A stretch of DNA of 64,000 bases from an uncultured virus (IMG/VR IMGVR_UViG_3300046689_000650) (Duplodnaviria > Heunggongvirae > Uroviricota > Caudoviricetes): the IMG/VR virus record IMGVR_UViG_3300046689_000650; one strand, written 5' to 3'. Under the pieces are notes generated by a model. It was not told the origin of the DNA, did no database searches, and was given only the letters and a program-made list of their open reading frames with translations. The position numbers and the translations under genes are program-made. Positions within the stretch are counted from its first letter, which is position 1. Each line of letters opens with the position of its first letter. Shown in pieces: positions 1-64,000 of this stretch.

Positions 1-924
1 TGCCGGGCGCCCACTCTCAAGCCGCCGTCCGCGCCCCGCTCGAAGGCCCGCGCGTGGACCAGGAGCCGGGTTCTCGCCGTGCAGGCCCAACTGCCCGAGT
101 ACTACCGCGTGCTCGTCGACATCGGGGCCGGGGCGGGACTGCGGCAGGGGGAGGTGCTCGCCCTGTCGGAGGACGACATCGACGTGGAGGGCGGCTTCAT
201 CCACGTGCGGCGCCAGATCCGCAGCATCGAAGGGAAGCTGGTGTTCTCGCTCCCGAAGGGGAACAAGACGCGCACCGTCCCGATGCCGGACCATCTCGCG
301 CAGCGCCTACGACAGCACTTGGAGCGCTTCCCGGCTAAGCCTGTGACGCTCCCCTGGAAGGATCCTCGGCCGCCGACGAGCAAGGTGGAGGCGAAGGAGC
401 GGGCGCCGCAGACACACAGACTGTTGGTCGTTAACAGGAATGGCAATGCCGTCCGGGCGAACATGTGGAACGAGGATCACTGGAAGTGGGCGTTGGCCGA
501 GGCCGGCGTGATTCCGAAGCCGAAGCGCGTCCCCCGGAGTTCTGGTGTGGGTACCCGCCTCGTGTACGGGCCCACTCACGAGATGGGCTTCCACTCGCTG
601 CGCCACACGTATGCGAGCGTGCAGCTGGACTCGCGGGAGAATCCCGTGGCAGTCTCGAAGTGGCTTGGTCACGCTGACGCGTCGATCACGCTGCGGGTGT
701 ACGGGCACTTCATGCCCGAGGCGGACGGCCGTGGCCGGCAGGCCCTGGACGCCTGGTTCGCCAGGACGGATGATCCCGCGCCATCCTCCCCAGCCGCTCC
801 CCAGGTGTCTGTTTCAGGGGATTCGGGCGGTGGTCTGCTCCCCCGCCAGGCAGGCGATCTATGGCAGCCCGAGGTGCTGGATACGGCACTTGAGCTGCAA
901 GAATCCGTTGACGCGACCGCGTGA
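1..924 (+). CDS. int: Tyrosine integrase, C-terminal catalytic part (5' end outside window)
   Basis: Frame open from position 1; GLRQGE (R), PKG (K), HSLRH, LGH and VYGH catalytic motifs. Confidence 0.93.
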   Translation, partial: CRAPTLKPPSAPRSKARAWTRSRVLAVQAQLPEYYRVLVDIGAGAGLRQGEVLALSEDDIDVEGGFIHVRRQIRSIEGKLVFSLPKGNKTRTVPMPDHLAQRLRQHLERFPAKPVTLPWKDPRPPTSKVEAKERAPQTHRLLVVNRNGNAVRANMWNEDHWKWALAEAGVIPKPKRVPRSSGVGTRLVYGPTHEMGFHSLRHTYASVQLDSRENPVAVSKWLGHADASITLRVYGHFMPEADGRGRQALDAWFARTDDPAPSSPAAPQVSVSGDSGGGLLPRQAGDLWQPEVLDTALELQESVDATA

Positions 925-1152
925 GGCAGAGGTGCCGGCGGCCTTGCCGGGCCTGGTAGGCGGGATGGCATATCAGTTGGCGATGAACCTATATAACGGA
1001 GTGCCGGTCCTCGGTCTTTGACCTGTCGGGTCGCCACTACCCCTCTGAACTGGTGGTACTGAGTAGACCTCAGTGGTGCCGAGTTGACCCGACTAGGCTT
1101 TCCGAGGCTCCCCGGGCACTCCCCGAGGAGCCTCACTCCCCAACCGCTCCCC
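786..1152. other. Candidate attP: paired arm-type repeats flanking a less GC-rich core
   Basis: CTCCCC-N5-CTCCCC at 786-802, 1108-1124 and 1136-1152, on both sides of a core at about 950-1021, next to the int 3' end. Confidence 0.6.
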
Positions 1153-1175
1153 CAGTCCCGACGCCTTGGCCTGGC

Positions 1176-1415
1176 CTAATTGAGCGTCTCACCAGCATGT
1201 CCGGGCTGGTAGTCGAGCCCGTTACGGCCGGCTTCGACCCAGCGTTCCTGCTCCAGCTCGATGACGCAGTCCCGGCAGGCACAAACGGGTTCCTCGTGGC
1301 CCACCCGGGGGTGGAGCGTCTTGAGGCGCGCTGCGGGCACCTCGCCCCGTTCGGGGTGCCGGAAGCAGGTCCCTGGACGCCACTCGTAGAGGTCGAGGAT
1401 CTGCTGTCGGTCCAT
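1176..1415 (-). CDS. Small Cys/His-containing hypothetical protein
   Basis: MDRQQILDLYEW...CFRH...CACRDC; GGGAG RBS upstream. Confidence 0.6.
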   Translation of the reverse strand: MDRQQILDLYEWRPGTCFRHPERGEVPAARLKTLHPRVGHEEPVCACRDCVIELEQERWVEAGRNGLDYQPGHAGETLN

Positions 1416-1511
1416 GAGCCGTCTCCCGTTGGTGGTGCTGGTGGTGGCTGGTGCGCGGGTGCCCGACCTGTTCAACCGAATGCAGGTGGGAGGCGTTGTT
1501 CACCCCTTCGA

Positions 1512-1527
1512 GTGAACAAGTTTTCGA
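1512..1527. promoter_or_regulatory. Possible degenerate LexA (SOS) box
   Basis: GTGAACAAGTTTTCGA resembles the actinobacterial TCGAAC-N4-GTTCGA. Confidence 0.3.
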
Positions 1528-1692
1528 ATTTTGGACACTACCTCCAGCCCTGCGGCGGATGCCATAGCGCGCAGGGTGTGGGGTGGCCGTTCGGTTCGGC
1601 CGGTGACGCCGCGTCCTGACGTCAGTCCATGATCAAATGATGCCGCAAAACTGCTGCTGACTTATGATCATCTTCGGTAAAGCGTTGGCCGG

Positions 1693-1923
1693 GTGCCCGA
1701 CGAGCAACCCCGATGGATCATCGACGCCCGCAAGGCCGTCGGCGACCGCATCCGGGTCCGACGGCTCCACCAGAACATGACCCAGGAATCCCTCGCCCAC
1801 GCAACCAGCCTGGACCGGTCGACGATCCAGCGCATGGAAGTCGGCCAGGAGATGAAACTCAGTCACCTGCTGCTGGTGGCGCACGAGTTGCGGGTGCATG
1901 TGACTGACCTCCTCCACGGCTGA
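1693..1923 (+). CDS. XRE-family HTH regulator
   Basis: RIRVRRLHQNMTQESLAHATSLDRSTIQRMEVG is a classic XRE HTH. Confidence 0.85.
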   Translation: MPDEQPRWIIDARKAVGDRIRVRRLHQNMTQESLAHATSLDRSTIQRMEVGQEMKLSHLLLVAHELRVHVTDLLHG

Positions 1924-2197
1924 CCTGCCACGATCGCTAGTTTCGAGCGGCTGACAGAAATTCAGTCAACATCACGGCTGGCCGTTACGGAAGACCACTC
2001 TCTGCATATATCTGCACGCCTTGCACACAACTCGTCACCTGCCCGTAACCTTTGCGGGCTCGCGATCTACACCAAACCCCAACAGACGGCTCCGGCGACG
2101 CCCCGTACCTGTCCCGCCAGGAACGATTCGTGTCCCGATCCGCACGGTGGCCCTCCATGAGAGGAAACTGACCCGCGAGTCAGCAGCGGCGCGGCGT

Positions 2198-2434
2198 TCA
2201 CGCGGACTCGCCGGCCAGCCCGCGAACGGCCGCGGCCTCCTGCCGCTTCCACTCCCGGTACAGCCGCTCGGACGTCTCACAGCGGTCGCGGTCGATGTCC
2301 CGGCAGTGGTCGCAGCCCCTGGTGTGGCCGACGTAGCGGCTCCACGCCTGCTGGAGCGGGCTGAGCTTGGCCCCGGGAGGTATGGCTGCCGTGCCGGTTC
2401 CGTGGGGCGGGGGTCGGTCTCTACGCTCGTCCAT
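2198..2434 (-). CDS. Small hypothetical protein (H..CxxC..C)
   Basis: MDERRDRP...HTRGCDHC...C; GGAG RBS; divergent from the GntR gene. Confidence 0.55.
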   Translation of the reverse strand: MDERRDRPPPHGTGTAAIPPGAKLSPLQQAWSRYVGHTRGCDHCRDIDRDRCETSERLYREWKRQEAAAVRGLAGESA

Positions 2435-2599
2435 GTCGACGGCTCCAGTTCGTCGGCTGCCTCCGGGGTTGCGTGGCCCGCGACCTCGGAGGCTCGTGCA
2501 ATTGCAGGCTACCGCTCCATACCGCTCTATACCGCCGCATGGAGCACCACGGGGCTCCCTGCCCGCGCATGGGGTATCACGGCGCCCCACGATTGAGGC

Positions 2600-2863
2600 A
2601 TGGGTGATCAAGAGCCTGTCGTCGATCCGAACCTGCCGGTGTACGTCTACGTGCAGGTCGCGGACGCCATCGAGCGAGACATCCGTGCCGGCCGCCTGCC
2701 CGTCGGCGCTCGGCTCGCCGGTGAGCCGGACCTGGCCGAGCAGTACGGCATCGCCCGCGGGACCGCCCGCCGGGTCGTACAGGAGCTGCGCGACCGCGGG
2801 CTGGCCGTGACCCTGCCGTCGAAGGGCACCTACATCAGCGAGCCGCCTCCCGCCGAGGGCTGA
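2600..2863 (+). CDS. GntR-family winged-HTH protein (HTH domain only), probably leaderless
   Basis: YVQVADAIERDIRAGRLPVGARL...GIARGTARR...KGTYI; CACGAT -10 lies 6 nt before ATG. Confidence 0.88.
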   Translation: MGDQEPVVDPNLPVYVYVQVADAIERDIRAGRLPVGARLAGEPDLAEQYGIARGTARRVVQELRDRGLAVTLPSKGTYISEPPPAEG

Positions 2864-2895
2864 CCGCTGTCCGAGGCTGGCTCTGGGATTTGACC

Positions 2896-3084
2896 ATGCC
2901 TCCCACTCCCCCGACTTCGGGCCTCGTGCGGCCGTCTGCCGTGGTGAATGAGGAGATCCGCGCCCTGGTCGCGCAGGCTGGCGGCTGGCTGTACGGGGAG
3001 ACGCGGCAGCGGTACGAGGTGCTGCGCGACGAGTGGACCGTGGCGACTGCGGCCGAGCGTGGGGACATAGTTGAAGCGGCGTGA
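2896..3084 (+). CDS. Small hypothetical protein
   Basis: VRPSAVVNEEIRAL...RYEVLRDEW; host-like codon usage. Confidence 0.55.
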   Translation: MPPTPPTSGLVRPSAVVNEEIRALVAQAGGWLYGETRQRYEVLRDEWTVATAAERGDIVEAA

Positions 3085-3317
3085 CGAAGCCAGACGCTGC
3101 CCAGAAGGCAGAGCAGTTGTCGCGGGGAACCCATCCCCCGCTGTTTGCGGGCCAGGCGCTCCGCGGGGCCGGGCGTGCACGCCCGGCCCAGCCTTGCCGC
3201 CTGCCGTCGGGTAGCCGTCGGCTGATCGGGCCGGGGCCCCTCGCCAATGCGAGGCTGGCTCAACAGTACGGGAATGCCGCCTCCGTGGAGGTGCGGTGAG
3301 CGACCTATGATCCTGCG

Positions 3318-3515
3318 GTGGCTATCGACTTCCCCCCGAAACTGATCGAGCTGGAACGTTCCGCCTGGACTGCAATCCAGACCGGCACGCTGACCGTGGA
3401 CACGGCGCGCGCCGTACACGAGGGGATCGCCGCGTTCGCCAAGCAGGCCGGACTCCCGCGGCTCGACGTGGAGATGGGGCTCAAGCGGGCCGTCCGGCAC
3501 GAGACCGCGGCCTAG
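3318..3515 (+). CDS. Small hypothetical protein, leaderless
   Basis: TATGAT 6 nt before GTG; hairpin downstream. Confidence 0.6.
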   Translation: MAIDFPPKLIELERSAWTAIQTGTLTVDTARAVHEGIAAFAKQAGLPRLDVEMGLKRAVRHETAA

Positions 3516-3633
3516 ACAGCAGCGAGCCCCGCCCGGTCTCTCAGCGGGCGGGGCGGCTTCAGCTCACGCAGCCAGCATGGCTGATTGATGAACCCAATTC
3601 TACGAGCCGCCACTGACAACGGGGCGGCCGTCG

Positions 3634-3825
3634 CTACGCCTCCTCAGGCCAGGTCTCCAGCGTCTCGCCCGTCTCCTCGTCGACGAGGGTGATGCGCGCG
3701 CCGGGCATCTCGCCGCGCTCGCGCTTCCACGACGCGAACTGGCGGCGGGCCGTCGCCTCCTCGGACCACCAGCCGTGCATCGCGGGCCGGCCGTCGAGGG
3801 TCAGGAGCAGGTGGTAGCGGTCCAC
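3634..3825 (-). CDS. Small hypothetical protein
   Basis: MDRYHLLLTLDGRPAMHGWW...ETWP; CAGGCT 6 nt upstream. Confidence 0.6.
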   Translation of the reverse strand: MDRYHLLLTLDGRPAMHGWWSEEATARRQFASWKRERGEMPGARITLVDEETGETLETWPEEA

Positions 3826-3829
3826 GCGG

Positions 3830-4156
3830 TCAGCCTGCCTCGCCGTCGACGACCACGGTCAGCGCCACGCCCGCCTCGGCAGCTGCGGCCCGGAGGTCGG
3901 CGAGCGTCTCCTCGAGCGACGGGGGCGGGCCGGCGGGCGGTGGGCTGGTCTCGAGGAAGCAGGGCCCGCACCGGTCGACCCACCGGCGGCCCGCGCCCGG
4001 GACCTCGAGGACGCTGGCCAGGGTGGCGGGCCGACCGCAGCGGAGACACCGGTGCTGTGTGGCGACATGCTGGGGGCCGCTCGAGCCGAGGGGGCGGGCG
4101 AGCTCGAGGTCGTCGGGGGTGACGCCGAGGGATTGCAGCAGGTCAGTGGCGTGCAT
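3830..4156 (-). CDS. Zn-finger-like hypothetical protein
   Basis: CLRC and RWVDRCGPC pairs. Confidence 0.6.
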   Translation of the reverse strand: MHATDLLQSLGVTPDDLELARPLGSSGPQHVATQHRCLRCGRPATLASVLEVPGAGRRWVDRCGPCFLETSPPPAGPPPSLEETLADLRAAAAEAGVALTVVVDGEAG

Positions 4157-4212
4157 GACTGCATCCTCTCGCTCGAGCCTGATGTGACCCTGGGCAGGCT
4201 ACATGCCTATTA

Positions 4213-4228
4213 TCGAACATGTGAACGA
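4213..4228. promoter_or_regulatory. Possible LexA box overlapping the start of the DUF6233-like gene
   Basis: TCGAACATGTGAACGA, 2 mismatches to TCGAAC-N4-GTTCGA; TATTAT -10 at 4208-4213. Confidence 0.4.
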
Positions 4229-4559
4229 CTCAGCCGTGCCGAGACTCGAGGCCCTCCGTTTCCTCGAGCGCGTCCAGCTTGCCGACCTCGAGCGCACCCG
4301 CCGGTGGATCGCGGCCGAGGAGCAGCGGCAGGCTGAGCGGGAGCGCGGAAGGCAAGCCCGGCCGCCGGCGCCCGACTGGATGATCGAGCAAGGGCTCAAC
4401 GGGGGCATGCCCGTCTACGTGCACCGCGGCGACTGTCACATGAAGGGGAAGCGCAGCAAGGGCGTCAGCGAGGACCAGGCGCGCCGGGCGCTCGCCGAAG
4501 GGGTGGATGCGTGCACGCACTGCCGGCCCGACAGCGAGCTGGGCTACCTGGAGGGCTAG
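4221..4559 (+). CDS. DUF6233-like protein
   Basis: VHRGDC...ARRALAEGVDACTHCRPDSELG C-terminal signature. Confidence 0.7.
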   Translation: MNDSAVPRLEALRFLERVQLADLERTRRWIAAEEQRQAERERGRQARPPAPDWMIEQGLNGGMPVYVHRGDCHMKGKRSKGVSEDQARRALAEGVDACTHCRPDSELGYLEG

Positions 4560-5473
4560 GCAGACCGCGGCTTCCGGCGGGCCGTCTTCTTCGCGGTCGT
4601 CTTCTTCGCCGTGGTCTTCTTGGCGGGCTGCTTCTTCGCCGCCTTCTTCGCGGTCTTCTTCTTGGGCAGGTCGTGGACGGTGGCGTCCTCGCCGCGGGAC
4701 TCGCGTGCCTTCGCTACCGACTCCTGTAGCGCGGCCATCAGGTCGACGATCTGGCCCGGCTCCTTCGGCTCCTCGGCCACCGGCGGCTCTCGGTTCTCCC
4801 GCTTGGCGTCGATCAGCTCCTCAACCGCCCGCGTGTACTGGTCAGTGAACTCATCCCCTTCGAGGTCGTCGCGGGTGAGCCGGTCGATGAGATGCTCGGC
4901 CTCGGCGAGCTCCTGCTTGGTGAGCTTCACCTCCTCGGGCGCAAGCTCCCCCGGGTCCCGGACCTCGTCCGGCCAACGCATCGCATGCAGCACGATCACG
5001 TTGTCCCGGACCCTGAGCAGCCCCAGCCGTTCCCGACCGGACCAGGCGTACTTCGCCACCGCCACCTTCGACGACCGTTGCAGGGCTTTGACGAGCAGCA
5101 TGTACGGCTTCGCAGCGACCTGCCCGTCCGGCTGCAGGTAGTACCCGTCGCCCACTCGGATCGGGTCGATGCTCTCGGCCGGCATGAACGCCACCAGCTC
5201 GATCGCTTTCGCCGTCGGCAGCGGCATCTCGCGCAGCTCCTCGTCGAGGACGGGGATGAGGCGCTCCTTGGTCAGCTGGTATCCCTTGCCGATCTCCGCG
5301 TTCGAGACCTCGCGGTCCTCGACCTCGCAGATCTTCCGGTTCCGGACCCGGCCCATGTCCTCCAGGTGGACCTGGTGGAAGTGGATGCTGTGGTCCTCCG
5401 TGGCGCTGACCACGTGGATCGGGACCGTGACCAGGCCGAAGCTGATGGCGCCTGACCAGATGGTTCGGGGCAT
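4556..5473 (-). CDS. ku: Ku protein (NHEJ DNA end-binding) with basic C-terminal tail
   Basis: MPRTIWSGAISFGLVTVPI N-terminus, VDLMAALQES, KKTAKK tail. Confidence 0.95.
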   Translation of the reverse strand: MPRTIWSGAISFGLVTVPIHVVSATEDHSIHFHQVHLEDMGRVRNRKICEVEDREVSNAEIGKGYQLTKERLIPVLDEELREMPLPTAKAIELVAFMPAESIDPIRVGDGYYLQPDGQVAAKPYMLLVKALQRSSKVAVAKYAWSGRERLGLLRVRDNVIVLHAMRWPDEVRDPGELAPEEVKLTKQELAEAEHLIDRLTRDDLEGDEFTDQYTRAVEELIDAKRENREPPVAEEPKEPGQIVDLMAALQESVAKARESRGEDATVHDLPKKKTAKKAAKKQPAKKTTAKKTTAKKTARRKPRSA

Positions 5474-5765
5474 GACTGACCTCCGCGACGTGCCCCGAGG
5501 AGGCCAGCCTACGAAGCTCGGCGGCTGGGCGCACACCGGCGCCGGGCAGCCGCATGGCCTCCCGTGGGGAGCCGGGAGGAGCGGCGGGCCCCGCCCAGCT
5601 CGCAGCTCGCGGCGGGGCCCGGAGTGGGGCCTCACCTGGGGGGATCGGTGGGCCCGCGCGATCAACGATGCACCAGAACAAGCCACGGGGATAGATGCGT
5701 GACTGGAAATATCCGCTCGGCACGAGGGGCTGACAGACCGGGCAGCATGCGCCTACCGTGACCGG

Positions 5766-5826
5766 GCGGCCTGCCTCGTTCGCAGCGACCCCTCGGGGCG
5801 TGGGGAGTACCCCGCTGGCAGGCCGC
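5766..5826 (+). ncRNA. Predicted multi-stem RNA leader
   Basis: 10-bp closing stem GCGGCCTGCC/GGCAGGCCGC enclosing three hairpins. Confidence 0.4.
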
Positions 5827-5845
5827 ACCTGACCTTGGAGGGAAC

Positions 5846-5869
5846 ATGAGCGACACCACCTGGGGATGA
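5846..5869 (+). CDS. Putative 7-aa micro-ORF MSDTTWG
   Basis: GGAGG RBS shortly before ATG; terminator right after the stop. Confidence 0.4.
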   Translation: MSDTTWG

Positions 5870-5883
5870 GCCGGACAGCACAA

Positions 5884-5914
5884 CGCCCCCGCGGCCGACT
5901 GGGCTGCGGGGGCG
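5884..5914. terminator. Bidirectional hairpin terminator
   Basis: CGCCCCCGCGGCC / GGCTGCGGGGGCG between convergent units. Confidence 0.65.
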
Positions 5915-5923
5915 CTGTCGTGC

Positions 5924-7105
5924 TCAGGCGTGGTCGTCCTCGGCCTCCTCGACTTCCCGTACCGCACGCTTGCGTCGCATGGCGGTGATGGTGTTGTTGG
6001 CCTCGCCCTGTGCCGGTTCGACGTAGTGCTTGCGCACGGTGATGGAGCCCGGTTTCCAGCGCCCCTGTCCGGTGGGGTCTTCGCCTGCTTCGGCGATCTC
6101 TTGGGCTGGGCCGCGCCGGAGCCCGTGAGCGGTGACCTTCGATGGGTCAGGCAGGTCGGTGAGCTTGGCGCGGGCTTTGACGATGGCACCGATGGCGTCC
6201 GGCGTGAGGAAGTCGCCGCGCGGCCCGGTGGACCGGTGCCGGATGGTGCCGCCCCGGTTGATGTGCCGGAACAGCGGCCCTTCGGCGACGCCTTGCCGCC
6301 GAAGTTCTTCGAGCCAGGCGCGCACCCGGACGACGGGGCAGGTGGCCGGGTCGTCCGGGTTCGCCGGTACGAAGGTGGTCGCGCCCTTGGCTGCCTGGTC
6401 GGTCTTGGAGAAGGCGACGAGGACGTGGATGCCGGTGGGTCCGATGGTGAGTTGCTCGATGAGCAGGTGGGCGAGTTCGCTCCGGCGGGAGAGCATGCCC
6501 CAGCCGAGGGTGAGGATCGCGGCGTCGCGGGCGGCGTTGGGGTAGTCGGCGTCGGTGTCGCTGACGCAGGTGGCGACCATGGCGGCGAGCATGTCGGTGC
6601 GGATGCCGGTGGCCTTCTTGGCCGTGCGGCGTTGTGCCCAGCCGCGCGCGTGCTTGCGTAGGGCCTCGCTGGCTTCCTTCGTTCCGGGCTGTTGTCCGTC
6701 GGCGTGTCCGGAGCGGATTGCGGACATGGCGACTTGGATGGTGGACGGGGACTTGTCCTGCCGGATGAGGTGGCCGACGTACTCGACGAACGTGGCGGTG
6801 GTGCAGGGCAGGTGGACGCGGCCGTTCTCCTGGCACCACGCTTTGAAGCGGTCGCGTGCGGACTTGTAGGTGCGGGACGTGTTCTCCGGGGGCGCCTCGT
6901 CGAGGAGTTCGGCGGTTTCCTTGGAGATCCGGAAGTCGGCTTCGGTGTACGTCGGCAGGTCGGCAGTGGTCGGGATCGGCGCGTTGGGGCGGAGGATCGT
7001 GTGCCGGTCGACGAGCGGCCGTGCGGGTGTCGTCTCGGGGAGCGGGGCGGGGAGGTGGTCGTCGTCCACGATCTCGGCGTCGACCACCTCGTCGGGCTCG
7101 TTCAT
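5924..7105 (-). CDS. Cre-like tyrosine recombinase/resolvase
   Basis: N-terminal SAM-like domain (PENTSRTY..F.AWC); RDAAIL..RRSEL, SKTDQ, HGLRRG, GRW and Y residues. Confidence 0.88.
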   Translation of the reverse strand: MNEPDEVVDAEIVDDDHLPAPLPETTPARPLVDRHTILRPNAPIPTTADLPTYTEADFRISKETAELLDEAPPENTSRTYKSARDRFKAWCQENGRVHLPCTTATFVEYVGHLIRQDKSPSTIQVAMSAIRSGHADGQQPGTKEASEALRKHARGWAQRRTAKKATGIRTDMLAAMVATCVSDTDADYPNAARDAAILTLGWGMLSRRSELAHLLIEQLTIGPTGIHVLVAFSKTDQAAKGATTFVPANPDDPATCPVVRVRAWLEELRRQGVAEGPLFRHINRGGTIRHRSTGPRGDFLTPDAIGAIVKARAKLTDLPDPSKVTAHGLRRGPAQEIAEAGEDPTGQGRWKPGSITVRKHYVEPAQGEANNTITAMRRKRAVREVEEAEDDHA

Positions 7106-7464
7106 GCGGCGTTCCTCGCGTTCTGCGGCCAGGACCAGCCCATCCGTGCCCGGTGTTTGCCGTCGTGGCGGACTTCCCTGTTGCACGGGCGGGGACGGTA
7201 CGAGGAGGGAACCAGGTTGGCGGGCCCACCGATGTGGCCGCACTCTTCCTCGTCTGGCGAGGCGAAGTCCTTGAAGTGGTCCATGTGCAGCAGTGCTGAC
7301 GCCTCGTCGCTGTAGCAGAGGTGCGTGATGCAGCTCCCACAGAACTCGCACTCGGTGCACTGATCGAAGTCCCACGGATCTACCTGCACGCCGAAGTGGG
7401 CGAGGTAGCGCTCGTTGGCGCAGGGAGTGCCGTAGCGGCCCCATGTCTTCTGGTCGTCGGTCAC
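7102..7464 (-). CDS. Cys-rich hypothetical protein
   Basis: Translationally coupled to the recombinase; CTECEFC. Confidence 0.55.
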   Translation of the reverse strand: MTDDQKTWGRYGTPCANERYLAHFGVQVDPWDFDQCTECEFCGSCITHLCYSDEASALLHMDHFKDFASPDEEECGHIGGPANLVPSSYRPRPCNREVRHDGKHRARMGWSWPQNARNAA

Positions 7465-7874
7465 GCTGCCTTCCCGTCATCCTCGATCTCCGGGGCGTAC
7501 CGCTCCTGCTCGTCTTCCATGTAGGGGTAGCCGAGGTAGTAGCCGACCCAGGCGGTCTCGATGTACGTGTGTGAGCGGCACGGCATGCAGACCGCGTACA
7601 CCCGGCCCTTGTCGAGGTCCGGCTGACGGACGGCCACTCGCCCGCGCTCGTCGAGGAGTTGCGTCTCGAAGACGAAGGAGAGCGGCTGCCACTGGTGCTC
7701 GCCGCCGGGAGTCTTCGGGCACTGGGTCGCCGATTGATCAGTGTCCGCGCCACCGTCGCGAAGCGGTCGGTGCCGCCGTGCATCGCAGTCCGGGTGGCCG
7801 CACTTCTCCCATCCCCACTCGTTGCCGTCGCGGAGCCAGTAGTGCTCGCCTTGATGGGTACCGCTGCCGTACAT
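7461..7874 (-). CDS. Hypothetical protein
   Basis: GAGGGG RBS; GTGA overlap with the next gene. Confidence 0.55.
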   Translation of the reverse strand: MYGSGTHQGEHYWLRDGNEWGWEKCGHPDCDARRHRPLRDGGADTDQSATQCPKTPGGEHQWQPLSFVFETQLLDERGRVAVRQPDLDKGRVYAVCMPCRSHTYIETAWVGYYLGYPYMEDEQERYAPEIEDDGKAA

Positions 7875-7888
7875 GAAGCCCCCTCAGA

Positions 7889-7922
7889 GTAGGTCCGTAT
7901 AAGGGAAATTATACGAGGCTAC
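7889..7922. other. loxP-like recombination site (13-8-13)
   Basis: GTAGGTCCGTATA-AGGGAAAT-TATACGAGGCTAC; arms 10/13 inverted; inner CGTATA/TATACG identical to loxP. Confidence 0.7.
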
Positions 7923-8040
7923 CGCTGGTAACTACCTGCACTTCAGGGAACGTTATGCGCTAGCAAGTACCGAGGTGCTACTGACAGTTGACCTGGCCTT
8001 CGGCAGAGTCGCGGAGCTGGCAAGCAACGAAGGGGTGGAG

Positions 8041-8223
8041 ATGGTGGAGCGAAGGTACGACCAACTGCAGGCGCGGGCGCTCAGCAACTTGGACGACACC
8101 TACGCCGGGGAGGCTGGCTCCGACGACCAAACGGCAACGCTCGCCAGGGCTCAAGTGCACGCCCTGCTGGCAGTCGGAGCCGCGATCAAGGATCTGGCGG
8201 AGGCAATCCGCGAGGGCCACTAG
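8041..8223 (+). CDS. Small hypothetical protein
   Basis: LARAQVHALLAVGAAI helix; terminator hairpin follows. Confidence 0.5.
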   Translation: MVERRYDQLQARALSNLDDTYAGEAGSDDQTATLARAQVHALLAVGAAIKDLAEAIREGH

Positions 8224-8275
8224 AACGAACGGCGCCCCCGCTCCCCTGCCGGTTGGCAGAGAAGCGGGGGCGTCG

Positions 8276-8359
8276 TCAGTCTTCGTCGTCGTCCGGCCAG
8301 TCGGGTTCGAGGAACGGGCGCGGCGACAACCAGAACGGCGGCGGGGGATCGTCGGCCAT
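8276..8359 (-). CDS. 27-aa Pro/acidic peptide
   Basis: GAGGAG RBS; MADDPPPPFWLSPRPFLEPDWPDDDED. Confidence 0.45.
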   Translation of the reverse strand: MADDPPPPFWLSPRPFLEPDWPDDDED

Positions 8360-8406
8360 GGCGGGCTCCTCGGATGGTCGTCGAGTTGGCGGTGAGGCCG
8401 GGTGGT

Positions 8407-9576
8407 TCAGGTCCAAGTGCCCGGCGTGCCGGCCGTGGTGCAGAGGTGCCAGGCGCCGGCCGAGTCGAGGACGACGTCCCCGGCCGCCCACGTCCCGGTC
8501 GTCGGGGCGCCGGACGTGGCCTTGAACCCGGCCAGGCGTACCCCTGCGAGTCCGTTCTTCGACCCTGCGGCGACGACCCCGGAGAGGGCGACGGTCGGTG
8601 TCGTCGGGTGTGGCGTGACGTGCATGGCGTGCACGCCGTTCGCAGTGTCCGTGACGAACAGATCGTTCGTGCCGTCGTTGAGCATCTGCACGGCCCAGCG
8701 TTCAACGGTCCCGGTAGTCAGCGCGACGCCGCCGAAGTTGGAGGCTGTCCCGCGGTTGAGGACGATGATGGCGGTGCCGCTGGACGTGACCGTGAGCCCG
8801 CCCTCGGAGATGTCGACCGGGGCCGTGAAATGCCCGCCGTTGAGGTAGGCCGTGCCCTGCTCGATCGCGGCGACCCGGTTGAGGCAGTCGCTGACGAACG
8901 TGTCGAGGTTGCCGACCGAGGTGGACAGAGAGCTGACGGTGCCGATGGTGGCGAACTGCCCGGTGGCGTAGGCGCGGTCGCCGTGTGGGTCCGCAGCGCC
9001 GGAGTGCACGGACACCTTCGATGCGGCGCCCGTCGCGGTCTCCAGCAGTGCCGTGTCGGCGATGCCGTGGACGCTGGTCGTCAAGGCGGCGTGCGCAGCT
9101 GTGGTCCCGGCCGGCTCGCCGCCGACGTCAGCGGCGCCGATGACGACGATGCCCGACTCCCCGTTGACGGAGATGACGGCTGGTGTCGAGACGGTGCCGG
9201 TGGTCGAGTCGACCGGCGACAGGGACGGCAGGGCGACGGTCGGCGCCGAGGCGGGGAGGTTGATGCTGTAGGCGCGGCCGGGTGCGTCGGTGAACTCCTC
9301 GTCGACCCGGTACGTCCAGCCGCTGGGGCTGAAGCCCTCGGCGTCGACGGCGAGGAGGCTGGCGGTGAAGTCTCCGCTCGCGCCCAGCGTAGCGTTGACG
9401 GTGCCCAGGGCGATGACCCCGTGTTCCGCGGACACGACGCGGGTCACGGACGGCGTGAACCGGATCGTGCCGGAGCGGGCGGCGCCGTCGAGGGTGCGGT
9501 AGCCGGACGCTCCGGCGGTCACGGTGACGGTCTGGACGCCGGGAGGGAACGACACGTCAGACTCCAGTTCGGTCAA
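8407..9576 (-). CDS. Putative tail fibre or other virion protein
   Basis: T/G/A/S-rich; ISVNG motif; C-terminal GAPTTGTWAAGD..C..GTPGTW. Confidence 0.6.
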   Translation of the reverse strand: MTELESDVSFPPGVQTVTVTAGASGYRTLDGAARSGTIRFTPSVTRVVSAEHGVIALGTVNATLGASGDFTASLLAVDAEGFSPSGWTYRVDEEFTDAPGRAYSINLPASAPTVALPSLSPVDSTTGTVSTPAVISVNGESGIVVIGAADVGGEPAGTTAAHAALTTSVHGIADTALLETATGAASKVSVHSGAADPHGDRAYATGQFATIGTVSSLSTSVGNLDTFVSDCLNRVAAIEQGTAYLNGGHFTAPVDISEGGLTVTSSGTAIIVLNRGTASNFGGVALTTGTVERWAVQMLNDGTNDLFVTDTANGVHAMHVTPHPTTPTVALSGVVAAGSKNGLAGVRLAGFKATSGAPTTGTWAAGDVVLDSAGAWHLCTTAGTPGTWT

Positions 9577-9926
9577 AGCTCGACATGGTCGAGATAGGGG
9601 CGCGCCCGGTCGGGGATGGGGCGCGGCGAGGGGGGCTTCAGTCCGCCGTTGCGGATCGTGCTGACGAGGCTGCGGCGGTCGACGACGAGCCAGGAGATCG
9701 CCGCGCCCTGACCGGTGATCTGTTCCTGCTGGCCGGCGAGGTCTGACTTCTGTTGAGCCAGGTCCGTCTTCATCCCGTCGATCCGCTCGTTGAGCGCCTT
9801 CTTGATCTCCGTGAAATCATCGCGGTTTTCCTGGCGCTTGGTCCTGCGCGCCGACCGGGCACCCCAGGCTGCGAACCCTCCCGTGACGGCGGTGGCCGCC
9901 ACCGTGATGAAGTTGTCAGGACTCAT
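9573..9926 (-). CDS. N-terminal TM plus coiled-coil protein (lysis accessory)
   Basis: Hydrophobic N-terminus, coiled coil, located in the lysis cassette. Confidence 0.6.
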   Translation of the reverse strand: MSPDNFITVAATAVTGGFAAWGARSARRTKRQENRDDFTEIKKALNERIDGMKTDLAQQKSDLAGQQEQITGQGAAISWLVVDRRSLVSTIRNGGLKPPSPRPIPDRARPYLDHVEL

Positions 9927-10353
9927 AGGGAGGCTCCGCTCTCTTCGGCCGCGGAGGTTCCCGCCAGCCAGCCACAACAAAGATCCCTATGGCGAGCGCG
10001 CCGTACAGAGCAGCTGCAATCCACCCCCTAGGGAAGACGCCGAGCGGCCACCACGCAAGCAGGTAGGCGAAGCACCACGGCATCACGATCAGCGGCAGGG
10101 CGAGGAAGCCGGGCCAGTCCCAGCCCTGCCGCAGCCACGCCGACACGATCGCCACCAGGCCAGCAGCGAGCCAGCACCAGCCCCACACCTGCAGCGGCAG
10201 CACGTCAGTCAGCAGCTTCAGCCCGCGTTGGTCGGGCGGCGGGGCAGTGATCTGCCCGTAGCCGATCAGGGCCCACACCGTGCCGAAGCAGAGAAGGAAC
10301 GCGCCGCGGCGGCCCAGCACGCGCATTAGCCGCCGGGCCGCGCGGCACCGCAC
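9916..10353 (-). CDS. Four-TM membrane protein (lysis accessory, holin-like)
   Basis: Four Trp-rich hydrophobic segments. Confidence 0.65.
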   Translation of the reverse strand: MRCRAARRLMRVLGRRGAFLLCFGTVWALIGYGQITAPPPDQRGLKLLTDVLPLQVWGWCWLAAGLVAIVSAWLRQGWDWPGFLALPLIVMPWCFAYLLAWWPLGVFPRGWIAAALYGALAIGIFVVAGWREPPRPKRAEPPYES

Positions 10354-10662
10354 TCAGGCCGCCTTGACGAAGCTGTCCTGCGCCCGGCCCGCGACGCCGA
10401 CAGGCTTCCAGAACCCGAAGTGGCTGAGGACGCCGGTGGCAAAGGCGATGAGCGACAGGACGGCTGCCGTGCCGACGCTGTACCCGGCGTCGTGCGGGCC
10501 AGCGTACTCGGTGACGAACCCGGTGGCGGTGGAGAGCGCCAGGAGCAGCACCGACTTGACTCCGGCCGACGTGACTCTGGTGGTGACCAGGCCGACAAGG
10601 ACGGGCAGGACGACGGAGACGAGCAAGCCGAGCCAGTAGGCCTGGCCGAGGTGAACGTTCAT
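10354..10662 (-). CDS. Holin-like protein
   Basis: Three TM segments, directly after the endolysin. Confidence 0.7.
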   Translation of the reverse strand: MNVHLGQAYWLGLLVSVVLPVLVGLVTTRVTSAGVKSVLLLALSTATGFVTEYAGPHDAGYSVGTAAVLSLIAFATGVLSHFGFWKPVGVAGRAQDSFVKAA

Positions 10663-10690
10663 GGCGGGTTCCTTCGGATTGGGTTCGGGG

Positions 10691-11554
10691 TCAGACGTTG
10701 GGGACGTGGAGCTTGGACCAGCTGGACGGGCCCGGGATGCCGTCCGCGGCCGTGCCGGTGTAGCCGAGCTTCCGCTGCCAGGCCGCGTAGCTCCGCTCGT
10801 CGCCAGAGCCCCAGACGTCGGCGTTGGCCGCGGATGCGTAGTGGTTGCAGCCGACGGCCACGAGCCGCTTGTGCATGGCTGCGACGATCGGGGACCGGCG
10901 TCCGGTCTTGAAGAACGATGCCCCAGGGAAAGGCTCGTCGACGGGCTTCTGCACGGGCTTCGGTGGGGCGATGAATGCAGGCCAGGAGCCGGGGTCGACG
11001 TGCGTGTTCTCCGGGGTTTCGCCGTGGCCGTACCAGCCGCCTTCGGTTTCCCAGACGTGCTCGTTGCGGTGCGGGGAGAAGTCGGTGGGCCGGCCCATGG
11101 GCCATGCTTGCGGGACGCCCCAGGAGGTCACCCAGTCCTGTAGCTGCTGCCAGCCCTTGCAGGGGGTGCCGTCGAGCCGTGCATAGACCTTGCCGTCCGG
11201 GGCCTTGCAGTACGGAAAGAACAGGGCCTCGATCTGGATTACGACCTTGCCCGCGCGGTTCGTTCTGGTCCCGCCGGCGAGGTCGACGACGCTCTTGGAC
11301 CGGGAGTCGGCCGGGTAGAACTGGGCGAACTCCCCTGTGAACGGCGACCACAGGATGTGCGGGGCCACGCCCACGCCGCTGCCGGTGAAGTACGCCTTGA
11401 GGTTGGCGAACGGCACCAGGTCGACGGGCTTGGCTGCGGTGGCGTTCTTGTCCCAGGTGATGTGGGCGATGGCTTTCGCCGGGTACTGCGTGTCGCACGG
11501 CGCGTGGCCGCCGACGTCCGCCCGAGCCGCGCCCGGCATCCAAAGGTCTGGCAT
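10691..11554 (-). CDS. Endolysin (amidase-like domain plus C-terminal peptidoglycan-binding domain)
   Basis: HITW, PHILW, IQIE, GH..PEN.H.DPG; WQRKLG...ADGIPGPSSW PG-binding repeat. Confidence 0.85.
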   Translation of the reverse strand: MPDLWMPGAARADVGGHAPCDTQYPAKAIAHITWDKNATAAKPVDLVPFANLKAYFTGSGVGVAPHILWSPFTGEFAQFYPADSRSKSVVDLAGGTRTNRAGKVVIQIEALFFPYCKAPDGKVYARLDGTPCKGWQQLQDWVTSWGVPQAWPMGRPTDFSPHRNEHVWETEGGWYGHGETPENTHVDPGSWPAFIAPPKPVQKPVDEPFPGASFFKTGRRSPIVAAMHKRLVAVGCNHYASAANADVWGSGDERSYAAWQRKLGYTGTAADGIPGPSSWSKLHVPNV

Positions 11555-11556
11555 GG

Positions 11557-12459
11557 TCAGGCTCCCGTCACGTGGTTGTCGTGCGCCCACGACCGCATCA
11601 GATCCGCGACCTGAACCAGTCGAGGATCCGTAGCAGGAGTGGGCGACGGAGGAGGGGTCGGCGCCGGGCCGGGCTGCGGTATCGGGTTCGGTCCGCCGGT
11701 GAGGGCCGCGAACTGCTGGCCGAGCGCGTAGAACGACGGGGCGCCGGTGAAGTACACGCCGGCCTTCTTCATGCCGTCGGCGTCGAGGACGACCCAGGCT
11801 TCGTCGACGTACTTCTTCCAGAACGCCCACGTCATCCGCGTCTCGGCGCCCCAGGTGACGACGCCGACGCCGTCCTTGTCGTAGGCGCCGGCGAGGACGC
11901 AGTGGCCGCCTTCGACGGTGGCGCCGCGGACGACGTCCCAGGGCTGGCCTGCGTTGAACTGGTCCATGGCGCTGCCGGGGAAGTTCAGGCCGATGCTGAT
12001 GGATCCGAACAGGGCGATGGCCTGGCGGACCTCGTTCAGGTTGGCGACGTCGAGCGCCGCATACGCGACGATCTTGTGTCCGGCGATCCCGGTCTTCCGC
12101 CAGTAGGCCATGGCGTCCTGGATGTAGGTGCCTTGGTCGGTGGGGTTGTTGCCGGGCGGGCCCGCGTTGGGGTCGAAGCCGGTGACGGCCGAGTAGCCGG
12201 TGAGGATGTCCCGCTCGGTGGGCTCGACCTCAACGCCGGTTGCGTAGAAGGTCAACTGGTTGATGGCGTGGCCGGTCTCGGCCCACACGCAGTCGCCCCA
12301 CGAGTCGTTGCCGTACATGGGCCAGGCGATGGTGTCGGCCTGCCAGTCGGCGGTCGCGGGCGGGTTGGCGAGCCGGTCGCGCAGGACCGCGGAGAGTTTC
12401 AGGTGCGGGCGCGCTGGCTGCGCGGGGAGCTTGCCGAGCGGTCTGTGTGGTGCGGCCAT
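11557..12459 (-). CDS. Papain-like cysteine peptidase
   Basis: GNDSWGDCVWA (Cys), GGHCV (His), TWG. Confidence 0.65.
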   Translation of the reverse strand: MAAPHRPLGKLPAQPARPHLKLSAVLRDRLANPPATADWQADTIAWPMYGNDSWGDCVWAETGHAINQLTFYATGVEVEPTERDILTGYSAVTGFDPNAGPPGNNPTDQGTYIQDAMAYWRKTGIAGHKIVAYAALDVANLNEVRQAIALFGSISIGLNFPGSAMDQFNAGQPWDVVRGATVEGGHCVLAGAYDKDGVGVVTWGAETRMTWAFWKKYVDEAWVVLDADGMKKAGVYFTGAPSFYALGQQFAALTGGPNPIPQPGPAPTPPPSPTPATDPRLVQVADLMRSWAHDNHVTGA

Positions 12460-12486
12460 GCGGGTTCCCCTCACGACGGGCCTATA

Positions 12487-12528
12487 CCTTCGAATCGTAG
12501 CCCTAGACCCGCTATTCACCTACGAATC
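12487..12528. promoter_or_regulatory. Two copies of the phage motif CCTWCGAATC
   Basis: At 12487-12496 and 12519-12528; the motif recurs upstream of the portal and terminase small subunit genes. Confidence 0.55.
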
Positions 12529-12653
12529 AGAGGTATCGTGTGTGTGGGTTCTTTGCTCAGAGGGCCTGCGGCAGGGGTGTGTCCGTGCGGGTCGCACCCC
12601 TGCCGCGCCAAAACCCGCACCCACCCGCACCCACCCGCACAGGAGCAGCACCC

Positions 12654-13115
12654 ATGGCCCGTTTGCAGATCCTGGAACTCCCGACCGAGCGCCACGGCGG
12701 CAACATGGTCACGCCGTTCGTCCTCGTCATCGACCAGGTCCAGAACCCGGAAAGCATGCTGGAATTCCTGCGCGATCCACCGCACTTGAGGGACGAGCTC
12801 GGGGCTCGAACCATCCTCGTCTTCGATGAGGAAGTTGAGATCCCAGCCAACAACGTGCGAGCGATCCCCGTCGCGCCCGCCAGCGCAGCCGCCACGGGAC
12901 GGTGCTGCGGCGAGCACAACGGGCCCTGCTTCCCCCAACCCGATGCGAAGTGCGTCGCGCACGGCAGCACCGAATGCCTGCACTGCCACCGCAACCCCGC
13001 CGACTGCGCGAACGACGGCAACTGCAGCACCTGGAGCAGGACCGGGATGCACTGGGACTCCTGCGCGAACCGCGTGCGGGGCCCGCTGGCCTCCGAATCG
13101 GCGGTGAAACCGTGA
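12654..13115 (+). CDS. Hypothetical protein with Cys-rich C-terminus; first gene of the + strand operon
   Basis: AGGAG RBS; MARLQILELP...TPFVLVIDQ. Confidence 0.65.
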   Translation: MARLQILELPTERHGGNMVTPFVLVIDQVQNPESMLEFLRDPPHLRDELGARTILVFDEEVEIPANNVRAIPVAPASAAATGRCCGEHNGPCFPQPDAKCVAHGSTECLHCHRNPADCANDGNCSTWSRTGMHWDSCANRVRGPLASESAVKP

Positions 13116-13222
13116 CCGTCATCTGTCAGGCGTTGGGCTGCCTGTTCGCGTTCGTCATGCTCGCGCCCCACGCCCCGGTCCACGCCTACGACTACCCGGT
13201 TGCCACATGGAGTTCGCGATGA
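13112..13222 (+). CDS. Short hydrophobic peptide
   Basis: GTGA and ATGA overlaps on both sides. Confidence 0.35.
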   Translation: MTVICQALGCLFAFVMLAPHAPVHAYDYPVATWSSR

Positions 13223-13611
13223 GCGACGAGTCCTCCAAGCGCTGCCCCCGATGTGACTGCCCTGACGGCGCGGAGCAGTGCGAGCACTGCAAGGCCTGCC
13301 CCCACGCCAGGACTCAGCCAACGCCCGCTGGGCCGAAGCACCTCACTTACGAGGAACTCTTCCCCATCGTCGCAGCGCTCCACCGCCGCGAGACCTACGC
13401 CCGTCACGGAGCCGGCTTCCTGTTGCCGTCGTTCCCGGACTGTCCCGCGTGCGGCCAACAGCCCGCCGAGCTCGCCACCAGGAGCGACAGCCCCGATCTG
13501 TTCGTCCGTGACCGGATCGCCCTTCGCTTCCGGCCCTGCGGTCACACCTTCACTGCTGACGGTGAAGACCTCTACCGCGCCCACGACCAAGCCAGCAGGG
13601 AGCAGTCGTGA
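13219..13611 (+). CDS. Cys-rich (Zn-binding) hypothetical protein
   Basis: CPRCDC..CEHCKAC, CPAC, PCGH. Confidence 0.6.
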   Translation: MSDESSKRCPRCDCPDGAEQCEHCKACPHARTQPTPAGPKHLTYEELFPIVAALHRRETYARHGAGFLLPSFPDCPACGQQPAELATRSDSPDLFVRDRIALRFRPCGHTFTADGEDLYRAHDQASREQS

Positions 13612-13760
13612 ACACCGCCATCGCCATCACGGCGATCATCGCCGCGCTGCTCCTCGCCAACTCGATCGTGACGGCCATCCGCGACGTAGCCACCGCCAAG
13701 CACCAGGCCGCCGCATGCAAGAACTGCACGCGTGACAACAGCAAGGAGACAGAGGCATGA
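13608..13760 (+). CDS. 50-aa single-TM protein
   Basis: MNTAIAITAIIAALLLANS; coupled to both neighbours. Confidence 0.5.
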   Translation: MNTAIAITAIIAALLLANSIVTAIRDVATAKHQAAACKNCTRDNSKETEA

Positions 13761-14710
13761 AGGTTCTGGTCACGGGAGGATCCGGCTTCATCGCCTCGTG
13801 GATCCGCAAGGAGCTGATCGCGCGCGGCCACACGGTCCTGGTCATGGACCACCAGGACCGCCGCCAGCAACTGGCGCCCGGTGAGGAGTTCTTCCTCGGC
13901 GACGTCCGCGACGCCACGGCGGTAACGGAGGCTGCCGCGCACTGCGAGGGGATCATCCACCTCGCGGCCGTCCTCGGCACCCAGGAGACCATCAGCAACC
14001 CGCGCCCGTCCGCCGCGACGAACATCCTCGGCAGCCTCAACGTGTTCGAGGCCGCGACGCAGTACAGGCTCCCGGTCGTCTACGCCGGGGTCGGCAATCA
14101 CGCCTTCAGGCTGATCGGCACCGGCTGCTACACGATCACCAAGTCGGCGGCTGAGGATCTGGCCCGCATGTACAACCTCTACCGGGACGGCGGCCGGGTC
14201 ACCATCGTCCGCCCCGTCAACGCCTATGGTCCCGGGCAGTCGATCGCCGCCCCCTACGGCACCAGCAAGGTTCGGAAGATCATGCCCTCGCTGAGCTGCC
14301 GCGCCCTCACCGGCGCCCCCATCGAGGTGTACGGCGACGGCACCCAGATCTCCGACTGCGTGTACGTCGCCGACGTCGCCCGAGCCTTCGTCACCGCCCT
14401 GGAGCACACCGCGCAGCACGGGCCCACCGAACGCCCCGTCGAGGTCGGACCGTTGGCATCCCTCACCGTCAACGACATCGCCCGCCTCGTCGCCGAAGAA
14501 GCCACCCACTACACCGGCCGCGAGCCCGTCGCCATCAAGCACCTCCCCATGCGGCCCGGCGAGATCCCCAACGCCGTCGTCACCTCCGACACGTCCACGC
14601 TCCAGCAGATCGGCATGACCGCCGCCGACTTCGTGCCCCTCGACGAAGGCATCCACCACACCGTCCGCTACTACGCCGAGCAGTGGCTCCCCGGCTACCT
14701 GGCAGCCTGA
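13757..14710 (+). CDS. NAD-dependent epimerase/dehydratase
   Basis: VLVTGGSGFIA, HLAA, YTITK (YxxxK), NAYGPG, GDGTQ. Confidence 0.92.
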   Translation: MKVLVTGGSGFIASWIRKELIARGHTVLVMDHQDRRQQLAPGEEFFLGDVRDATAVTEAAAHCEGIIHLAAVLGTQETISNPRPSAATNILGSLNVFEAATQYRLPVVYAGVGNHAFRLIGTGCYTITKSAAEDLARMYNLYRDGGRVTIVRPVNAYGPGQSIAAPYGTSKVRKIMPSLSCRALTGAPIEVYGDGTQISDCVYVADVARAFVTALEHTAQHGPTERPVEVGPLASLTVNDIARLVAEEATHYTGREPVAIKHLPMRPGEIPNAVVTSDTSTLQQIGMTAADFVPLDEGIHHTVRYYAEQWLPGYLAA

Positions 14711-14711
14711 C

Positions 14712-15722
14712 GTGCGCATCCACTTCTGGTCGGCTGACGAGGCAGGCTCCGCCCTGTACAGGGCGGTCCTGCCCGGCATGAGCCTGCAATGGCTCGGGCA
14801 CGCCGTGTCCGCCGGGATGCGACTCCCCCACGACTGGGTCACCGTCGACACCGTCGTCGGCTGCCGCGTCGCCAAGCCGGAGCCGACCATGATGTGGCAG
14901 CGGCTGAAGGAGATCGGGAAGCGGCTCGTCCTCGACGTCGACGACGACTACTTCCACCTCGACCCCGCCAACCCGGCCGCCATCCGCACCTGGGACCGGC
15001 CGATGCTGCAACGGCTGGCCGACAACATGCAGCTAGCCGACGTCGTGACCTGCTGCTCCGAACGGTTGGCCACCGTGCTGCGGGACTACGCGGCCGACGT
15101 CCGGGTCGTCCCCAACGGGCTGCCGGCGCAGTACCTGGGACTGCCCCGCGACTACCAGGCCGAGGACCGGCCGCTGTCCGTGGGCTGGGCTGGCACGTCG
15201 TCCACCGTGGCCGAGCTGCCTGAGGCGGTCCGGGCGCTGACCAGGATCTCCCGCTACCCGCGGCCGGGCGGTGTGCGGGTGCCGCTCGTTGGCATCTCGG
15301 CGGAGCACGCGGCCAGCCTCGGGTTGAAGGGCCGCGGGATCGGCTCGTGGGGTTGGGTGGAGCGGCACGAGCACTACATGCAGGCGGTCGGCGAGTGGGA
15401 TGTCTGGGTGGCGCCGTACCGGGACATCCCGTTCAACCGGGCGAAGTACCCGACGAAATTCCTGGAGTCGAGCATCCTCGGCATTCCGTTGATCGCGTCG
15501 GACATCGAGCCGTACCGCCGGGTGATCCGGCACGGGGAGAACGGGTTCCTCGTCCGCTACGAGCACGAGTGGGGCCGCTACCTGAAGCTGCTCGCGGACG
15601 ATCCTGACCTGCGGCAGCGGATCGGGATGACGGCCCGCGCGGAAGCGTCCGGGTCGATCCTTCAGGCGACCAACGTGCACTGGCAGGCCGCACTCACCGC
15701 ACCCGTGGCGGTGGCGGCGTGA
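14712..15722 (+). CDS. Glycosyltransferase, GT-B fold (GT4-like)
   Basis: DVDDDYF, VVPNG, VGWAG, FNRAKYPTKFLE, ASD..PY...HGENGFL. Confidence 0.85.
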   Translation: MRIHFWSADEAGSALYRAVLPGMSLQWLGHAVSAGMRLPHDWVTVDTVVGCRVAKPEPTMMWQRLKEIGKRLVLDVDDDYFHLDPANPAAIRTWDRPMLQRLADNMQLADVVTCCSERLATVLRDYAADVRVVPNGLPAQYLGLPRDYQAEDRPLSVGWAGTSSTVAELPEAVRALTRISRYPRPGGVRVPLVGISAEHAASLGLKGRGIGSWGWVERHEHYMQAVGEWDVWVAPYRDIPFNRAKYPTKFLESSILGIPLIASDIEPYRRVIRHGENGFLVRYEHEWGRYLKLLADDPDLRQRIGMTARAEASGSILQATNVHWQAALTAPVAVAA

Positions 15723-16582
15723 AGGTTCTCGTCACCGGTGCCACCGGGTTCATCGGTAGCCACCTCGTCCAGGAGCTCGCCGCGTGCGGCCACCACGTCG
15801 TCGGCGTCGACAAGAGGACTGGATGGCCGGCCGCCGACCTGCCCGCTCTCCAGTGCGCGATCGAGGCCGCCGGCCCCGACGTCATCGTCCACCTCGGCGC
15901 GTCCTGCTCCACCCAGGTCAGCCTCGCCGACCCCGCCCGCGACTTCACCGACAACGCGATCGGCACGTTCAACGTGGCCGAAGCCGCCCGGCGCGCAGGT
16001 GGCGTGCCCGTTCTTTTCACGTCCAGCGTGAAGGTGTACCCCGGCCCGGACGGGCTCATCGCCCCACTCGGTCAGTCGAAGCTAGTAGGCGAGCAGTACC
16101 TGCGCCTCTACGGGGACCTGTACGGCCTGCCGCACGTCATCCTCCGCCCGTCCACCGTGTACGGGCCTGGGCAGGACGGCTCGCCAGAGGCGGGCTGGGT
16201 GACCTGGTTCCTGCGCGCCTTCTGGGGGCGGAAGCAGATCACCGTCCACGGTGACGGCACCCAGTCGCGGGACATCCTGCACATCGAGGACTTCACCGAA
16301 CTCCTCGTCGACATCGTCGAAAACTTCGACGCCTACCAAGGCCGCACCTACGAGGTCGGCGGCGGCCCCGACAACGAGATCAGCCTCCTCCAGCTCCTTC
16401 ACGCACTCGAAGTCTCCACTGGCGTCCGCCCCGACGTCATCCACGACGAGCGGCTCCCCGGCGACTTGCAGCGTGTCGTCAGCGACAACGCCGCCATCAG
16501 CGGCGTGCGCGGGTGGAAGCCCACCGTGTCCTGGGTCGATGGCGTCCGGTCCACCCTCGACTGGATCGGGGAGCAGTGGTGA
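15719..16582 (+). CDS. NAD-dependent epimerase/dehydratase lacking the canonical catalytic Tyr
   Basis: VLVTGATGFIG, TSS, LGQSK in place of YxxSK, VYGPG, GDGTQSRD. Confidence 0.88.
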   Translation: MKVLVTGATGFIGSHLVQELAACGHHVVGVDKRTGWPAADLPALQCAIEAAGPDVIVHLGASCSTQVSLADPARDFTDNAIGTFNVAEAARRAGGVPVLFTSSVKVYPGPDGLIAPLGQSKLVGEQYLRLYGDLYGLPHVILRPSTVYGPGQDGSPEAGWVTWFLRAFWGRKQITVHGDGTQSRDILHIEDFTELLVDIVENFDAYQGRTYEVGGGPDNEISLLQLLHALEVSTGVRPDVIHDERLPGDLQRVVSDNAAISGVRGWKPTVSWVDGVRSTLDWIGEQW

Positions 16583-17337
16583 AGGTCGGCGTCGCCATCC
16601 CCGCCCACAATGCCCTGCCGTGGCTGGCCACGATGCTCGGCAGCATCCGGCGCCAGACCCACCCGGCGCACACGTACATCGCTGAGGACCGAGGCGACGA
16701 CGGCACCTACGACTGGCTGAAGCAGAACCCCGACTGCTGGTCCGGGTTGAGCCGCAACCGGCGCCGCCTTGGCTGGGCCGGCAGTCTCAACGCCGCAGCA
16801 CGCCTTGCGCTGGACGATGGCTGCGACGCGATCTTCACCGCGTCCGCCGACGACAAGCTGCACCCTGAGTGCATCGCGCGCTGCGTGGCTGCGCTCGATG
16901 GGGAGGGCGGCCGGGACTTCATCGTCCCCTACGCGCAGCAGTTCGGCGAGGCGGACACCGTGCAGGCCTCGTTGCCGGATGCCGGTCTGGACGATCTCGT
17001 GCGGTGGCCGCCGCTCATCGACAAGGCCCTGCTCCGGCGGCCGACGTGGGAGCGAGTGGGCGGCTACTCGGCGAAGGCCACCCCGCCGGGAACGTATGGG
17101 ACGGCGGAGGACTGGGATTTCTGGATCCGGGTCTGGAAGGCCGGGCTGACCCGGTACGCGGTGATCGAGCAGCCGTTGTACTTCGTTCGCGTCCACCCGG
17201 GGCAGCTGTCCGACAGCCGCGCCGAGCATCACGCGGCGACCGTTGACCTGCTCCGCAATCTGCACCCTGACCTGCCATGGACCGCCGACTCCAGCATCTG
17301 GCCCCCGAGGCACCGCACCGCAAGGAGAACCGCATGA
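16579..17337 (+). CDS. Glycosyltransferase family 2
   Basis: VAIPAHN, DDGT, ADD, VGGY, EDWDFW. Confidence 0.9.
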   Translation: MKVGVAIPAHNALPWLATMLGSIRRQTHPAHTYIAEDRGDDGTYDWLKQNPDCWSGLSRNRRRLGWAGSLNAAARLALDDGCDAIFTASADDKLHPECIARCVAALDGEGGRDFIVPYAQQFGEADTVQASLPDAGLDDLVRWPPLIDKALLRRPTWERVGGYSAKATPPGTYGTAEDWDFWIRVWKAGLTRYAVIEQPLYFVRVHPGQLSDSRAEHHAATVDLLRNLHPDLPWTADSSIWPPRHRTARRTA

Positions 17338-18197
17338 TCGACGGCAAGCGCGTGATCGCTTGGACACCCTACGGGCGCCGCCGCACCTACAGCATCTTGA
17401 TCAAGTACCTGGAGCGGGACGTCAACCGTGGTCTCGTCGACGAGGTGTGGGCGTTCATGAACACCGACCCCGTCGGGCAGGAAGACGACATCGCCTACGC
17501 CCATGAGCTAGCCGAGCAGTTCCCGTGGTTCCACCTCAAGCACCGGCCCGAGGGCGTCGATCTCGGCAACCTCCCCAAGCAGCGGTATACGGGCTTGGCG
17601 TACCGGTACATGACCGACCCCGACACCGTCTATCTGCGGCTAGATGATGATGTCGTCTACCTGCACGAAGATGCGATCGAGAACCTGGTCCGCGCCCGGA
17701 TCGAGATGCCCGCGCCGGTCGCCGTGTTCCCGATCATCATCAACAACGCGATCTGCTCCCACTTCCTCCAGCTGTGCGGGAAGATCCCCATGGAGTGGGG
17801 CGCGGTCGCCCCGTACTGCATGGACCCGACCGGCTGGGCCAACGGGCCCTTCGCCGTCAAGCTGCACGAGCTGCTTCTCGACCACATCGAACGCGGTGCC
17901 GTCCGGGATCTGTTCCTCTATCAGGACTTCCCCATTCAGCCCGGCACGCAGTTCTCGGTCAGCTGCTTCGCCAGTCGCGGCGAGGACTACGCCGCGCTCC
18001 CCCAGCCCGGCGTCCTCGTCCCCGATGAGGAGGAGTCCTGGCACACCATTCACCAGCCGGTCGCCAAGGGCGTGCCGAACATCCTCCGCGGTGATGCCAT
18101 CGTCAGCCACTGGTCGTTCTTCCCCCAGCACCCGTTCCTCAACAACACCGATCTCCTCGACCGGTACCGCGAACTCGCAGACAAGGTGGTGGCGTGA
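17334..18197 (+). CDS. Putative GT-A fold glycosyltransferase
   Basis: TP.GRR N-terminus, YLRLDDDVVY (DxD), C-terminal SH; operon context. Confidence 0.65.
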   Translation: MIDGKRVIAWTPYGRRRTYSILIKYLERDVNRGLVDEVWAFMNTDPVGQEDDIAYAHELAEQFPWFHLKHRPEGVDLGNLPKQRYTGLAYRYMTDPDTVYLRLDDDVVYLHEDAIENLVRARIEMPAPVAVFPIIINNAICSHFLQLCGKIPMEWGAVAPYCMDPTGWANGPFAVKLHELLLDHIERGAVRDLFLYQDFPIQPGTQFSVSCFASRGEDYAALPQPGVLVPDEEESWHTIHQPVAKGVPNILRGDAIVSHWSFFPQHPFLNNTDLLDRYRELADKVVA

Positions 18198-18409
18198 TGA
18201 ACCAGCAGATCAGCGTGGATGACGCGTTCCCCGTCTACCAGCGGCGGTGCGGTGAGCTCTTCAACGAGACCCTCCTTCTGCGTGCGCAGGTCGAGGTGCT
18301 GGAGCGGCAGATCTCTTCGCTCGAAGCGGAGAGGTCCAGGCTGATGAAGGAGCTTGAGGTCTTCGGGGTCCAGCCGCAGCCGAACGCGCCGGTCACATCG
18401 GAGTGCTGA
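18194..18409 (+). CDS. Small coiled-coil protein
   Basis: Coupled to the upstream GT; heptad pattern. Confidence 0.5.
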   Translation: MMNQQISVDDAFPVYQRRCGELFNETLLLRAQVEVLERQISSLEAERSRLMKELEVFGVQPQPNAPVTSEC

Positions 18410-18599
18410 CCACGCTCATGTCGTAGCGGGTCGCAGTCAGTGCGGTCAGCTCGCCGTTGCGCGAGAGGACTTCCTTCGCCGCGTCGACGAGCGCCTGCTG
18501 GTCGACGCCGAATGCTTCCTCCTCGACCTTGATCGTGACGGTGGCTGTGCTGTCGTTGGCGGTCCGGGCGAACAGCTGTATGTACGGGTAGTCGGCCAT
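18393..18599 (-). CDS. Small protein, last gene of the tail operon
   Basis: AAGGAG RBS; MADYPYIQLFAR. Confidence 0.6.
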   Translation of the reverse strand: MADYPYIQLFARTANDSTATVTIKVEEEAFGVDQQALVDAAKEVLSRNGELTALTATRYDMSVVSTPM

Positions 18600-18609
18600 G
18601 GGGGTCTCC

Positions 18610-19629
18610 TTATGCTTCGCGGTACCAGCCCTGGACGGTGATGAGGCCACCGGTCAGAAGGTCGGCACCCTGGATGTTGGATTCGTTGCTCGTGCCGTTG
18701 TCGACGCGCAGCCGGTCCGAGGTGGCGCCCGTGCCGCCGGTGAAGAAGACGCACTCACCGCCGCGGATGCTGGACGTGGCGTTGCCGTTGGCGCCGATCG
18801 TCTCCGCGTGCAGGGTGAGGGCCTGCCTGCATGTGCGGTCGACGTTGGAGGGCATGTCGATGGAGACGATGCCGGTGCCGGTTCCGGCGGCGTTCACGTT
18901 GAGGTACACGACCACGTAGACGATCTTGCCGAGCTTGTAGTAGTAGCCGGTCTTCGTCGTCCAGGTGACGGAGCCGCCGTTGCTCACCGTGGGGTTGTAC
19001 GTCGTCCATGTGGTCGCGGCGACGGCCAGGTTGCCAGTGACAGACGCACTTCCGGCCACGGACAGGTTGAGGGCCACGGACAGGCTGTCGTCGGTGGCGA
19101 GGACATTGGCGGCGGACCGGTACAGGTTGGTGTCGCGGGATGCGTTGCCCGGCCCGATCTCCAGCAAGCCGCTCGTGTAGACACGGACCCGGTCGAACGT
19201 GTCCGCACTGACGAGCGCGCTGTAGGCGACGTCGGTGCTCGCGGACGCGCTCCGCTGGTAGTTCGTGTTCGCGCTGAGGGATCCGCCGCTGGACCGGGTC
19301 AGGGTTGCCGCGCCGATGGACAGGCTGGAGCCGGTGGCCAGGGTGAGGTTCCCGCCGAACGTGCCCGAACTGTTGGGGATCTCTACCCATGAAGCCGACG
19401 CCGGTGACGTGCCGTTGGAGAAGTACGTCCTGTATGAGGTGTCGGACTCGGCGATCGGCTTGCCGGAGTACGGGCTGCTCGGGCGCGTCGACGAGGTCAC
19501 GATCTGGAAGCCGGCCGCGGCGTCCACGCGGTCCCAGTTCTGGCCGATGTCGGTGGTGTAGGAGACGAGCTCGGACCCGTCCGACTTGGACTTGTAGAGG
19601 GCGAGCCGCGTGGTGGACGGATCAGGCAC
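18610..19629 (-). CDS. Minor tail or receptor-binding protein
   Basis: S/T/G-rich; DTNLYRSAANVLATDD; GYYYKLGK beta motif. Confidence 0.7.
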   Translation of the reverse strand: MPDPSTTRLALYKSKSDGSELVSYTTDIGQNWDRVDAAAGFQIVTSSTRPSSPYSGKPIAESDTSYRTYFSNGTSPASASWVEIPNSSGTFGGNLTLATGSSLSIGAATLTRSSGGSLSANTNYQRSASASTDVAYSALVSADTFDRVRVYTSGLLEIGPGNASRDTNLYRSAANVLATDDSLSVALNLSVAGSASVTGNLAVAATTWTTYNPTVSNGGSVTWTTKTGYYYKLGKIVYVVVYLNVNAAGTGTGIVSIDMPSNVDRTCRQALTLHAETIGANGNATSSIRGGECVFFTGGTGATSDRLRVDNGTSNESNIQGADLLTGGLITVQGWYREA

Positions 19630-20146
19630 TGGGAGCCTCCTTCAACTCGGGCCGACCGGGGACTAGGGGACGCCGCGACCAACCAGTCGCAGCCTTTTTC
19701 AGCGACCGGGCCCGCATCGCCCGCCGCTGCTGCTCCACGTGGCGGCCCTTCGCCGCCACCTCATCCCGGTCCACGAACGCGGCGTAGGCGTCACGGACCG
19801 GCTGCAACGGATCCCCGCCGACCGCAGCCGCCAACTGAAGGCCGTGGCCTGCCGTCTTCGCTGCGGCGATCCGGTCCAGGTGGATTACACGGGCTGCGGC
19901 CGGGGATGCCGCGGTGTGCACGACGGGTTCGTCGGTGAGGTACGGCTCGTGCAGCACGAGGTCCAAGAGTTGGTCGACATCCGTGTGCGCAATGCCGTAT
20001 TCGGCGGCCCGCCATTCCAAAGTGTCGAGCGGGAAAATGTGCAGCACGGGTTTGACGCCCGCCTCGCCCACGTCGATAAAGACGGTCACGATGGGGCCCC
20101 GTGGAGTGTCTTCGACACGTGAGGAAATGATCGTTCGCTTCGTCAT
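19622..20146 (-). CDS. Tail-region protein
   Basis: HIFPLDTLEWRAAEYGI...LHEPY; coupled within the tail operon. Confidence 0.65.
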   Translation of the reverse strand: MTKRTIISSRVEDTPRGPIVTVFIDVGEAGVKPVLHIFPLDTLEWRAAEYGIAHTDVDQLLDLVLHEPYLTDEPVVHTAASPAAARVIHLDRIAAAKTAGHGLQLAAAVGGDPLQPVRDAYAAFVDRDEVAAKGRHVEQQRRAMRARSLKKAATGWSRRPLVPGRPELKEAPSA

Positions 20147-23019
20147 TAGTTGATCCTGTACGCCCACCAGGACAGCTCTCCCGAGCCGCCTGTGTTGCCA
20201 TTGAAGGAACCCGTGAACCCCGTCGATGACCTGGCGGTCACATTCACAGCCAGCGCGTTGGTGGTGGTTTTCGACGGGTCGTAGAGCGTCACCAGAACCT
20301 TCGGTGTGCCTGTGGCCGTGGCCCCGTAGGTGACGATGACGCCGGATGCTCCGCCAGCGCCGGAGGCGTTCATCATCAGCGCGTTCTGTGCGCTGTTGTA
20401 GTAGTCCATTTCGCCCACGATCCTGACGGCGCCATCGGAATGGGTGAAATCGATTCGCGCGTCTTCGTCGTCGCCGATAGCTGTCCCGACTTGAGCTAGG
20501 GCGCTTGTCGCGTAAAAGAACCCCCCGTCAACGCCCGCACGGGTGTAGCCAACAGAAAGGTCATTGGCTGTCGCCTGGAGGTATCCGCCACGGCGGGTCT
20601 GGTCGTCGGCCCGGATCACGGCGAATTGGGCGTTTGTGGTGTTGAGGTAGACGCGGGACACGACCTGGGTGCCCGAGCCGTCGTCATAGGGCGACGAGTT
20701 CATGCCGAGACTGACGTCGGTGCCTGCGCTGAGGGCGTTGATGTAGCCGTAGTCGGTGCCGCTGTTGGCGTACCAGCGGATCTCCGGCAGGTAGGTGGAC
20801 GTCGGGTTGATCTCGATGCGTTTGCCGGAGGTCCCCGATTTGAGGGTGCCGATGATGGAAACGGAGCCGTCGGCCGCTGCGATGGCGACCGTCTGCGTGC
20901 CGGCTGCATCCCAGCAGCCGATGCCGCCCGAGTTGAGCTCGACGCGGGAGCCGGTGTCTGCGGTCTTGATGCGGGCGCCGACGATGAAGTCGGCGCCGAT
21001 CGTGCCTGCGGTGACTTTGGAGACGGTCAGGTCGCTGATGTGGGCGTCGTCGATGAGGAGCGCGGTTGCCGTGGCCGCGTCGCTGGGCCCGGACTTGTTG
21101 CCGGTTTTGTCGACTGCGACGCATCTGACGTAGCGGGCGGAGGTCTCCTCGACCTGCACGGTGAACACGACCGGGATCTGCGCCTGGATCATGCCCGCCG
21201 TGGCGAGCACCTTCCCCTTCAGAGTGGTGGTATCCGGAGTGAAGCCCGGCTCGTAGGAGACGTGGATCTCCAGGTGGTCGAGGTCCGACTCCAGGTTGTA
21301 CGTGCCGCCCGAGCTCTTGCCCAGCGTATGGGTGACCTGCACGGCGATACGGCTGCCCGCCACCGACGGCGCGGCCGGCGTGCTCGGCGGCAGGTTGTCG
21401 GCCGAAGCGACGAACGTCGTCGTCGACGACCAGGCGCCGGTGTTGCCGGTCTTGTCGACGGCGCGGATCTGTAGGTCGTAGCCGATGCCCGGCGACAGGT
21501 CGGTGAGCTGCGCCGTGGTATCGCCCCAGGCCGCGTACACGGTCAGCCACTTGCCGGTGGGTGCGGCGAACGGCTGCCGCCACAGCTGCATGTCCTGCCA
21601 CCGGATCTGGGACACCTGCGACCAGGTCGCCGGATAAATCATGTCGGTGTCGACGGCGTAGCGGACTTCGTAGTGGTCGCCGTCGAGGACCGTGCTGCCG
21701 TCGACGTTGAGGGGTGCGTTCCAGGAGACGATCGTCCGCGCCCGTGTGAAGCCTCGCCCGTCGAGATAGGCGGCGCCTGAGAACGGGGTGACGAAGACCG
21801 GCGTGCCGGGGGTGCTGGTGTCGGCGTTGGGCCGGGTGCCGACGGGTTCGGTGCTGCTGTTGGTGAGTTGGCGGGAGAAGTCGCCGACGGTGACGGTGTC
21901 CGTTCCGTCGGTCTCCCATTCGATGTACTGGGTGAGGTCGATCCACGTGCCGGTCGCGCTGCGGTAGGCGACCGTGTACGCGTCGGTGACCGCCCAACTG
22001 GTCTCGGTGACCTGGAGTTTCAGCGGGTTGAGGCGCAGCCCACGAAAGGTGATCTCGGTGGTCGTGTCGACGAGCCCGGAGTCCGGGTCGTACACCCACA
22101 CCCGGTCACCAACCTGGAAGGAGCCGTGGACGTCGTAGTCCGTGGTCGACAGGGTCAGGGCGTTCCGGGTCGACGTGAACTGCGACAGCGCCAACTGCGC
22201 ACGGGTGGCCGCGTTCGAGGTCGCCGTATCCGACTCGCTGACCAGTCTCGTCAGCTTCAGCGCGTTGCCGTGGATGTCCTTGTACGAGGTCGCCGGGGAG
22301 ATGTCCGCCGAGCCGGTGGCGATGCTCGTGCCCTCGCCCTCGGCCAGCAGGACGACGCGGGTGCTGTAGTCCTCGACGTCCCGGGTGACGTCCGTCGAAC
22401 CGGGCAGCGCCCGCAGCGCCATGTCCTCGCCGGCGCCCGTGGGCAGGATGACGCAGGTCGGGTTCGTGATGAACAGGTTGCTGTCCGGGCCCGCATCGAG
22501 GGTGCCGGTGCCGTTGACGCGCCAGGAGACGGGCACGCTGGTGGTGGACATGGTGTCGCACACGTAGGTGATCGCGGTCCGCGGGGATTCGTACTGGTGG
22601 TGCCCCGTGTACTGGCCCGACACCGAGTAGATGGTGCCTGCGGTGACGGCGCCGCTCGCGGGGAGCAGCATGTTGATGGCGGTGGCGAAGCTGGTGGAGG
22701 CGGGCTGGACGGCGTTCTCGTAGACGTCGCCCTTGCCGTCCTCGTCGCCGAGCCAGAACGCCATCCCCACGCCGCCGACGGAGAGGTCGTCTTGGGGGGC
22801 GTTGGTGCGGCCGTCGTCGCCGATCGTCTTGGTGCGGAGGACACCGACGTAGCGGGCGGTGCTGAGAAGGTTGTCGCCGTACTGGAGCGGGTCCAGTCGG
22901 CCGGGGATGATCGCGACGTGGCCGAAGTAATCCAAGCTGTCGAGGACGTCGCGGGGGGTGCCGGTCTTGAGCTTGACGCCCCACGAGCCGAGGGCTTTGA
23001 GGATCTCCTGGACTGCCAT
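20146..23019 (-). CDS. Large minor tail protein with fibronectin type III-like domains
   Basis: VSWNAP..YEVRY..DLSPG..YDLQIRAVDKTGN; I.DL...K.TAG fibre repeat. Confidence 0.8.
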   Translation of the reverse strand: MAVQEILKALGSWGVKLKTGTPRDVLDSLDYFGHVAIIPGRLDPLQYGDNLLSTARYVGVLRTKTIGDDGRTNAPQDDLSVGGVGMAFWLGDEDGKGDVYENAVQPASTSFATAINMLLPASGAVTAGTIYSVSGQYTGHHQYESPRTAITYVCDTMSTTSVPVSWRVNGTGTLDAGPDSNLFITNPTCVILPTGAGEDMALRALPGSTDVTRDVEDYSTRVVLLAEGEGTSIATGSADISPATSYKDIHGNALKLTRLVSESDTATSNAATRAQLALSQFTSTRNALTLSTTDYDVHGSFQVGDRVWVYDPDSGLVDTTTEITFRGLRLNPLKLQVTETSWAVTDAYTVAYRSATGTWIDLTQYIEWETDGTDTVTVGDFSRQLTNSSTEPVGTRPNADTSTPGTPVFVTPFSGAAYLDGRGFTRARTIVSWNAPLNVDGSTVLDGDHYEVRYAVDTDMIYPATWSQVSQIRWQDMQLWRQPFAAPTGKWLTVYAAWGDTTAQLTDLSPGIGYDLQIRAVDKTGNTGAWSSTTTFVASADNLPPSTPAAPSVAGSRIAVQVTHTLGKSSGGTYNLESDLDHLEIHVSYEPGFTPDTTTLKGKVLATAGMIQAQIPVVFTVQVEETSARYVRCVAVDKTGNKSGPSDAATATALLIDDAHISDLTVSKVTAGTIGADFIVGARIKTADTGSRVELNSGGIGCWDAAGTQTVAIAAADGSVSIIGTLKSGTSGKRIEINPTSTYLPEIRWYANSGTDYGYINALSAGTDVSLGMNSSPYDDGSGTQVVSRVYLNTTNAQFAVIRADDQTRRGGYLQATANDLSVGYTRAGVDGGFFYATSALAQVGTAIGDDEDARIDFTHSDGAVRIVGEMDYYNSAQNALMMNASGAGGASGVIVTYGATATGTPKVLVTLYDPSKTTTNALAVNVTARSSTGFTGSFNGNTGGSGELSWWAYRIN

Positions 23020-23023
23020 CCGT

Positions 23024-24232
23024 CTACCTCCGAACTCCGTAGACGGCCTCTGGCATGCAGGCGATGTACATGTTCCGCAGGTCAGTGGCGGCGTCGCCGG
23101 AGACGGCGGAGCCTCCGCCTGCTGCTACGCCGATCCAGAAGTCCAGGCTGGTGGCGGTGCTCTTCGTGACGCCGCCGTTCGTGTGCGCGGTGAACGAGCG
23201 CGCGGAGCCGACGGCGAACCGGTTGGAGTCGGCATCGTTGGCGGTCGCGGTGACGTACCCGGACGCGGCGAACGACGTGTTGGTCTCCAGGGTGGAGCGG
23301 TAGGCGGCGAGAGTGGCGCTGGTGCCGATCTGGAGGTAGCCCTCGACGAATCTGCTGCCGCGGCGCAGGCTCAGGTCCAGCGTGGCCCGGCCGGGGTTGA
23401 GGCCCTTCACGAGGCGGAGGATGCACATCTCGGGGTCGTTGCGGAGCAGCGTCGCCCCATCCCATGAGGTGATCGACGAGGCGGACCCGGCCACAGAGAC
23501 GTTCCAGAGCTTGGAGTGGTAGGCGCCGCCCGTGTAGGCCTGCACGTCGAGGGTCGCGGACGCCGAGGTGGTGACGTTGACGAGGCCGTTGGTCAGGGAC
23601 CAGCCGGTCGCGGCGAGGGGGACGTCGGCGCCGTAGACCTCCTGGCTGCCGGTCGTGGTCGCCTTCACGCGGCCGACCAGGTAGGCGGTGGGTGCGCAGC
23701 CCCAGCGCGGGGACGTGTTCGCGGGGACGCTGCGGTAGACGGTCATGGCGCCGTCCGCACCGGTGCGGGTCATCGTCGTCGCGTTGGTGCTCCCGGTGTA
23801 GTAGCCGTAGTGGCCGATCGGCGGGGCGTGCCAGCGCTCCCCGGTGAGGCTGAAGTCGTTGAGACGGACGGCGCCGGTCAGCCTGCTCTGGAGGTCGGTC
23901 TCGGCGTCGGACCCGACCCGGTCCAAGGAGACTTTCCAGTCGGCGGTGACGACCTCGCCGAGGTACTCGGTGTACGTCGACGAGGAGGTCTTGACCGTGT
24001 AGTAGCCGTTGCGTTCCGGCTTGTCCGTGAACGTGACGGGGATGACCTGACCCGCGACGAGGGCGTTGATCCCGTCATGCCTGGCGATGACTTGCGCCCG
24101 GGTGAGCGGCGGATACGACTCCTGGCCCTCCAGGTCGAGGCCACGCCCGTCGCCGCCGGACTCGGTCGCAACGAACGTCTCGCGCAGCGGGATGCGGCCG
24201 ATGGTGAGGTCGCCCCAGTTGAAAAGGCTCAT
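23024..24232 (-). CDS. Minor tail (distal tail-like) protein
   Basis: Follows the tape measure gene; ATGA overlap. Confidence 0.7.
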   Translation of the reverse strand: MSLFNWGDLTIGRIPLRETFVATESGGDGRGLDLEGQESYPPLTRAQVIARHDGINALVAGQVIPVTFTDKPERNGYYTVKTSSSTYTEYLGEVVTADWKVSLDRVGSDAETDLQSRLTGAVRLNDFSLTGERWHAPPIGHYGYYTGSTNATTMTRTGADGAMTVYRSVPANTSPRWGCAPTAYLVGRVKATTTGSQEVYGADVPLAATGWSLTNGLVNVTTSASATLDVQAYTGGAYHSKLWNVSVAGSASSITSWDGATLLRNDPEMCILRLVKGLNPGRATLDLSLRRGSRFVEGYLQIGTSATLAAYRSTLETNTSFAASGYVTATANDADSNRFAVGSARSFTAHTNGGVTKSTATSLDFWIGVAAGGGSAVSGDAATDLRNMYIACMPEAVYGVRR

Positions 24233-27200
24233 CGGGCCCTCGCCTTGTCGTAGAGCCGGATGGCTTCCTTCATCTCGGCGACCAGGGCGTTCGCCGCGGC
24301 CCGGCGGCTGGCCGGGCTGGAGAAGTCGAACGTGCCGGACACGGTGATGTTCTCGATCGTGACCCCGCCCCCGCTGCCGGCGGCGAGCATGGCGTCGAGC
24401 TGCGCCGTGTGGTCGGCGGACAAGACCCGCTCGGGCCGGCCGGTCTTGTTGACCGCGAGCGTGGCGCCAGGCTGGAGGAGTCCGCCCTGGTCGTAGCCAC
24501 CGGGCCGATTGAGCGCGGTCAGGCTGCCGTACCGGTGGAGGGCGTAGTTGAGGCCAGCGTAGATGTTCGGCAGGGCCGCGGTCGACGTGCCGTACATGAA
24601 CGGGCCGCTGTTGCGGAACTGGCCGGCGTTTGCCTTGAAGGTGGGACCGATCACCTGCATCAGGCCGACCGACGGTGTGCCGTTCTGCCAGTTGATGTCG
24701 TTGCGGTTGACTGCTGTCGGGTTGCCGCCACTCTCTTGGTTCATGCGGCGCTCGACCGTGCCCAGCCAGCCGGAGGACTGGCCGAGTAGTTGGAGTGCCT
24801 GCCGGATCTGCGGCGCCCACTGCGCCACGCCTGCGCCGGGCTTGTAGTCGACGTTCTGGGCTTTCTTGTCCTGCCTGCCGAAGTAGCTGAGGATCCCGTC
24901 CAACGCCCGGTTGGACATGCCCTTCATGAGGCCGCCGATACCGCCGCCGCCGGGGATGCGGTTGATCAGCGGGCGGATGACCGCGCTGATGGCCTTGCGC
25001 GCGGCGGCTTGGAGGCTGCCGAGGACGGCGTCCTTGGCCCAGTCAGCGGCCGAGCCGAGCGCCCCGGTGACCGTGCCGATGATCCCGCCGCCGCCGAACT
25101 CGGGTACGGGCCGACGCCGGTCCTTCCTCTGTGGCTGGGTGGGGCCGTCGCCGAGGGCTGCGTCGATGGCGCGGTGCCCGCCCATCTTGGCGACCTGCTG
25201 GTTGGACAGGATGCGTTCGCCGGGGGTCAGCATGGCGGGGACGGTGTCGTGGTTCCCGGCGCCGGGGACGATGCCGCCAGTGTTGAAGCCGAGGCTGATG
25301 GCGGGCAGTGTGAGTTTGGAACTGATCGCTCCGGCGATGGTGTTCCACATCTTGCGGATGCCTTGGTTGTAGATGCTGCCGACGACGAACTTGATCGGCG
25401 TGCCGATCTTCGACTTCACGCCGTCCCAGATCGTGCCGAGGGCGTTCTTCAGGTTGGAGAAGGCGCTCTTCATCCCGGACACAAAACTGTTGATCTTCCC
25501 GTTGACCGTCGTGAAGATCGAGGCGACCTTGTCGCGGGCGCTGTTCCACAGTGAGTTCCAGGTATTCGTGACCCCGGTCTTCAGGCCGTTGAAGCCGTCA
25601 CGAACCGTCCTCCAGGCGCCCGTGATCGATGAGTTGAAGCCGCTCCAGAAGGAGTTCCACTTCGTGCGGAGCGACGTCCAGATGCTGTTCCACAGGTTCA
25701 CGAGCCAGTTCTTCAACTCGTTGAAAATCTTCTTCGTCTCGGACCACAGGTGCGCGAACCAGCCGACGATCGCGTTGACCAGGTCCGGGATGATGCTGTG
25801 CCCGACGAGGACGTCGAACAGCCATTTGAAGGCGTCGACGATCACCTTCACGCCAGTCGTCATGGCGTTGACGAACGAGGTGATCCAGCCGATCACCGTC
25901 GTGATCACCGGCACCAGCAGGGCGATCGCAATCGCGAGTACACCCGCCAGCATCTGCGCCAGGCCGGTGATCAACGGCATCAGCGGGGTGATCACCTGGA
26001 GTGCCAAATTCAGCAGGGCCACCGCGAGCTGACTGATCGGCGGGATCAACGGCATCAGCGCGGTCAGCAGCGCCGGGAACATCGGCGCCAGCACACCCAG
26101 GAACTGGCCGACCAACTGCAGCGCAGGGAGCAGCGCGGTGATGACCGGGGCCAGCCCCTTCGCCAGCGCTGCGATGAACGGAACCAGGGCGTCGAGCAGC
26201 GTCTTAATGAACGGCGCGACCGCTTGGATCACAGCGGCGATCAGGTCACCGATCGGCTGGAGCAGCGGCATCACGGCCCGCACGAGGCCGACCAGGACGC
26301 CACCGATGTCCTTCACGACCGGGAGCAGGGCGGTGATGATCGGCATCAGGGCTTTACCCAGCGCCTGAGCCAGCTGCGCGAGGACCGGGCCGAACTGCTC
26401 GGCGAGCTGCGTCACCACAGGGGCGAGCGCGGCGAGGAGCGGCAGGGCCGCCTGGATGACGGCCCCGAGAGTTCCCGCCAGGAGCTTGGCGACCGCGTTG
26501 AGCGCCGTGAAGATGCTGGTCAGCGCCTTCTGCACCTCAGGCATCGCCGTGATCTTGCGGAGCTCCTTGAACGCCGCCCCGATCCCACCCAGCGCGTCAC
26601 CACCCGCTGCGCTCGCGGCCTTCATGATGTTGCCGAGCGTCCCGAGAATGTCGCCGAGCAGGTGGCCGAACTGCTTGGCCACATTGACCGCCTGGTTGAT
26701 CGAGTCCTCAAGCCGGCCCGAAGCGAACGCCGTGTTCAGCTTCCGGGCGATCGTGTCAGCCATCGAGCCGGCAGCCGTGGTGAGGCGCCCGAACGCCGGG
26801 GCTGCCGCGATGGAGACCTGCGTGAGGCCGGTGATGAACTGGGCGGGGAACCGGCTGAGAGGCTTGAGGTCATGGTTGAGGCCGGCGAACATCTGCCGGA
26901 GCTGGCCGGTCTTCCCGAGGTGGGTGACTGCGTCGGCGGCGTTCTTGGCCATACGGTTCAGGACCGTGGCCGTACCGCTCAGCCCGGTCTTCAGCGACGG
27001 CAGGATCGCCGTCGACATCGTCGTGAACTTCTGGCCTAGCCCGGCGAACAGGGCGTTCTGTACGTCCAGCTTGAGGCCGCGCCACGCCGCACGCTGCGCG
27101 ATCACAGCGTCCACGAAAGCGCGGGCGTTCGGCGCGAGCTTCGACATCGCGTCGGCAACCTTGCTCGTCGCCGTGGCACCGGCGGTCTGCGCCTCCGCGA

Positions 27201-28821
27201 GCGCCTGAGCCGCCTCCTTCGCTGCCTCCTGCGCATCCTTGATCTGCCGGGCCCCGTCCGTGGCAGCCTTCGCCGCGGCGGCCTGGGCGTCGGCGACGTC
27301 ACGCTGGGCTTTCGCGATGCGCTGCGCCCCATCAACCTGCGCCCGCGCGGCCTCGATCTCGGCGTCCGTCAGGGACTGGGTCTTGTCCTTGACCGTCTGG
27401 TTCGCGTCGGCGATACCTTGCTTGGCCTTGGCGACCTTGTCACTGCCCTCGACCCCGGCGGCGTTCGCGGCGTCCGTCTGGTCCTGCAGGCGCTGCGTCT
27501 CGGTCTGCTGCTCGGTCAGAGCCTGCAGCGCCTTGTCGTACTGCAGCTGTGCCTTGTCGATCTCCTCCTGTGTCGCCGCCGCACCCTTCGCCTTGACCTT
27601 GGCGAGCTCCTGCGTCGCGTCCTGGAGGTCGAGCACCTTCTGCCGCTGGTCCAACTGCGCGTCTGAGAGACGCGCGTTGAGGTCTTCCAGCTCCTGCCCA
27701 GCCTCCTTGCGGGCCTGTGTGAGGTCGAGCTGTGCTTGCTTCGCCGCGCGCTGCGCGTCCGCGAGGTCCCGCTCCGCAGACGCGACGGACTCGGCTCCGC
27801 GCCGGTTGGCGTCCGCGACATCGGAGACGGTGTTCTTCAGGTTCTGCTGCGCGTCCTGAATGTCCCGGGCAGCCTTCACCCTGGCAGCAGCCGCGTTGAC
27901 CTCGGCATCCTTGACCGCCTGCTGCGCTTTCGCCAGCGAGCGTTCGGCTGCCTCGACCTTCTTCGCTGTGGCAGCGGCAGCATTGCCACCCGACACGGCC
28001 GGCGCGAACGCCTGCTTGAACGCGGCCCCGAGCCCCGATGTGCCGAGCTTGATGGCTGCGAACGCGGCGCCCAAGGAAAGGACCGCGGGTACAGCAATCG
28101 CGGCGGCCGGGCCCATCTGCATGATGGCCTGCCCCAGCGAGGCCAGCGTGGGGAGTGCCTGGAGGGCGAGGCCGACGACGCTGGTGAGGGAGCCCTTGAT
28201 AGCGGAGAATGCGCCGGACAGGCCGCCACTGAACATCGAGCTGATCCGGGATGCGGCGCTGCGGTCGACATCGGCGCGCACGTTGACGGTGCGGTTGCGG
28301 GTCAGGGTGTCGAGGCGGCCACGGGCGGCGGTGTCGTTCAAGTTCACGCCGACGGTCATGTTCCGGCGGCGGGTCAGGTTGGCGAGGGAGTCGGCGGCGA
28401 CGCGGGTGTCGACATCGACGCCGATGCGGACCTGCTGTCGGCGGACCAGGTTGCGCAGCTCATCGGCAGCGACCCGAGTGTCCGCGCTGGCCCGGATGGT
28501 GACCATGCGTTCCTTGGTCAGCCGGTCGAGCTGCGCCTTGACCCGGTTGAAGGCCGCATCGCTCATCTTCGGGCTGACCGTGACCTCGATGTCGGTCAGG
28601 CGCAGCCGGGACAGGGCCGACTCGTCCAGCTTGATCTTGACGTTGGCGATGCGTTCGCGGGTGAGGCGTTCGAGCTTGGCGAGAGCGTCCTTGTCATCGA
28701 GGTCGACGCCGACCTTGACGACGGTCTTCTTCGACTTCAACCGCTGCATCGCACGGTCGTAGGCGGACTCGTCGGCACTGACCTCGACATAGCCCTCAGC
28801 GATCCTGAACGATCCCGCCAC
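24229..28821 (-). CDS. Tape measure protein with C-terminal lytic transglycosylase domain
   Basis: 1530 aa, Ala-rich coiled coils, W/F 11-residue repeats, ESGGNP...GLMQ. Confidence 0.95.
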   Translation of the reverse strand: MAGSFRIAEGYVEVSADESAYDRAMQRLKSKKTVVKVGVDLDDKDALAKLERLTRERIANVKIKLDESALSRLRLTDIEVTVSPKMSDAAFNRVKAQLDRLTKERMVTIRASADTRVAADELRNLVRRQQVRIGVDVDTRVAADSLANLTRRRNMTVGVNLNDTAARGRLDTLTRNRTVNVRADVDRSAASRISSMFSGGLSGAFSAIKGSLTSVVGLALQALPTLASLGQAIMQMGPAAAIAVPAVLSLGAAFAAIKLGTSGLGAAFKQAFAPAVSGGNAAAATAKKVEAAERSLAKAQQAVKDAEVNAAAARVKAARDIQDAQQNLKNTVSDVADANRRGAESVASAERDLADAQRAAKQAQLDLTQARKEAGQELEDLNARLSDAQLDQRQKVLDLQDATQELAKVKAKGAAATQEEIDKAQLQYDKALQALTEQQTETQRLQDQTDAANAAGVEGSDKVAKAKQGIADANQTVKDKTQSLTDAEIEAARAQVDGAQRIAKAQRDVADAQAAAAKAATDGARQIKDAQEAAKEAAQALAEAQTAGATATSKVADAMSKLAPNARAFVDAVIAQRAAWRGLKLDVQNALFAGLGQKFTTMSTAILPSLKTGLSGTATVLNRMAKNAADAVTHLGKTGQLRQMFAGLNHDLKPLSRFPAQFITGLTQVSIAAAPAFGRLTTAAGSMADTIARKLNTAFASGRLEDSINQAVNVAKQFGHLLGDILGTLGNIMKAASAAGGDALGGIGAAFKELRKITAMPEVQKALTSIFTALNAVAKLLAGTLGAVIQAALPLLAALAPVVTQLAEQFGPVLAQLAQALGKALMPIITALLPVVKDIGGVLVGLVRAVMPLLQPIGDLIAAVIQAVAPFIKTLLDALVPFIAALAKGLAPVITALLPALQLVGQFLGVLAPMFPALLTALMPLIPPISQLAVALLNLALQVITPLMPLITGLAQMLAGVLAIAIALLVPVITTVIGWITSFVNAMTTGVKVIVDAFKWLFDVLVGHSIIPDLVNAIVGWFAHLWSETKKIFNELKNWLVNLWNSIWTSLRTKWNSFWSGFNSSITGAWRTVRDGFNGLKTGVTNTWNSLWNSARDKVASIFTTVNGKINSFVSGMKSAFSNLKNALGTIWDGVKSKIGTPIKFVVGSIYNQGIRKMWNTIAGAISSKLTLPAISLGFNTGGIVPGAGNHDTVPAMLTPGERILSNQQVAKMGGHRAIDAALGDGPTQPQRKDRRRPVPEFGGGGIIGTVTGALGSAADWAKDAVLGSLQAAARKAISAVIRPLINRIPGGGGIGGLMKGMSNRALDGILSYFGRQDKKAQNVDYKPGAGVAQWAPQIRQALQLLGQSSGWLGTVERRMNQESGGNPTAVNRNDINWQNGTPSVGLMQVIGPTFKANAGQFRNSGPFMYGTSTAALPNIYAGLNYALHRYGSLTALNRPGGYDQGGLLQPGATLAVNKTGRPERVLSADHTAQLDAMLAAGSGGGVTIENITVSGTFDFSSPASRRAAANALVAEMKEAIRLYDKARAR

Positions 28822-29170
28822 CTGCGCTTCCTCCGCTCACAATCCCGGGGAACATGACCCGGAATGCCGTCAGCGAGACCTCACGGTTCTCGCTGCTGCC
28901 CTGCCGTGGTGGCGGGGCGTCGTGTGTGCGGGTGGTGGTGCTGCTCGTCTGGTCGCGTTCTTCGTCCACGCGGGCCGCCAGCACGCCCTGGTAGGCGGCC
29001 AGCCGGTAGGCGAGTGCGAAGTAACGGGGCCCGGAGACCTCTTGCTCAAGGAGGTCGATGCCGTAGATGGCCAGGAAGTCCGCGTCGATGTCTTCCTGGT
29101 GGTCGAGGACCCAGGCGATCTGCTCAAGCCGTTCGGCCAGGCCGACCGTCCACGTCAGCGGGCTTTTCCC
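28796..29170 (-). CDS. Tail assembly chaperone, -1 frameshift extension
   Basis: Open -1 frame after the slippery GGGAAAA (29164-29170). Confidence 0.7.
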   Translation of the reverse strand, partial: GKSPLTWTVGLAERLEQIAWVLDHQEDIDADFLAIYGIDLLEQEVSGPRYFALAYRLAAYQGVLAARVDEERDQTSSTTTRTHDAPPPRQGSSENREVSLTAFRVMFPGIVSGGSAGGGIVQDR

Positions 29171-29556
29171 TCCTTCACTTCCGCCTTCCCGAAGGCGATC
29201 TTCTGCGCCATGTCCATGATCTTCTGCATCTTGACGTCGTCCAGCGTCGGACACTGCTCCAGCGCGGTGTACGACTCCGGGCCGAGCATCCGCTCCAGTA
29301 GCCGGACAGCGGCGACGCTCTCTCCGTACTCGCGGCCGAGCCGCACGAACTCCAGGGAGATCCCCTGCGGCACGAACTTGGGAACGGTGAAGACCTCGCC
29401 GTCGATCGAGAAGAGGGGGGTGCGCTCCTCTTCCTCGACCGTGCCGGACAGTTCAACGAGCTCGAACTCCTCGTCGACGACGGGTGCGGGCTTGGCTGCG
29501 GCCCTCTTGCGGACCGCAGCGCCCTGGCGGGTGCGGTTGGGGGTGGTGGATGCCAT
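29155..29556 (-). CDS. Tail assembly chaperone
   Basis: Between tail tube and tape measure genes; ends EGKAR at the slippery site. Confidence 0.8.
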   Translation of the reverse strand: MASTTPNRTRQGAAVRKRAAAKPAPVVDEEFELVELSGTVEEEERTPLFSIDGEVFTVPKFVPQGISLEFVRLGREYGESVAAVRLLERMLGPESYTALEQCPTLDDVKMQKIMDMAQKIAFGKAEVKEGKAR

Positions 29557-29594
29557 GGATGGTGCTCCTCGATACGTGCAGGGACGGTCAGCGG

Positions 29595-30158
29595 CTAGCT
29601 GGTCTGGTCGACGATGTGGATGGGGCTGATAGAGCTCGACACGTAGTGGCCGGAGAACTTGACGCCGTACATCGTCTTCTTGTCCTTCGTGTAGTCGAGT
29701 TCGACGGCGTCCGTGGAGAGGGCCTTGCGGACGATGACGCGCCGGTTGAAGGTGCCGCCGGGGGCCCATCCGTCGAAGAGCAGCGCCTTGTAGGTGGGCT
29801 GCGTCGCCGAGCTCGCGAAGGACGGATCGAAGCTGGCGTAGCCCGATCCCGAGGCGCTGGTGCCGCCGTTGAGGGCCAGGCTCAGGTTCGCGAGGGTCGG
29901 CTCCGCCATCGCCGTCTCGACCACAAAGTTGCGCTTGGTGAGCCGGGAGCCGACGCGGTCGACGATCTGGTCGACCTCCAGCTCGGTGTACGACTGGTCG
30001 ATGGTCAACTTGACGCCGCCGTCGGTGCCGCCGACGTCCGTCCACGACGAGGCGGGCGGCGTGACATTGACGACCGAGTCGGCCGGCTCGGTCGCCCCGA
30101 ACGCGCCGGAGTACAGAGTTGCCGGGCCCTGGACGAGGTTGGTTCCGGTGACCGCCAA
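29595..30158 (-). CDS. Major tail tube protein
   Basis: NLVQGPATLY..WTDVGGTDGGV..EVDQ..AEPTLANL. Confidence 0.85.
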   Translation of the reverse strand: MAVTGTNLVQGPATLYSGAFGATEPADSVVNVTPPASSWTDVGGTDGGVKLTIDQSYTELEVDQIVDRVGSRLTKRNFVVETAMAEPTLANLSLALNGGTSASGSGYASFDPSFASSATQPTYKALLFDGWAPGGTFNRRVIVRKALSTDAVELDYTKDKKTMYGVKFSGHYVSSSISPIHIVDQTS

Positions 30159-30161
30159 GGG

Positions 30162-30338
30162 TCAGCCCTCCTTGCTGGTGGCCGACGGGGCGGCCTTCTT
30201 GGTGGCCGGGGCGGCTGCCGCGGCCTGCTCGGTGTGGTCGACGAGGATCAGGCCCTGTCGCTTGAGGTCGGTGTACTCGGCGTCCTCGACCTCAAGGACG
30301 ACGTCGGGCTGCATGGTGGTGGCGATGGTGTGGATCAC
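30162..30338 (-). CDS. 58-aa protein not in the ORF track
   Basis: GTG start; TTMQPDVVLEVEDAEYTDLKRQGLIL; overlaps the upstream stop. Confidence 0.6.
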   Translation of the reverse strand: MIHTIATTMQPDVVLEVEDAEYTDLKRQGLILVDHTEQAAAAAPATKKAAPSATSKEG

Positions 30339-30559
30339 CGGAAGTCCTTACGGTCGAGGGGCCACGTCACGGAGGCGAAGTTGGGGTGGTAGCGGATCGG
30401 CAGGGTCTGCTCGGGCGGGATGTCGCTCGGGCAGGGGATGACGCGGACGTCCCCGGTGACGAGGAACTCCAGCTCGGCCGCGTTGTCGTGGACGAGGACG
30501 CGGCCGTTCCAGGTGAGGAGGTCGCGGCTGAGGGCGCCCTGGAGGGCGTAGCGGCTCAT
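30335..30559 (-). CDS. Small hypothetical protein
   Basis: GGAGG RBS; MSRYALQG. Confidence 0.65.
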   Translation of the reverse strand: MSRYALQGALSRDLLTWNGRVLVHDNAAELEFLVTGDVRVIPCPSDIPPEQTLPIRYHPNFASVTWPLDRKDFR

Positions 30560-31005
30560 GACGGCACCTCCACCCAGGTCACGACGAGGCCGGGGATGCT
30601 GTAGCGGGCATACGACGACGGGTCGTCGGGGATGCGCCGCGGGTCGCCGGTGACGTAGGCGCCCCTCACCTGCGCGGCCGGGTAGCCGGTGGGCAGGGTG
30701 ACGGTCTGCGCGATGGCCCGGTGGTCCTGGCAGGCCGCCACGATCGCCTCGGCCAGCGCTGCCGCCTTGTTCCACGGAGGCTTCTGGGACTGCGGGCTGA
30801 CAGCCCAGCAGTCCACGCCGATGACCGGCTCGCGGAGCGGGACGTACATGTGGGGGGTGCCGCCAGCCGTGACGAGGGTGCAGAACCCGGACGCCGCCCA
30901 GCTGCTGTTGTCCTTCGGCAGAGTGGTCGCAACGCGGTCGCCGACGACCGTCTTCAGCCATGCCTCGGCGACAAGCTCGGGGGTGGCGCGCAGCACGAGG
31001 CTCAT
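30556..31005 (-). CDS. Tail terminator-like protein
   Basis: Position in the operon; IGVDCWA. Confidence 0.65.
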   Translation of the reverse strand: MSLVLRATPELVAEAWLKTVVGDRVATTLPKDNSSWAASGFCTLVTAGGTPHMYVPLREPVIGVDCWAVSPQSQKPPWNKAAALAEAIVAACQDHRAIAQTVTLPTGYPAAQVRGAYVTGDPRRIPDDPSSYARYSIPGLVVTWVEVPS

Positions 31006-31373
31006 GGCGTCCTCCGCTGGAACAAGGCTGGCCGAAGGTACGGCTGAGGAGCGGTGCCGGGGTGGTTGACGTATGCGACCGGGTGGCGGGCTCCGGGCCA
31101 GTACAGCGCCTTCTTGTTGCTGGGCAGGATGATGTGCGGCATCGTGCCCATCTCCACGTAGATGGCGTAGTTGACGTCGAGGCTGCCGACGCGGAGCACC
31201 TTGTCGTGGACCTCCGCGCGCAGGGACTCGGCGAGGCGGCCGGTGCGCTTGGGGGCGAGGCTGCGGGCGTCGCCGAGGATGTCGCGGCCGATGGTGTTCT
31301 CAAGCCAGTCGTTGACCGCCGCGTCGACGTGCGTGCGCGCGGACGGGTCGAGTCGCATGCTGGATCGCGCCAT
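31002..31373 (-). CDS. HK97 gp10-like neck protein
   Basis: APKRTGRLAES, YAIYVEMGT, HPGTAPQPYLRPAL. Confidence 0.85.
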   Translation of the reverse strand: MARSSMRLDPSARTHVDAAVNDWLENTIGRDILGDARSLAPKRTGRLAESLRAEVHDKVLRVGSLDVNYAIYVEMGTMPHIILPSNKKALYWPGARHPVAYVNHPGTAPQPYLRPALFQRRTP

Positions 31374-31444
31374 GGCCGCCTCCTCTCCGAAGGTGGGTTG
31401 TGCGTGGCCGCCCGGTCTCCCCGAGCTGGTGGCCTATGTGGTTG

Positions 31445-31774
31445 TCAGGTGGTGCGCCGCAGGTCCAGCCGAAGGTCGGCTGCCGCTGCGGGATTGGCCA
31501 TCGAGGACACGGCCTCGACGATGTACACGGCGCCCGTGCGCTCGTCACGGATGCGGTCCTGGTCCGTGACGTCCGTTCCGGCCGTAACCCGGGCCACGGC
31601 GTAGCGGACGATGCGGGGGACGGGATCGTCCCGGGTGGTCACCCGCCTCGTCTGTTCGGTGAGGGATGCCGGAATGCCGGTATGGACGGGGGTATCGGTG
31701 TCCTGCTCGTCGCCATAGGCGTCAGTGGTGACGCCGCGGAGGATGCTGATGCTGGTGGTGGCCACGGCCTGCAT
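31445..31774 (-). CDS. Head-closure (stopper) protein
   Basis: TDAYGD..DRIRD..Y.V motif; position. Confidence 0.7.
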   Translation of the reverse strand: MQAVATTSISILRGVTTDAYGDEQDTDTPVHTGIPASLTEQTRRVTTRDDPVPRIVRYAVARVTAGTDVTDQDRIRDERTGAVYIVEAVSSMANPAAAADLRLDLRRTT

Positions 31775-32220
31775 CACGGGCCCCCTGTGTACGGGGCCCA
31801 CACCAGGTGGTCGTCGGCGCCGTCCGTCAGGGCATCCCCGGTGATCGGTCCGGCGCCCTCGATGGCCGAGCGGATGTGGACGGTCCTCGATCGCATCCAC
31901 GACACGCGCCGCAAGGAGCGGCCCGCCATGGGTGCGAGGACCAGGCCGTCGCCCTGCAGCGTGGTGGAGACCTGGTCTTGCTGGATCTGCGTGGCATCCA
32001 GCCGCGTCTCCAGCCCGAACTGGCCTGCCAGCCACGCGGCTTGGTAGGCGACGGCCTGGCCCAGCCAGTAGAGGTCCCTCGACCGCATCCGCTCCGAGTC
32101 CGGGTAGATGCGGTTCGAGAAGACCTCGACAGCTTTCTGCGCCTGGACAAGCTGCTGTTCCGTCACCGAGACACCCGTGGTGTCGATGACGTCCTGCGCG
32201 CTCGCCCAGGCCGCGGCCAT
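31774..32220 (-). CDS. Head-to-tail adaptor
   Basis: AWAS..DV, AVAYQAAW, LAPMA; position. Confidence 0.7.
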   Translation of the reverse strand: MAAAWASAQDVIDTTGVSVTEQQLVQAQKAVEVFSNRIYPDSERMRSRDLYWLGQAVAYQAAWLAGQFGLETRLDATQIQQDQVSTTLQGDGLVLAPMAGRSLRRVSWMRSRTVHIRSAIEGAGPITGDALTDGADDHLVWAPYTGGP

Positions 32221-32597
32221 CAGCCGTTGCCCTCGATGACCTGGCGCGGCGTGGTCGTGTCCTCGGACTGGTGGTCGACCGAGGCCGGGACTGTGTCCAC
32301 CGAGTAGGTGAGGATCAGGGACAGGCCGTCGGGGTGCTGCTCCTGGCCGTCGAAGGAGACGGTGCCGCGCGGGTGGAGGCCGCGCTGGATCGCCTCGCCG
32401 ACCATGCCGGCACGGTTGGCCTCGTGCTGGTAGTCCTCGTCAGTCCACCGTGCGGCCAGGACGACGAACTCCTTGATGAAGCGGGTGCCGTCGCTGCCGT
32501 CTGCGGAGCGCTCGTCGACCTCGACTTCGGGTTCGCCTGCCTTGGCCGGGTGCTGCCTGGCGCGGCTGCTGCTCGCGGTCTTCTTCGCTGCTGCCAC
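32220..32597 (-). CDS. Hypothetical head-region protein
   Basis: GGAGG RBS; coupled to the adaptor gene. Confidence 0.6.
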   Translation of the reverse strand: MAAAKKTASSSRARQHPAKAGEPEVEVDERSADGSDGTRFIKEFVVLAARWTDEDYQHEANRAGMVGEAIQRGLHPRGTVSFDGQEQHPDGLSLILTYSVDTVPASVDHQSEDTTTPRQVIEGNG

Positions 32598-32659
32598 GGC
32601 TCACCTCCCTGCCTGTCGCCGCACCGCCCGGAGCCGTCGGGCGGTGCGGGTTCGGGGGG

Positions 32660-33574
32660 TCAGCCGACGAGGATGGATGCGCCGTTCGGGTGGCCGTAGG
32701 CCCAGCCGCGGCGGGCGCGCATCTTGAGGATCGACTCGTCGGTGAGGGCGGACAGTCCGTCCCGGCCGTCGATGAACACGGACTCGGGGCCAGACCGGAC
32801 GCCGAGGAGCATCAGTTCCGGGTTGACGAACGCCATCAGCGCGCGGCCGGTCGGCGTCGACGTGGCGGTCGCGGCGAGCTTCGCGCCGAGGCTCCAGCGG
32901 ATGTTGACACCGAAGACGGTGTCCGGGGTGCCGCCCAGGCCCTCGATGAAGATCGGCCGGTTCTGGGAGTCGAGGACGCCGCGCAGGCTCTTGCGGAACG
33001 CGGGGTGCGCGATGGCGACCATGGAGCCCGGGTCGAAGTAGTCGCCGGACTCGACGTTGCCGATGGCGGTGGAGAACTCCGAGTACGTGGGCGCGCCGGA
33101 CGAGGAGGCGGTGGTGATGTTCGCGCCGCCGGTGTAGCTGAGGGTGGCGTCCGTCGTGTTCAGCAGCTGGTACAGCGACGTGAACGGGATGGTCGTGCCG
33201 TTGCTGGCCGCGCTGACGGCGAGGGACGCGTTGTCGATGAGCTTGGCGTAGCTCTTCCCCCAGCCGATCATCTTCGCCTCGATGATGTTGGCCACCGAGT
33301 CGTCGATGTCCTCTTCGGCGATGCGCGCAGCCTTGCCGAACTTCACCGCGCTCAACAGGACTTCGTCGTTGAGGCTGGTGTCCTCGCCGTAGGTGCCGCC
33401 CTTCGCGACGACCGCGACGTCCATGCCCGCGGTGCGGGGAACGTGCTTGGTGTCGGAGCCCATGGTGATGCGGGCAGCGAGCGCCTCAACGGCGGAAATC
33501 TGGGTGATGGACTGGACGACTCGGCTGGTCTCCCATTCCTCTGGGATCCATGCTTCGAGCGTATTGCGCGCCAT
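32660..33574 (-). CDS. Major capsid protein (HK97 fold)
   Basis: IPEE, EEDIDDS, LDSQNRPIF, MRARRG; follows the scaffold gene. Confidence 0.9.
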   Translation of the reverse strand: MARNTLEAWIPEEWETSRVVQSITQISAVEALAARITMGSDTKHVPRTAGMDVAVVAKGGTYGEDTSLNDEVLLSAVKFGKAARIAEEDIDDSVANIIEAKMIGWGKSYAKLIDNASLAVSAASNGTTIPFTSLYQLLNTTDATLSYTGGANITTASSSGAPTYSEFSTAIGNVESGDYFDPGSMVAIAHPAFRKSLRGVLDSQNRPIFIEGLGGTPDTVFGVNIRWSLGAKLAATATSTPTGRALMAFVNPELMLLGVRSGPESVFIDGRDGLSALTDESILKMRARRGWAYGHPNGASILVG

Positions 33575-33709
33575 GATGGCCCTCCTGCGGGCGGCGTGAT
33601 GGGGAAGCTGTTGGGCTCGGGCCCCATCACGGGCGCCTTCGCAAAGCAGGGCGGCGGCTGACTCCGATCACCGGAGTAATTCACCTGGTGCTGAATATAC
33701 CTTCTGAGG

Positions 33710-34399
33710 TCAAGCCCTGCCCAGAAGCCTCGCGGCGTGGATATCCGCCGTGGACTTGGGCTTCTCGACAGCCGGCTGCCGTGGCGCACCGGTGGGCCGC
33801 ACCTTCGGCTTCCGCGACGGGGCGGCGAACAACTCCGGGTAGTCGCGGCGCAGATCGTCGATCGCGGCTTCCAAGCCGGACACGGCACCGTCCTCGTCGA
33901 CGTCGAGGCCCTCGGTGTCGACGAGCTTCAGCAGCCGCGTCAGGCGGGACTCGCCCTTCTCCCGGGCGGCCTGCGACTCAGGCTCCTTCTCGTCCTGCAG
34001 GAACGCGAGCGCCCCGGCCTCAACGAGGGCGGATCGGGCGGCGGTTCGGACGAGGGGCTGCCGGTAGCGCTTCTCGCCCTCCTCGCGGGCCTCACGGAGG
34101 GCCTTCTCGTGGTCGGACTCGTCGCCGCGCGCCTTGTCCTCCAGCTCCTTGTTGCGGAGCCGGTGCCGTTTGGCGTCGTCGTTGGCCTTCTTCAACGCCG
34201 CCTGGGTGCGCGCCCATTCGGACTTGGACGGCGGCTCGTAGTCGGCGTCGCCCGGCTTCGGGTCGTCCTTCTTCGTCGGCGGCTTGGGCTTCGGCGTCTC
34301 GTCCGGCTCGGTGTCGAGTTCGACGTCCGGTTCGGTGTCCGGCTCGTCGTCGACTTCGACGTCGATGTCGGGTTCGTCGGTGTCGGTCTGGATGCCCAT
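33710..34399 (-). CDS. Scaffolding protein
   Basis: Acidic N-terminus, LKKANDDAKRHR, YPELF. Confidence 0.8.
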   Translation of the reverse strand: MGIQTDTDEPDIDVEVDDEPDTEPDVELDTEPDETPKPKPPTKKDDPKPGDADYEPPSKSEWARTQAALKKANDDAKRHRLRNKELEDKARGDESDHEKALREAREEGEKRYRQPLVRTAARSALVEAGALAFLQDEKEPESQAAREKGESRLTRLLKLVDTEGLDVDEDGAVSGLEAAIDDLRRDYPELFAAPSRKPKVRPTGAPRQPAVEKPKSTADIHAARLLGRA

Positions 34400-34450
34400 C
34401 TGGTGCTCCCATCACGGGTTGGTTGTCGACGCCCGTCGCGGGCGCCGGGG

Positions 34451-35464
34451 TCATGCGGCTTGGGCGAAGCGGCCCGTGCGCACGGCGGTACGGGCCAGGG
34501 CTTCTACGGCGGGCAGCAGGTCGGGTTCGGTGCGCAGCAGTTCCCCCGCCGCCCGGATGCGTGCAGCCCTGGATTCGGAGGGGCGGGCCCGGCCGTAGGC
34601 GATGCCCCGGTGAGCCTCCCGCTGCAGGGCGAGCGGAAACGGAACGCCGTCGGCCGTCCACCGGTCGGACCACGGGACGGTGCGGCAGCGGCAATGCGGG
34701 TGCAGCGGCGGGCCCTCGACCGGCTCGGCCACCCGGCGCTGTCGCGGGTCCCACGACAGGCCGCCCGGGAACGGCTCGTCAACCTTGACGACGCGGCCCG
34801 TGTAGGCGAGGCAGCGCACACAGGCGTCCGCTTCCGCCACCCACAGGCGCGTCTTCGCCGTCGCCCGGATCAGCTCGTCGAGGCCCTGATTGACGGCCGT
34901 GTTGATGACCCAGGAGATGTGAGCGCGGGCCGCCGACAGGCTGGCATGGCCTGAGCCGAGACCGGTCAGCAGATCGGTCCACCGGGTGACCCGGTTGGGG
35001 TGCAGCAGTTGGAGGGCGCGGTCACGGCGGGTGGTGATGATGTCGCGGATGCGGTGGGCCTCTTGGCGGATGGTGCGGCTGGGCCGGGGCGCGTCGGGGG
35101 TGCGGCGGCTGCGGCCTGTTGCTGCGCGCAGGAACTCGCGGCCCTGCTGCATCCCGAGGAGCAGCGCGTCACCGAGGCTGCCCGTCAGCGCGTCGTCGGC
35201 CTGCGGGACGACGTCGTCGAGGATGCGGCGGACCGCAGCGCGCGCGGCGGCGAGGATGCGGCGCAGCAGGTCGCCGGGCACGGCAGGCTGGTCGGGGCCA
35301 CCGAAAGCCCGCGTCCACGCGGCCAGTGTCCGCCGAATCAGCTGGGCGAACAGGCTCTCACTGTTGCCGAGTGCGGCCGTGACGATCTGGTCTTCGAGGT
35401 CGATGACCTGGCCGGTGTGGTCGTCCTGGACGAGGCGGGCGAGCCGGTCGCTGCGGTACGGCAT
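34451..35464 (-). CDS. Minor head protein (MuF/SPP1 gp7-like)
   Basis: WVAE.DAC..C and PPLHPHCRC. Confidence 0.8.
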   Translation of the reverse strand: MPYRSDRLARLVQDDHTGQVIDLEDQIVTAALGNSESLFAQLIRRTLAAWTRAFGGPDQPAVPGDLLRRILAAARAAVRRILDDVVPQADDALTGSLGDALLLGMQQGREFLRAATGRSRRTPDAPRPSRTIRQEAHRIRDIITTRRDRALQLLHPNRVTRWTDLLTGLGSGHASLSAARAHISWVINTAVNQGLDELIRATAKTRLWVAEADACVRCLAYTGRVVKVDEPFPGGLSWDPRQRRVAEPVEGPPLHPHCRCRTVPWSDRWTADGVPFPLALQREAHRGIAYGRARPSESRAARIRAAGELLRTEPDLLPAVEALARTAVRTGRFAQAA

Positions 35465-36990
35465 CAGCCCTCCTCCTGCGCCACGGCCAGGGCCTCGATG
35501 TCGGAGATCGTGCCCGCCATCAGGCTGGCCACCTGCTCGCTCGTGACGACCCCGAGGGCCGCGGCGGCACCCAGCTTCTGCGCCGAGTCGGCCAGGCTGG
35601 CGAGGACGTCGACGCGGCGCTGCAGCTCGGAGTCGTCCACGCCGGCGAGCCAGGCGTCGACCTGCTCCGCCCGGTAGCCCGCCTCCATCAGCGCCTGCCT
35701 GCGGGGCACGCCGGCCCGGATCTTCTCGTTGACGGTCTGCCAGCCCTGCGCGTCCGTCACGGACCGGGCGGGCACCCAGTCCACGTTGATCACGGGGTCG
35801 GCGACGCCGAGGCGGCGCAGCGCGAACGTGAATGCCTCGTGGACGGTCGCGCCGTAGCTGGTCTGCCGGTGCTGAACCTTGCTGACGAACGGGCCGTCTT
35901 CCTCCTGGAAGGAGACTCCGGAACGCTGGCGGCTGGGCTCCGGATCGAACATGCGCAGCGGCGTGTCGGTGATCTGCGCCATCGCCCGCACGTTGAAATT
36001 GATCGGCTCCAGGAACACACCCGGCTGCGCCGCATCGAACTGACCGACGGCCTTGAAGCCGCGCAGCAGCATCATCTCGCCGGGCCCGGCTTTCAGGCTG
36101 CTGTCGGCGCCGGAGTCGCTCGGGCCGAGACCCTTCTCGGGGAACGGCCAGTCATTGTCGGCGAAATCACCAGGCTCCAAGTCAGAGGTGTCGGTGTTGG
36201 CGGTCTCGGTGAGCGCGTACCGCTGCGGGAAGCCTTGGTAATCCACCGTGCCCATGTGGGTCTGCTGGAGCTTGTTGATCGCGTTCTGGGGGCCGTAGGC
36301 GCCGTAGTGCTCGGGCACGCCGTAGGGCCGGTCGGTGCGGAAATGGAAGACGGGCTGCTCGCCCCAGTCGTGGAACATCACCCACGACTCGGGGTCTTCC
36401 GGGTCGGCGGGCCAGTACAGCCAGTCGGCCGACTTGGTGCCCTTGGAGTTCTCCCCCGTGGTCCAGCGTTCGACCCGGTCGTCGTAGTACAACTCGGCCC
36501 GCTGGTACATGCCTTCGCACCACCGCTTGATCGTGTACGCCTTCTTGCGGGGGTTGTCCTCGCTGTAGATCACGCGAACGGTCTGCGGCGAGTTGTAGAA
36601 CATCTCGACCCGGACGACGTTGCCCTTGTCGTCCTCGACAGGCAGGACCATCAGGTAGGCGTCGCCGAACTCACCGGCCCGGCGGAACACATCGGGCATC
36701 TCCAGGTTGAGCTGGTTGTCCTGCCAGATCTGCGAGACGAGAGCGGTGACGGCATCGTCGGGGCTGGTGATCGCTGCGATCGTCAACCGGTTGGTGACCG
36801 CGTTGACTGGGGTTTTCGCGAAGTTCAGGTCGAAATCAATGTGGTGGATCGTGAGCGCGCGACGGATGCGGGTGCTGGTGAAAACCTCGGGGACCTTGCC
36901 GTCGTAGTAGGTCTGGGCCTGGTCGTAGCTGGGGCGGGCCTCCTTCAGTTCCTCGATGCCGTACATGAGGTCGGCTCGCTCAGCGTCCAC
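35464..36990 (-). CDS. Portal protein
   Basis: YYDG, LNFAKTPV, WQDNQL, GDAY; follows the terminase. Confidence 0.9.
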   Translation of the reverse strand: MDAERADLMYGIEELKEARPSYDQAQTYYDGKVPEVFTSTRIRRALTIHHIDFDLNFAKTPVNAVTNRLTIAAITSPDDAVTALVSQIWQDNQLNLEMPDVFRRAGEFGDAYLMVLPVEDDKGNVVRVEMFYNSPQTVRVIYSEDNPRKKAYTIKRWCEGMYQRAELYYDDRVERWTTGENSKGTKSADWLYWPADPEDPESWVMFHDWGEQPVFHFRTDRPYGVPEHYGAYGPQNAINKLQQTHMGTVDYQGFPQRYALTETANTDTSDLEPGDFADNDWPFPEKGLGPSDSGADSSLKAGPGEMMLLRGFKAVGQFDAAQPGVFLEPINFNVRAMAQITDTPLRMFDPEPSRQRSGVSFQEEDGPFVSKVQHRQTSYGATVHEAFTFALRRLGVADPVINVDWVPARSVTDAQGWQTVNEKIRAGVPRRQALMEAGYRAEQVDAWLAGVDDSELQRRVDVLASLADSAQKLGAAAALGVVTSEQVASLMAGTISDIEALAVAQEEG

Positions 36991-37090
36991 CCAGACCTCC
37001 CGATCATCGCCCGATGATTCGAAGGATAGCTGAGCTTAGTAGCAATACATACATTCCTGATGGGTCGCTCTTGCCTACGAATCACAGGCG

Positions 37091-38659
37091 TTAGACGTAG
37101 CTGGCTCGACCGGCCGAAGGCGGAGCCTTCTTCGGCGCCACCGGAATGAAGCGGCGGACCGCCGACCCGACACAGTCCACGAGGTCGTCATGCGGTGCCT
37201 TCGGGAACGCACACTGCTGCTCCTCCAACTCCCGGAGCCTGCGCGCGTGGATGACCCGGCCGCGCTGGTAGTGGTTCAGGACCCCTTCGGCGCGCGAGAA
37301 CTTGGGCTCGACCTGGTTGACGGTCTTCACCTTCACCGGCATGTCATGGAAGATCGCCCGCCACGTGTCCTGGCCCTGGTTCACCTCGATCAGGATCAGC
37401 CCGATCTGCGGGAACTCATCCAGCATGGCCAGCACCTTGTCCCGCAGCAGCGGCCCCGGCTGGATCTTCACCGCTGTCGCCGCGTGCACCGTGCAGCGCT
37501 GATGGCGGGCCGACCACGACACCACCCCCAAGCCCGTGAAGTCGCTGGAGCGCTTGGCGGTGACCGCGGGGTCGATGCTCAGCATCATGTGCGTGACCGG
37601 GTCCAGGCCCTCGTCGCCCGGGTAGCGGAAGTCGTCCGGCGTCCACAGATCACCGTCAGCGCCGAGGGGATCGTTGGCCATGTTTTTTGCATACGACCTG
37701 GTCCCCTCTATAGATCGCAAGTACGGGAGAGGCCACTTTGCTGGCCAGACGCTGCGCTCCGAGCCATCGGCGCGCTTCACGATCGGAGGCGTGTAGTGCG
37801 CGCGGATACCCTCGTCGCGGATCCAGTCGGCCGTCTCGACGCCCCTAGCGTGCCGCACTAGTTGGTGGATCACGGATCCGCTCATGGTTACGGTTCCGGA
37901 GATCACGACCCGTGCGTAAATGTTCAGCGGCAGGATCGCGTCGAGGAGCGTGGTGAGCCGCTTACGGGCGAGGTCGGCCGAGTAGCTACTTTCGTCCGGC
38001 TCCACATCATCTGCGAGTAGCAGGTCCGGACGGCGCTCGCCGATCTTCATGCCGAGGTTGCTGGAATCGACGCCCCTTGCAGCGAACGCGAACCCGGACT
38101 CCGCGATGTACATCGACTGCGTGTCCGCGACGTTCGCACCAGATGGCCGCTTCGCCGGCGTACACAGTGCGGGGAAGTCTCGGCGCAGCAGCGGGTTGCG
38201 ATCGATCTCGCTTTTGAAGGACGCGAGATGCGTCTCGGCCTGGCTTGCCGAGCTGGCGAAGGCGGCAGCAAATTTGACGTGGCCGTGGGCTGCGGCCCAC
38301 AGCGGCAGGATCATGAACCACCAGGTCGACTTTCCCATGCTCCGCGGGGCGATGTAGGCGTCCCGCTGCTGCGCCGGCCCGGTGACGGGCTTGATCCAGG
38401 CGCGGGCGGCACGGCACCAGTCGAGGTGCGCATCCCCGAACGTGATCTGTCCTTCGCTGTCGCGGAGGTGGTGCTGCAGGTAGGTGGCGGCAAAGAAGAT
38501 GGGATCCAGGCGAGAGAAGGTGCGCCGCGCCTCTGCGCGCACCTCGCCGTCCTCGTGGGTGAGCAGCGGGGAGTCGATCTCCCTCAAGTGGGCGTCGAAG
38601 TCGAACGTCTCGGCGTCCAGACCTTCGAGGTAACCGCGCGTGCGGACCGCGGTCGCCAC
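37091..38659 (-). CDS. Terminase large subunit
   Basis: APRSMGKST Walker A, LLLADD, SIDPA, HDDLVD. Confidence 0.92.
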   Translation of the reverse strand: MATAVRTRGYLEGLDAETFDFDAHLREIDSPLLTHEDGEVRAEARRTFSRLDPIFFAATYLQHHLRDSEGQITFGDAHLDWCRAARAWIKPVTGPAQQRDAYIAPRSMGKSTWWFMILPLWAAAHGHVKFAAAFASSASQAETHLASFKSEIDRNPLLRRDFPALCTPAKRPSGANVADTQSMYIAESGFAFAARGVDSSNLGMKIGERRPDLLLADDVEPDESSYSADLARKRLTTLLDAILPLNIYARVVISGTVTMSGSVIHQLVRHARGVETADWIRDEGIRAHYTPPIVKRADGSERSVWPAKWPLPYLRSIEGTRSYAKNMANDPLGADGDLWTPDDFRYPGDEGLDPVTHMMLSIDPAVTAKRSSDFTGLGVVSWSARHQRCTVHAATAVKIQPGPLLRDKVLAMLDEFPQIGLILIEVNQGQDTWRAIFHDMPVKVKTVNQVEPKFSRAEGVLNHYQRGRVIHARRLRELEEQQCAFPKAPHDDLVDCVGSAVRRFIPVAPKKAPPSAGRASYV

Positions 38660-38660
38660 G

Positions 38661-39263
38661 TCAGCCTGCGTCGCCGTCGATGATGCTCTGCTCCTCCAGC
38701 TGGACCTTGGCCTTGGCGTTGCGGAGCATCTCCTGCAGTTCGATGTCCTGCTGGGTGACTTCGGTGACTTGGGCGTCGACCTTGGTGGGGGCGTCGAGGC
38801 CGAGGAGCTTGCGCTGGGATTCGTTGTTCTTCCGCCGCGCGTCTTCGATCTTCAGGAGGCGGTCGATGGCGGCTAGGACGGGCCCGTCGTCGAGGAGCGG
38901 CTCGCCGTCGTCGAGCTTGATGACGCGCCCGTTGTTGACGGTGATGTGGTGCCGGTCGAGTACTTCCCGGGCGCGCGCCTCCAGTTCGTCGAGGCGGAGG
39001 AGTTCGCCTTCGAGTCGTTCGAGGTGGAGCACCCGGTAGGCGTCGATTTTCGGGTCGACGCGGCGCGCGAGTTCTTCGCGCAGGAGGTCGCGGGCTGTGG
39101 TCCAGGGGATGCGGTCGCCGCGGGTGGGCCCGTCGGGGGCGGCGGTGATGGCTTCGATGGCGCGGAAGGAGTGGCCGTCGAGCTTCAACTGGAAGACGAT
39201 CGCCGCCTTCTCGGCCTGCTCGGCCGGGTTCTTCCGGTTGTACGGTCCGGGTCCAGCGGCCAT
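38661..39263 (-). CDS. Terminase small subunit
   Basis: N-terminal HTH, KLLGLDAP; immediately upstream of the large subunit. Confidence 0.75.
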   Translation of the reverse strand: MAAGPGPYNRKNPAEQAEKAAIVFQLKLDGHSFRAIEAITAAPDGPTRGDRIPWTTARDLLREELARRVDPKIDAYRVLHLERLEGELLRLDELEARAREVLDRHHITVNNGRVIKLDDGEPLLDDGPVLAAIDRLLKIEDARRKNNESQRKLLGLDAPTKVDAQVTEVTQQDIELQEMLRNAKAKVQLEEQSIIDGDAG

Positions 39264-39401
39264 ATCCCAGGCTCCTCACATCTGCAGCATCACACTGGCT
39301 TCACCTTCGAATGATAGGAGATGAGTGTCGACTAGTCGCTAAGTCCACCACCGAACCACCCGTTGCAGGCGCACCATTGAAGGTGACGGAAGGGGTTGGC
39401 T

Positions 39402-39590
39402 ATGGTCTCCGCACGAGGTGGCAGGTACGGCTTCGTCTATCGCAGCCGCCAGAACGTGTACCGGGCGCTGCGCCGCAAGGGCATGACCAAGACCAGGGCT
39501 GCGGAAGTCTCGAACGCCGGCCGGACGTTCCCGCAGCGCAGCGTCATGGCGCGCCAGGCGGCGAAGACCAGGCATGCGCGCGGCCGGTAG
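39402..39590 (+). CDS. Small basic protein
   Basis: YRALRRKGMTKTRAAEVSNA. Confidence 0.55.
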   Translation: MVSARGGRYGFVYRSRQNVYRALRRKGMTKTRAAEVSNAGRTFPQRSVMARQAAKTRHARGR

Positions 39591-39671
39591 CCGATCGAGG
39601 GACATTCCACCAACACCTCCCCAAGCCGCCCGCCTCCCCCTACAGTCGGCTCACTGCAACAGGAGGGGGCC

Positions 39672-39878
39672 GTGATGGCTGGGGGATGTCGGGACTGCAC
39701 CACGTGCACGAAGCCGGGCTTCGCACGGATGGGGCAGAACCTGGGGGTCGGGTTCATGCATCTGATGACGTGCGGGATCAGCTGGATGGTGAAGCGGGGC
39801 GGCATGTCGCACTGCCCGCAGTGCAAGCACCTGCGGTCCAACCACCAGACCCGGCGCGACGGCTCGTACATGGACTGA
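39672..39878 (+). CDS. Small Cys-rich protein
   Basis: AGGAGG RBS; CRDCTTC, CPQCKH; terminator follows. Confidence 0.6.
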   Translation: MMAGGCRDCTTCTKPGFARMGQNLGVGFMHLMTCGISWMVKRGGMSHCPQCKHLRSNHQTRRDGSYMD

Positions 39879-39931
39879 CGGCGTGACGAAGGGCCCGCTC
39901 CCGGGGTGGGGGCGGGCCCTTTCGCGTGGGC

Positions 39932-40150
39932 TCAGTTGTCGGTTTTCATCGCTCGTGCGCAGCCGGGGCATTCGCGGATGGGGCGGTTCGGGTATCCGCG
40001 GGCGAGCCAGCCGGTCTTCCCGCAGGCGGTTTCGAGCGGGTCCTCGTACCAGCGGTTGTCGATGGGCCGGCGGGTGCGGTGGTGGGTGCGCCCGTTGACG
40101 AAGCGGACGTCCTTGACCGGGAACTGCTCGGCGACGGTCGGGGCGGTCAT
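39932..40150 (-). CDS. Small hypothetical protein
   Basis: TACG...CPGC; coupled to the upstream gene. Confidence 0.55.
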   Translation of the reverse strand: MTAPTVAEQFPVKDVRFVNGRTHHRTRRPIDNRWYEDPLETACGKTGWLARGYPNRPIRECPGCARAMKTDN

Positions 40151-40425
40151 CAGTCCTCGTCTCGGTCGTACATGGCGTCCCAGTAGCGGTCGTCAGCTGC
40201 GGCGGCCTCACGCGGGCTCTCGGTCCAGTCGCAGGCGCGGGGCTTGGACGCCTCGCTGGCCAGGCGCCGGTTCTCCTCGGCGCGGGCGCGGTAGAGCCGG
40301 ACGAGGTCGCCGCGCCAGACACGGTTGGCGTCCTCGGCTGCGGCATCCCAGCGGGATGCAGCCTGCCGGTACGCGTCGGCGAGCAGCTGGGCGGTGGTGG
40401 GCTGGGCGTCAAGCTGGACGGTCAT
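40150..40425 (-). CDS. Hypothetical protein
   Basis: GAGGAG RBS. Confidence 0.5.
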   Translation of the reverse strand: MTVQLDAQPTTAQLLADAYRQAASRWDAAAEDANRVWRGDLVRLYRARAEENRRLASEASKPRACDWTESPREAAAADDRYWDAMYDRDED

Positions 40426-40494
40426 GCGGCGGTTCTCCTCGTGCACGGGTGCGGCCTGGGTGCGCTTGCAGGTCTGGTGCGTCGTGAAGTTGGT

Positions 40495-40869
40495 CTAGGC
40501 GACCTCCGTGGTGAGGAGGTGGCGGGTGCCCGGGTAGGCGAAGAGGCCGGCGTACAGGGCGTCTTCGATCGCGCCGTAGACGTTGACCTCGATCCACTTG
40601 CCGGTGGTGCGGTGCTGCGCCCACACGCGGAGGGGGTCGCGGCCGGTGGCGGCCCGGTAGGCCTTGGCGACGTGGCGGCCGAACCAGGACTGCTTGCCGT
40701 CGGGGAGGTCGCTGCCGCCGATGCGGGCGAGGAAGTCGCCGGTGCGAACGAGCCGGCCGTCGGCGATGAGGACGGCGAGGCGGCCGTTGATGACCAGGTA
40801 GCGGAGCGCCTTGGTGACGGTGCGGGCGGCGGCCTGGGTGCGGCGGCGAATCTTGGCGATGCGGATCAA
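40495..40869 (-). CDS. Basic hypothetical protein, possibly DNA-binding
   Basis: TTG start with GGGGA RBS; SWFGRHVAKAYR. Confidence 0.55.
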   Translation of the reverse strand: MIRIAKIRRRTQAAARTVTKALRYLVINGRLAVLIADGRLVRTGDFLARIGGSDLPDGKQSWFGRHVAKAYRAATGRDPLRVWAQHRTTGKWIEVNVYGAIEDALYAGLFAYPGTRHLLTTEVA

Positions 40870-40996
40870 CGGGTCCCCCTTGGTGCGCTGTTCCTTGCTG
40901 TCCCTACAGACCTTACAGTCGAACCGTAAGGTTCGCAAGGTTCTTGAGAACCTGGAGGTCTAGCCTTACGAACCTGGAGCCCCTTACACTCCTTGC

Positions 40997-41203
40997 ATGA
41001 CCAAGCCGCAGAGCATCCCCGTCGAGCAGGCACGTAAGGAGTTCGCCGACCTCCTAGACGGCAGCCAATTCCGCAGCACTCACACGGAGATCACCCGCCG
41101 CGGGAAGTCGGCAGGGTTCGTCGTGCCGCCCGAGTGGTACGCCCGCGCCGTCGAAGCGCTGACCAGCGAACATCCCGCAGGCGGCGAGGAGACGACCGCA
41201 TGA
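40997..41203 (+). CDS. Phd/YefM antitoxin-like DNA-binding protein, leaderless
   Basis: VEQARKEFADLLD..ITRRGK...VVP; TACACT 6 nt before ATG. Confidence 0.8.
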   Translation: MTKPQSIPVEQARKEFADLLDGSQFRSTHTEITRRGKSAGFVVPPEWYARAVEALTSEHPAGGEETTA

Positions 41204-41922
41204 CCAGCGCCGGCGAGAGCCTCGCCACGGAGCGCATCCAGGCCGCCGGGTACCGGGCCTTAGAGCCATACCCCGGGCGGGTCAACCTGCGGTGGCTACT
41301 GGAGTGCACAGAGTGCGGCGAGCAACAGCGGCTACGCCCGGACCCCAAGCTGAAGCCGTGCCAGCACAAACAGCGCCGCGCCGACGAGGCCTCGGCCCAG
41401 CGATACTTGGACGCTCTCCTCGCGGTGCGGACACGGACGCTGGGCACGAAGAACCTGCGGGCGCTGGAGGACCACCCGGGCGGTGAGGGTGAACTGTGGT
41501 GGGTGGAGTGCAAGTTCTGCGGCCGGACGTGGCACATGTCGGAGGACAAGCTGCGCGCCTGCCCACACAAGGGGACGGGCGACGCGGGTGCGCCCACGCC
41601 GCCGCCGAAGCCGGCCCCGAAGCGGCGGGCGAAGAAGGCAGTGAAGCCTGCGCCGTCGTTCGAGTATCTGCCCGTGCGGTGGGCGGTGCCCGGTCTGCCC
41701 GAGGAGCGGAACACGTACACGGGTCGGGTCTCGCGGGATCGGTGGGACGGTGCGTCTCCGGAGGAGCGCGAGCGGTTGATGGCTGAGCAACGCGAGGCGC
41801 TCGTCAACACCGTGTTCAGGGCGACGGGCGTGGCCGTCGAGTCTGCCGGGATCACGTACAAGGTGTACGACGACCGGGAGAGCGCGGGTCCGGTGCGCCC
41901 GGGTGAGGAGCCGACCACGTGA
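41200..41922 (+). CDS. Zn-ribbon hypothetical protein containing a TTA codon
   Basis: Two LE.(Y/H)PG..W..EC..CG..C.H repeats; TTA at 41260. Confidence 0.6.
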   Translation: MTSAGESLATERIQAAGYRALEPYPGRVNLRWLLECTECGEQQRLRPDPKLKPCQHKQRRADEASAQRYLDALLAVRTRTLGTKNLRALEDHPGGEGELWWVECKFCGRTWHMSEDKLRACPHKGTGDAGAPTPPPKPAPKRRAKKAVKPAPSFEYLPVRWAVPGLPEERNTYTGRVSRDRWDGASPEERERLMAEQREALVNTVFRATGVAVESAGITYKVYDDRESAGPVRPGEEPTT

Positions 41923-42233
41923 GCGCGCCCGTCGCGGGTACGACCCGCTACCTGTGCCCACTCGAATGCGGCTGGCATCACGACGTCCCACCGCCGAGCG
42001 CCGAGCGGGTGGTCGAGCTGGGCACCATGGCTGACCTTGCCGGGCGAACCCCGAGCGAGGTGATCAACGCAATGGCGACGCAGGCGTGCCTTCGGGAAGC
42101 CGAGTTGACGGAGACTGCGTTGCGCGAGCATCTGGCCACGCACACCACGGAGCAATTCGTGCGCGTGATCCACGACCTGCGGGTCGAGGTGGCCACGCTG
42201 CGCGAGCGTCCTGGCGTGGCACCGACCACATGA
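41919..42233 (+). CDS. Hypothetical protein
   Basis: CPLECGW...EHLATH. Confidence 0.55.
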   Translation: MSAPVAGTTRYLCPLECGWHHDVPPPSAERVVELGTMADLAGRTPSEVINAMATQACLREAELTETALREHLATHTTEQFVRVIHDLRVEVATLRERPGVAPTT

Positions 42234-42299
42234 GCTGGCACACGTAGCGCTTCCCGGATTCCGCCCCGTCTCCCCCGCCGCCGCGGGCAGACTGCCGGT

Positions 42300-42482
42300 A
42301 TGGGTGACGTGGTGTACATGGTCCGCACGAAGAGCAGGGCGTCATGCCAGCGGGAGTTGGACCGGATCTGCGCGCAGTTGGGTGCGCGGCCGACGACCCT
42401 GCCCACGGATGCGGCCGGCATGGGCTGGGTCGCACGCGCTGAGCCCACGGAGAAGACTCCGGCGGTAGAGCCCACCGCATGA
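42300..42482 (+). CDS. Small leaderless protein
   Basis: CAGACT 6 nt before ATG; hairpin follows. Confidence 0.5.
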   Translation: MGDVVYMVRTKSRASCQRELDRICAQLGARPTTLPTDAAGMGWVARAEPTEKTPAVEPTA

Positions 42483-42528
42483 CGAAGGCCCCGCCCGAAT
42501 CCCGGGCGGGGCCTCGCTGTGTCTGCGT

Positions 42529-42798
42529 CTACCGGGTGTTCTTCTCGATCACACTGATCGCGATCTTCGACACCTCGTCAGTCGACAGGCCGTCGCACTC
42601 CGGCGGCTTGCCGGGCGCGCCCTTCAGTTTCGCGGTTCCCGGCTCGTACTGAGCTTTGATCGCTGCCCTGCATGCTGCTTTCCCGGTCGCGGGTTGGGGC
42701 GCCACGCTGGCCGGCGGGGCTGGGTCGTCGGTGCTGCTCACGCATCCGGTGGCGAGCAGCAGGGTGGCGGCGAGTACAGCGACGGTGGCGCGGTTCAT
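42529..42798 (-). CDS. Small lipoprotein
   Basis: Lipobox LLATGC; two further Cys. Confidence 0.7.
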   Translation of the reverse strand: MNRATVAVLAATLLLATGCVSSTDDPAPPASVAPQPATGKAACRAAIKAQYEPGTAKLKGAPGKPPECDGLSTDEVSKIAISVIEKNTR

Positions 42799-42901
42799 GG
42801 TCCCCCCAGGACTGTGTGGAGTCGGGATGCTAGCGGCGACAGGAGTGGTTACGGGCGGGTCTGGGCGAGGTTCACCGGATCGGGACCGGCCAGCGGCCGT
42901 C

Positions 42902-43378
42902 CTACTGCTGGTTGTTGGTCTTGGCCCACACGCCCTTGGTCGTTGTCTGGACGTGCCGCTGGTCGACGTTGCCGTTGTAGTGGTGGTGGACGTCGGGCTC
43001 GGGCTTGGCCCGCTTTACGAGCCTGCTGATCGCGAGGACGAGTGCGGTGGGGGCGCCGAAGACGAGGGCGCAGACGATGGGGTCGGCGAACTGCGACACG
43101 TACATGAGGACGGCCGCGGTCCCGCCGACCATGACGGTCGTGGCGCCGCCGGCGAGCATCATGACGCTGGCGTCGGTGGCGCCTTGGCTCATCGCCGGAC
43201 GGCCGGGCTGTTGAACGGGCTGGGCCGTGCCGATGGTGGGGACGGGGCTGTCGTCGCGGAACGAGGTGGGGGTGCGCATCGCGTCCTCGATGGCGGCGAG
43301 TAGCTGGGCGGCTTGGGTGTCGAGGTGGGCCTGCCCGGCCGCGGGGGCGGTGGGCTTCGGCTCGGGCAGGACGGTCAT
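42902..43378 (-). CDS. Two-TM Spd-like membrane protein
   Basis: Pro-rich N-terminus, two TM segments, HHHYNGNVDQ tail; downstream of traB. Confidence 0.6.
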   Translation of the reverse strand: MTVLPEPKPTAPAAGQAHLDTQAAQLLAAIEDAMRTPTSFRDDSPVPTIGTAQPVQQPGRPAMSQGATDASVMMLAGGATTVMVGGTAAVLMYVSQFADPIVCALVFGAPTALVLAISRLVKRAKPEPDVHHHYNGNVDQRHVQTTTKGVWAKTNNQQ

Positions 43379-43391
43379 GGTCGGTGGTCTC

Positions 43392-43994
43392 CTAGTCGAT
43401 TTCGCCGGTGCCGGTGCATACGGAGCAGCGGATGCGGGTGGTCTTGTGCAGGTGGCTGTCGAGGTCGATGTAGCCGTCGGTGCAGAACGGGCAGGCGTTG
43501 ACGGGTTCGGGCGTGTAGTCGGGGTCGGGTTGGTGGCCGCCGGCTTGGAGTCCCCAGGCGGCGCCGATCGCGGCGGCTTGGGCTGCGGCGACGGCGTTGG
43601 CGACGGGCCGTTTGGCGGCTCGGAGCGCGGCGCGCTTCTTGCGCCTGGCGGCCGGTTTGATGATCCGGGTCCAGACCGCGCGGCCTGCGACCTTGAGGTC
43701 GTCGGCGGTGAGTTCGGGGTGGAGGATCCCGGCGAGGACGGCGCCGCCGATGACGACCTCGAACGTGTCGTCGTCCTCGGCGCACTGTCGTCCGGTGCGG
43801 GCCTCGTTGATCTGGAGCAGGTGGCCGCGGGTGATCAGGGGCTCTTCCCAGCTGTGGCCGTTCCAGCAGTTGCCCCATGCGGGGAAGGCGTCGATGAAGC
43901 TGTCGCTGTCGAGGGTGAACGCCTGCGAGGCGCAGTCGGGGCACAGGTAGGGGTGCCCGTCGACGGTCATCTGCTGGATCTTCAGGGTGAGCAT
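43392..43994 (-). CDS. Zn-finger protein of the transfer region
   Basis: CPDC, CWNGH, CPFC..CSVCTGTG. Confidence 0.6.
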   Translation of the reverse strand: MLTLKIQQMTVDGHPYLCPDCASQAFTLDSDSFIDAFPAWGNCWNGHSWEEPLITRGHLLQINEARTGRQCAEDDDTFEVVIGGAVLAGILHPELTADDLKVAGRAVWTRIIKPAARRKKRAALRAAKRPVANAVAAAQAAAIGAAWGLQAGGHQPDPDYTPEPVNACPFCTDGYIDLDSHLHKTTRIRCSVCTGTGEID

Positions 43995-44020
43995 CGAACC
44001 GGGACCTTCCTCGCATTTTG

Positions 44021-44203
44021 ATCGGACAAGACGCGGACAGTGGACGGAAACCTGCAGGTGGGGCACCGGACAGGCATCGGACGGAGGGGGTCACGCAGCC
44101 CTCGAACTGTCCATGCGCGTCCGATGTCGGTCTGGTGCGTGACCTGCGGCTTTGCGGCCCGTGTCCGATGCCTGTCCGATGTCAGTTGCGGACATTCCGG
44201 ACG
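44021..44203. repeat. Phased YGGACR repeats and a 16-bp inverted repeat (clt-like)
   Basis: About 11 hexamers, many in 11-bp-spaced pairs; CGGACAGGCATCGGAC 44067-44082 / GTCCGATGCCTGTCCG 44163-44178. Confidence 0.65.
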
Positions 44204-46287
44204 GCGGTGATGTCGGTCAGCAGGTAGCCCAAGGTCCGCTGTCCGTCAGGGCCGGTGACCTTCTTCGCTTCGATGTCGACGCCGAGACGGTCCAGTTCGT
44301 CCTTCAGGATCTTGCCGACGCGGATCGACCAGCCGTGGCCCGTCTCGCCGTCCTGCTGCCCGTACTTGACCGAGTCGGTGGCGGCCAGCGCGGCGAACAC
44401 TTCGGCGTTCGTCACGTTGCCGCGGCCCGTCGCCTTGGCAAGAATCTCCAGACGCTCCAGCAGGGTGACGCGAACGATGCGGCCGTTGCCGCGCTCTCCG
44501 CCGGCTGCCGACGAGACGCCGGTCCAGGCCAAGAGCTTGGCCTCGATCGGGTCGTGCCACTGGCCGGGCAGCCGGCCCGCGGCCTTCCGGAGCTCGTAGG
44601 CGTCGGCGATGATCGGCGCCTTGTCGTCGTCATCGATGAAGAACGAGCGCAGCGACACCGTGCCGAGGTCGGGCGACTTGAACCAGAACCGGCCCGGCTG
44701 GTCGAGCGGAATCACCGAGGCGTCGTAGCCCTGACCGGCCATGCCGTCGCCGAGGATCGTGTTGGAGGCGTTCGGGGACTCGGTGTTCATGGCGGCCCGG
44801 GAGATCAGGTTCTGGCGGAGCCGGCCGCGGACGACGTCGACTTCCGGAACCTGGGTTGCCGCCACGAGGAGCACCCCGAGGCCGGCACCGACGGCGCCGA
44901 TCTGGGCGAGACTCTCGACGATCTCGTCGACGTAGGGGCTGGTGCCCTTGGCGGTGTACGTGGCCAGCTCGTCGATGTCGATGAGCTCGATGCCGCCGAT
45001 TGCTTCGATCAGGTCTTCCGTCAGCTTGGCTTTGCCGCGCTCGTCGAGGAAGTCACTGCGCCGGTCCAGATCCTCCAGGACGGCTCGCAGGAACAGGGCG
45101 AGTCGCTCGGGGTTCTTCTTGACGAACGTGGCCAGCAGGCCGGAGAAGGCGTTGTGCTCGCCGGACGCCTTGCCGTCGAAGAGGCGCAGGTTGAGCCGCA
45201 CATCCTTGGCGGCGCCGAGGTTGAGGTTGGCGAGGAACACGCCCTTGCCTCGGCGGGTGGCGCCGCCGACGAGCATCATCGTGTCGCGGACCCGGACGAG
45301 GACGGTGTTCCCTCGTTTACCGAAGGCGAGCGGGGCGCCGTCGTTCCACAGGTCGAGCTTGCCCTTGTGGCCGATGAGCGGGGAGACGTGAGCACTGGCG
45401 AACGGGTCCTCACGGGAGACCCAGATCTCCAGACGGGACTCGCTGCTGCCTGCACCGCGGCCCACGCTGAGGTCGAGCCAGTCGCTGTGGACTGCGAGCG
45501 CGGAGGCGATCTCCTTCTTCTTGGCGAGCGCGATCGTGGCCGGCATGCCGGAGGGCAGGTCGACAGCGAAGGCGATGCCCGGTCCTTCCGTGTGAGGCAG
45601 ACCCACGCCGCGGATCTCGGCGGCGCGCTTCTCGGGGACGACGCCGGCCTCGACGAGGACGCGCCGCATGGTCTCCTCCCCCAGGTGCGAAGTGCGGGTC
45701 GGGGCCTGGGCCGGAGTGACGGCCGGCTCGGTGGGGCGGCCGTGGTAAGCGCCGGTGAAGATGACGGCGAGGGCGAGGAGCACCTGCATCCACCAGCTAC
45801 CGAGCGCAGCAACGGCGGTGCTGCTGCCGATGACGACCAAGCCGCTGATGCCGGTACGGATCCAGTGCTTCGACTTGTGCTCCCGGTACTCGGCACGCAG
45901 GACCCGGCGCAGGGCGCGCGCCTTCGCCTGAGCCGCCGCACGGGCTTCACCCCGCGGAAGGCTGCGGGCATCGCGGATCATCTGCTTCGCCGTTGCGATC
46001 TGCTCCCGGTAGTCATCCTGTCGGGCTACCCACCAGCGGAGGCACAGTCGGCGGTAGCCGCGCAGCGACCAACCCAGGTAGTAGGGCGAGTGGGTGGCGT
46101 GGTGGGTGGCGAAGTCGACGGCGTTGTCGCGGGCGTACACAACCCACTGCCGCAACTGCTGGGCGGACATCATCCAGGCGGGTCGGGGGCGCTTCTCCAC
46201 GACCCACGCTGCGGTCGGGTCGACTGGCTTGGGGGCGTCCTTGACGAGCGTCAGCGCAGCACGCTCGTCAGTCAGCGGGGTGGCCAT
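44182..46287 (-). CDS. traB: FtsK/SpoIIIE-family TraB-like conjugative DNA translocase
   Basis: N-terminal TM pair, GATRRGKG Walker A, DGK, IDIDE Walker B, ATQ.P, C-terminal wHTH-like region. Confidence 0.85.
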   Translation of the reverse strand: MATPLTDERAALTLVKDAPKPVDPTAAWVVEKRPRPAWMMSAQQLRQWVVYARDNAVDFATHHATHSPYYLGWSLRGYRRLCLRWWVARQDDYREQIATAKQMIRDARSLPRGEARAAAQAKARALRRVLRAEYREHKSKHWIRTGISGLVVIGSSTAVAALGSWWMQVLLALAVIFTGAYHGRPTEPAVTPAQAPTRTSHLGEETMRRVLVEAGVVPEKRAAEIRGVGLPHTEGPGIAFAVDLPSGMPATIALAKKKEIASALAVHSDWLDLSVGRGAGSSESRLEIWVSREDPFASAHVSPLIGHKGKLDLWNDGAPLAFGKRGNTVLVRVRDTMMLVGGATRRGKGVFLANLNLGAAKDVRLNLRLFDGKASGEHNAFSGLLATFVKKNPERLALFLRAVLEDLDRRSDFLDERGKAKLTEDLIEAIGGIELIDIDELATYTAKGTSPYVDEIVESLAQIGAVGAGLGVLLVAATQVPEVDVVRGRLRQNLISRAAMNTESPNASNTILGDGMAGQGYDASVIPLDQPGRFWFKSPDLGTVSLRSFFIDDDDKAPIIADAYELRKAAGRLPGQWHDPIEAKLLAWTGVSSAAGGERGNGRIVRVTLLERLEILAKATGRGNVTNAEVFAALAATDSVKYGQQDGETGHGWSIRVGKILKDELDRLGVDIEAKKVTGPDGQRTLGYLLTDITAVRNVRN

Positions 46288-46295
46288 GGTTCTCC

Positions 46296-47468
46296 TCAGT
46301 GGTTGTGGCCGTTGACGGCGACGTGCTGGCGGGCGGTGGTGGCGGCCTGGGTCTTGGCGAGGGGATGGAAGGGCAGTGCGTCACCCTTGCTGCGACGGTG
46401 TGCCGGGGGCTGCCTGTGGACCCCGTTCTTAGGCTTCTCGGAGGTCTTCTTGGAGGCAGGGGGGAGATCGGTAACGACCTGCGGCTTTCCGGTCACTCCG
46501 AGTGCCGTCGCGGCGGGGGTCGGGAGGACGAACCGCAGGGGCTGCCCGGGAGTCTTCGAGCCGCGGCGGAAGTGGTCAAGGATGCGGCGCCGGATGACTG
46601 TTTCGTCGAGAGGCGCGGGATCCATCGCCGCGTCCAGGGCGGTCGCCGAACGGACGGCGTAGGCGTGGAAGCGGGGCGTCATGCCGGGCTTGTCGGTGCC
46701 GTGGACGATCGCCCACGCCTGCGCCCACGCGTCCTCGAACTTGAGGCTGCCGTAGGGCGCTGCGGAGATGAGGCGGTCGGCGATGTCTGCGGCGGTCTTG
46801 TGGTGCTTGCGCCGCTTCTTCTCGTGCTTGGCGCGCGCCTTCTCCTCGGCCTGCTTCTTCGGGTCGACATGGCTGGCGGTCAGGGTGAGAACCCACTGGC
46901 GGACTTCGAAGAACAGCGGGCCGAGCATCGTCACCGCGGCCAGCCCCCAGCCGACCGCCGCAGCGTCCGCAGCGGACAGGCCGCGGCCTTCGAGGCTGCG
47001 GCCGTAGCCGAGGTTGATGTGGGCGGCGTATCCGGCCGCCCCCATGGACAGGGCGCGGAGCAGCCAGCGCACCCAGACGGGCAGCTTCTTCTCGTCGGCG
47101 TAGGCGACGCCGGCCGCCATCACCCAGGCGCCGCCTTCGAGGGCGGGCCCGATGGGGAACAGCATCCAGTGGATGGTGACGAAGTGGATGATCTGTGCGG
47201 GCAGGGAGGCCAGCGCAGACAGAGAGACCAGGCCGAGGGTGCCCTTCCGGTACACGTTGCCCGGGGTGAGGGTCTTCTCCCGGCGCGCGGCGCGGGCCTG
47301 GCGGCGGGCCGTGCGGTCGCGACGCTGCTGCGCCAGGACCTCACGCTCCTCTTCGCGGTCCTTGCGGCGCTCGTCGCGGCGCAGCTGGGACCGGTGCTCG
47401 TCGTTGCGGCGGCGCTCGGCGGCGTCAGCGGCCTTGTCGGCGCGACGCTCTTCGGACCAGCTGCTCAC
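46296..47468 (-). CDS. Multi-TM spread (SpdB-like) protein
   Basis: Charged coiled N-terminus, four TM segments, basic C-terminus; directly upstream of traB. Confidence 0.65.
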   Translation of the reverse strand: MSSWSEERRADKAADAAERRRNDEHRSQLRRDERRKDREEEREVLAQQRRDRTARRQARAARREKTLTPGNVYRKGTLGLVSLSALASLPAQIIHFVTIHWMLFPIGPALEGGAWVMAAGVAYADEKKLPVWVRWLLRALSMGAAGYAAHINLGYGRSLEGRGLSAADAAAVGWGLAAVTMLGPLFFEVRQWVLTLTASHVDPKKQAEEKARAKHEKKRRKHHKTAADIADRLISAAPYGSLKFEDAWAQAWAIVHGTDKPGMTPRFHAYAVRSATALDAAMDPAPLDETVIRRRILDHFRRGSKTPGQPLRFVLPTPAATALGVTGKPQVVTDLPPASKKTSEKPKNGVHRQPPAHRRSKGDALPFHPLAKTQAATTARQHVAVNGHNH

Positions 47469-47499
47469 GGTGATCGATTCCCTTCAGGGGTGTGGGTGG

Positions 47500-47703
47500 T
47501 CAGGCGGTGGCGGGCTTGGGGGTGTGCCGGTGCCGCCGCTCCCAGGCGGCGACACCGGCCAGGGCGATGACCGGCAGGGGGATCGCGGCGAGGACGACAC
47601 CGAGGCCGTGGAACACGACCCCGACCGGGGTGACGGCGGCCGGCCACAGGCCAACGACCAGCAGGTAGGCGGCGAGCAGCGACCAGGCGATGTAGCGGAG
47701 CAT
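47500..47703 (-). CDS. Small hydrophobic (Spd-like) protein
   Basis: MLRYIAWSLLAAYLLVVGLWP; GAGG RBS. Confidence 0.6.
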   Translation of the reverse strand: MLRYIAWSLLAAYLLVVGLWPAAVTPVGVVFHGLGVVLAAIPLPVIALAGVAAWERRHRHTPKPATA

Positions 47704-47794
47704 GACGACCTCTCAAGGTCAGTGCGGATAGGGGATGGTGCTGGCCAGTTCTCCTTGGCGCCCGGGTGGGGGTCCGGGCGCCGCGGACAGCCGG

Positions 47795-47935
47795 TCAGCG
47801 CTTCTTGCGGCTGTAGGCCTTGTCGAGCTCGGCGGTGACGTTCTGGCCGGGGGTGATCCGGGCGTACACGTCCTGGCCCTTCTTGACGTTCTCGGGAGTG
47901 GTCAGGTCGGTCGCCGGGGTCTTCTTGGCGGGCAT
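47795..47935 (-). CDS. 46-aa protein
   Basis: GAGGAG RBS; its stop is the first triplet of the repeat. Confidence 0.6.
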   Translation of the reverse strand: MPAKKTPATDLTTPENVKKGQDVYARITPGQNVTAELDKAYSRKKR

Positions 47936-48018
47936 GCAGTACTCCTCGGGTCGGGGGTGGAAGTCGCTGGCGCGGTTCCCCTCACCGCCCGTGCGAGACG
48001 GGCGGATCGGGCAGCCGG

Positions 48019-48204
48019 TCAGCGGCGCCACCAAGACGCCTTGGCTGCGGCCTCGTTCGCGGCGGTGTTCAGTCGCTGGTACTCGGGCGTCTCGTCGCGG
48101 ATACCGGCGGCGATCTCTCGCCGCTGGTTGGCGTGGAGCGCGGCATCCGCCTTCTTGCTGGCCTCGTTGGCGGCCTTGCGGGCGTCGCGGGATTCCTTCG
48201 ACAT
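48019..48204 (-). CDS. 61-aa helical protein ending WWRR
   Basis: GAAGGA RBS; its stop is the first triplet of the repeat. Confidence 0.65.
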   Translation of the reverse strand: MSKESRDARKAANEASKKADAALHANQRREIAAGIRDETPEYQRLNTAANEAAAKASWWRR

Positions 48205-48305
48205 GGGGGTCCTTCCGGGTCGGGGGTGGAAGCGCTGGTGCGGTTCCCCTCGACCGGGTCCGTGCGAGACGGGCCCGGCGGGCAGCCGGTCAGCTGGCGG
48301 TGCGG

Positions 48306-48590
48306 TCAGGCGGCCTCGGTCCAGGCGGTGAGCGCACGGAGCTGGTCGACGATCCGGGGCCCGAACGGCTGGGCGGCGTCGATCTCCTCGGCCCGGTCGA
48401 AGATCGCCACCAGCGCCCGGGTGTCGTCGGCCTTGTCGGCGGCGAGTGCACGGAGCAGCAGCTCCGCACCCTCGTCACCACGCACCGACTCCCACGAGTC
48501 ATCGATCTGGGCGGCGCGGATACCGGCGGAGATCTCCCGGACAGTGGCGGAGACGGTACGAAGGTCGGCATCGAAAACAAACGGAGACAT
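48306..48590 (-). CDS. Hypothetical protein
   Basis: GAAAGG RBS. Confidence 0.6.
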   Translation of the reverse strand: MSPFVFDADLRTVSATVREISAGIRAAQIDDSWESVRGDEGAELLLRALAADKADDTRALVAIFDRAEEIDAAQPFGPRIVDQLRALTAWTEAA

Positions 48591-48637
48591 GGGGGTGCCT
48601 TTCACGTGGATCAACGGAATGGATGGGTGGTGCGGGG

Positions 48638-49222
48638 TCAGGCGGACGGCGTCCCGTTGGGGATGCCGGTAAGGAGTGCGACTTCAGCGGCGTCGAGTTC
48701 TCGCGGTTGCCGGGCAAGGAGTGCCTCGGCCGTGCCGGAGATCTGAGGCCAGAGTTCGTCGACGAGCCGATCGGCGACGGCCGTGACCTTTGACCAGGTC
48801 GTCCCGGTCTTCGGGTCGTCCGGCGCCGCCCCGACCAACGCGAGGGTGTATCCGGACCGGCCGAGGACGTCGACGGCCATGTCCCGATCGTGCGGCGAGT
48901 CAGCGAGTTGGCCAGCAACAGTGGCGGGGGTGCCTCCGCCGATCAGATGTCGCCGGACGGCCGCCTCCCCCGCCGCCGCCTCGACAGCGAGATCAAAGGA
49001 AGGGATCGTGCAGACGTTCCAGGTGGTCGTCCCGGTCCAGTAAGTGCCGCCGTCGATGTCGACGGTGCGCACGCACAGCCGGGCCAGGGTCATCCCGTAG
49101 TACATGCCGACGACGGCGTGACCGGCCTCGTGGTGGGCGATGTCGGCGACGATCTGCTCGACGGGCCGGGCGTCCAGCCGAGGTGCCCGGGTGTCGGGCA
49201 GGTCGTTGAAATCGACATGCAT
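48638..49222 (-). CDS. Stand-alone zinc metallopeptidase (M41/FtsH-like HEAGH)
   Basis: AHHEAGHAVVG, AAGEAA, DRD, AEALL. Confidence 0.7.
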   Translation of the reverse strand: MHVDFNDLPDTRAPRLDARPVEQIVADIAHHEAGHAVVGMYYGMTLARLCVRTVDIDGGTYWTGTTTWNVCTIPSFDLAVEAAAGEAAVRRHLIGGGTPATVAGQLADSPHDRDMAVDVLGRSGYTLALVGAAPDDPKTGTTWSKVTAVADRLVDELWPQISGTAEALLARQPRELDAAEVALLTGIPNGTPSA

Positions 49223-49321
49223 GGGATGCCCTCCTGGGCGCGGAACGGGTGAGGTGCGGGGTGGGAGGCCGCGGGTGCGGGACGGGGGGATTGTCGGACC
49301 GCACCCGCGGCGATCAGGGGG

Positions 49322-49736
49322 TTAGCGCGGCCTGGTCTCGCTGCGCTTGTTGACCTCGGCGAGCTTCCGGAGCATCGCCTCACGCTCGGCGGCGGTCACG
49401 ACGTCTCACCCGTCTTCACGACGAGAAAGCGGTCGCTGGCCGGGTCCATGACCACGGTCACCGGGATGCCCTGGTCACGGAACGTCTGCGCCTGCTCCTC
49501 CGCCGGCCAACTACCGCGGGGGTGCCCAGCCTGCGTGGAGGCGAGGACCTCGGCCATCAGACGCCCGCCTCGTCGAAGACACCGAGCAGCTGCTCCAGGG
49601 CGACCTGAACGCGGCCGGCCATGCGGTCCTTCGCCGGGCCGTCCGCCTTGCCCAACTGCTGCGCCTCGGCCAGCACCCGGCGGGCCTGCCCGATGCGGTC
49701 CCGGTCGTGGCCCGTCAGGTTCTCGATGCGGGCCAT
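49322..49736 (-). CDS. Three coupled small ORFs (49557-49736, 49396-49557, 49322-49399)
   Basis: TGATG and GTGA overlaps; host-like codon usage. Confidence 0.5.
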
Positions 49737-50077
49737 CAGACGGCCGCCGTCACACGCTGCGGGTGCGGGCCGCGCGGTCGTCGCGGAAGCTCGTCCTTCG
49801 TCTTCTCATGCTCGCCCTCGACCAGGTGGAGCATCCCGGCGGCGGCGAGGGTGACGAGGGAGCCGGCCATCAGCTCTTCGGCGAACTCCCACGAGCGGAC
49901 GTCGAGGGCGGGCAGGTCGCCGCCCATCATGGCCTTCGCTGCCAGCTCGGCGGCGTGGACGGCGGCCGTCTCGTACACGGTCACGGCACGCACCACGGCG
50001 GCCGACGGAAGCGGAGCGGTCGGGCGGCTCCGGTGATCGGCACCTACAGGGGTGCCGCTAAGCTGCTGCATAGCCAT
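49736..50077 (-). CDS. Hypothetical protein, first gene of the transfer-region operon
   Basis: TGATG coupling; divergent from the HTH gene. Confidence 0.5.
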   Translation of the reverse strand: MAMQQLSGTPVGADHRSRPTAPLPSAAVVRAVTVYETAAVHAAELAAKAMMGGDLPALDVRSWEFAEELMAGSLVTLAAAGMLHLVEGEHEKTKDELPRRPRGPHPQRVTAAV

Positions 50078-50205
50078 GAGGGGACCCTTCAGAGATTCCT
50101 CGTGGTGAGGGCCGGCCTGCGATGTAGGAGTCGCGGTGTCCGGCCCGTCTTCATTTGTGCATCGTCCGCGGACTGGGTCCGGTAGGAGTGGACGACGATG
50201 ACGAT

Positions 50206-50276
50206 TCCAAGCGGCGCTTGGATTCGCTGAGTTCGACAGTAGGGCGCGCCGGGATCGACGTCAAGCGCACGCTTGA
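50206..50276. promoter_or_regulatory. Two palindromic operators in a divergent promoter
   Basis: TCCAAGCG-G-CGCTTGGA (50206-50222) and TCAAGCG-CA-CGCTTGA (50261-50276); the second overlaps the TTGAAG -35 of TTGAAG-17-TACTCT. Confidence 0.7.
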
Positions 50277-50307
50277 AGCGAGTCGAAATCGGCCCTACTC
50301 TCACTTC

Positions 50308-50547
50308 ATGACCGACCCCCTGGAAGCCGCACGCGTCTCGCTGGTCGACGCACTCAAAGAGATCAGCGACGACGTCGAGCGCTACCAGGCCGTGAAGGTT
50401 CTCGAAGCCTGGCTTGACGGGGCACTGCGGGAAGTGAAGGCCACGGCTGCGACCAACCTGTACGCCGGGCGCACGTGGGGGCAGGTCGGAGAACTCTTGG
50501 GGGTAACCGGGTCCCGGGCGGAGCAGATCTCGCGAGGGGCCAGATAG
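50308..50547 (+). CDS. Small HTH repressor, leaderless (Kor-like position)
   Basis: RTWGQVGELLGVTGSRAEQI HTH. Confidence 0.75.
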   Translation: MTDPLEAARVSLVDALKEISDDVERYQAVKVLEAWLDGALREVKATAATNLYAGRTWGQVGELLGVTGSRAEQISRGAR

Positions 50548-50706
50548 GCAGGCATCCATGACGCCGAGTCAACGCCTCGCGCGGGCGCGGCAGAAGGACA
50601 CTCCCCCGACACCAGCACGCCAGAACCGCAGTAGGTAGACACGGCGGCGACACGACCCCGTCACCGCCCCGCCAGACCCGAGCGCAGCGAGCACGGGAGC
50701 AGCATT

Positions 50707-51345
50707 GTGGACGTCGTAGGGACCTGGACCGGCCGCACCGCCTGCCTACTCCAAGAGGCGATGCGGATGACGAACGAGGAGTTCGCCGAACGCCTCGGCC
50801 TGTCCGACCGGACGATCAGCCGATGGCACTCATCCCCCGAGAAGCCCCACCGGCCCGAAGTCCAGCAGATCTTGGACCTGGCATACGAGAAGGCGGGTGA
50901 GGCGGTGCACCGACGGTTCGCGCTCCTGCTGCGCCCCGCCGCACCGCGCATGGAAGCGCAGGCGCTGCGGGTAGCGATAGCCGTCGTGCTGCGAGGTGAT
51001 GACGTGCTGCTCGTGTGCCGGCGCGGGGACGGGTCCATCCGCTGGCAGTTCCCGGCCGGCATGGTGAAGCCGGGCGCAGCACCGGAGTCAGTGGCGGTAC
51101 AGGAGACGCACGGCGAGACGGGCGTGCACTGCACTGTCCGCGCCCATCTCGGCGAGCGCGTCCACCCAGTGACGGGCGTGGTGGCCTCGTACTACCTGGC
51201 CGATCACCTCGCCGGTGAGGCGTCGAACCTGGACACGCTGGAGAACGTCGACGTCACCTGGGTGCCGCGCACCGCCTTGACCCGCTTCATTCCGCAGGAC
51301 CAGATCTTCCCGCCCATCCTGAACGCCCTGGAGGCAGCAGCGTGA
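50707..51345 (+). CDS. XRE-HTH fused to a degenerate NUDIX domain
   Basis: MTNEEFAERLGLSDRTISRW; WQFPAG..QETHGETG. Confidence 0.85.
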   Translation: MDVVGTWTGRTACLLQEAMRMTNEEFAERLGLSDRTISRWHSSPEKPHRPEVQQILDLAYEKAGEAVHRRFALLLRPAAPRMEAQALRVAIAVVLRGDDVLLVCRRGDGSIRWQFPAGMVKPGAAPESVAVQETHGETGVHCTVRAHLGERVHPVTGVVASYYLADHLAGEASNLDTLENVDVTWVPRTALTRFIPQDQIFPPILNALEAAA

Positions 51346-51755
51346 CGACCGAGACGAAGACCGAGAAGCCCGGCATCTCCGCCGCGATCATCGTCGCCGA
51401 CGGCAAGGTGCTCATGGTGCGGCGCCGGATCTCCGAGGGCGAGTTGATGTGGCAGTTCCCCGCAGGCGCGATCGAGGCCGGGGAGGTCGCCGAGGATGCG
51501 GCGGTGCGGGAGACGGTCGAGGAGACCGGCCTGACGGTGAAGGCGCTCCGCCTGCTCGGCGAGCGCGTCCATCCGAAGACGGGCCGACTGATGTCGTACA
51601 CGGCATGCGAGGCCGTCGAGGGTGAAGCCCGGGTGGCGGATGACGAGGAGCTCGACGCGGTCACGTGGGCGTCCCACTCGGAGCTTCCCGGCCTGGTGCC
51701 CTACGGACTGTTCGGTCCGGTGCAGGAGTACCTGGACGAAGTCTTGCCGCGCTGA
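51342..51755 (+). CDS. NUDIX hydrolase
   Basis: Canonical GAIEAGEVAEDAAVRETVEETGL box. Confidence 0.92.
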   Translation: MTTETKTEKPGISAAIIVADGKVLMVRRRISEGELMWQFPAGAIEAGEVAEDAAVRETVEETGLTVKALRLLGERVHPKTGRLMSYTACEAVEGEARVADDEELDAVTWASHSELPGLVPYGLFGPVQEYLDEVLPR

Positions 51756-52036
51756 CGATTTCCAGCCGTCTACGCAATCGGCACACCATAGGGTGATCCG
51801 AACCATTCGACCACGCCACCCGACACTCGGTCGGCGGCTGACCGTAGCGTTTCTGCTGGTCAATGCCAACCTAGCGCACTGACCAGTGCGTTGCCCGAAC
51901 CAGACAGCGCAGGAAAAACGTGCGGCAGTCTGTGACCAGAAACAGCGAACGGCCCGGTGCGCTAACACCGGGCCGGATCGAACCGGCGAGCGCTAACTCG
52001 CCGATCATCAGTCCGTCTCGTCAAAGGGGACCTGCC

Positions 52037-52333
52037 ATGCAGAGTACCGCTCCATGCCTTCCCGCACGATGCGCTATCACCCCGGCCCGCCTGTTGGATG
52101 CGCCACTCGATGACCTGCTGCTGGAGCTGCACGTCGAGCTGCACCTGTCCTCGATCACCGACCCGACATTCATCGGCGCGCTGCTCGAACTGCCGGACGG
52201 CAGCCTGGCCCTGTCGATGCCGCCCGGCCGGCCGCGGCTGGAGCGGGACTTGGTGGCGCGGGCAATGCTCGGGCAGGTGATCGGCGTGCCGTTGGGGCGG
52301 CTGCCGTCGCCGTATGAGTTGACCGAGCTCTGA
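52037..52333 (+). CDS. Hypothetical protein
   Basis: AGGGGA RBS; strong terminator after the stop. Confidence 0.55.
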   Translation: MQSTAPCLPARCAITPARLLDAPLDDLLLELHVELHLSSITDPTFIGALLELPDGSLALSMPPGRPRLERDLVARAMLGQVIGVPLGRLPSPYELTEL

Positions 52334-52456
52334 CGCCTCCACAGCCCCGCCCGTTTCGCACGGGCGGGGCTGTGGCGTTTGCGCCCTTGCGGCCAGCGCA
52401 CACCCGCCTGACGGTGGACGGTCAGCGGGGTGTCGTACCGACGACAGGGGGGTTTC

Positions 52457-52699
52457 GTGTCGCGCAGGTTGAATGACGTGGCTGGCCGACTGCTGCTGCG
52501 GCTGGCCGTGGTGCTGCATCGGACGGTGGCGGGTAGGGCGGCGCGGGAGCGGTTGCAGGCCCGCCGGAATCGGGCGTTGCGGGCGGCGTATCAGCGGGGC
52601 GTGCCGGTGGAGGAGTTGGCGGCTCAGATGCGGCTGACGCCGAGTTGGATCCGGCAGGTGCTCAACGGGAAGAAGCCGGCGGTGGAGGAGGCCGCGTAG
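52457..52699 (+). CDS. Small HTH protein
   Basis: GVPVEELAAQMRLTPSWIRQVL. Confidence 0.65.
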   Translation: MSRRLNDVAGRLLLRLAVVLHRTVAGRAARERLQARRNRALRAAYQRGVPVEELAAQMRLTPSWIRQVLNGKKPAVEEAA

Positions 52700-52746
52700 G
52701 CGGACATGCGCGAAGGCCCCGGCCGTGGGATCGGCCGGGGCCTTCG

Positions 52747-53133
52747 TCATGTGGTGCAGGGCACGGGTGCGGTGAGCGCCTGCATCTGTACCTGAGTGAT
52801 CGCTTTGCTGACTTTGTCGGAGAATCGCAACGCCTCCAAGGGCGCCCACGTCACGATTGAGCTCGGAGCGGTACCGCGGATCTCTCCACCACCGACTTTC
52901 TGCGACCATCCGCTCCACATTGGCAGCTCAACAGCGCAAGCTTCCAACAGATGATCTGAAAGCCAGACTTGGGTGATTTTGACCGTGACCCGACCTGCGT
53001 CATCGGGCAGCAGGAGTGTGGCAACCGGGTGGGGGGTGGAACGGCGTGCAGGCACATGCCGGTTGCTTACAGCAGCAATGCCGGGACCACCGAGACAACG
53101 CACCGGACGTTCACGCGAACAGAGGATGCTCAC
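52747..53133 (-). CDS. Lower-GC hypothetical protein
   Basis: GTGA coupling; atypical codons. Confidence 0.35.
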   Translation of the reverse strand: MSILCSRERPVRCLGGPGIAAVSNRHVPARRSTPHPVATLLLPDDAGRVTVKITQVWLSDHLLEACAVELPMWSGWSQKVGGGEIRGTAPSSIVTWAPLEALRFSDKVSKAITQVQMQALTAPVPCTT

Positions 53134-53564
53134 GCCGCTGCCCGCCTCGCCGCCACGCGCCCGTCTGACGCCCTCGCAGCCTCCCGGTCGTCCCGAGCGC
53201 CGTCCGCGGTCTCCCGGGCGCTCTCGCGGCCTCCTGGCCCCACTGGCGGCCCATCGACGACCTCAACGGTCGGACAGGGGTACGGCGTGACGAGTCCTCG
53301 GCAACGCTGCCCGTCCCAGCCCGAGCACTCCCGGCACACCTCCACGCCGCCACGCAGCACCGGCGTGTGCAGGATGCGCAGCCGCTGCTTCAACCGCTGC
53401 AGTCGACGGGCCGCCGCCAGAGGCGGACCCAGCCGGCGCCGGAGCGGCTTGGCGGCCAGATGCTCGATGCCCTCCCGCAGGCGGGCCACCTCGGCCGGCT
53501 GCAGGCGTCCGTAGTCGGCTCGGTCGGCGATGTTCAGCAACTGCTCAACGGTCGGCCCGCTCAC
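53130..53564 (-). CDS. Hypothetical protein
   Basis: LH.P...CRECSG...YPCPT motif. Confidence 0.6.
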   Translation of the reverse strand: MSGPTVEQLLNIADRADYGRLQPAEVARLREGIEHLAAKPLRRRLGPPLAAARRLQRLKQRLRILHTPVLRGGVEVCRECSGWDGQRCRGLVTPYPCPTVEVVDGPPVGPGGRESARETADGARDDREAARASDGRVAARRAAA

Positions 53565-53743
53565 GCCTGCCTCCCGTCGGCTCGCAGCGTCCTGCGTGCG
53601 GCCCGCTCGTCCGCGGCGGCCATCCGGCGCAGGGCCCGCTCGATGACTGCGGCCCGGACCTGTCCGGCGTAGCGGGTGCCGAGGATGCGTTCCGAGGTGC
53701 GGGTGAGGAGCTGGCGCGCCGTCGGACGACGCTGCGGGGTCAC
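53561..53743 (-). CDS. Small basic protein
   Basis: GTGA overlaps on both sides. Confidence 0.5.
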   Translation of the reverse strand: MTPQRRPTARQLLTRTSERILGTRYAGQVRAAVIERALRRMAAADERAARRTLRADGRQA

Positions 53744-54687
53744 CGCTGGCCCTTCGATCGCCCGCTGTACCAGGGCAGCGCCAGACCGTCGTTCTCCGCC
53801 CGGGGAACCAGATGCAGGACACCGGCCGCGGCCTCGTCGTACTGCTTCAACGCTGCGCAAGCCGTGCACTCGCCAGCGCACTCATCGCTATGAAGACTGC
53901 GCATCTGCTCTATCGCGAACGAAGTTGCCAGGTACGAGTACCGGGACAGTGCCGCCATGAGGCCGCCTTCACGCGCGTGGTGGGACCGGCAGAGCACGCG
54001 ATATCCGATGGACGAGTCGAGGCCAGAGAAATACTTGGCTCCTGTGTCTGGGGCGACGCGAAGGCTTTCCTCCGGAAGGCCGGGGCGGAGCGCAACCTCC
54101 GGCCGACCGGAGCATGTTGCATCGGCTTCGGCGCAGGGCTGGCCTCGGAGCTGCTTCCTCGCCCTGGCGTGCGCAGCGTTGTATCCGATTTCCTCGCTGG
54201 CAGGCGGCCTACCGCCCATGTACGGCCTGCCCTGGTTTCCGCGGCCGCGAAGCGTGTAACCGCACTGCGGATCCCCACACGTCCGAAGGTCCCTTGCGTT
54301 CCGGTGGACCCGCGGCGCGAAGCACACGGGGCAGTCTCCAATCTCTGGAGTCCATGGAATCGGCACACCATCGAGTTCCTCGCGCGGGATCAGTTCGATG
54401 CTCAGATGCTCGGTTCCCTGGCCGGCTTCCCGGCCGCGCGAGGTGATCAGGTTCATGGGTCGGTCGGTCCACCGCATCAGCTGGGCAGCGTGCAGCATCG
54501 CGTCGGCGGAGACGGCCGGGTCGCTGGCGAAGTCGGGTACGTGCCGTTTCGGGATGACGAGGGTGTGGCCGTCGACGACGGGGTTGAGCGGGACGATCGC
54601 GATCACGTCCGACCACTCGTGGACGAAGGTTGCGGGTGCTCGTCCGGCGACGATCTCGCAGAACGGGCAGGGCTGTTCGGTAGTCAC
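53740..54687 (-). CDS. HIT-family protein interrupted in frame by an HNH-like insertion
   Basis: CPFCEI, GHTLVIPKRH N-terminus; triad reads HLSIE; insert carries YNAAH..LCRSHH; native LHLVPR..LPW tail retained. Confidence 0.75.
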   Translation of the reverse strand: MTTEQPCPFCEIVAGRAPATFVHEWSDVIAIVPLNPVVDGHTLVIPKRHVPDFASDPAVSADAMLHAAQLMRWTDRPMNLITSRGREAGQGTEHLSIELIPREELDGVPIPWTPEIGDCPVCFAPRVHRNARDLRTCGDPQCGYTLRGRGNQGRPYMGGRPPASEEIGYNAAHARARKQLRGQPCAEADATCSGRPEVALRPGLPEESLRVAPDTGAKYFSGLDSSIGYRVLCRSHHAREGGLMAALSRYSYLATSFAIEQMRSLHSDECAGECTACAALKQYDEAAAGVLHLVPRAENDGLALPWYSGRSKGQR

Positions 54688-54953
54688 GCTGCCTCCTCGT
54701 GCTCGGCGTGCGCCCACGCGGGCGCTGTGTGCCTCTGTGGGGTCGGAGTGGACTCGGGGGTCAACTCGGGCTGTTCGTCCGGGAGAGACCCCGTCACGCC
54801 CCGTCTGACGGCAAGCCACGCCCACGCCCCGGTGAGCACCAGCGTGTAGACGACGACCGTGGCGACGAACGCGGCGGCCACAATCCAGGCGAGGATCGCG
54901 TCGGCCATGACCGACGCGGTGTCGATGACCTCGACGATCAACAGCGCCGTCAC
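54684..54953 (-). CDS. Small TM protein
   Basis: Hydrophobic segment; coupled. Confidence 0.55.
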   Translation of the reverse strand: MTALLIVEVIDTASVMADAILAWIVAAAFVATVVVYTLVLTGAWAWLAVRRGVTGSLPDEQPELTPESTPTPQRHTAPAWAHAEHEEAA

Positions 54954-55165
54954 GGGGTCGGCTCCTCGGCTACCGGGGTGATCGTGAGTCGCACCCAACC
55001 CAGCCGCTGCCGGTGCGACCGCTCCAGCAGCTCCCGCGCGAGGGATTCGGCGCGGTCCTTCGCGGGCGGCAGGTCGGGTTCATCTCGGATGATCTTGCTG
55101 TAGTCGCCGCGCTTGAGGTGGTAGTTGCGGTTGCTGCTGTAGGCGGTGACCTTGTAGTCGGCCAT
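54950..55165 (-). CDS. Hypothetical protein
   Basis: Coupled within the operon. Confidence 0.55.
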   Translation of the reverse strand: MADYKVTAYSSNRNYHLKRGDYSKIIRDEPDLPPAKDRAESLARELLERSHRQRLGWVRLTITPVAEEPTP

Positions 55166-55168
55166 GGG

Positions 55169-56006
55169 TCAGGCCTTCCCGTCGGGCTGGGACACGGCGG
55201 CGGGCTGCTCGGCGTCGACGGTGTAGGTCGTCGTCTCGCGGATGAGGCGCCACGCGTGCCGTCCGCCGTCACGCTCGACGGTCTCGGCGAAGTCGGAGCG
55301 CGCCTCGGCGAGTTCGTATTGCACGCCATGCCAGGTGATCCAGTGGTCGCCGCGCCTCTGGGTCTCGGCGCGCCACTCGACGGACGGCGGGTAGGGGGCG
55401 TCGTCCTGCTGTGTCTCGACGGCCACACCACCCGGACCGGACGCGGGCTGCTCGGCCCACTGGCCGTTGCGGTACGTGAGTCCGCAGCAGGGGCAGGGAT
55501 CGGTGACGTCGCAGCGGACGCACTCGGCGTGACCGGGGCAGCCAGGGTCGGACGCGGCGTCGGCCATGGCGCGCAGACCCACGGCGACGTCGTGTACGCC
55601 GCTCCAGTAACGGGGGTCGGCTTCCTTGCCTGTGGACTTGTCGATGATGGCGTCGTAGGCGTCGGCGGCTTCCCGCAGGATCGCGGCCCGGTCAGCGGTC
55701 TCGGGCAGCACAGCGGCGGCCAGCGCTTTCGCCCGGACGTCGAGCGCCTCAGCACGATCACGCATCTCCACCCAGTCCCATGCGGAGACGGTCCACGTCG
55801 CGGCACGACGACTCCAACTCGGTGATGCGGGTGCGCAACTCGGCTTGCTCGACGTCGGCGACAGCGATGGCCGCGTCGGCGCGCCTGAGGTAGTCGGGCT
55901 CGTCGTTCTCGTAGGCGGTCGGCCAGGTGTCGCCGTCACGGCGCGCCATCGCTGCGGCGTACCGAGTGCGGCGCTCGGCCTGGTCGGCGGGTGGGGTCTC
56001 GGTCAT
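55169..56006 (-). pseudogene. Hypothetical gene split by an apparent 1-nt frameshift near 55777-55779
   Basis: Removing one G from ATGGGAC joins DVDRLRM to DWVEMRDRAE. Confidence 0.5.
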
Positions 56007-56112
56007 GGGCTGCTGCTCCTCGGGCTGGTGCGTAGGGTTCGGGGTGCGGGCCACCCGCCTGTTACCGGCAGGCAGGTGGCCCGTGCCGCGGAAGGTCACG
56101 GGGTGGGGTGGA

Positions 56113-56436
56113 TCAGCCGGAGGTGGGAGCGCAGCCGTGCGCCATGAGCGCCAGGCCGAACCGCTCGACGTTCCCGCCGAACGAGATCTCGTTCGCGGTC
56201 GTCATCACGCTGCGAGTCCAGTCCGCCATCGACGCCACCGCCGACGCTGCGCCGCTCGCGTCGTCAATGGACGTGAACAGGCCGAGCGCGCGGCCCTCGT
56301 GGTGGGCGAGGACCCATCGGTGGTCCGGCAGCGAGGCGTGGTCGGCGGGGACCTCGTAGACGCGCAGCCCGGGCACGGGCTCGGTGGCTTCGATGGCAAG
56401 GGGGCCGGTCGGGGTGGGGAACTCAACGGTGGGCAT
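56113..56436 (-). CDS. Hypothetical protein
   Basis: AAGGAG RBS; EPVPGLRVY..W.L.H. Confidence 0.6.
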   Translation of the reverse strand: MPTVEFPTPTGPLAIEATEPVPGLRVYEVPADHASLPDHRWVLAHHEGRALGLFTSIDDASGAASAVASMADWTRSVMTTANEISFGGNVERFGLALMAHGCAPTSG

Positions 56437-56552
56437 GATGCTCCTTCGGGCTGTCGGTCGGTTGGTTTGTCCACGTTTCGCATCCCGCCCCGGTCGGGCA
56501 GGTGCACGCCGTTTCCCCGGTCCGGGGGTCGGGCGGAGAACAACGGGCGAAG

Positions 56553-56843
56553 TCACGCGGCCTGGCCGTGCTGGCGGCCGACTGTGGGCAGTGCCACGAC
56601 GGCGGCCTGCTCGCACTGCGGGCAGGTGCAGCGCCCGTGCGTCGGGGTGGGGCCGGTGGCGGTGGTGCCGATGGGCCAGCCGCCCCTGTGGGCGATCTCG
56701 TAGGCCGGCGGGGCGACCGCGGCCAGGGCCGGCTTCGGTGTGGGGGCGGGCTTGGCGGCCTGGCTGGTGAGGTACTGGAAGTACTCGCGGAGGCTGCCGT
56801 CGGTTCGCATTGCGGCGATGTCTTCGATCGTGGGTTCGTTCAT
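56553..56843 (-). CDS. Hypothetical protein
   Basis: Coupled to dnaB; CTCPQC. Confidence 0.55.
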   Translation of the reverse strand: MNEPTIEDIAAMRTDGSLREYFQYLTSQAAKPAPTPKPALAAVAPPAYEIAHRGGWPIGTTATGPTPTHGRCTCPQCEQAAVVALPTVGRQHGQAA

Positions 56844-58222
56844 GACTGCGCCATGTCGACAAAGCGGCTGTAGTGGCCCTGGAACGCAGTGGTGATCGTC
56901 GCGGTTGGGCCGCCGCGATGCTTGCCGACGATCAAGTCGGCTTCGCCGGCCCGAGGGTGCTCCCGCTCGTAGGCGTCTTCGCGGTGCAGCAGGATGACGA
57001 TGTCGGCGTCCTGCTCGATGGCGCCGGACTCCCGGAGGTCGGAGACCATCGGCCGCTTCTCGGTGCGCTGTTCGGGGCCGCGGTTGAGCTGGCAGAGGAC
57101 GATGACGGCGATCCCGAAGTCCTTGGCGATCAGCTTCAGATTGCGGGAGATCTCGGCGACGGCCTGCTGCCGGTTCTCGGCGCGAGGCGCCTGCATCAGT
57201 TGCAGGTAGTCGACGATGACGAGCCGGAGCCCCTTGGTGCGGACCAGGTTGCGGATGCGGGCCCGCAGCGTCGGCAGAGACAACAGGGCGCCGTCGTTGA
57301 TCCACAGGGGGGCGGCGGCGATATCTGGGGCCCGGCGTGCGGCGCGGAGCATGTCCTCGTCGGTGGCCATGCCCTGCTTCAGGTGGTGAAGGGCGATGCG
57401 GGCTTCAGCGGAGAGGGTTCGGTCGGAGAGTTCGTCTTTGCCCATCTCCAGCGACTCGAACAGGGTGGGGATGGCGTTGCGGATGGCGGCGGCGCGGGCG
57501 AAGTCGAGGGCGACGGTGGACTTGCCCATGGCGGGCCGTGCGCCGATGACGACGAGTTGGCCGGGTGCCCAGCCGCCGGCGAGGAGGCTGTCGAGGTCGA
57601 TGAAGCCGGTGGGGATGCGGTCTTCGATGCTGGGTGGGGTGGTGGCCCGGTCGATGCTGCCGCCGAGCAGTTCCCCGATGAGCGCCAGGTTCTCCTCGTC
57701 GACCGGCCGGACGGCGCCGTCGAGGTCGGCCTGGATGGAGGCGACGTCGGCGTCTTCGTCGAAGGCCGGCGAGCTGCCTTTGAGGATTGCGTCGTAGCCG
57801 AGGGCGACAATGCGGGCGGCGACGGCCTTCTTGGCGACGCGGGTCGCGTACCAACTGGCGTTGCCGTAGTGCGCTTCGTTGCACAGTTCCATGAGCTGGT
57901 CGGCGGGAGGCACGCGGGTGGGCATGCTGCCGTCGGCGTGCCAGGTCTCGAGCTGCCGGTGGACGGCGAGGTGCTTGAGTTCGCCGTCCCGGAAGGCGGT
58001 TCGGAGTTCTTCGACGGCCCACCAGGTCCAGCGGAGCCAGTCGGTGGTGATGTCGGCGGGGTCGAAGCCTTCGGCGCCGAGGTCGTCGATGACGGCGGGC
58101 TGCATGATCGCGGTGGCGACGAGGATGCGTTCGGCTTCGAGGTCGCAGGGCCGGGAGGGCGGACGCGGGCCGGCATCGGCCACGGCCTCTTCGGCGATCC
58201 ACAGGTCGGCTTCGGTGGTCAC
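56840..58222 (-). CDS. dnaB: Replicative DNA helicase
   Basis: PTGF.DLD, GARPAMGKS, SLEM, IVDYLQL, QLNR, DLRESGAIEQDAD, KHRGGP. Confidence 0.96.
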   Translation of the reverse strand: MTTEADLWIAEEAVADAGPRPPSRPCDLEAERILVATAIMQPAVIDDLGAEGFDPADITTDWLRWTWWAVEELRTAFRDGELKHLAVHRQLETWHADGSMPTRVPPADQLMELCNEAHYGNASWYATRVAKKAVAARIVALGYDAILKGSSPAFDEDADVASIQADLDGAVRPVDEENLALIGELLGGSIDRATTPPSIEDRIPTGFIDLDSLLAGGWAPGQLVVIGARPAMGKSTVALDFARAAAIRNAIPTLFESLEMGKDELSDRTLSAEARIALHHLKQGMATDEDMLRAARRAPDIAAAPLWINDGALLSLPTLRARIRNLVRTKGLRLVIVDYLQLMQAPRAENRQQAVAEISRNLKLIAKDFGIAVIVLCQLNRGPEQRTEKRPMVSDLRESGAIEQDADIVILLHREDAYEREHPRAGEADLIVGKHRGGPTATITTAFQGHYSRFVDMAQS

Positions 58223-59043
58223 GCGCTGAACTCCTGGTTGAAGAGGTCGAATCGGTCGCCGAGCCTGGTGTTGGCCCAGATCACTTCCGTGCGGTCCTTG
58301 GTCGTCTTGGCGTTGCCGGTCATGGACGCCTTCTCGTAGCGGTGCCAGCCGGCGTACAGGTCGCCGTACAGCGGCGAGTGGTAGCCGGAAAGGACGACGG
58401 TGGCGCGGCAGTCGGCGAGCGCGGCCGCGAGCGCCCGGTGCTCGGCTTCGGTCTTCATCTCGACGCGGTAGTTGTTGCCCCACCCGCGGGTCGTGCCGAG
58501 GTACGGCGGGTCGACGTACAGCAGGCACTTGGGCTGCTTGCCGTACTTGGCGATCAGGTCAAGGGCAGGCATGTTCTCGAGCGACACGGCGTGAAGGCGT
58601 TCTGCCGCGGAGGCGAGGCGCAGCGCATAAGCCTCGAGGTAGCCCGGCATCGACGTGACCGACCCAGCAGGGTCGATGTAGTAGCGCCAGCCCGTGTTGC
58701 GCAGCGTGCCGGAGCGGCCCTGCGCGAGCCGGGACCAAATCCGGCGGGCCAGCTCAAGCTCGTCCGTCGTCGGGTCCCACGTCGCAGCGAGCTCGGCGCG
58801 GCCGTGCGGGGTGAGCATGCAGATGCGCAGCAACTCATCCGGCCGCTCGCGCAGCACTCGCCAGAACGTCATCAACTCGCCATCGAGGTCGTTGACGGTC
58901 TCCATCCGCGAGGGCCGTTTCGCGAGGAGCACCGACATACCGCCGGCGTAGGGCTCGACATAGTGGTCGTGGTCGGGCAGGAGGTCGACAATCCAGCCAG
59001 CAATGCTCTGCTTGGAGCCGAAGTAGGGAACGGGGCTCTTCAT
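58219..59043 (-). CDS. DNA adenine methyltransferase (D12 class), orphan
   Basis: PYFGSK, YVEPYAGG, NDLD, DPPY. Confidence 0.92.
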   Translation of the reverse strand: MKSPVPYFGSKQSIAGWIVDLLPDHDHYVEPYAGGMSVLLAKRPSRMETVNDLDGELMTFWRVLRERPDELLRICMLTPHGRAELAATWDPTTDELELARRIWSRLAQGRSGTLRNTGWRYYIDPAGSVTSMPGYLEAYALRLASAAERLHAVSLENMPALDLIAKYGKQPKCLLYVDPPYLGTTRGWGNNYRVEMKTEAEHRALAAALADCRATVVLSGYHSPLYGDLYAGWHRYEKASMTGNAKTTKDRTEVIWANTRLGDRFDLFNQEFSA

Positions 59044-59753
59044 GCGGCTTCACCCCGACGGCGGTCCGGGCCCTTGAACACGACGCGCTGGCACATTTCG
59101 ATGAGCCGGCTGGTGACGCGGTCGCCGAGGCGGTCGCTGATCTCCTTCGGCACCAGGTTGGAGGTGATCAGCGTCGGCAGGTGGTTCTCGTAGCGCCAGT
59201 TGATGAGCCGGAAGTTGATCTCTTCGGTGAACTCGGTGGGCTTCCGCTCGGCGCCGAGGTCGTCGACGAGGAGCACCGAGGCGTTGCGGTAGTGGCGGAA
59301 CTCGGCTTCGGAGTCGATGCCGTGGCGGGGTCGGAGCGCGGCGTACATGTCGGCCGCGGTGGTGACGACCCACGTGGCGGCGACGCCGGTGATCGCTAGT
59401 TCGCGGATCGCGCCGTAGGCCTGGTGGGTCTTGCCGGTGCCGGTGGGGCCAAGCAGCAGCAGGGAGCGTCCGCGGGTGATGGAGCCGACGGGTGCGCCGC
59501 GCTCGGCCTGAGTCTCGCGCGCCTCGGCGATGAGCTCCTGGAGCCAGGTCTGAATCTCGGGGCTGTCGGCGATGGCGGCCCGGTAGTGGAACGGAATGAT
59601 CTTGGCGGCGGCGACGATGGAGTAGCGGGCGACGTTGGCGACGCTGTACGGGTCGGCGTCACCGGAGTTGAGCCAGTCGAGGTCGACGCCGCGGACGGCG
59701 AGCAGCTGCTCGAGGTGGTAGCGCTTCGGGTTGATCGGCGGGATCCACTGCAT
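59040..59753 (-). CDS. DnaC/IstB-like helicase loader ATPase
   Basis: GPTGTGKT, LLVDDLGAE, ITSN, GDRVTSRL, GPDRR. Confidence 0.9.
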   Translation of the reverse strand: MQWIPPINPKRYHLEQLLAVRGVDLDWLNSGDADPYSVANVARYSIVAAAKIIPFHYRAAIADSPEIQTWLQELIAEARETQAERGAPVGSITRGRSLLLLGPTGTGKTHQAYGAIRELAITGVAATWVVTTAADMYAALRPRHGIDSEAEFRHYRNASVLLVDDLGAERKPTEFTEEINFRLINWRYENHLPTLITSNLVPKEISDRLGDRVTSRLIEMCQRVVFKGPDRRRGEAA

Positions 59754-59755
59754 GG

Positions 59756-60655
59756 TCAGTTCCAGTCCTCGAGGTAGGCGGCGTCGTCTGCGGGATTGCG
59801 GTGAGGGCCGTCGGGCGCGGCCACGGAGTCGAGCGGGTCGTCGTAGCTGCCGTTGTTCAGCCAGGTCGCGGAGTACGGCGTGTAGCGGTCGGCCTTGCCG
59901 TCGAGGTGCTGGGCGTAGGCCTTGGCCGCTTTGACGATCAGGTCCGGGTCGGCGCCGCGATCGAGAGCTGCCATCCAGGCCGTCCTGGACTTCTCTCGCT
60001 GCATGGGCCTCGGGTAGAGGAGCCAGAAGTCGCCGAACGCCTTCAGGGCGTAGTCGCGTTCTTCGTCTCCGGCCGCCGATCGAGCCGAGTTGCGGGCGCC
60101 GTAAGAGTCTTTTGGTTCAGCTCTTGGTTCAGTCTTTTGGTTTGGGTGACGTGGGCGTCGCCCCTCCTGCGACGTGGGCGTCACCCCATCCGAGACGTCG
60201 GCGTCACCGGTGACGTCCACGTCACCCCTGACGTCCACGTCACCCGTCAAACCGGACGACGCATCGTCTGAGCTGGACTTCTTCTTTCCGCCCCTTCGAC
60301 GGGATGACGCCAGCGCCACCCGTGACGTCCGCGTCACCTCATGCGAGCCGGCGCGGCCTCCCGGAACGACCCACTCGAGGGCCAGGTCGTAGACCTCCGG
60401 GCGCTTCCCTTCGGGGAGGTGGGCTGCCTTCGACTGGTCGCCGAGGCGGATGAAGCCGAGCTCTCGGAGCTGCTTGAGGTCACGCTGAACGGAGCGCTCG
60501 GCCTTGCAGGCGTAGGCGGCCAGCCGGGCGACCGACGGGTATGTCCCGCGGCCCTTCTTGTCGGCGTGGCGAGCCAACCCGGCGAGGGTGGCGACGAGCT
60601 GCGCGGGCATCGGCGGCGCGTCTTCGAGTGCCCAGTCCATGGCCTCAACGCTCAC
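59756..60655 (-). CDS. Replication initiator (N-terminal HTH)
   Basis: MSVEAMDWAL..YPSVARLA..VQRDLKQL; FW.LYP; ATWLN..YDD. Confidence 0.85.
   Translation of the reverse strand: MSVEAMDWALEDAPPMPAQLVATLAGLARHADKKGRGTYPSVARLAAYACKAERSVQRDLKQLRELGFIRLGDQSKAAHLPEGKRPEVYDLALEWVVPGGRAGSHEVTRTSRVALASSRRRGGKKKSSSDDASSGLTGDVDVRGDVDVTGDADVSDGVTPTSQEGRRPRHPNQKTEPRAEPKDSYGARNSARSAAGDEERDYALKAFGDFWLLYPRPMQREKSRTAWMAALDRGADPDLIVKAAKAYAQHLDGKADRYTPYSATWLNNGSYDDPLDSVAAPDGPHRNPADDAAYLEDWN
60105..60336. repeat. Putative replication origin: iterons plus T-rich repeats inside the initiator gene
   Basis: Seven TGACG-N4-CGTCA-like units (60147, 60170, 60193, 60211, 60229, 60305, 60323) beside three TTGGTT repeats. 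Confidence 0.75.
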
Positions 60656-60813
60656 TTCGGTCTCTTCTCAAGGAGGGGTGTCTCTCTGGGTGTTCAGCTG
60701 TTTTGGGACAGCCCTCATGGGGGCGACGTGGCCTGTGGTGCTAGGGCTTCGCTCGCATCTGAATTGTACAACCCGACGGACATTACAAGCGAGCTCTTGT
60801 GTATCCTGGTCGC

Positions 60814-61113
60814 ATGAGTGAGTCCGCGATCCGACAGTTGGGCGTGTCCGAGGCCCGCGCGAACATGACCGAGGTCATTGCCGAGGTACGTCTGCTCAAC
60901 AAGCCCGTCGCGCTCACTCGCCGCGATAAACCGCAGGCCATGGTCATCTCCATGGACCGCTGGAAGGCTGCCGTCCTTGACGCCGAGGTCCGCCCCATCC
61001 ACGAGGACGTGATCCGCCGGCTCAAGCAGCTGCTTGAGGACCCGGAGTTCTCCGAGATGCTCGAGCGGAAAGACCACGACCTTCACTACGTGCTCGAGAC
61101 CAACAGCCTCTGA
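60814..61113 (+). CDS. Phd/YefM antitoxin-like protein, leaderless
   Basis: GVSEARANMTEVI..LTRRDKPQAMVIS; TATCCT 6 nt before ATG; terminator right after. Confidence 0.8.
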   Translation: MSESAIRQLGVSEARANMTEVIAEVRLLNKPVALTRRDKPQAMVISMDRWKAAVLDAEVRPIHEDVIRRLKQLLEDPEFSEMLERKDHDLHYVLETNSL

Positions 61114-61177
61114 CGTCACGTCCCCTCCTCTGCGGTCTCCCAGCCCCGCCTTCCGGCGGGGCTTCGTCGTGTGCGGG

Positions 61178-62137
61178 CTAGGCGGCTGCTGCGAGTTGGC
61201 GGTGCGGCCGGAGGATTCCGGCGGCTTCGAGGACGGCCGCGGCGAGCGGTACCGGGACTGCGTTGCCGACGGCGAGGTACTGCTGGCCGGCGCGCCCGTG
61301 GAATACGAGTCCGGGCCGGAAGCCCTGGAGCGCGGCGCATTCGGCGATGGTGGGCCGCAGGTGCGGGAGTTCCCGGTCGCGCCAGGCCGCGGTGCCGATG
61401 TGCCGCTTCATCGCCTGCCGTGTCCCGTTGCCGAACGGCTCGGCTCCCCCGGTGTAGGTGCCGCCGGAGGTGACGGTGGGTGCGGGGCGTTGGGTGTAGC
61501 CCCAGCCGATGACGTCGGCCATGGCGGTCTGGGCCGGCTGGCCGAGCCCGCCGTGGGTGGGTGCGGGGAGCTGGATGTCGGCGATGCGGGAGGCGATGAG
61601 GACGGCCCGCTTGCGGGTCTGGCCGAGCCCGTAGTCCGCGGCGTCGAGGACGCCGGTGGCGACGCTGTAGCCCCAGCGTTGGAGGATGCCGGCGTACTGC
61701 TCCCAGACGGGCAGGACGCTGGGTACCTGTTCCATGGCGATGCGCTGCGGCTGCAGGTCGTAGTGCCAGCGCATCGGTTCGGCGGTGAGGATGCTGCGCC
61801 AGTCCAGGCAGTTGGCGCCGATCGCGGCCCGGGTGTCTTTGCCGCGGGAGAGGTCTTCGATCGCCTGGTGGACGAGCGGGAGATCCTGCAGGCCCAGCTT
61901 CTTGCCGCTCTTCCCGAAGCCGGGGCACGGCGGGCTGTCGATCTTGTCGACGTCGTAGCCCTTGAACGGGGCGGTCGGGTAGCGGGTGACGTCGCAGCGG
62001 ATCGTCGTGTGCCCGGCACCGATGCGGGTGCGGCAGGCCGCGGCGTCCAGCTCCAGGCCCACCTCGTCGTGCAGGCCGGTCTCGGACCAGCCGATGCCGG
62101 CGAAGCCGTGAACGGTCAGGTGCTGTCGGCGGATCAT
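61178..62137 (-). CDS. DNA cytosine-5 methyltransferase, orphan
   Basis: FAG, SPPCPGF, EQV, AADYGLGQTRKR, LQGF, GNAVP. Confidence 0.9.
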   Translation of the reverse strand: MIRRQHLTVHGFAGIGWSETGLHDEVGLELDAAACRTRIGAGHTTIRCDVTRYPTAPFKGYDVDKIDSPPCPGFGKSGKKLGLQDLPLVHQAIEDLSRGKDTRAAIGANCLDWRSILTAEPMRWHYDLQPQRIAMEQVPSVLPVWEQYAGILQRWGYSVATGVLDAADYGLGQTRKRAVLIASRIADIQLPAPTHGGLGQPAQTAMADVIGWGYTQRPAPTVTSGGTYTGGAEPFGNGTRQAMKRHIGTAAWRDRELPHLRPTIAECAALQGFRPGLVFHGRAGQQYLAVGNAVPVPLAAAVLEAAGILRPHRQLAAAA

Positions 62138-62985
62138 GCGGCCACCGCCACGTCGTACTCGGGGTGGTCGCGGAAGGCGTGGTCGATGTAGCTCTTGTCG
62201 ACGCCGAGGCGTTCGGCGGCGGCGGCCCGGTCGAGCCCGGCGGTGGTCATGACCCAGTGCGCGTCTTGCGCGATGAGCTCACGGCGGGTGACGCGGTACA
62301 TCGGTTCGAAGTGGGGGTCGTCGATGGCGCCGGGGTGCTGGTCCCAGTACTTCGGCGGGGCCCACTTGTGCTGCTTGGCGTTGCGCAGGGCGCGCCCGAC
62401 GCCGATGTCGCTGACGCCATAACGGCGGGGCTTGCTCCTGCGGAGTCGTTCGTAGGCTTCGATGGTGGCCTGGGCGGTGGCGCCGTAGACCTGCTGGGTG
62501 CGGGTGAGGACGCGCCGCACGTGGTCGGGCTGGATGCCGATGTGCGGGCCGAGTTCCTTCAGCGGCCATCCGATCGCGGACAGTGCCTGGATGCGGCGGC
62601 GGGTGCCGGTGGGGTCAACCCGGCCGGGCAGGACCGGCTCGACGGGGATGGCGAGGATCTTGGCCTGCACCTCGACCGTGGTCTGCCGGATCATTCCGCG
62701 GCCCTGCTTCACGGCTGGCTGCGTGTACAGGCGGACGGTGTTCCAGTCGATGCCGGTGCGATCCGATACCCGTTGAATGGTGAAGCCTGCGGCGTACAGC
62801 TTGAGCAGGTGCTCGCGAACTGGGGTGGCGTCGATGAACGGCTGCCACGTTCCGGCTGCGACGGCACGGGCGCGGTTGCGCTGCCAGGTGTTGAACCGCT
62901 CGACGCACTCGGGGAGCCGGCACTGGTAGTCGGTGTAGCAAGTCAGGTTGCGGTGGTGGGGGGCTTCGCGGACGGCGGTGGTCAC
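62134..62985 (-). CDS. Multi-HTH hypothetical protein
   Basis: C..PEC, DATPVREHL, GTRRRIQAL..IGW, AAERLGV. Confidence 0.65.
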   Translation of the reverse strand: MTTAVREAPHHRNLTCYTDYQCRLPECVERFNTWQRNRARAVAAGTWQPFIDATPVREHLLKLYAAGFTIQRVSDRTGIDWNTVRLYTQPAVKQGRGMIRQTTVEVQAKILAIPVEPVLPGRVDPTGTRRRIQALSAIGWPLKELGPHIGIQPDHVRRVLTRTQQVYGATAQATIEAYERLRRSKPRRYGVSDIGVGRALRNAKQHKWAPPKYWDQHPGAIDDPHFEPMYRVTRRELIAQDAHWVMTTAGLDRAAAAERLGVDKSYIDHAFRDHPEYDVAVAA

Positions 62986-63215
62986 GGTGTCTCCCTTCGC
63001 GGGCTGGGCGTGTTCCAGATGGCGTTGCAGGTGTCGAGGTCGGCCTGACGGCGCTGCAGGCGTTCGGCTTCGGCCTGCCGTTCCCGCCGCCGTTCGATGC
63101 GCCGGCTGGCGGCGTTGAGTGCGAGCCAGACGGCGATGGCGACGGCGGGTGTGAGTACGGCGGTGACTGGGTGGGCGGCGATGAGGTTGATGACCCAGTC
63201 GGCGATGGGGCTCAC
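62982..63215 (-). CDS. Small TM protein
   Basis: Coupled; hydrophobic stretch. Confidence 0.5.
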   Translation of the reverse strand: MSPIADWVINLIAAHPVTAVLTPAVAIAVWLALNAASRRIERRRERQAEAERLQRRQADLDTCNAIWNTPSPRRETP

Positions 63216-63340
63216 GTCCGCCTCCCGCGCGCCCAGTCGGCGACGAGGGTCCCGGCCGCGACGAGTCCGCCGGCGACGGCTCCTGCGGCGATGAGGGCGA
63301 GGTACAGGCGGCCGAGGCTGCGGTCCTCCAGGCGGGCCAT
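63212..63340 (-). CDS. 42-aa TM peptide
   Basis: TGATG coupling. Confidence 0.45.
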   Translation of the reverse strand: MARLEDRSLGRLYLALIAAGAVAGGLVAAGTLVADWARGRRT

Positions 63341-63717
63341 CACGCGGCGCTCCGCTGCTGCTGGGTGCGGGCGGCTCGGCGCTGGGCGGCGATCTGCCGG
63401 CCCTTCGCGGTGAGCGTCCAAACCGCGATGGGATGCCCGTGCGTGGCGGCACTGGTGGAGGGCACGTATTGGCCGGTGTGGGCGATGATCCCCGCCGACC
63501 GCAGGCTGTTGATGGCGGCGCCGAGGAAGCCGTTGCCCAGCTCGGGCAGGACTTTCCGGATCTGATTGCAGCTGAAGGTCGGGTAGCGCTCGCCGAAGTG
63601 CAGGACGGCCTGCTCGACGAGGAACCGGTCCCATTCGGAATGCTTGGCGATGTCGTCGAGGAGGGCGTCCTTCTCCGTGGACGCGAGCCGCTCGGCAACA
63701 GACAGACGACGGGTCAT
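63340..63717 (-). CDS. Winged-helix-like hypothetical protein
   Basis: FSCNQIR..LGAAI..YVPST..THG..VW. Confidence 0.6.
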   Translation of the reverse strand: MTRRLSVAERLASTEKDALLDDIAKHSEWDRFLVEQAVLHFGERYPTFSCNQIRKVLPELGNGFLGAAINSLRSAGIIAHTGQYVPSTSAATHGHPIAVWTLTAKGRQIAAQRRAARTQQQRSAA

Positions 63718-63777
63718 GTGATGTCCTTGGGTCGAGGGGCCGGCCCGATTCCCGCGGGCCGGCCTCCGGTGTGCGGG

Positions 63778-64000
63778 CTACTTGCTGTCGACGAGCTCGG
63801 CGGGGTACACCCCGTCCTCGTCGGGTCCGGAGTTCTCCGACTTCTTGCGCTCGGAGATCTCCTTGAGGTCGGCGATCAACTGGTCGTTGAGGTGGCCGGC
63901 CGCGTTGGCCTGGCGGTATACGTCGCCGACGTCGTCAGGGGTGAGGGCGCCTTCGGCGAGGGCCAGGTAGTCCGGGCGGGGCGCCTCGATCGCGGCGACC
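63778..64000 (-). CDS. C-terminus of a gene running off the window
   Basis: Open frame ending ...VYPAELVDSK*, followed by a hairpin. Confidence 0.55.
   Translation of the reverse strand, partial: VAAIEAPRPDYLALAEGALTPDDVGDVYRQANAAGHLNDQLIADLKEISERKKSENSGPDEDGVYPAELVDSK

Follow-up and report, generated by a model that had tools for sequence, protein, structure and literature searches.

A putative Cre-type recombinase and its predicted lox-like site in a Streptomyces phage, related to MrpA/mrpS of Streptomyces plasmids

The locus considered here raises two connected questions: whether a 34-bp inverted repeat ahead of a small operon in a tailed phage is the recombination site of the tyrosine recombinase encoded at the end of that operon, and what such a pair would do in a phage that has an integrase besides. 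The whole stretch of DNA analysed, 64,000 nt and referred to as the window, is a siphovirus-type phage genome, as seen from PHROG matches for tape measure, portal, terminase, major head protein and holin. The host of the module is a high-GC actinomycete, and the phage is a Streptomyces phage. A comparison of the window DNA with phages gave a single match, 164 bp at 68% identity to an Arthrobacter phage, which lies outside the region of the recombinase and the site. The genes that matter for the argument are these:

1-924, plus strand: separate phage integrase, cut by the start of the window (Pfam Phage_integrase, 8e-14; PHROG integrase, 7e-32)
4556-5686, minus strand: Ku-like DNA-end-binding protein, directly downstream of the recombinase (Pfam Ku, 7.9e-42; PHROG Ku-like, 3.4e-63)
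5924-7105, minus strand: putative Cre-type, MrpA-like tyrosine recombinase of 393 aa (translation, alignment with Cre, fold)
7102-7464, minus strand: middle ORF of the operon, 120 aa, Cys-rich, of no family, with a stop that overlaps the start of the recombinase (ATGA)
7461-7874, minus strand: first ORF of the operon, 137 aa, of no family and not conserved beside homologues of the recombinase
8041-8223, plus strand: divergent small ORF of 60 aa, bounding the 166-bp intergenic region that holds the site

The operon is thus read on the minus strand from 7461-7874 through 7102-7464 to the recombinase, which comes last, and the ORFs overlap by 4 nt. Neither of the two small ORFs has a Pfam or NCBIfam family, their first hits in the Atlas (0.88 and 0.82) are below lead level, and no relative of the middle one was found beside 78 homologues of the recombinase at E<=1e-3. 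The divergent ORF has two weak PHROG matches of unknown function and no Pfam or NCBIfam family. The preliminary description spoke of a second tyrosine recombinase in a phage already equipped with an integrase, and on the latter point the Pfam and PHROG matches at 1-924 bear it out.

The recombinase itself belongs to a family of 321 proteins, widespread among Streptomyces plasmids and phages, that databases label "site-specific integrase". Its translated ORF contains the motifs FSKTDQ, AHGLRRG and GRW, and the candidate catalytic residues, R207 (or R208), K234, H327, R330, W350 and Y361, are invariant in 21 homologues. This R-K-H-R-W-Y set is that of Cre, the fifth position (that of the second His) being taken by Trp, not His, and the residues fall in register with the corresponding motifs when the protein is aligned with P1 Cre by hhalign (E 4.5e-5, 23% identity, 273 columns, with R, K, HxxR, W and Y aligned). 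A profile built from the 21 homologues and compared with PDB sequences found 18 hits at E<=0.01, the top 17 of which were Cre or its variant Tre (E 1e-5 to 1e-4) and the 18th a Xer-like protein (1.2e-4) with no passing stretch. The AF2 model, of moderate quality (mean pLDDT 73), leads to the same enzymes: among the Foldseek matches listed, all above rank 34 were Cre or Tre (E 7e-11 to 5e-8; TM by target 0.55-0.60), and beyond these came an archaeal Xer (5e-6), Tn1549 Int (5e-5), and XerH, lambda Int and XerD (about 1e-3). Judged from the model, Cre is by far the nearest solved structure. The Cre-type features noted earlier in this protein have therefore held up, and the best sequence match, the best fold match and the Trp in the second-His position all argue for a recombinase of the Cre type.

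The 34-bp site and the smaller elements around it are laid out as follows, all on the strand of the operon:

7879-7885, minus strand: ribosome-binding site GAGGGGG of the first ORF, read directly
7889-7922, minus strand: predicted lox-like or mrpS-like site of 34 bp, a 13-8-13 inverted repeat, conserved upstream of homologues and with arms that co-vary
7908-7913, minus strand: -10-like hexamer TATAAT, overlapping TAATTT and straddling left arm and spacer; presumptive operon promoter
7927-7932, minus strand: GTTACC motif, 4 nt upstream of the left arm
7945-7959, minus strand: the echo, CGCATAACGTTCCCT, a promoter-like centre without inverted arms

On the plus strand the site reads GTAGGTCCGTATA-AGGGAAAT-TATACGAGGCTAC. 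Read toward the operon it consists of GTAGCCTCGTATA (7910-7922), ATTTCCCT (7902-7909) and TATACGGACCTAC (7889-7901), that is, two inverted arms of 13 bp around an asymmetric spacer of 8 bp, and its sequence, position, layout and spacer asymmetry are all as first described. An alternative parse is 14-6-14. A gap of 14 nt, containing the GAGGGGG, separates the site from the ATG at 7874. The arms are symmetric at 10 of 13 positions, which by itself is not unusual in the DNA of the window: 13-8-13 repeats with at least 10/13 matches number 62, whereas 30 simulations under a first-order Markov model gave 24 on average. The significance of the site therefore rests on its AT-rich inner palindrome and on its conservation across genomes. 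The inner palindrome, CGTATA-N8-TATACG with at most one mismatch, occurs once in the window as against 0.01 occurrences expected, and the full site is unique in it even if up to three mismatches are allowed. It is the right arm that is degenerate; in some close relatives the symmetry falls to 7-8/13, and the outer half of this arm may be unbound, a point against the reading as a recombination module.

In order to assess conservation, the 20-nt core CGTATAATTTCCCTTATACG was sought, with up to 5 mismatches, in the 78 genome loci that contain a homologue. It was found in 57 of them, in each case once, upstream of the homologue and on the strand of the recombinase. Between the site and the match to the recombinase there are at most 80 nt in 23 loci; another 29 have gaps of 131-701 nt, and 5 have gaps of 2-2.9 kb. 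In the majority of loci with a longer gap, the ORFs detected in the interval run in the direction of the recombinase. Conservation does not extend to these intervening genes: none of the 78 loci has a counterpart of the ORFs that precede the recombinase in the window, and the sole gene common to all loci is the recombinase. A scan of IMG/VR with a 16-nt core found 108 stretches, 80 of which were retrieved. All 15 high-GC contigs among these have a homologue downstream on the same strand, and none of the 65 low-GC loci does. The preliminary description had named failure of conservation next to homologues as grounds for rejecting its proposal; the site is found there, upstream and co-oriented, in 57/78 genome loci and 15/15 high-GC viral contigs.

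The 21 loci without the main site showed no further conserved inverted repeat between 3 kb upstream and 1 kb downstream. Twelve loci, from a second and more distant clade (35-39% identity), have an inverted repeat of their own upstream, GGTAGCCGACAATAA-N6-TTGTTGTCGGTAAT. Neither type of site is present in 9 of the 78, which counts against the module, though 4 of these 9 are truncated matches to the recombinase.

The variation among sites is itself informative. In register, 79.8% of arm cells pair, as against 25-50% when the partner is slid, and 54 arm cells are changed on both sides, compared with 27.8 +/- 4.2 after shuffling, a value of 54 being reached in none of 500 shuffles. Compensating swaps occur at site positions 2/33, 4/31 and 7/28. 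The arms co-vary, which points to symmetric recognition. The centre behaves differently: over 58 sites it is more conserved than the arms, and the 8-bp centre ATTTCCCT is found in 40 of the 58, across enzymes that are 42-88% identical. Conservation so far beyond what recombination needs suggests a constraint imposed by a promoter. TATAAT is found in 43 of the 58 sites and a TAAnnT hexamer in 57, the site always precedes a ribosome-binding site and start codon by 14-45 nt, and a TTACC element lies 3-5 nt ahead of it in 16 of the 58 rows. A scan of 7400-8400 for consensus sigma-70 promoters and terminators returned 0 sites, and no -35 was seen; the promoter of the operon nonetheless probably sits inside the 34-bp site. 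A promoter constraint on the centre leaves room for a purely regulatory role, and to that extent speaks against a recombination module.

The degenerate echo of the site reported earlier is indeed present at 7945-7959, and shares ATAACGTTCC with the centre of mrpS (considered below). It recurs only in a few close relatives and has no inverted arms: taken as a lox half-site, its flanks match at only 5/14 positions as inverted arms, and that identification was rejected.

Searches of complete replicons with an 18- or 20-nt core (at most 3 mismatches) gave one copy of the site in each of seven whole genomes (6.4-11.3 Mb) and one in each of the plasmids pFP11 and pSP01. In the sole record with two copies, these are spaced by exactly half the length of the record. 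Homologues at 44% identity or better occur in 28 Streptomyces plasmid records. Of eight carrier plasmid records checked, six are circular (35-183 kb) and two are linear; the latter, having no need for dimer resolution, count against the reading as a recombination module. Four homologue loci (L001, L042, L053 and L068) lie in multi-megabase chromosomal contigs. A parA gene is adjacent to the homologue only in pSP01 and ParA does not recur in the 78 loci; the small ORF directly before the pSP01 recombinase recurs in 7 loci, while its other neighbors do not.

Among known systems, P1 Cre/loxP offers the most evident comparison. Cre is the nearest solved structure and the nearest PDB sequence, with the same R-K-H-R-W-Y set, and lox shares the 13-8-13 layout, an identical inner TCGTATA/TATACG and 19 of 26 arm positions (10/13 + 9/13). 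The identity of the inner CGTATA/TATACG, pointed out in the preliminary description, was confirmed against the P1 record, as was the position of lox upstream of cre with a small gene (cra) between, an arrangement that the window resembles. The differences are considerable: the proteins are only about 19-23% identical, the window protein is extended at its N terminus by about 70 aa that have no counterpart in the Cre alignment, the spacers are unrelated (3/8), the window host is a high-GC actinomycete, and a -10-like element lies inside the window site, whereas the annotated cre promoters of P1 lie outside lox.

Several Cre-type pairs have been mined from genomes: Dre/rox, VCre, SCre, Vika/vox, Nigri/nox, Panto/pox and YR1-YR11 (Jelicic et al. 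2023, PMC10250229). The logic described there, a palindrome with an 8-bp spacer at most 1 kb from a Cre-like gene, is likewise that followed here, and two marks of an active site given in the same article, GTATA by the spacer and T at arm position 7, are both present in the window site. Its main text has 0 occurrences of Streptomyces or Actino-; its supplementary table of about 500 pairs could already list members of the window recombinase family. Within the open-access literature searched, nothing in print concerns a site of the ATTTCCCT type.

XerC/XerD acting at dif, cer or psi are likewise tyrosine recombinases that resolve replicon dimers, and the window recombinase has a weak NCBIfam similarity to them, far below the equivalog scores (30.5 bits vs 335.15 for XerC; 24.6 bits vs 329.6 for XerD). 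There is one enzyme gene in the window rather than a pair, the fold matches are at least 5 orders of magnitude weaker than those of Cre, and the 13-8-13 site is not like dif, whose layout is 11-6-11. Nor does the enzyme resemble an integrase of the lambda type, given the single intact site per genome (7 genomes) and a fold match to lambda Int of only E 1e-3.

A characterised relative is MrpA/mrpS of Streptomyces coelicolor SCP2*, reportedly the work of Warth, Haug and Altenbuchner in 2011 and of Warth and Altenbuchner in 2013, in Arch Microbiol. As related in PMC4685060, which gives the mrpS oligonucleotide in its supplement, MrpA converts plasmid monomers into multimers and back at mrpS in E. 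coli, and a passage of PMC3218068 credits MrpA with plasmid multimer resolution. The 36-bp mrpS was located at SCP2 7067-7102, 16 nt before the ATG of SCP2.07c, and because it directly precedes this gene (annotated "putative integrase/recombinase"), SCP2.07c was taken to be MrpA. BLASTP aligns it with the window recombinase at 27% identity over 331 aa (E 7e-24), and its identity to all 78 homologues is 26-33%, so that it constitutes a separate clade.

The two systems are alike in having homologous tyrosine recombinases in the same host genus and one site per circular replicon. In both, the recombinase operon has, directly ahead of its ribosome-binding site and start, an inverted repeat with an 8-bp centre (at 16 nt in SCP2 and at 14 nt in the window), and a TAAnnT hexamer at the junction of arm and centre. 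They differ in that the sites are identical at only 6/14 arm and 5/8 centre positions, with arms of 14 bp in mrpS and 13 in the window, that the window has two unrelated small genes between site and recombinase, and that its module shares a tailed phage with an integrase. The window site would thus fall in a specificity class different from that of mrpS, and the pair appears to be a new specificity class of a kind already known. To have called it possibly new was, in light of what the articles cited say of the homologous MrpA/mrpS, already characterised and used as a tool, an overstatement.

I consider it reasonably probable (about 0.65) that enzyme and site form a site-specific recombination module of the Cre type, with MrpA/mrpS of Streptomyces plasmids as a relative. 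Four other explanations need to be weighed against this one. The site might be a promoter or operator only, by which the recombinase or some other repressor controls the operon, with any recombination taking place elsewhere. The hexamers within 57 of 58 sites, a centre more conserved than the arms, the position of the site always 14-45 nt before a ribosome-binding site and start codon, and the armless but similar centres nearby (the echo, and elements in loci L002, L023 and L051) would all follow. The layout, however, is exactly that of the core site of a tyrosine recombinase, its arms resemble loxP at 19/26 positions, recombination has been proven at mrpS, which is placed and laid out alike, the only gene common to all loci is the recombinase, and no other conserved inverted repeat was seen within 3 kb upstream or 1 kb downstream in the 21 loci lacking the main site. 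I therefore regard a purely regulatory site as unlikely, if by no means negligible. The inverted repeat might also have nothing to do with the recombinase and be a palindrome arisen by chance where the intergenic promoter DNA is AT-rich. The abundance of 13-8-13 repeats of at least 10/13 (62 vs 24 simulated) could suggest as much, but this idea is as good as refuted by co-oriented conservation in 57/78 and 15/15 loci despite intervening genes that are not conserved, and by the rarity (0.01 per window) of the inner palindrome.

The remaining two explanations retain recombination and change its purpose. If the recombinase were a second integrase and the site a simple attP for insertion at a chromosomal pseudo-site, the database family name would be apt, as would the loci in multi-megabase chromosomal contigs, and enzymes of the Cre type can integrate DNA. 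Against this, the chromosomal loci keep an intact site by the gene, with no second copy in the genome at up to 3 mismatches of the 18- or 20-nt core and no attL/attR pair, the carriers checked are mostly autonomous circular plasmids, and the window phage already has a separate integrase, so that I consider this role rather improbable. An invertible or excisable DNA switch would have two sites flanking a segment. Such switches are run elsewhere by tyrosine recombinases with simple sites, but here there is one site in the 64-kb window and one per genome in seven genomes and two plasmids, and a switch is very improbable indeed. Both integration and switch models were rejected because of the single copy per genome.

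If the pair is a recombination module, then its function is most likely multimer resolution, perhaps also cyclisation, of a circular replicon. A single site per replicon, and the frequent occurrence of the family on circular plasmids (six of the eight carriers checked), give this indirect support. I infer binding, positions of cleavage, a role in resolution in the window phage and autoregulation along these lines: a recombinase dimer would bind the 34-bp site at its two inverted arms of 13 bp, directly repeated sites, as provided by a replicon dimer or by the redundant ends of phage DNA, would synapse in pairs, and strand exchange across the asymmetric centre ATTTCCCT would convert multimers to monomers or circularise the genome. 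With the -10 element of the operon inside the site, bound recombinase would repress its own operon. An episomal phase had been proposed for this phage, and one is plausible; it is to be taken as conjecture, no gene for partition or plasmid replication having been found among the window ORFs scanned.

The gain from these results is incremental, because MrpA/mrpS had already set the principle in Streptomyces. It consists in turning a family of unannotated "site-specific integrases" into recombinases with a predicted cognate site in many variants. Their natural arm covariation should be useful in understanding how Cre-type enzymes read DNA, and the variants may serve in picking pairs orthogonal to Cre/loxP and to MrpA/mrpS for work in actinomycetes. 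Tentatively, and as a possibility that I would not yet call probable, Streptomyces plasmids and phages may hold a large and uncharted radiation of Cre-type recombinases in which every clade has diverged together with a lox-like site of its own, embedded in the promoter of the recombinase operon, the sites falling in at least three classes (that of the window, that of GGTAGCCGACAATAA-N6-TTGTTGTCGGTAAT, and mrpS). If these classes were mutually orthogonal and needed no accessory factors, they would amount to a ready set of tools native to high-GC hosts. One may also ask why a temperate phage that has an integrase should keep a module for dimer resolution or cyclisation beside a Ku gene. If such a radiation has in fact taken place, then the module's occurrence here, in a tailed phage bearing an integrase, would be the sign of a phage also able to persist as a circular plasmid.

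The preliminary description reported a 34-bp site of 13-8-13 layout accompanied by a Cre-type tyrosine recombinase, and both are confirmed. They belong to a minus-strand operon of three overlapping genes, running from 7874 to 5924, and to the region upstream of it:

7889-7922: the 34-bp site, 14 nt upstream of the operon's first ATG; the intergenic region around it is divergent and 166 bp long
Within 7874-5924, minus strand: two small ORFs, 137 and 120 aa, without any family
5924-7105, minus strand: third operon gene, tyrosine recombinase (P0004), 393 aa

Read towards the operon, the site is GTAGCCTCGTATA-ATTTCCCT-TATACGGACCTAC, and the full sequence occurs once in the window. Its symmetry alone is no more than might arise by chance: 13-8-13 repeats with at least 10 of 13 matches number 62 in the window, against 24 simulated. 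The AT-rich inner palindrome is unusual, with one match in the window as compared to 0.01 expected. The decisive case for the site being more than chance is the comparative evidence.

The site was sought beside homologues of the recombinase, as the preliminary description had proposed, and is present there. Across the 78 genome loci that encode homologues, conservation does not extend to the window's upstream ORFs, its divergent ORF, or most neighbours. A 20-nt core of the site, CGTATAATTTCCCTTATACG (up to 5 mismatches allowed), is found in 57 of these loci, always upstream, always on the recombinase strand, and once per locus. It immediately precedes the recombinase in 23 loci and is 131-701 nt away in 29 (with detected intervening ORFs co-directional in most) and 2-2.9 kb away in 5. 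A scan of IMG/VR with a 16-nt core gave 108 stretches, 80 of which were examined: all 15 high-GC loci have a recombinase homologue downstream on the same strand, and the 65 low-GC matches, all without a homologue, are chance.

The outer arms vary from site to site yet stay complementary (GTAGCC...GGCTAC, CCACCC...GGGTGG, GCAGCC...GGCTGC). Over 57 sites (L042 was left out because of an indel), in-register pairing covers 79.8% of arm cells, compared with 25-50% after the partner is slid, a control not inflated by relatedness. Cells changed on both sides occur at twice the level of the shuffle control, which relatedness does inflate, and 0 of 500 shuffles reach the observed value. A pairing of enzyme and site, as predicted from sequence, is well supported by these comparisons.

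Twelve of the 21 loci without the main site (L063, L066-L068, L071-L078) belong to a recombinase clade at 35-39% identity, in which a different inverted repeat is conserved upstream, GGTAGCCGACAATAA-N6-TTGTTGTCGGTAAT (for example L074:4507-4542). The repeat has the outer GTAGCC in common with the window's site but differs in its inner arms and centre. Neither type of site was found in 9 of the 78 loci, four of which have truncated recombinase matches; in L026 the core is interrupted by a 1-nt insertion.

The Cre-type features ascribed to the recombinase are upheld by profile, structural, and motif comparisons. Pfam detects an N-terminal SAM-like domain (5.6e-6) and the catalytic domain only below threshold, and the Xer models of NCBIfam score the protein at about a tenth of their cut-offs. 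A profile search of PDB (21 homologues) found only Cre and its variant Tre, at about E 1e-5, with one Xer-like chain at the margin. With the AF2 model (pLDDT 73), all Foldseek matches above rank 34, among those listed, are Cre or Tre; the E-values of Xer, Tn1549 Int, and lambda Int are all worse by at least 5 orders of magnitude. In the hhalign alignment to P1 Cre, RRSEL, SKTDQ, HGLRRG, GRW, and KHY correspond to the R, K, HxxR, W, and Y motifs of Cre, and the aligned residues are invariant within the family. The first 70 or so residues (1-70) have no Cre counterpart; this extension is modelled with low confidence and is conserved in the family, with the pattern EVVDAELVDD...RPLVDRHTILRP...PT..D.P.YTE.DF. 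It could bind a partner protein or a GTTACC element seen 4 nt before the left arm in 16 of 58 rows. Nearly all named members of the 321 database relatives are from Streptomyces or Kitasatospora. Distant ones occur in Microcystis phage Mwe-JY05 (PP395638.1; 35% identity), Streptomyces phage Gilgamesh (gp32, MN234216.1; 33%), and the phage-plasmid ZL12 (GQ919031.1; 30%).

The premise that lox lies upstream of cre in P1 agrees with the P1 record, where cre is 435 bp downstream, with cra in between. Read towards cre, lox is ATAACTTCGTATA-GCATACAT-TATACGAAGTTAT; the window's arms are like it at 10/13 and 9/13 positions, and the spacers are unrelated. A closer characterised relative of the recombinase than Cre is MrpA of the Streptomyces plasmid SCP2. 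MrpA is reported to resolve plasmid multimers (PMC3218068) and, given a cloned mrpS site, to convert monomers into multimers and back in E. coli (PMC4685060); a paper of 2013 (cited in PMC6486577) is, by its title, on the mutational analysis of mrpS and on a deletion system with left and right elements. The mrpS oligonucleotide in the supplement of PMC4685060, TCTGGCTCTTGATA-ACGTTCCT-TCTCTAGAGCCAGA, maps to SCP2 7067-7102, and the start of SCP2.07c follows after 16 nt. In the record that gene is just a putative integrase/recombinase; I equate it with MrpA because mrpS directly precedes it. Its product shares 27% identity with the window's recombinase (E 7e-24) and 26-33% with each of the 78 homologues. 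From the mapping and the homology, therefore, MrpA/mrpS and the window's pair are alike in layout, different in sequence class, and separate in clade. The pair had been called possibly new; with MrpA already characterised, it is not a new kind of system.

The centre ATTTCCCT is unusually conserved (40 of 58 sites), a TATAAT or TAAnnT hexamer stands at the arm-centre junction in 57 of 58, and every site is closely followed by a ribosome-binding site and a start codon. The promoter of the operon is thus probably located inside the site, from which autoregulation would follow. A consensus promoter scan of 7400-8400 found no -35 element. The degenerate echo of the site, described at 7945-7959, shares ATAACGTTCC with the mrpS centre and recurs in a few close relatives; it has no inverted arms and was rejected as a half-site. 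Promoter-like centres of the (G/C)ATAA(C/T)GTTCC type without inverted arms occur there and at L002:4170, L023:4134, and L051:4551. The window's copy is identical over 23 nt to that in L002, and those in L023 and L051 resemble the left half of mrpS, without a matching right arm. Such centres could be recombination relics or extra promoters.

The window (GC about 69%, from a rhizosphere metagenome) reads as a siphovirus-type temperate phage. Besides Cro/CI-like and GntR-like regulators, a DnaB helicase, and genes for tail fibre, holin, tape measure, major head, portal, and large terminase, it contains:

1-924: integrase, cut by the window start
4556-5686, minus strand: Ku-like DNA-end-binding gene directly downstream of the recombinase (Pfam 7.9e-42, PHROG 3.4e-63)
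13757-18197, plus strand: cassette of two NAD-dependent epimerase/dehydratases and three glycosyltransferase-like genes
44182-46287, minus strand: FtsK/SpoIIIE-like protein, 701 aa, in the early region
58219-59043 and 61178-62137, minus strand: N6-adenine (D12 class) and C5-cytosine DNA methyltransferases

The role of phage Ku is known from mycobacteriophages, and by analogy the gene suggests circularisation of the linear genome by end joining. Ku is present in just 2 of the 78 loci, so its linkage to the recombinase is not a feature of the relatives. FtsK/SpoIIIE-type translocases drive conjugation of Streptomyces plasmids, and the gene here hints at a phage-plasmid mosaic. The sugar cassette, which runs opposite to the tail genes, may be a moron that modifies surface glycans. 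The methyltransferase genes adjoin a DnaC/IstB-like loader and DnaB. The phage may have a plasmid phase, as the preliminary description inferred; in the window ORFs that were scanned, neither a partition nor a replication module turned up.

Homologues at 44% identity or more are encoded by 28 Streptomyces plasmid records; among eight carriers that were inspected, there are six circular plasmids (35-183 kb) and two large linear ones. A pattern search of seven whole genomes, pFP11, and pSP01 found exactly one copy of the site in each, beside the recombinase. The circular plasmid NZ_CP109593.1 (48,614 bp; L080, L083, L085) has two recombinase matches and two sites 24,307 bp apart, half the record. 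The record is therefore a tandem duplicate, apparently two copies of a 24.3-kb plasmid joined head to tail, whether a real dimer or an artefact of assembly.

The pair is best read as a resolution module of the Cre/MrpA type. A recombinase dimer would bind the arms, directly repeated sites would synapse in a dimeric or terminally redundant circular-phase genome, and exchange would take place across the asymmetric centre. The system thus read belongs to the known Cre/MrpA kind, and its novelty is its specificity class, in a phage.
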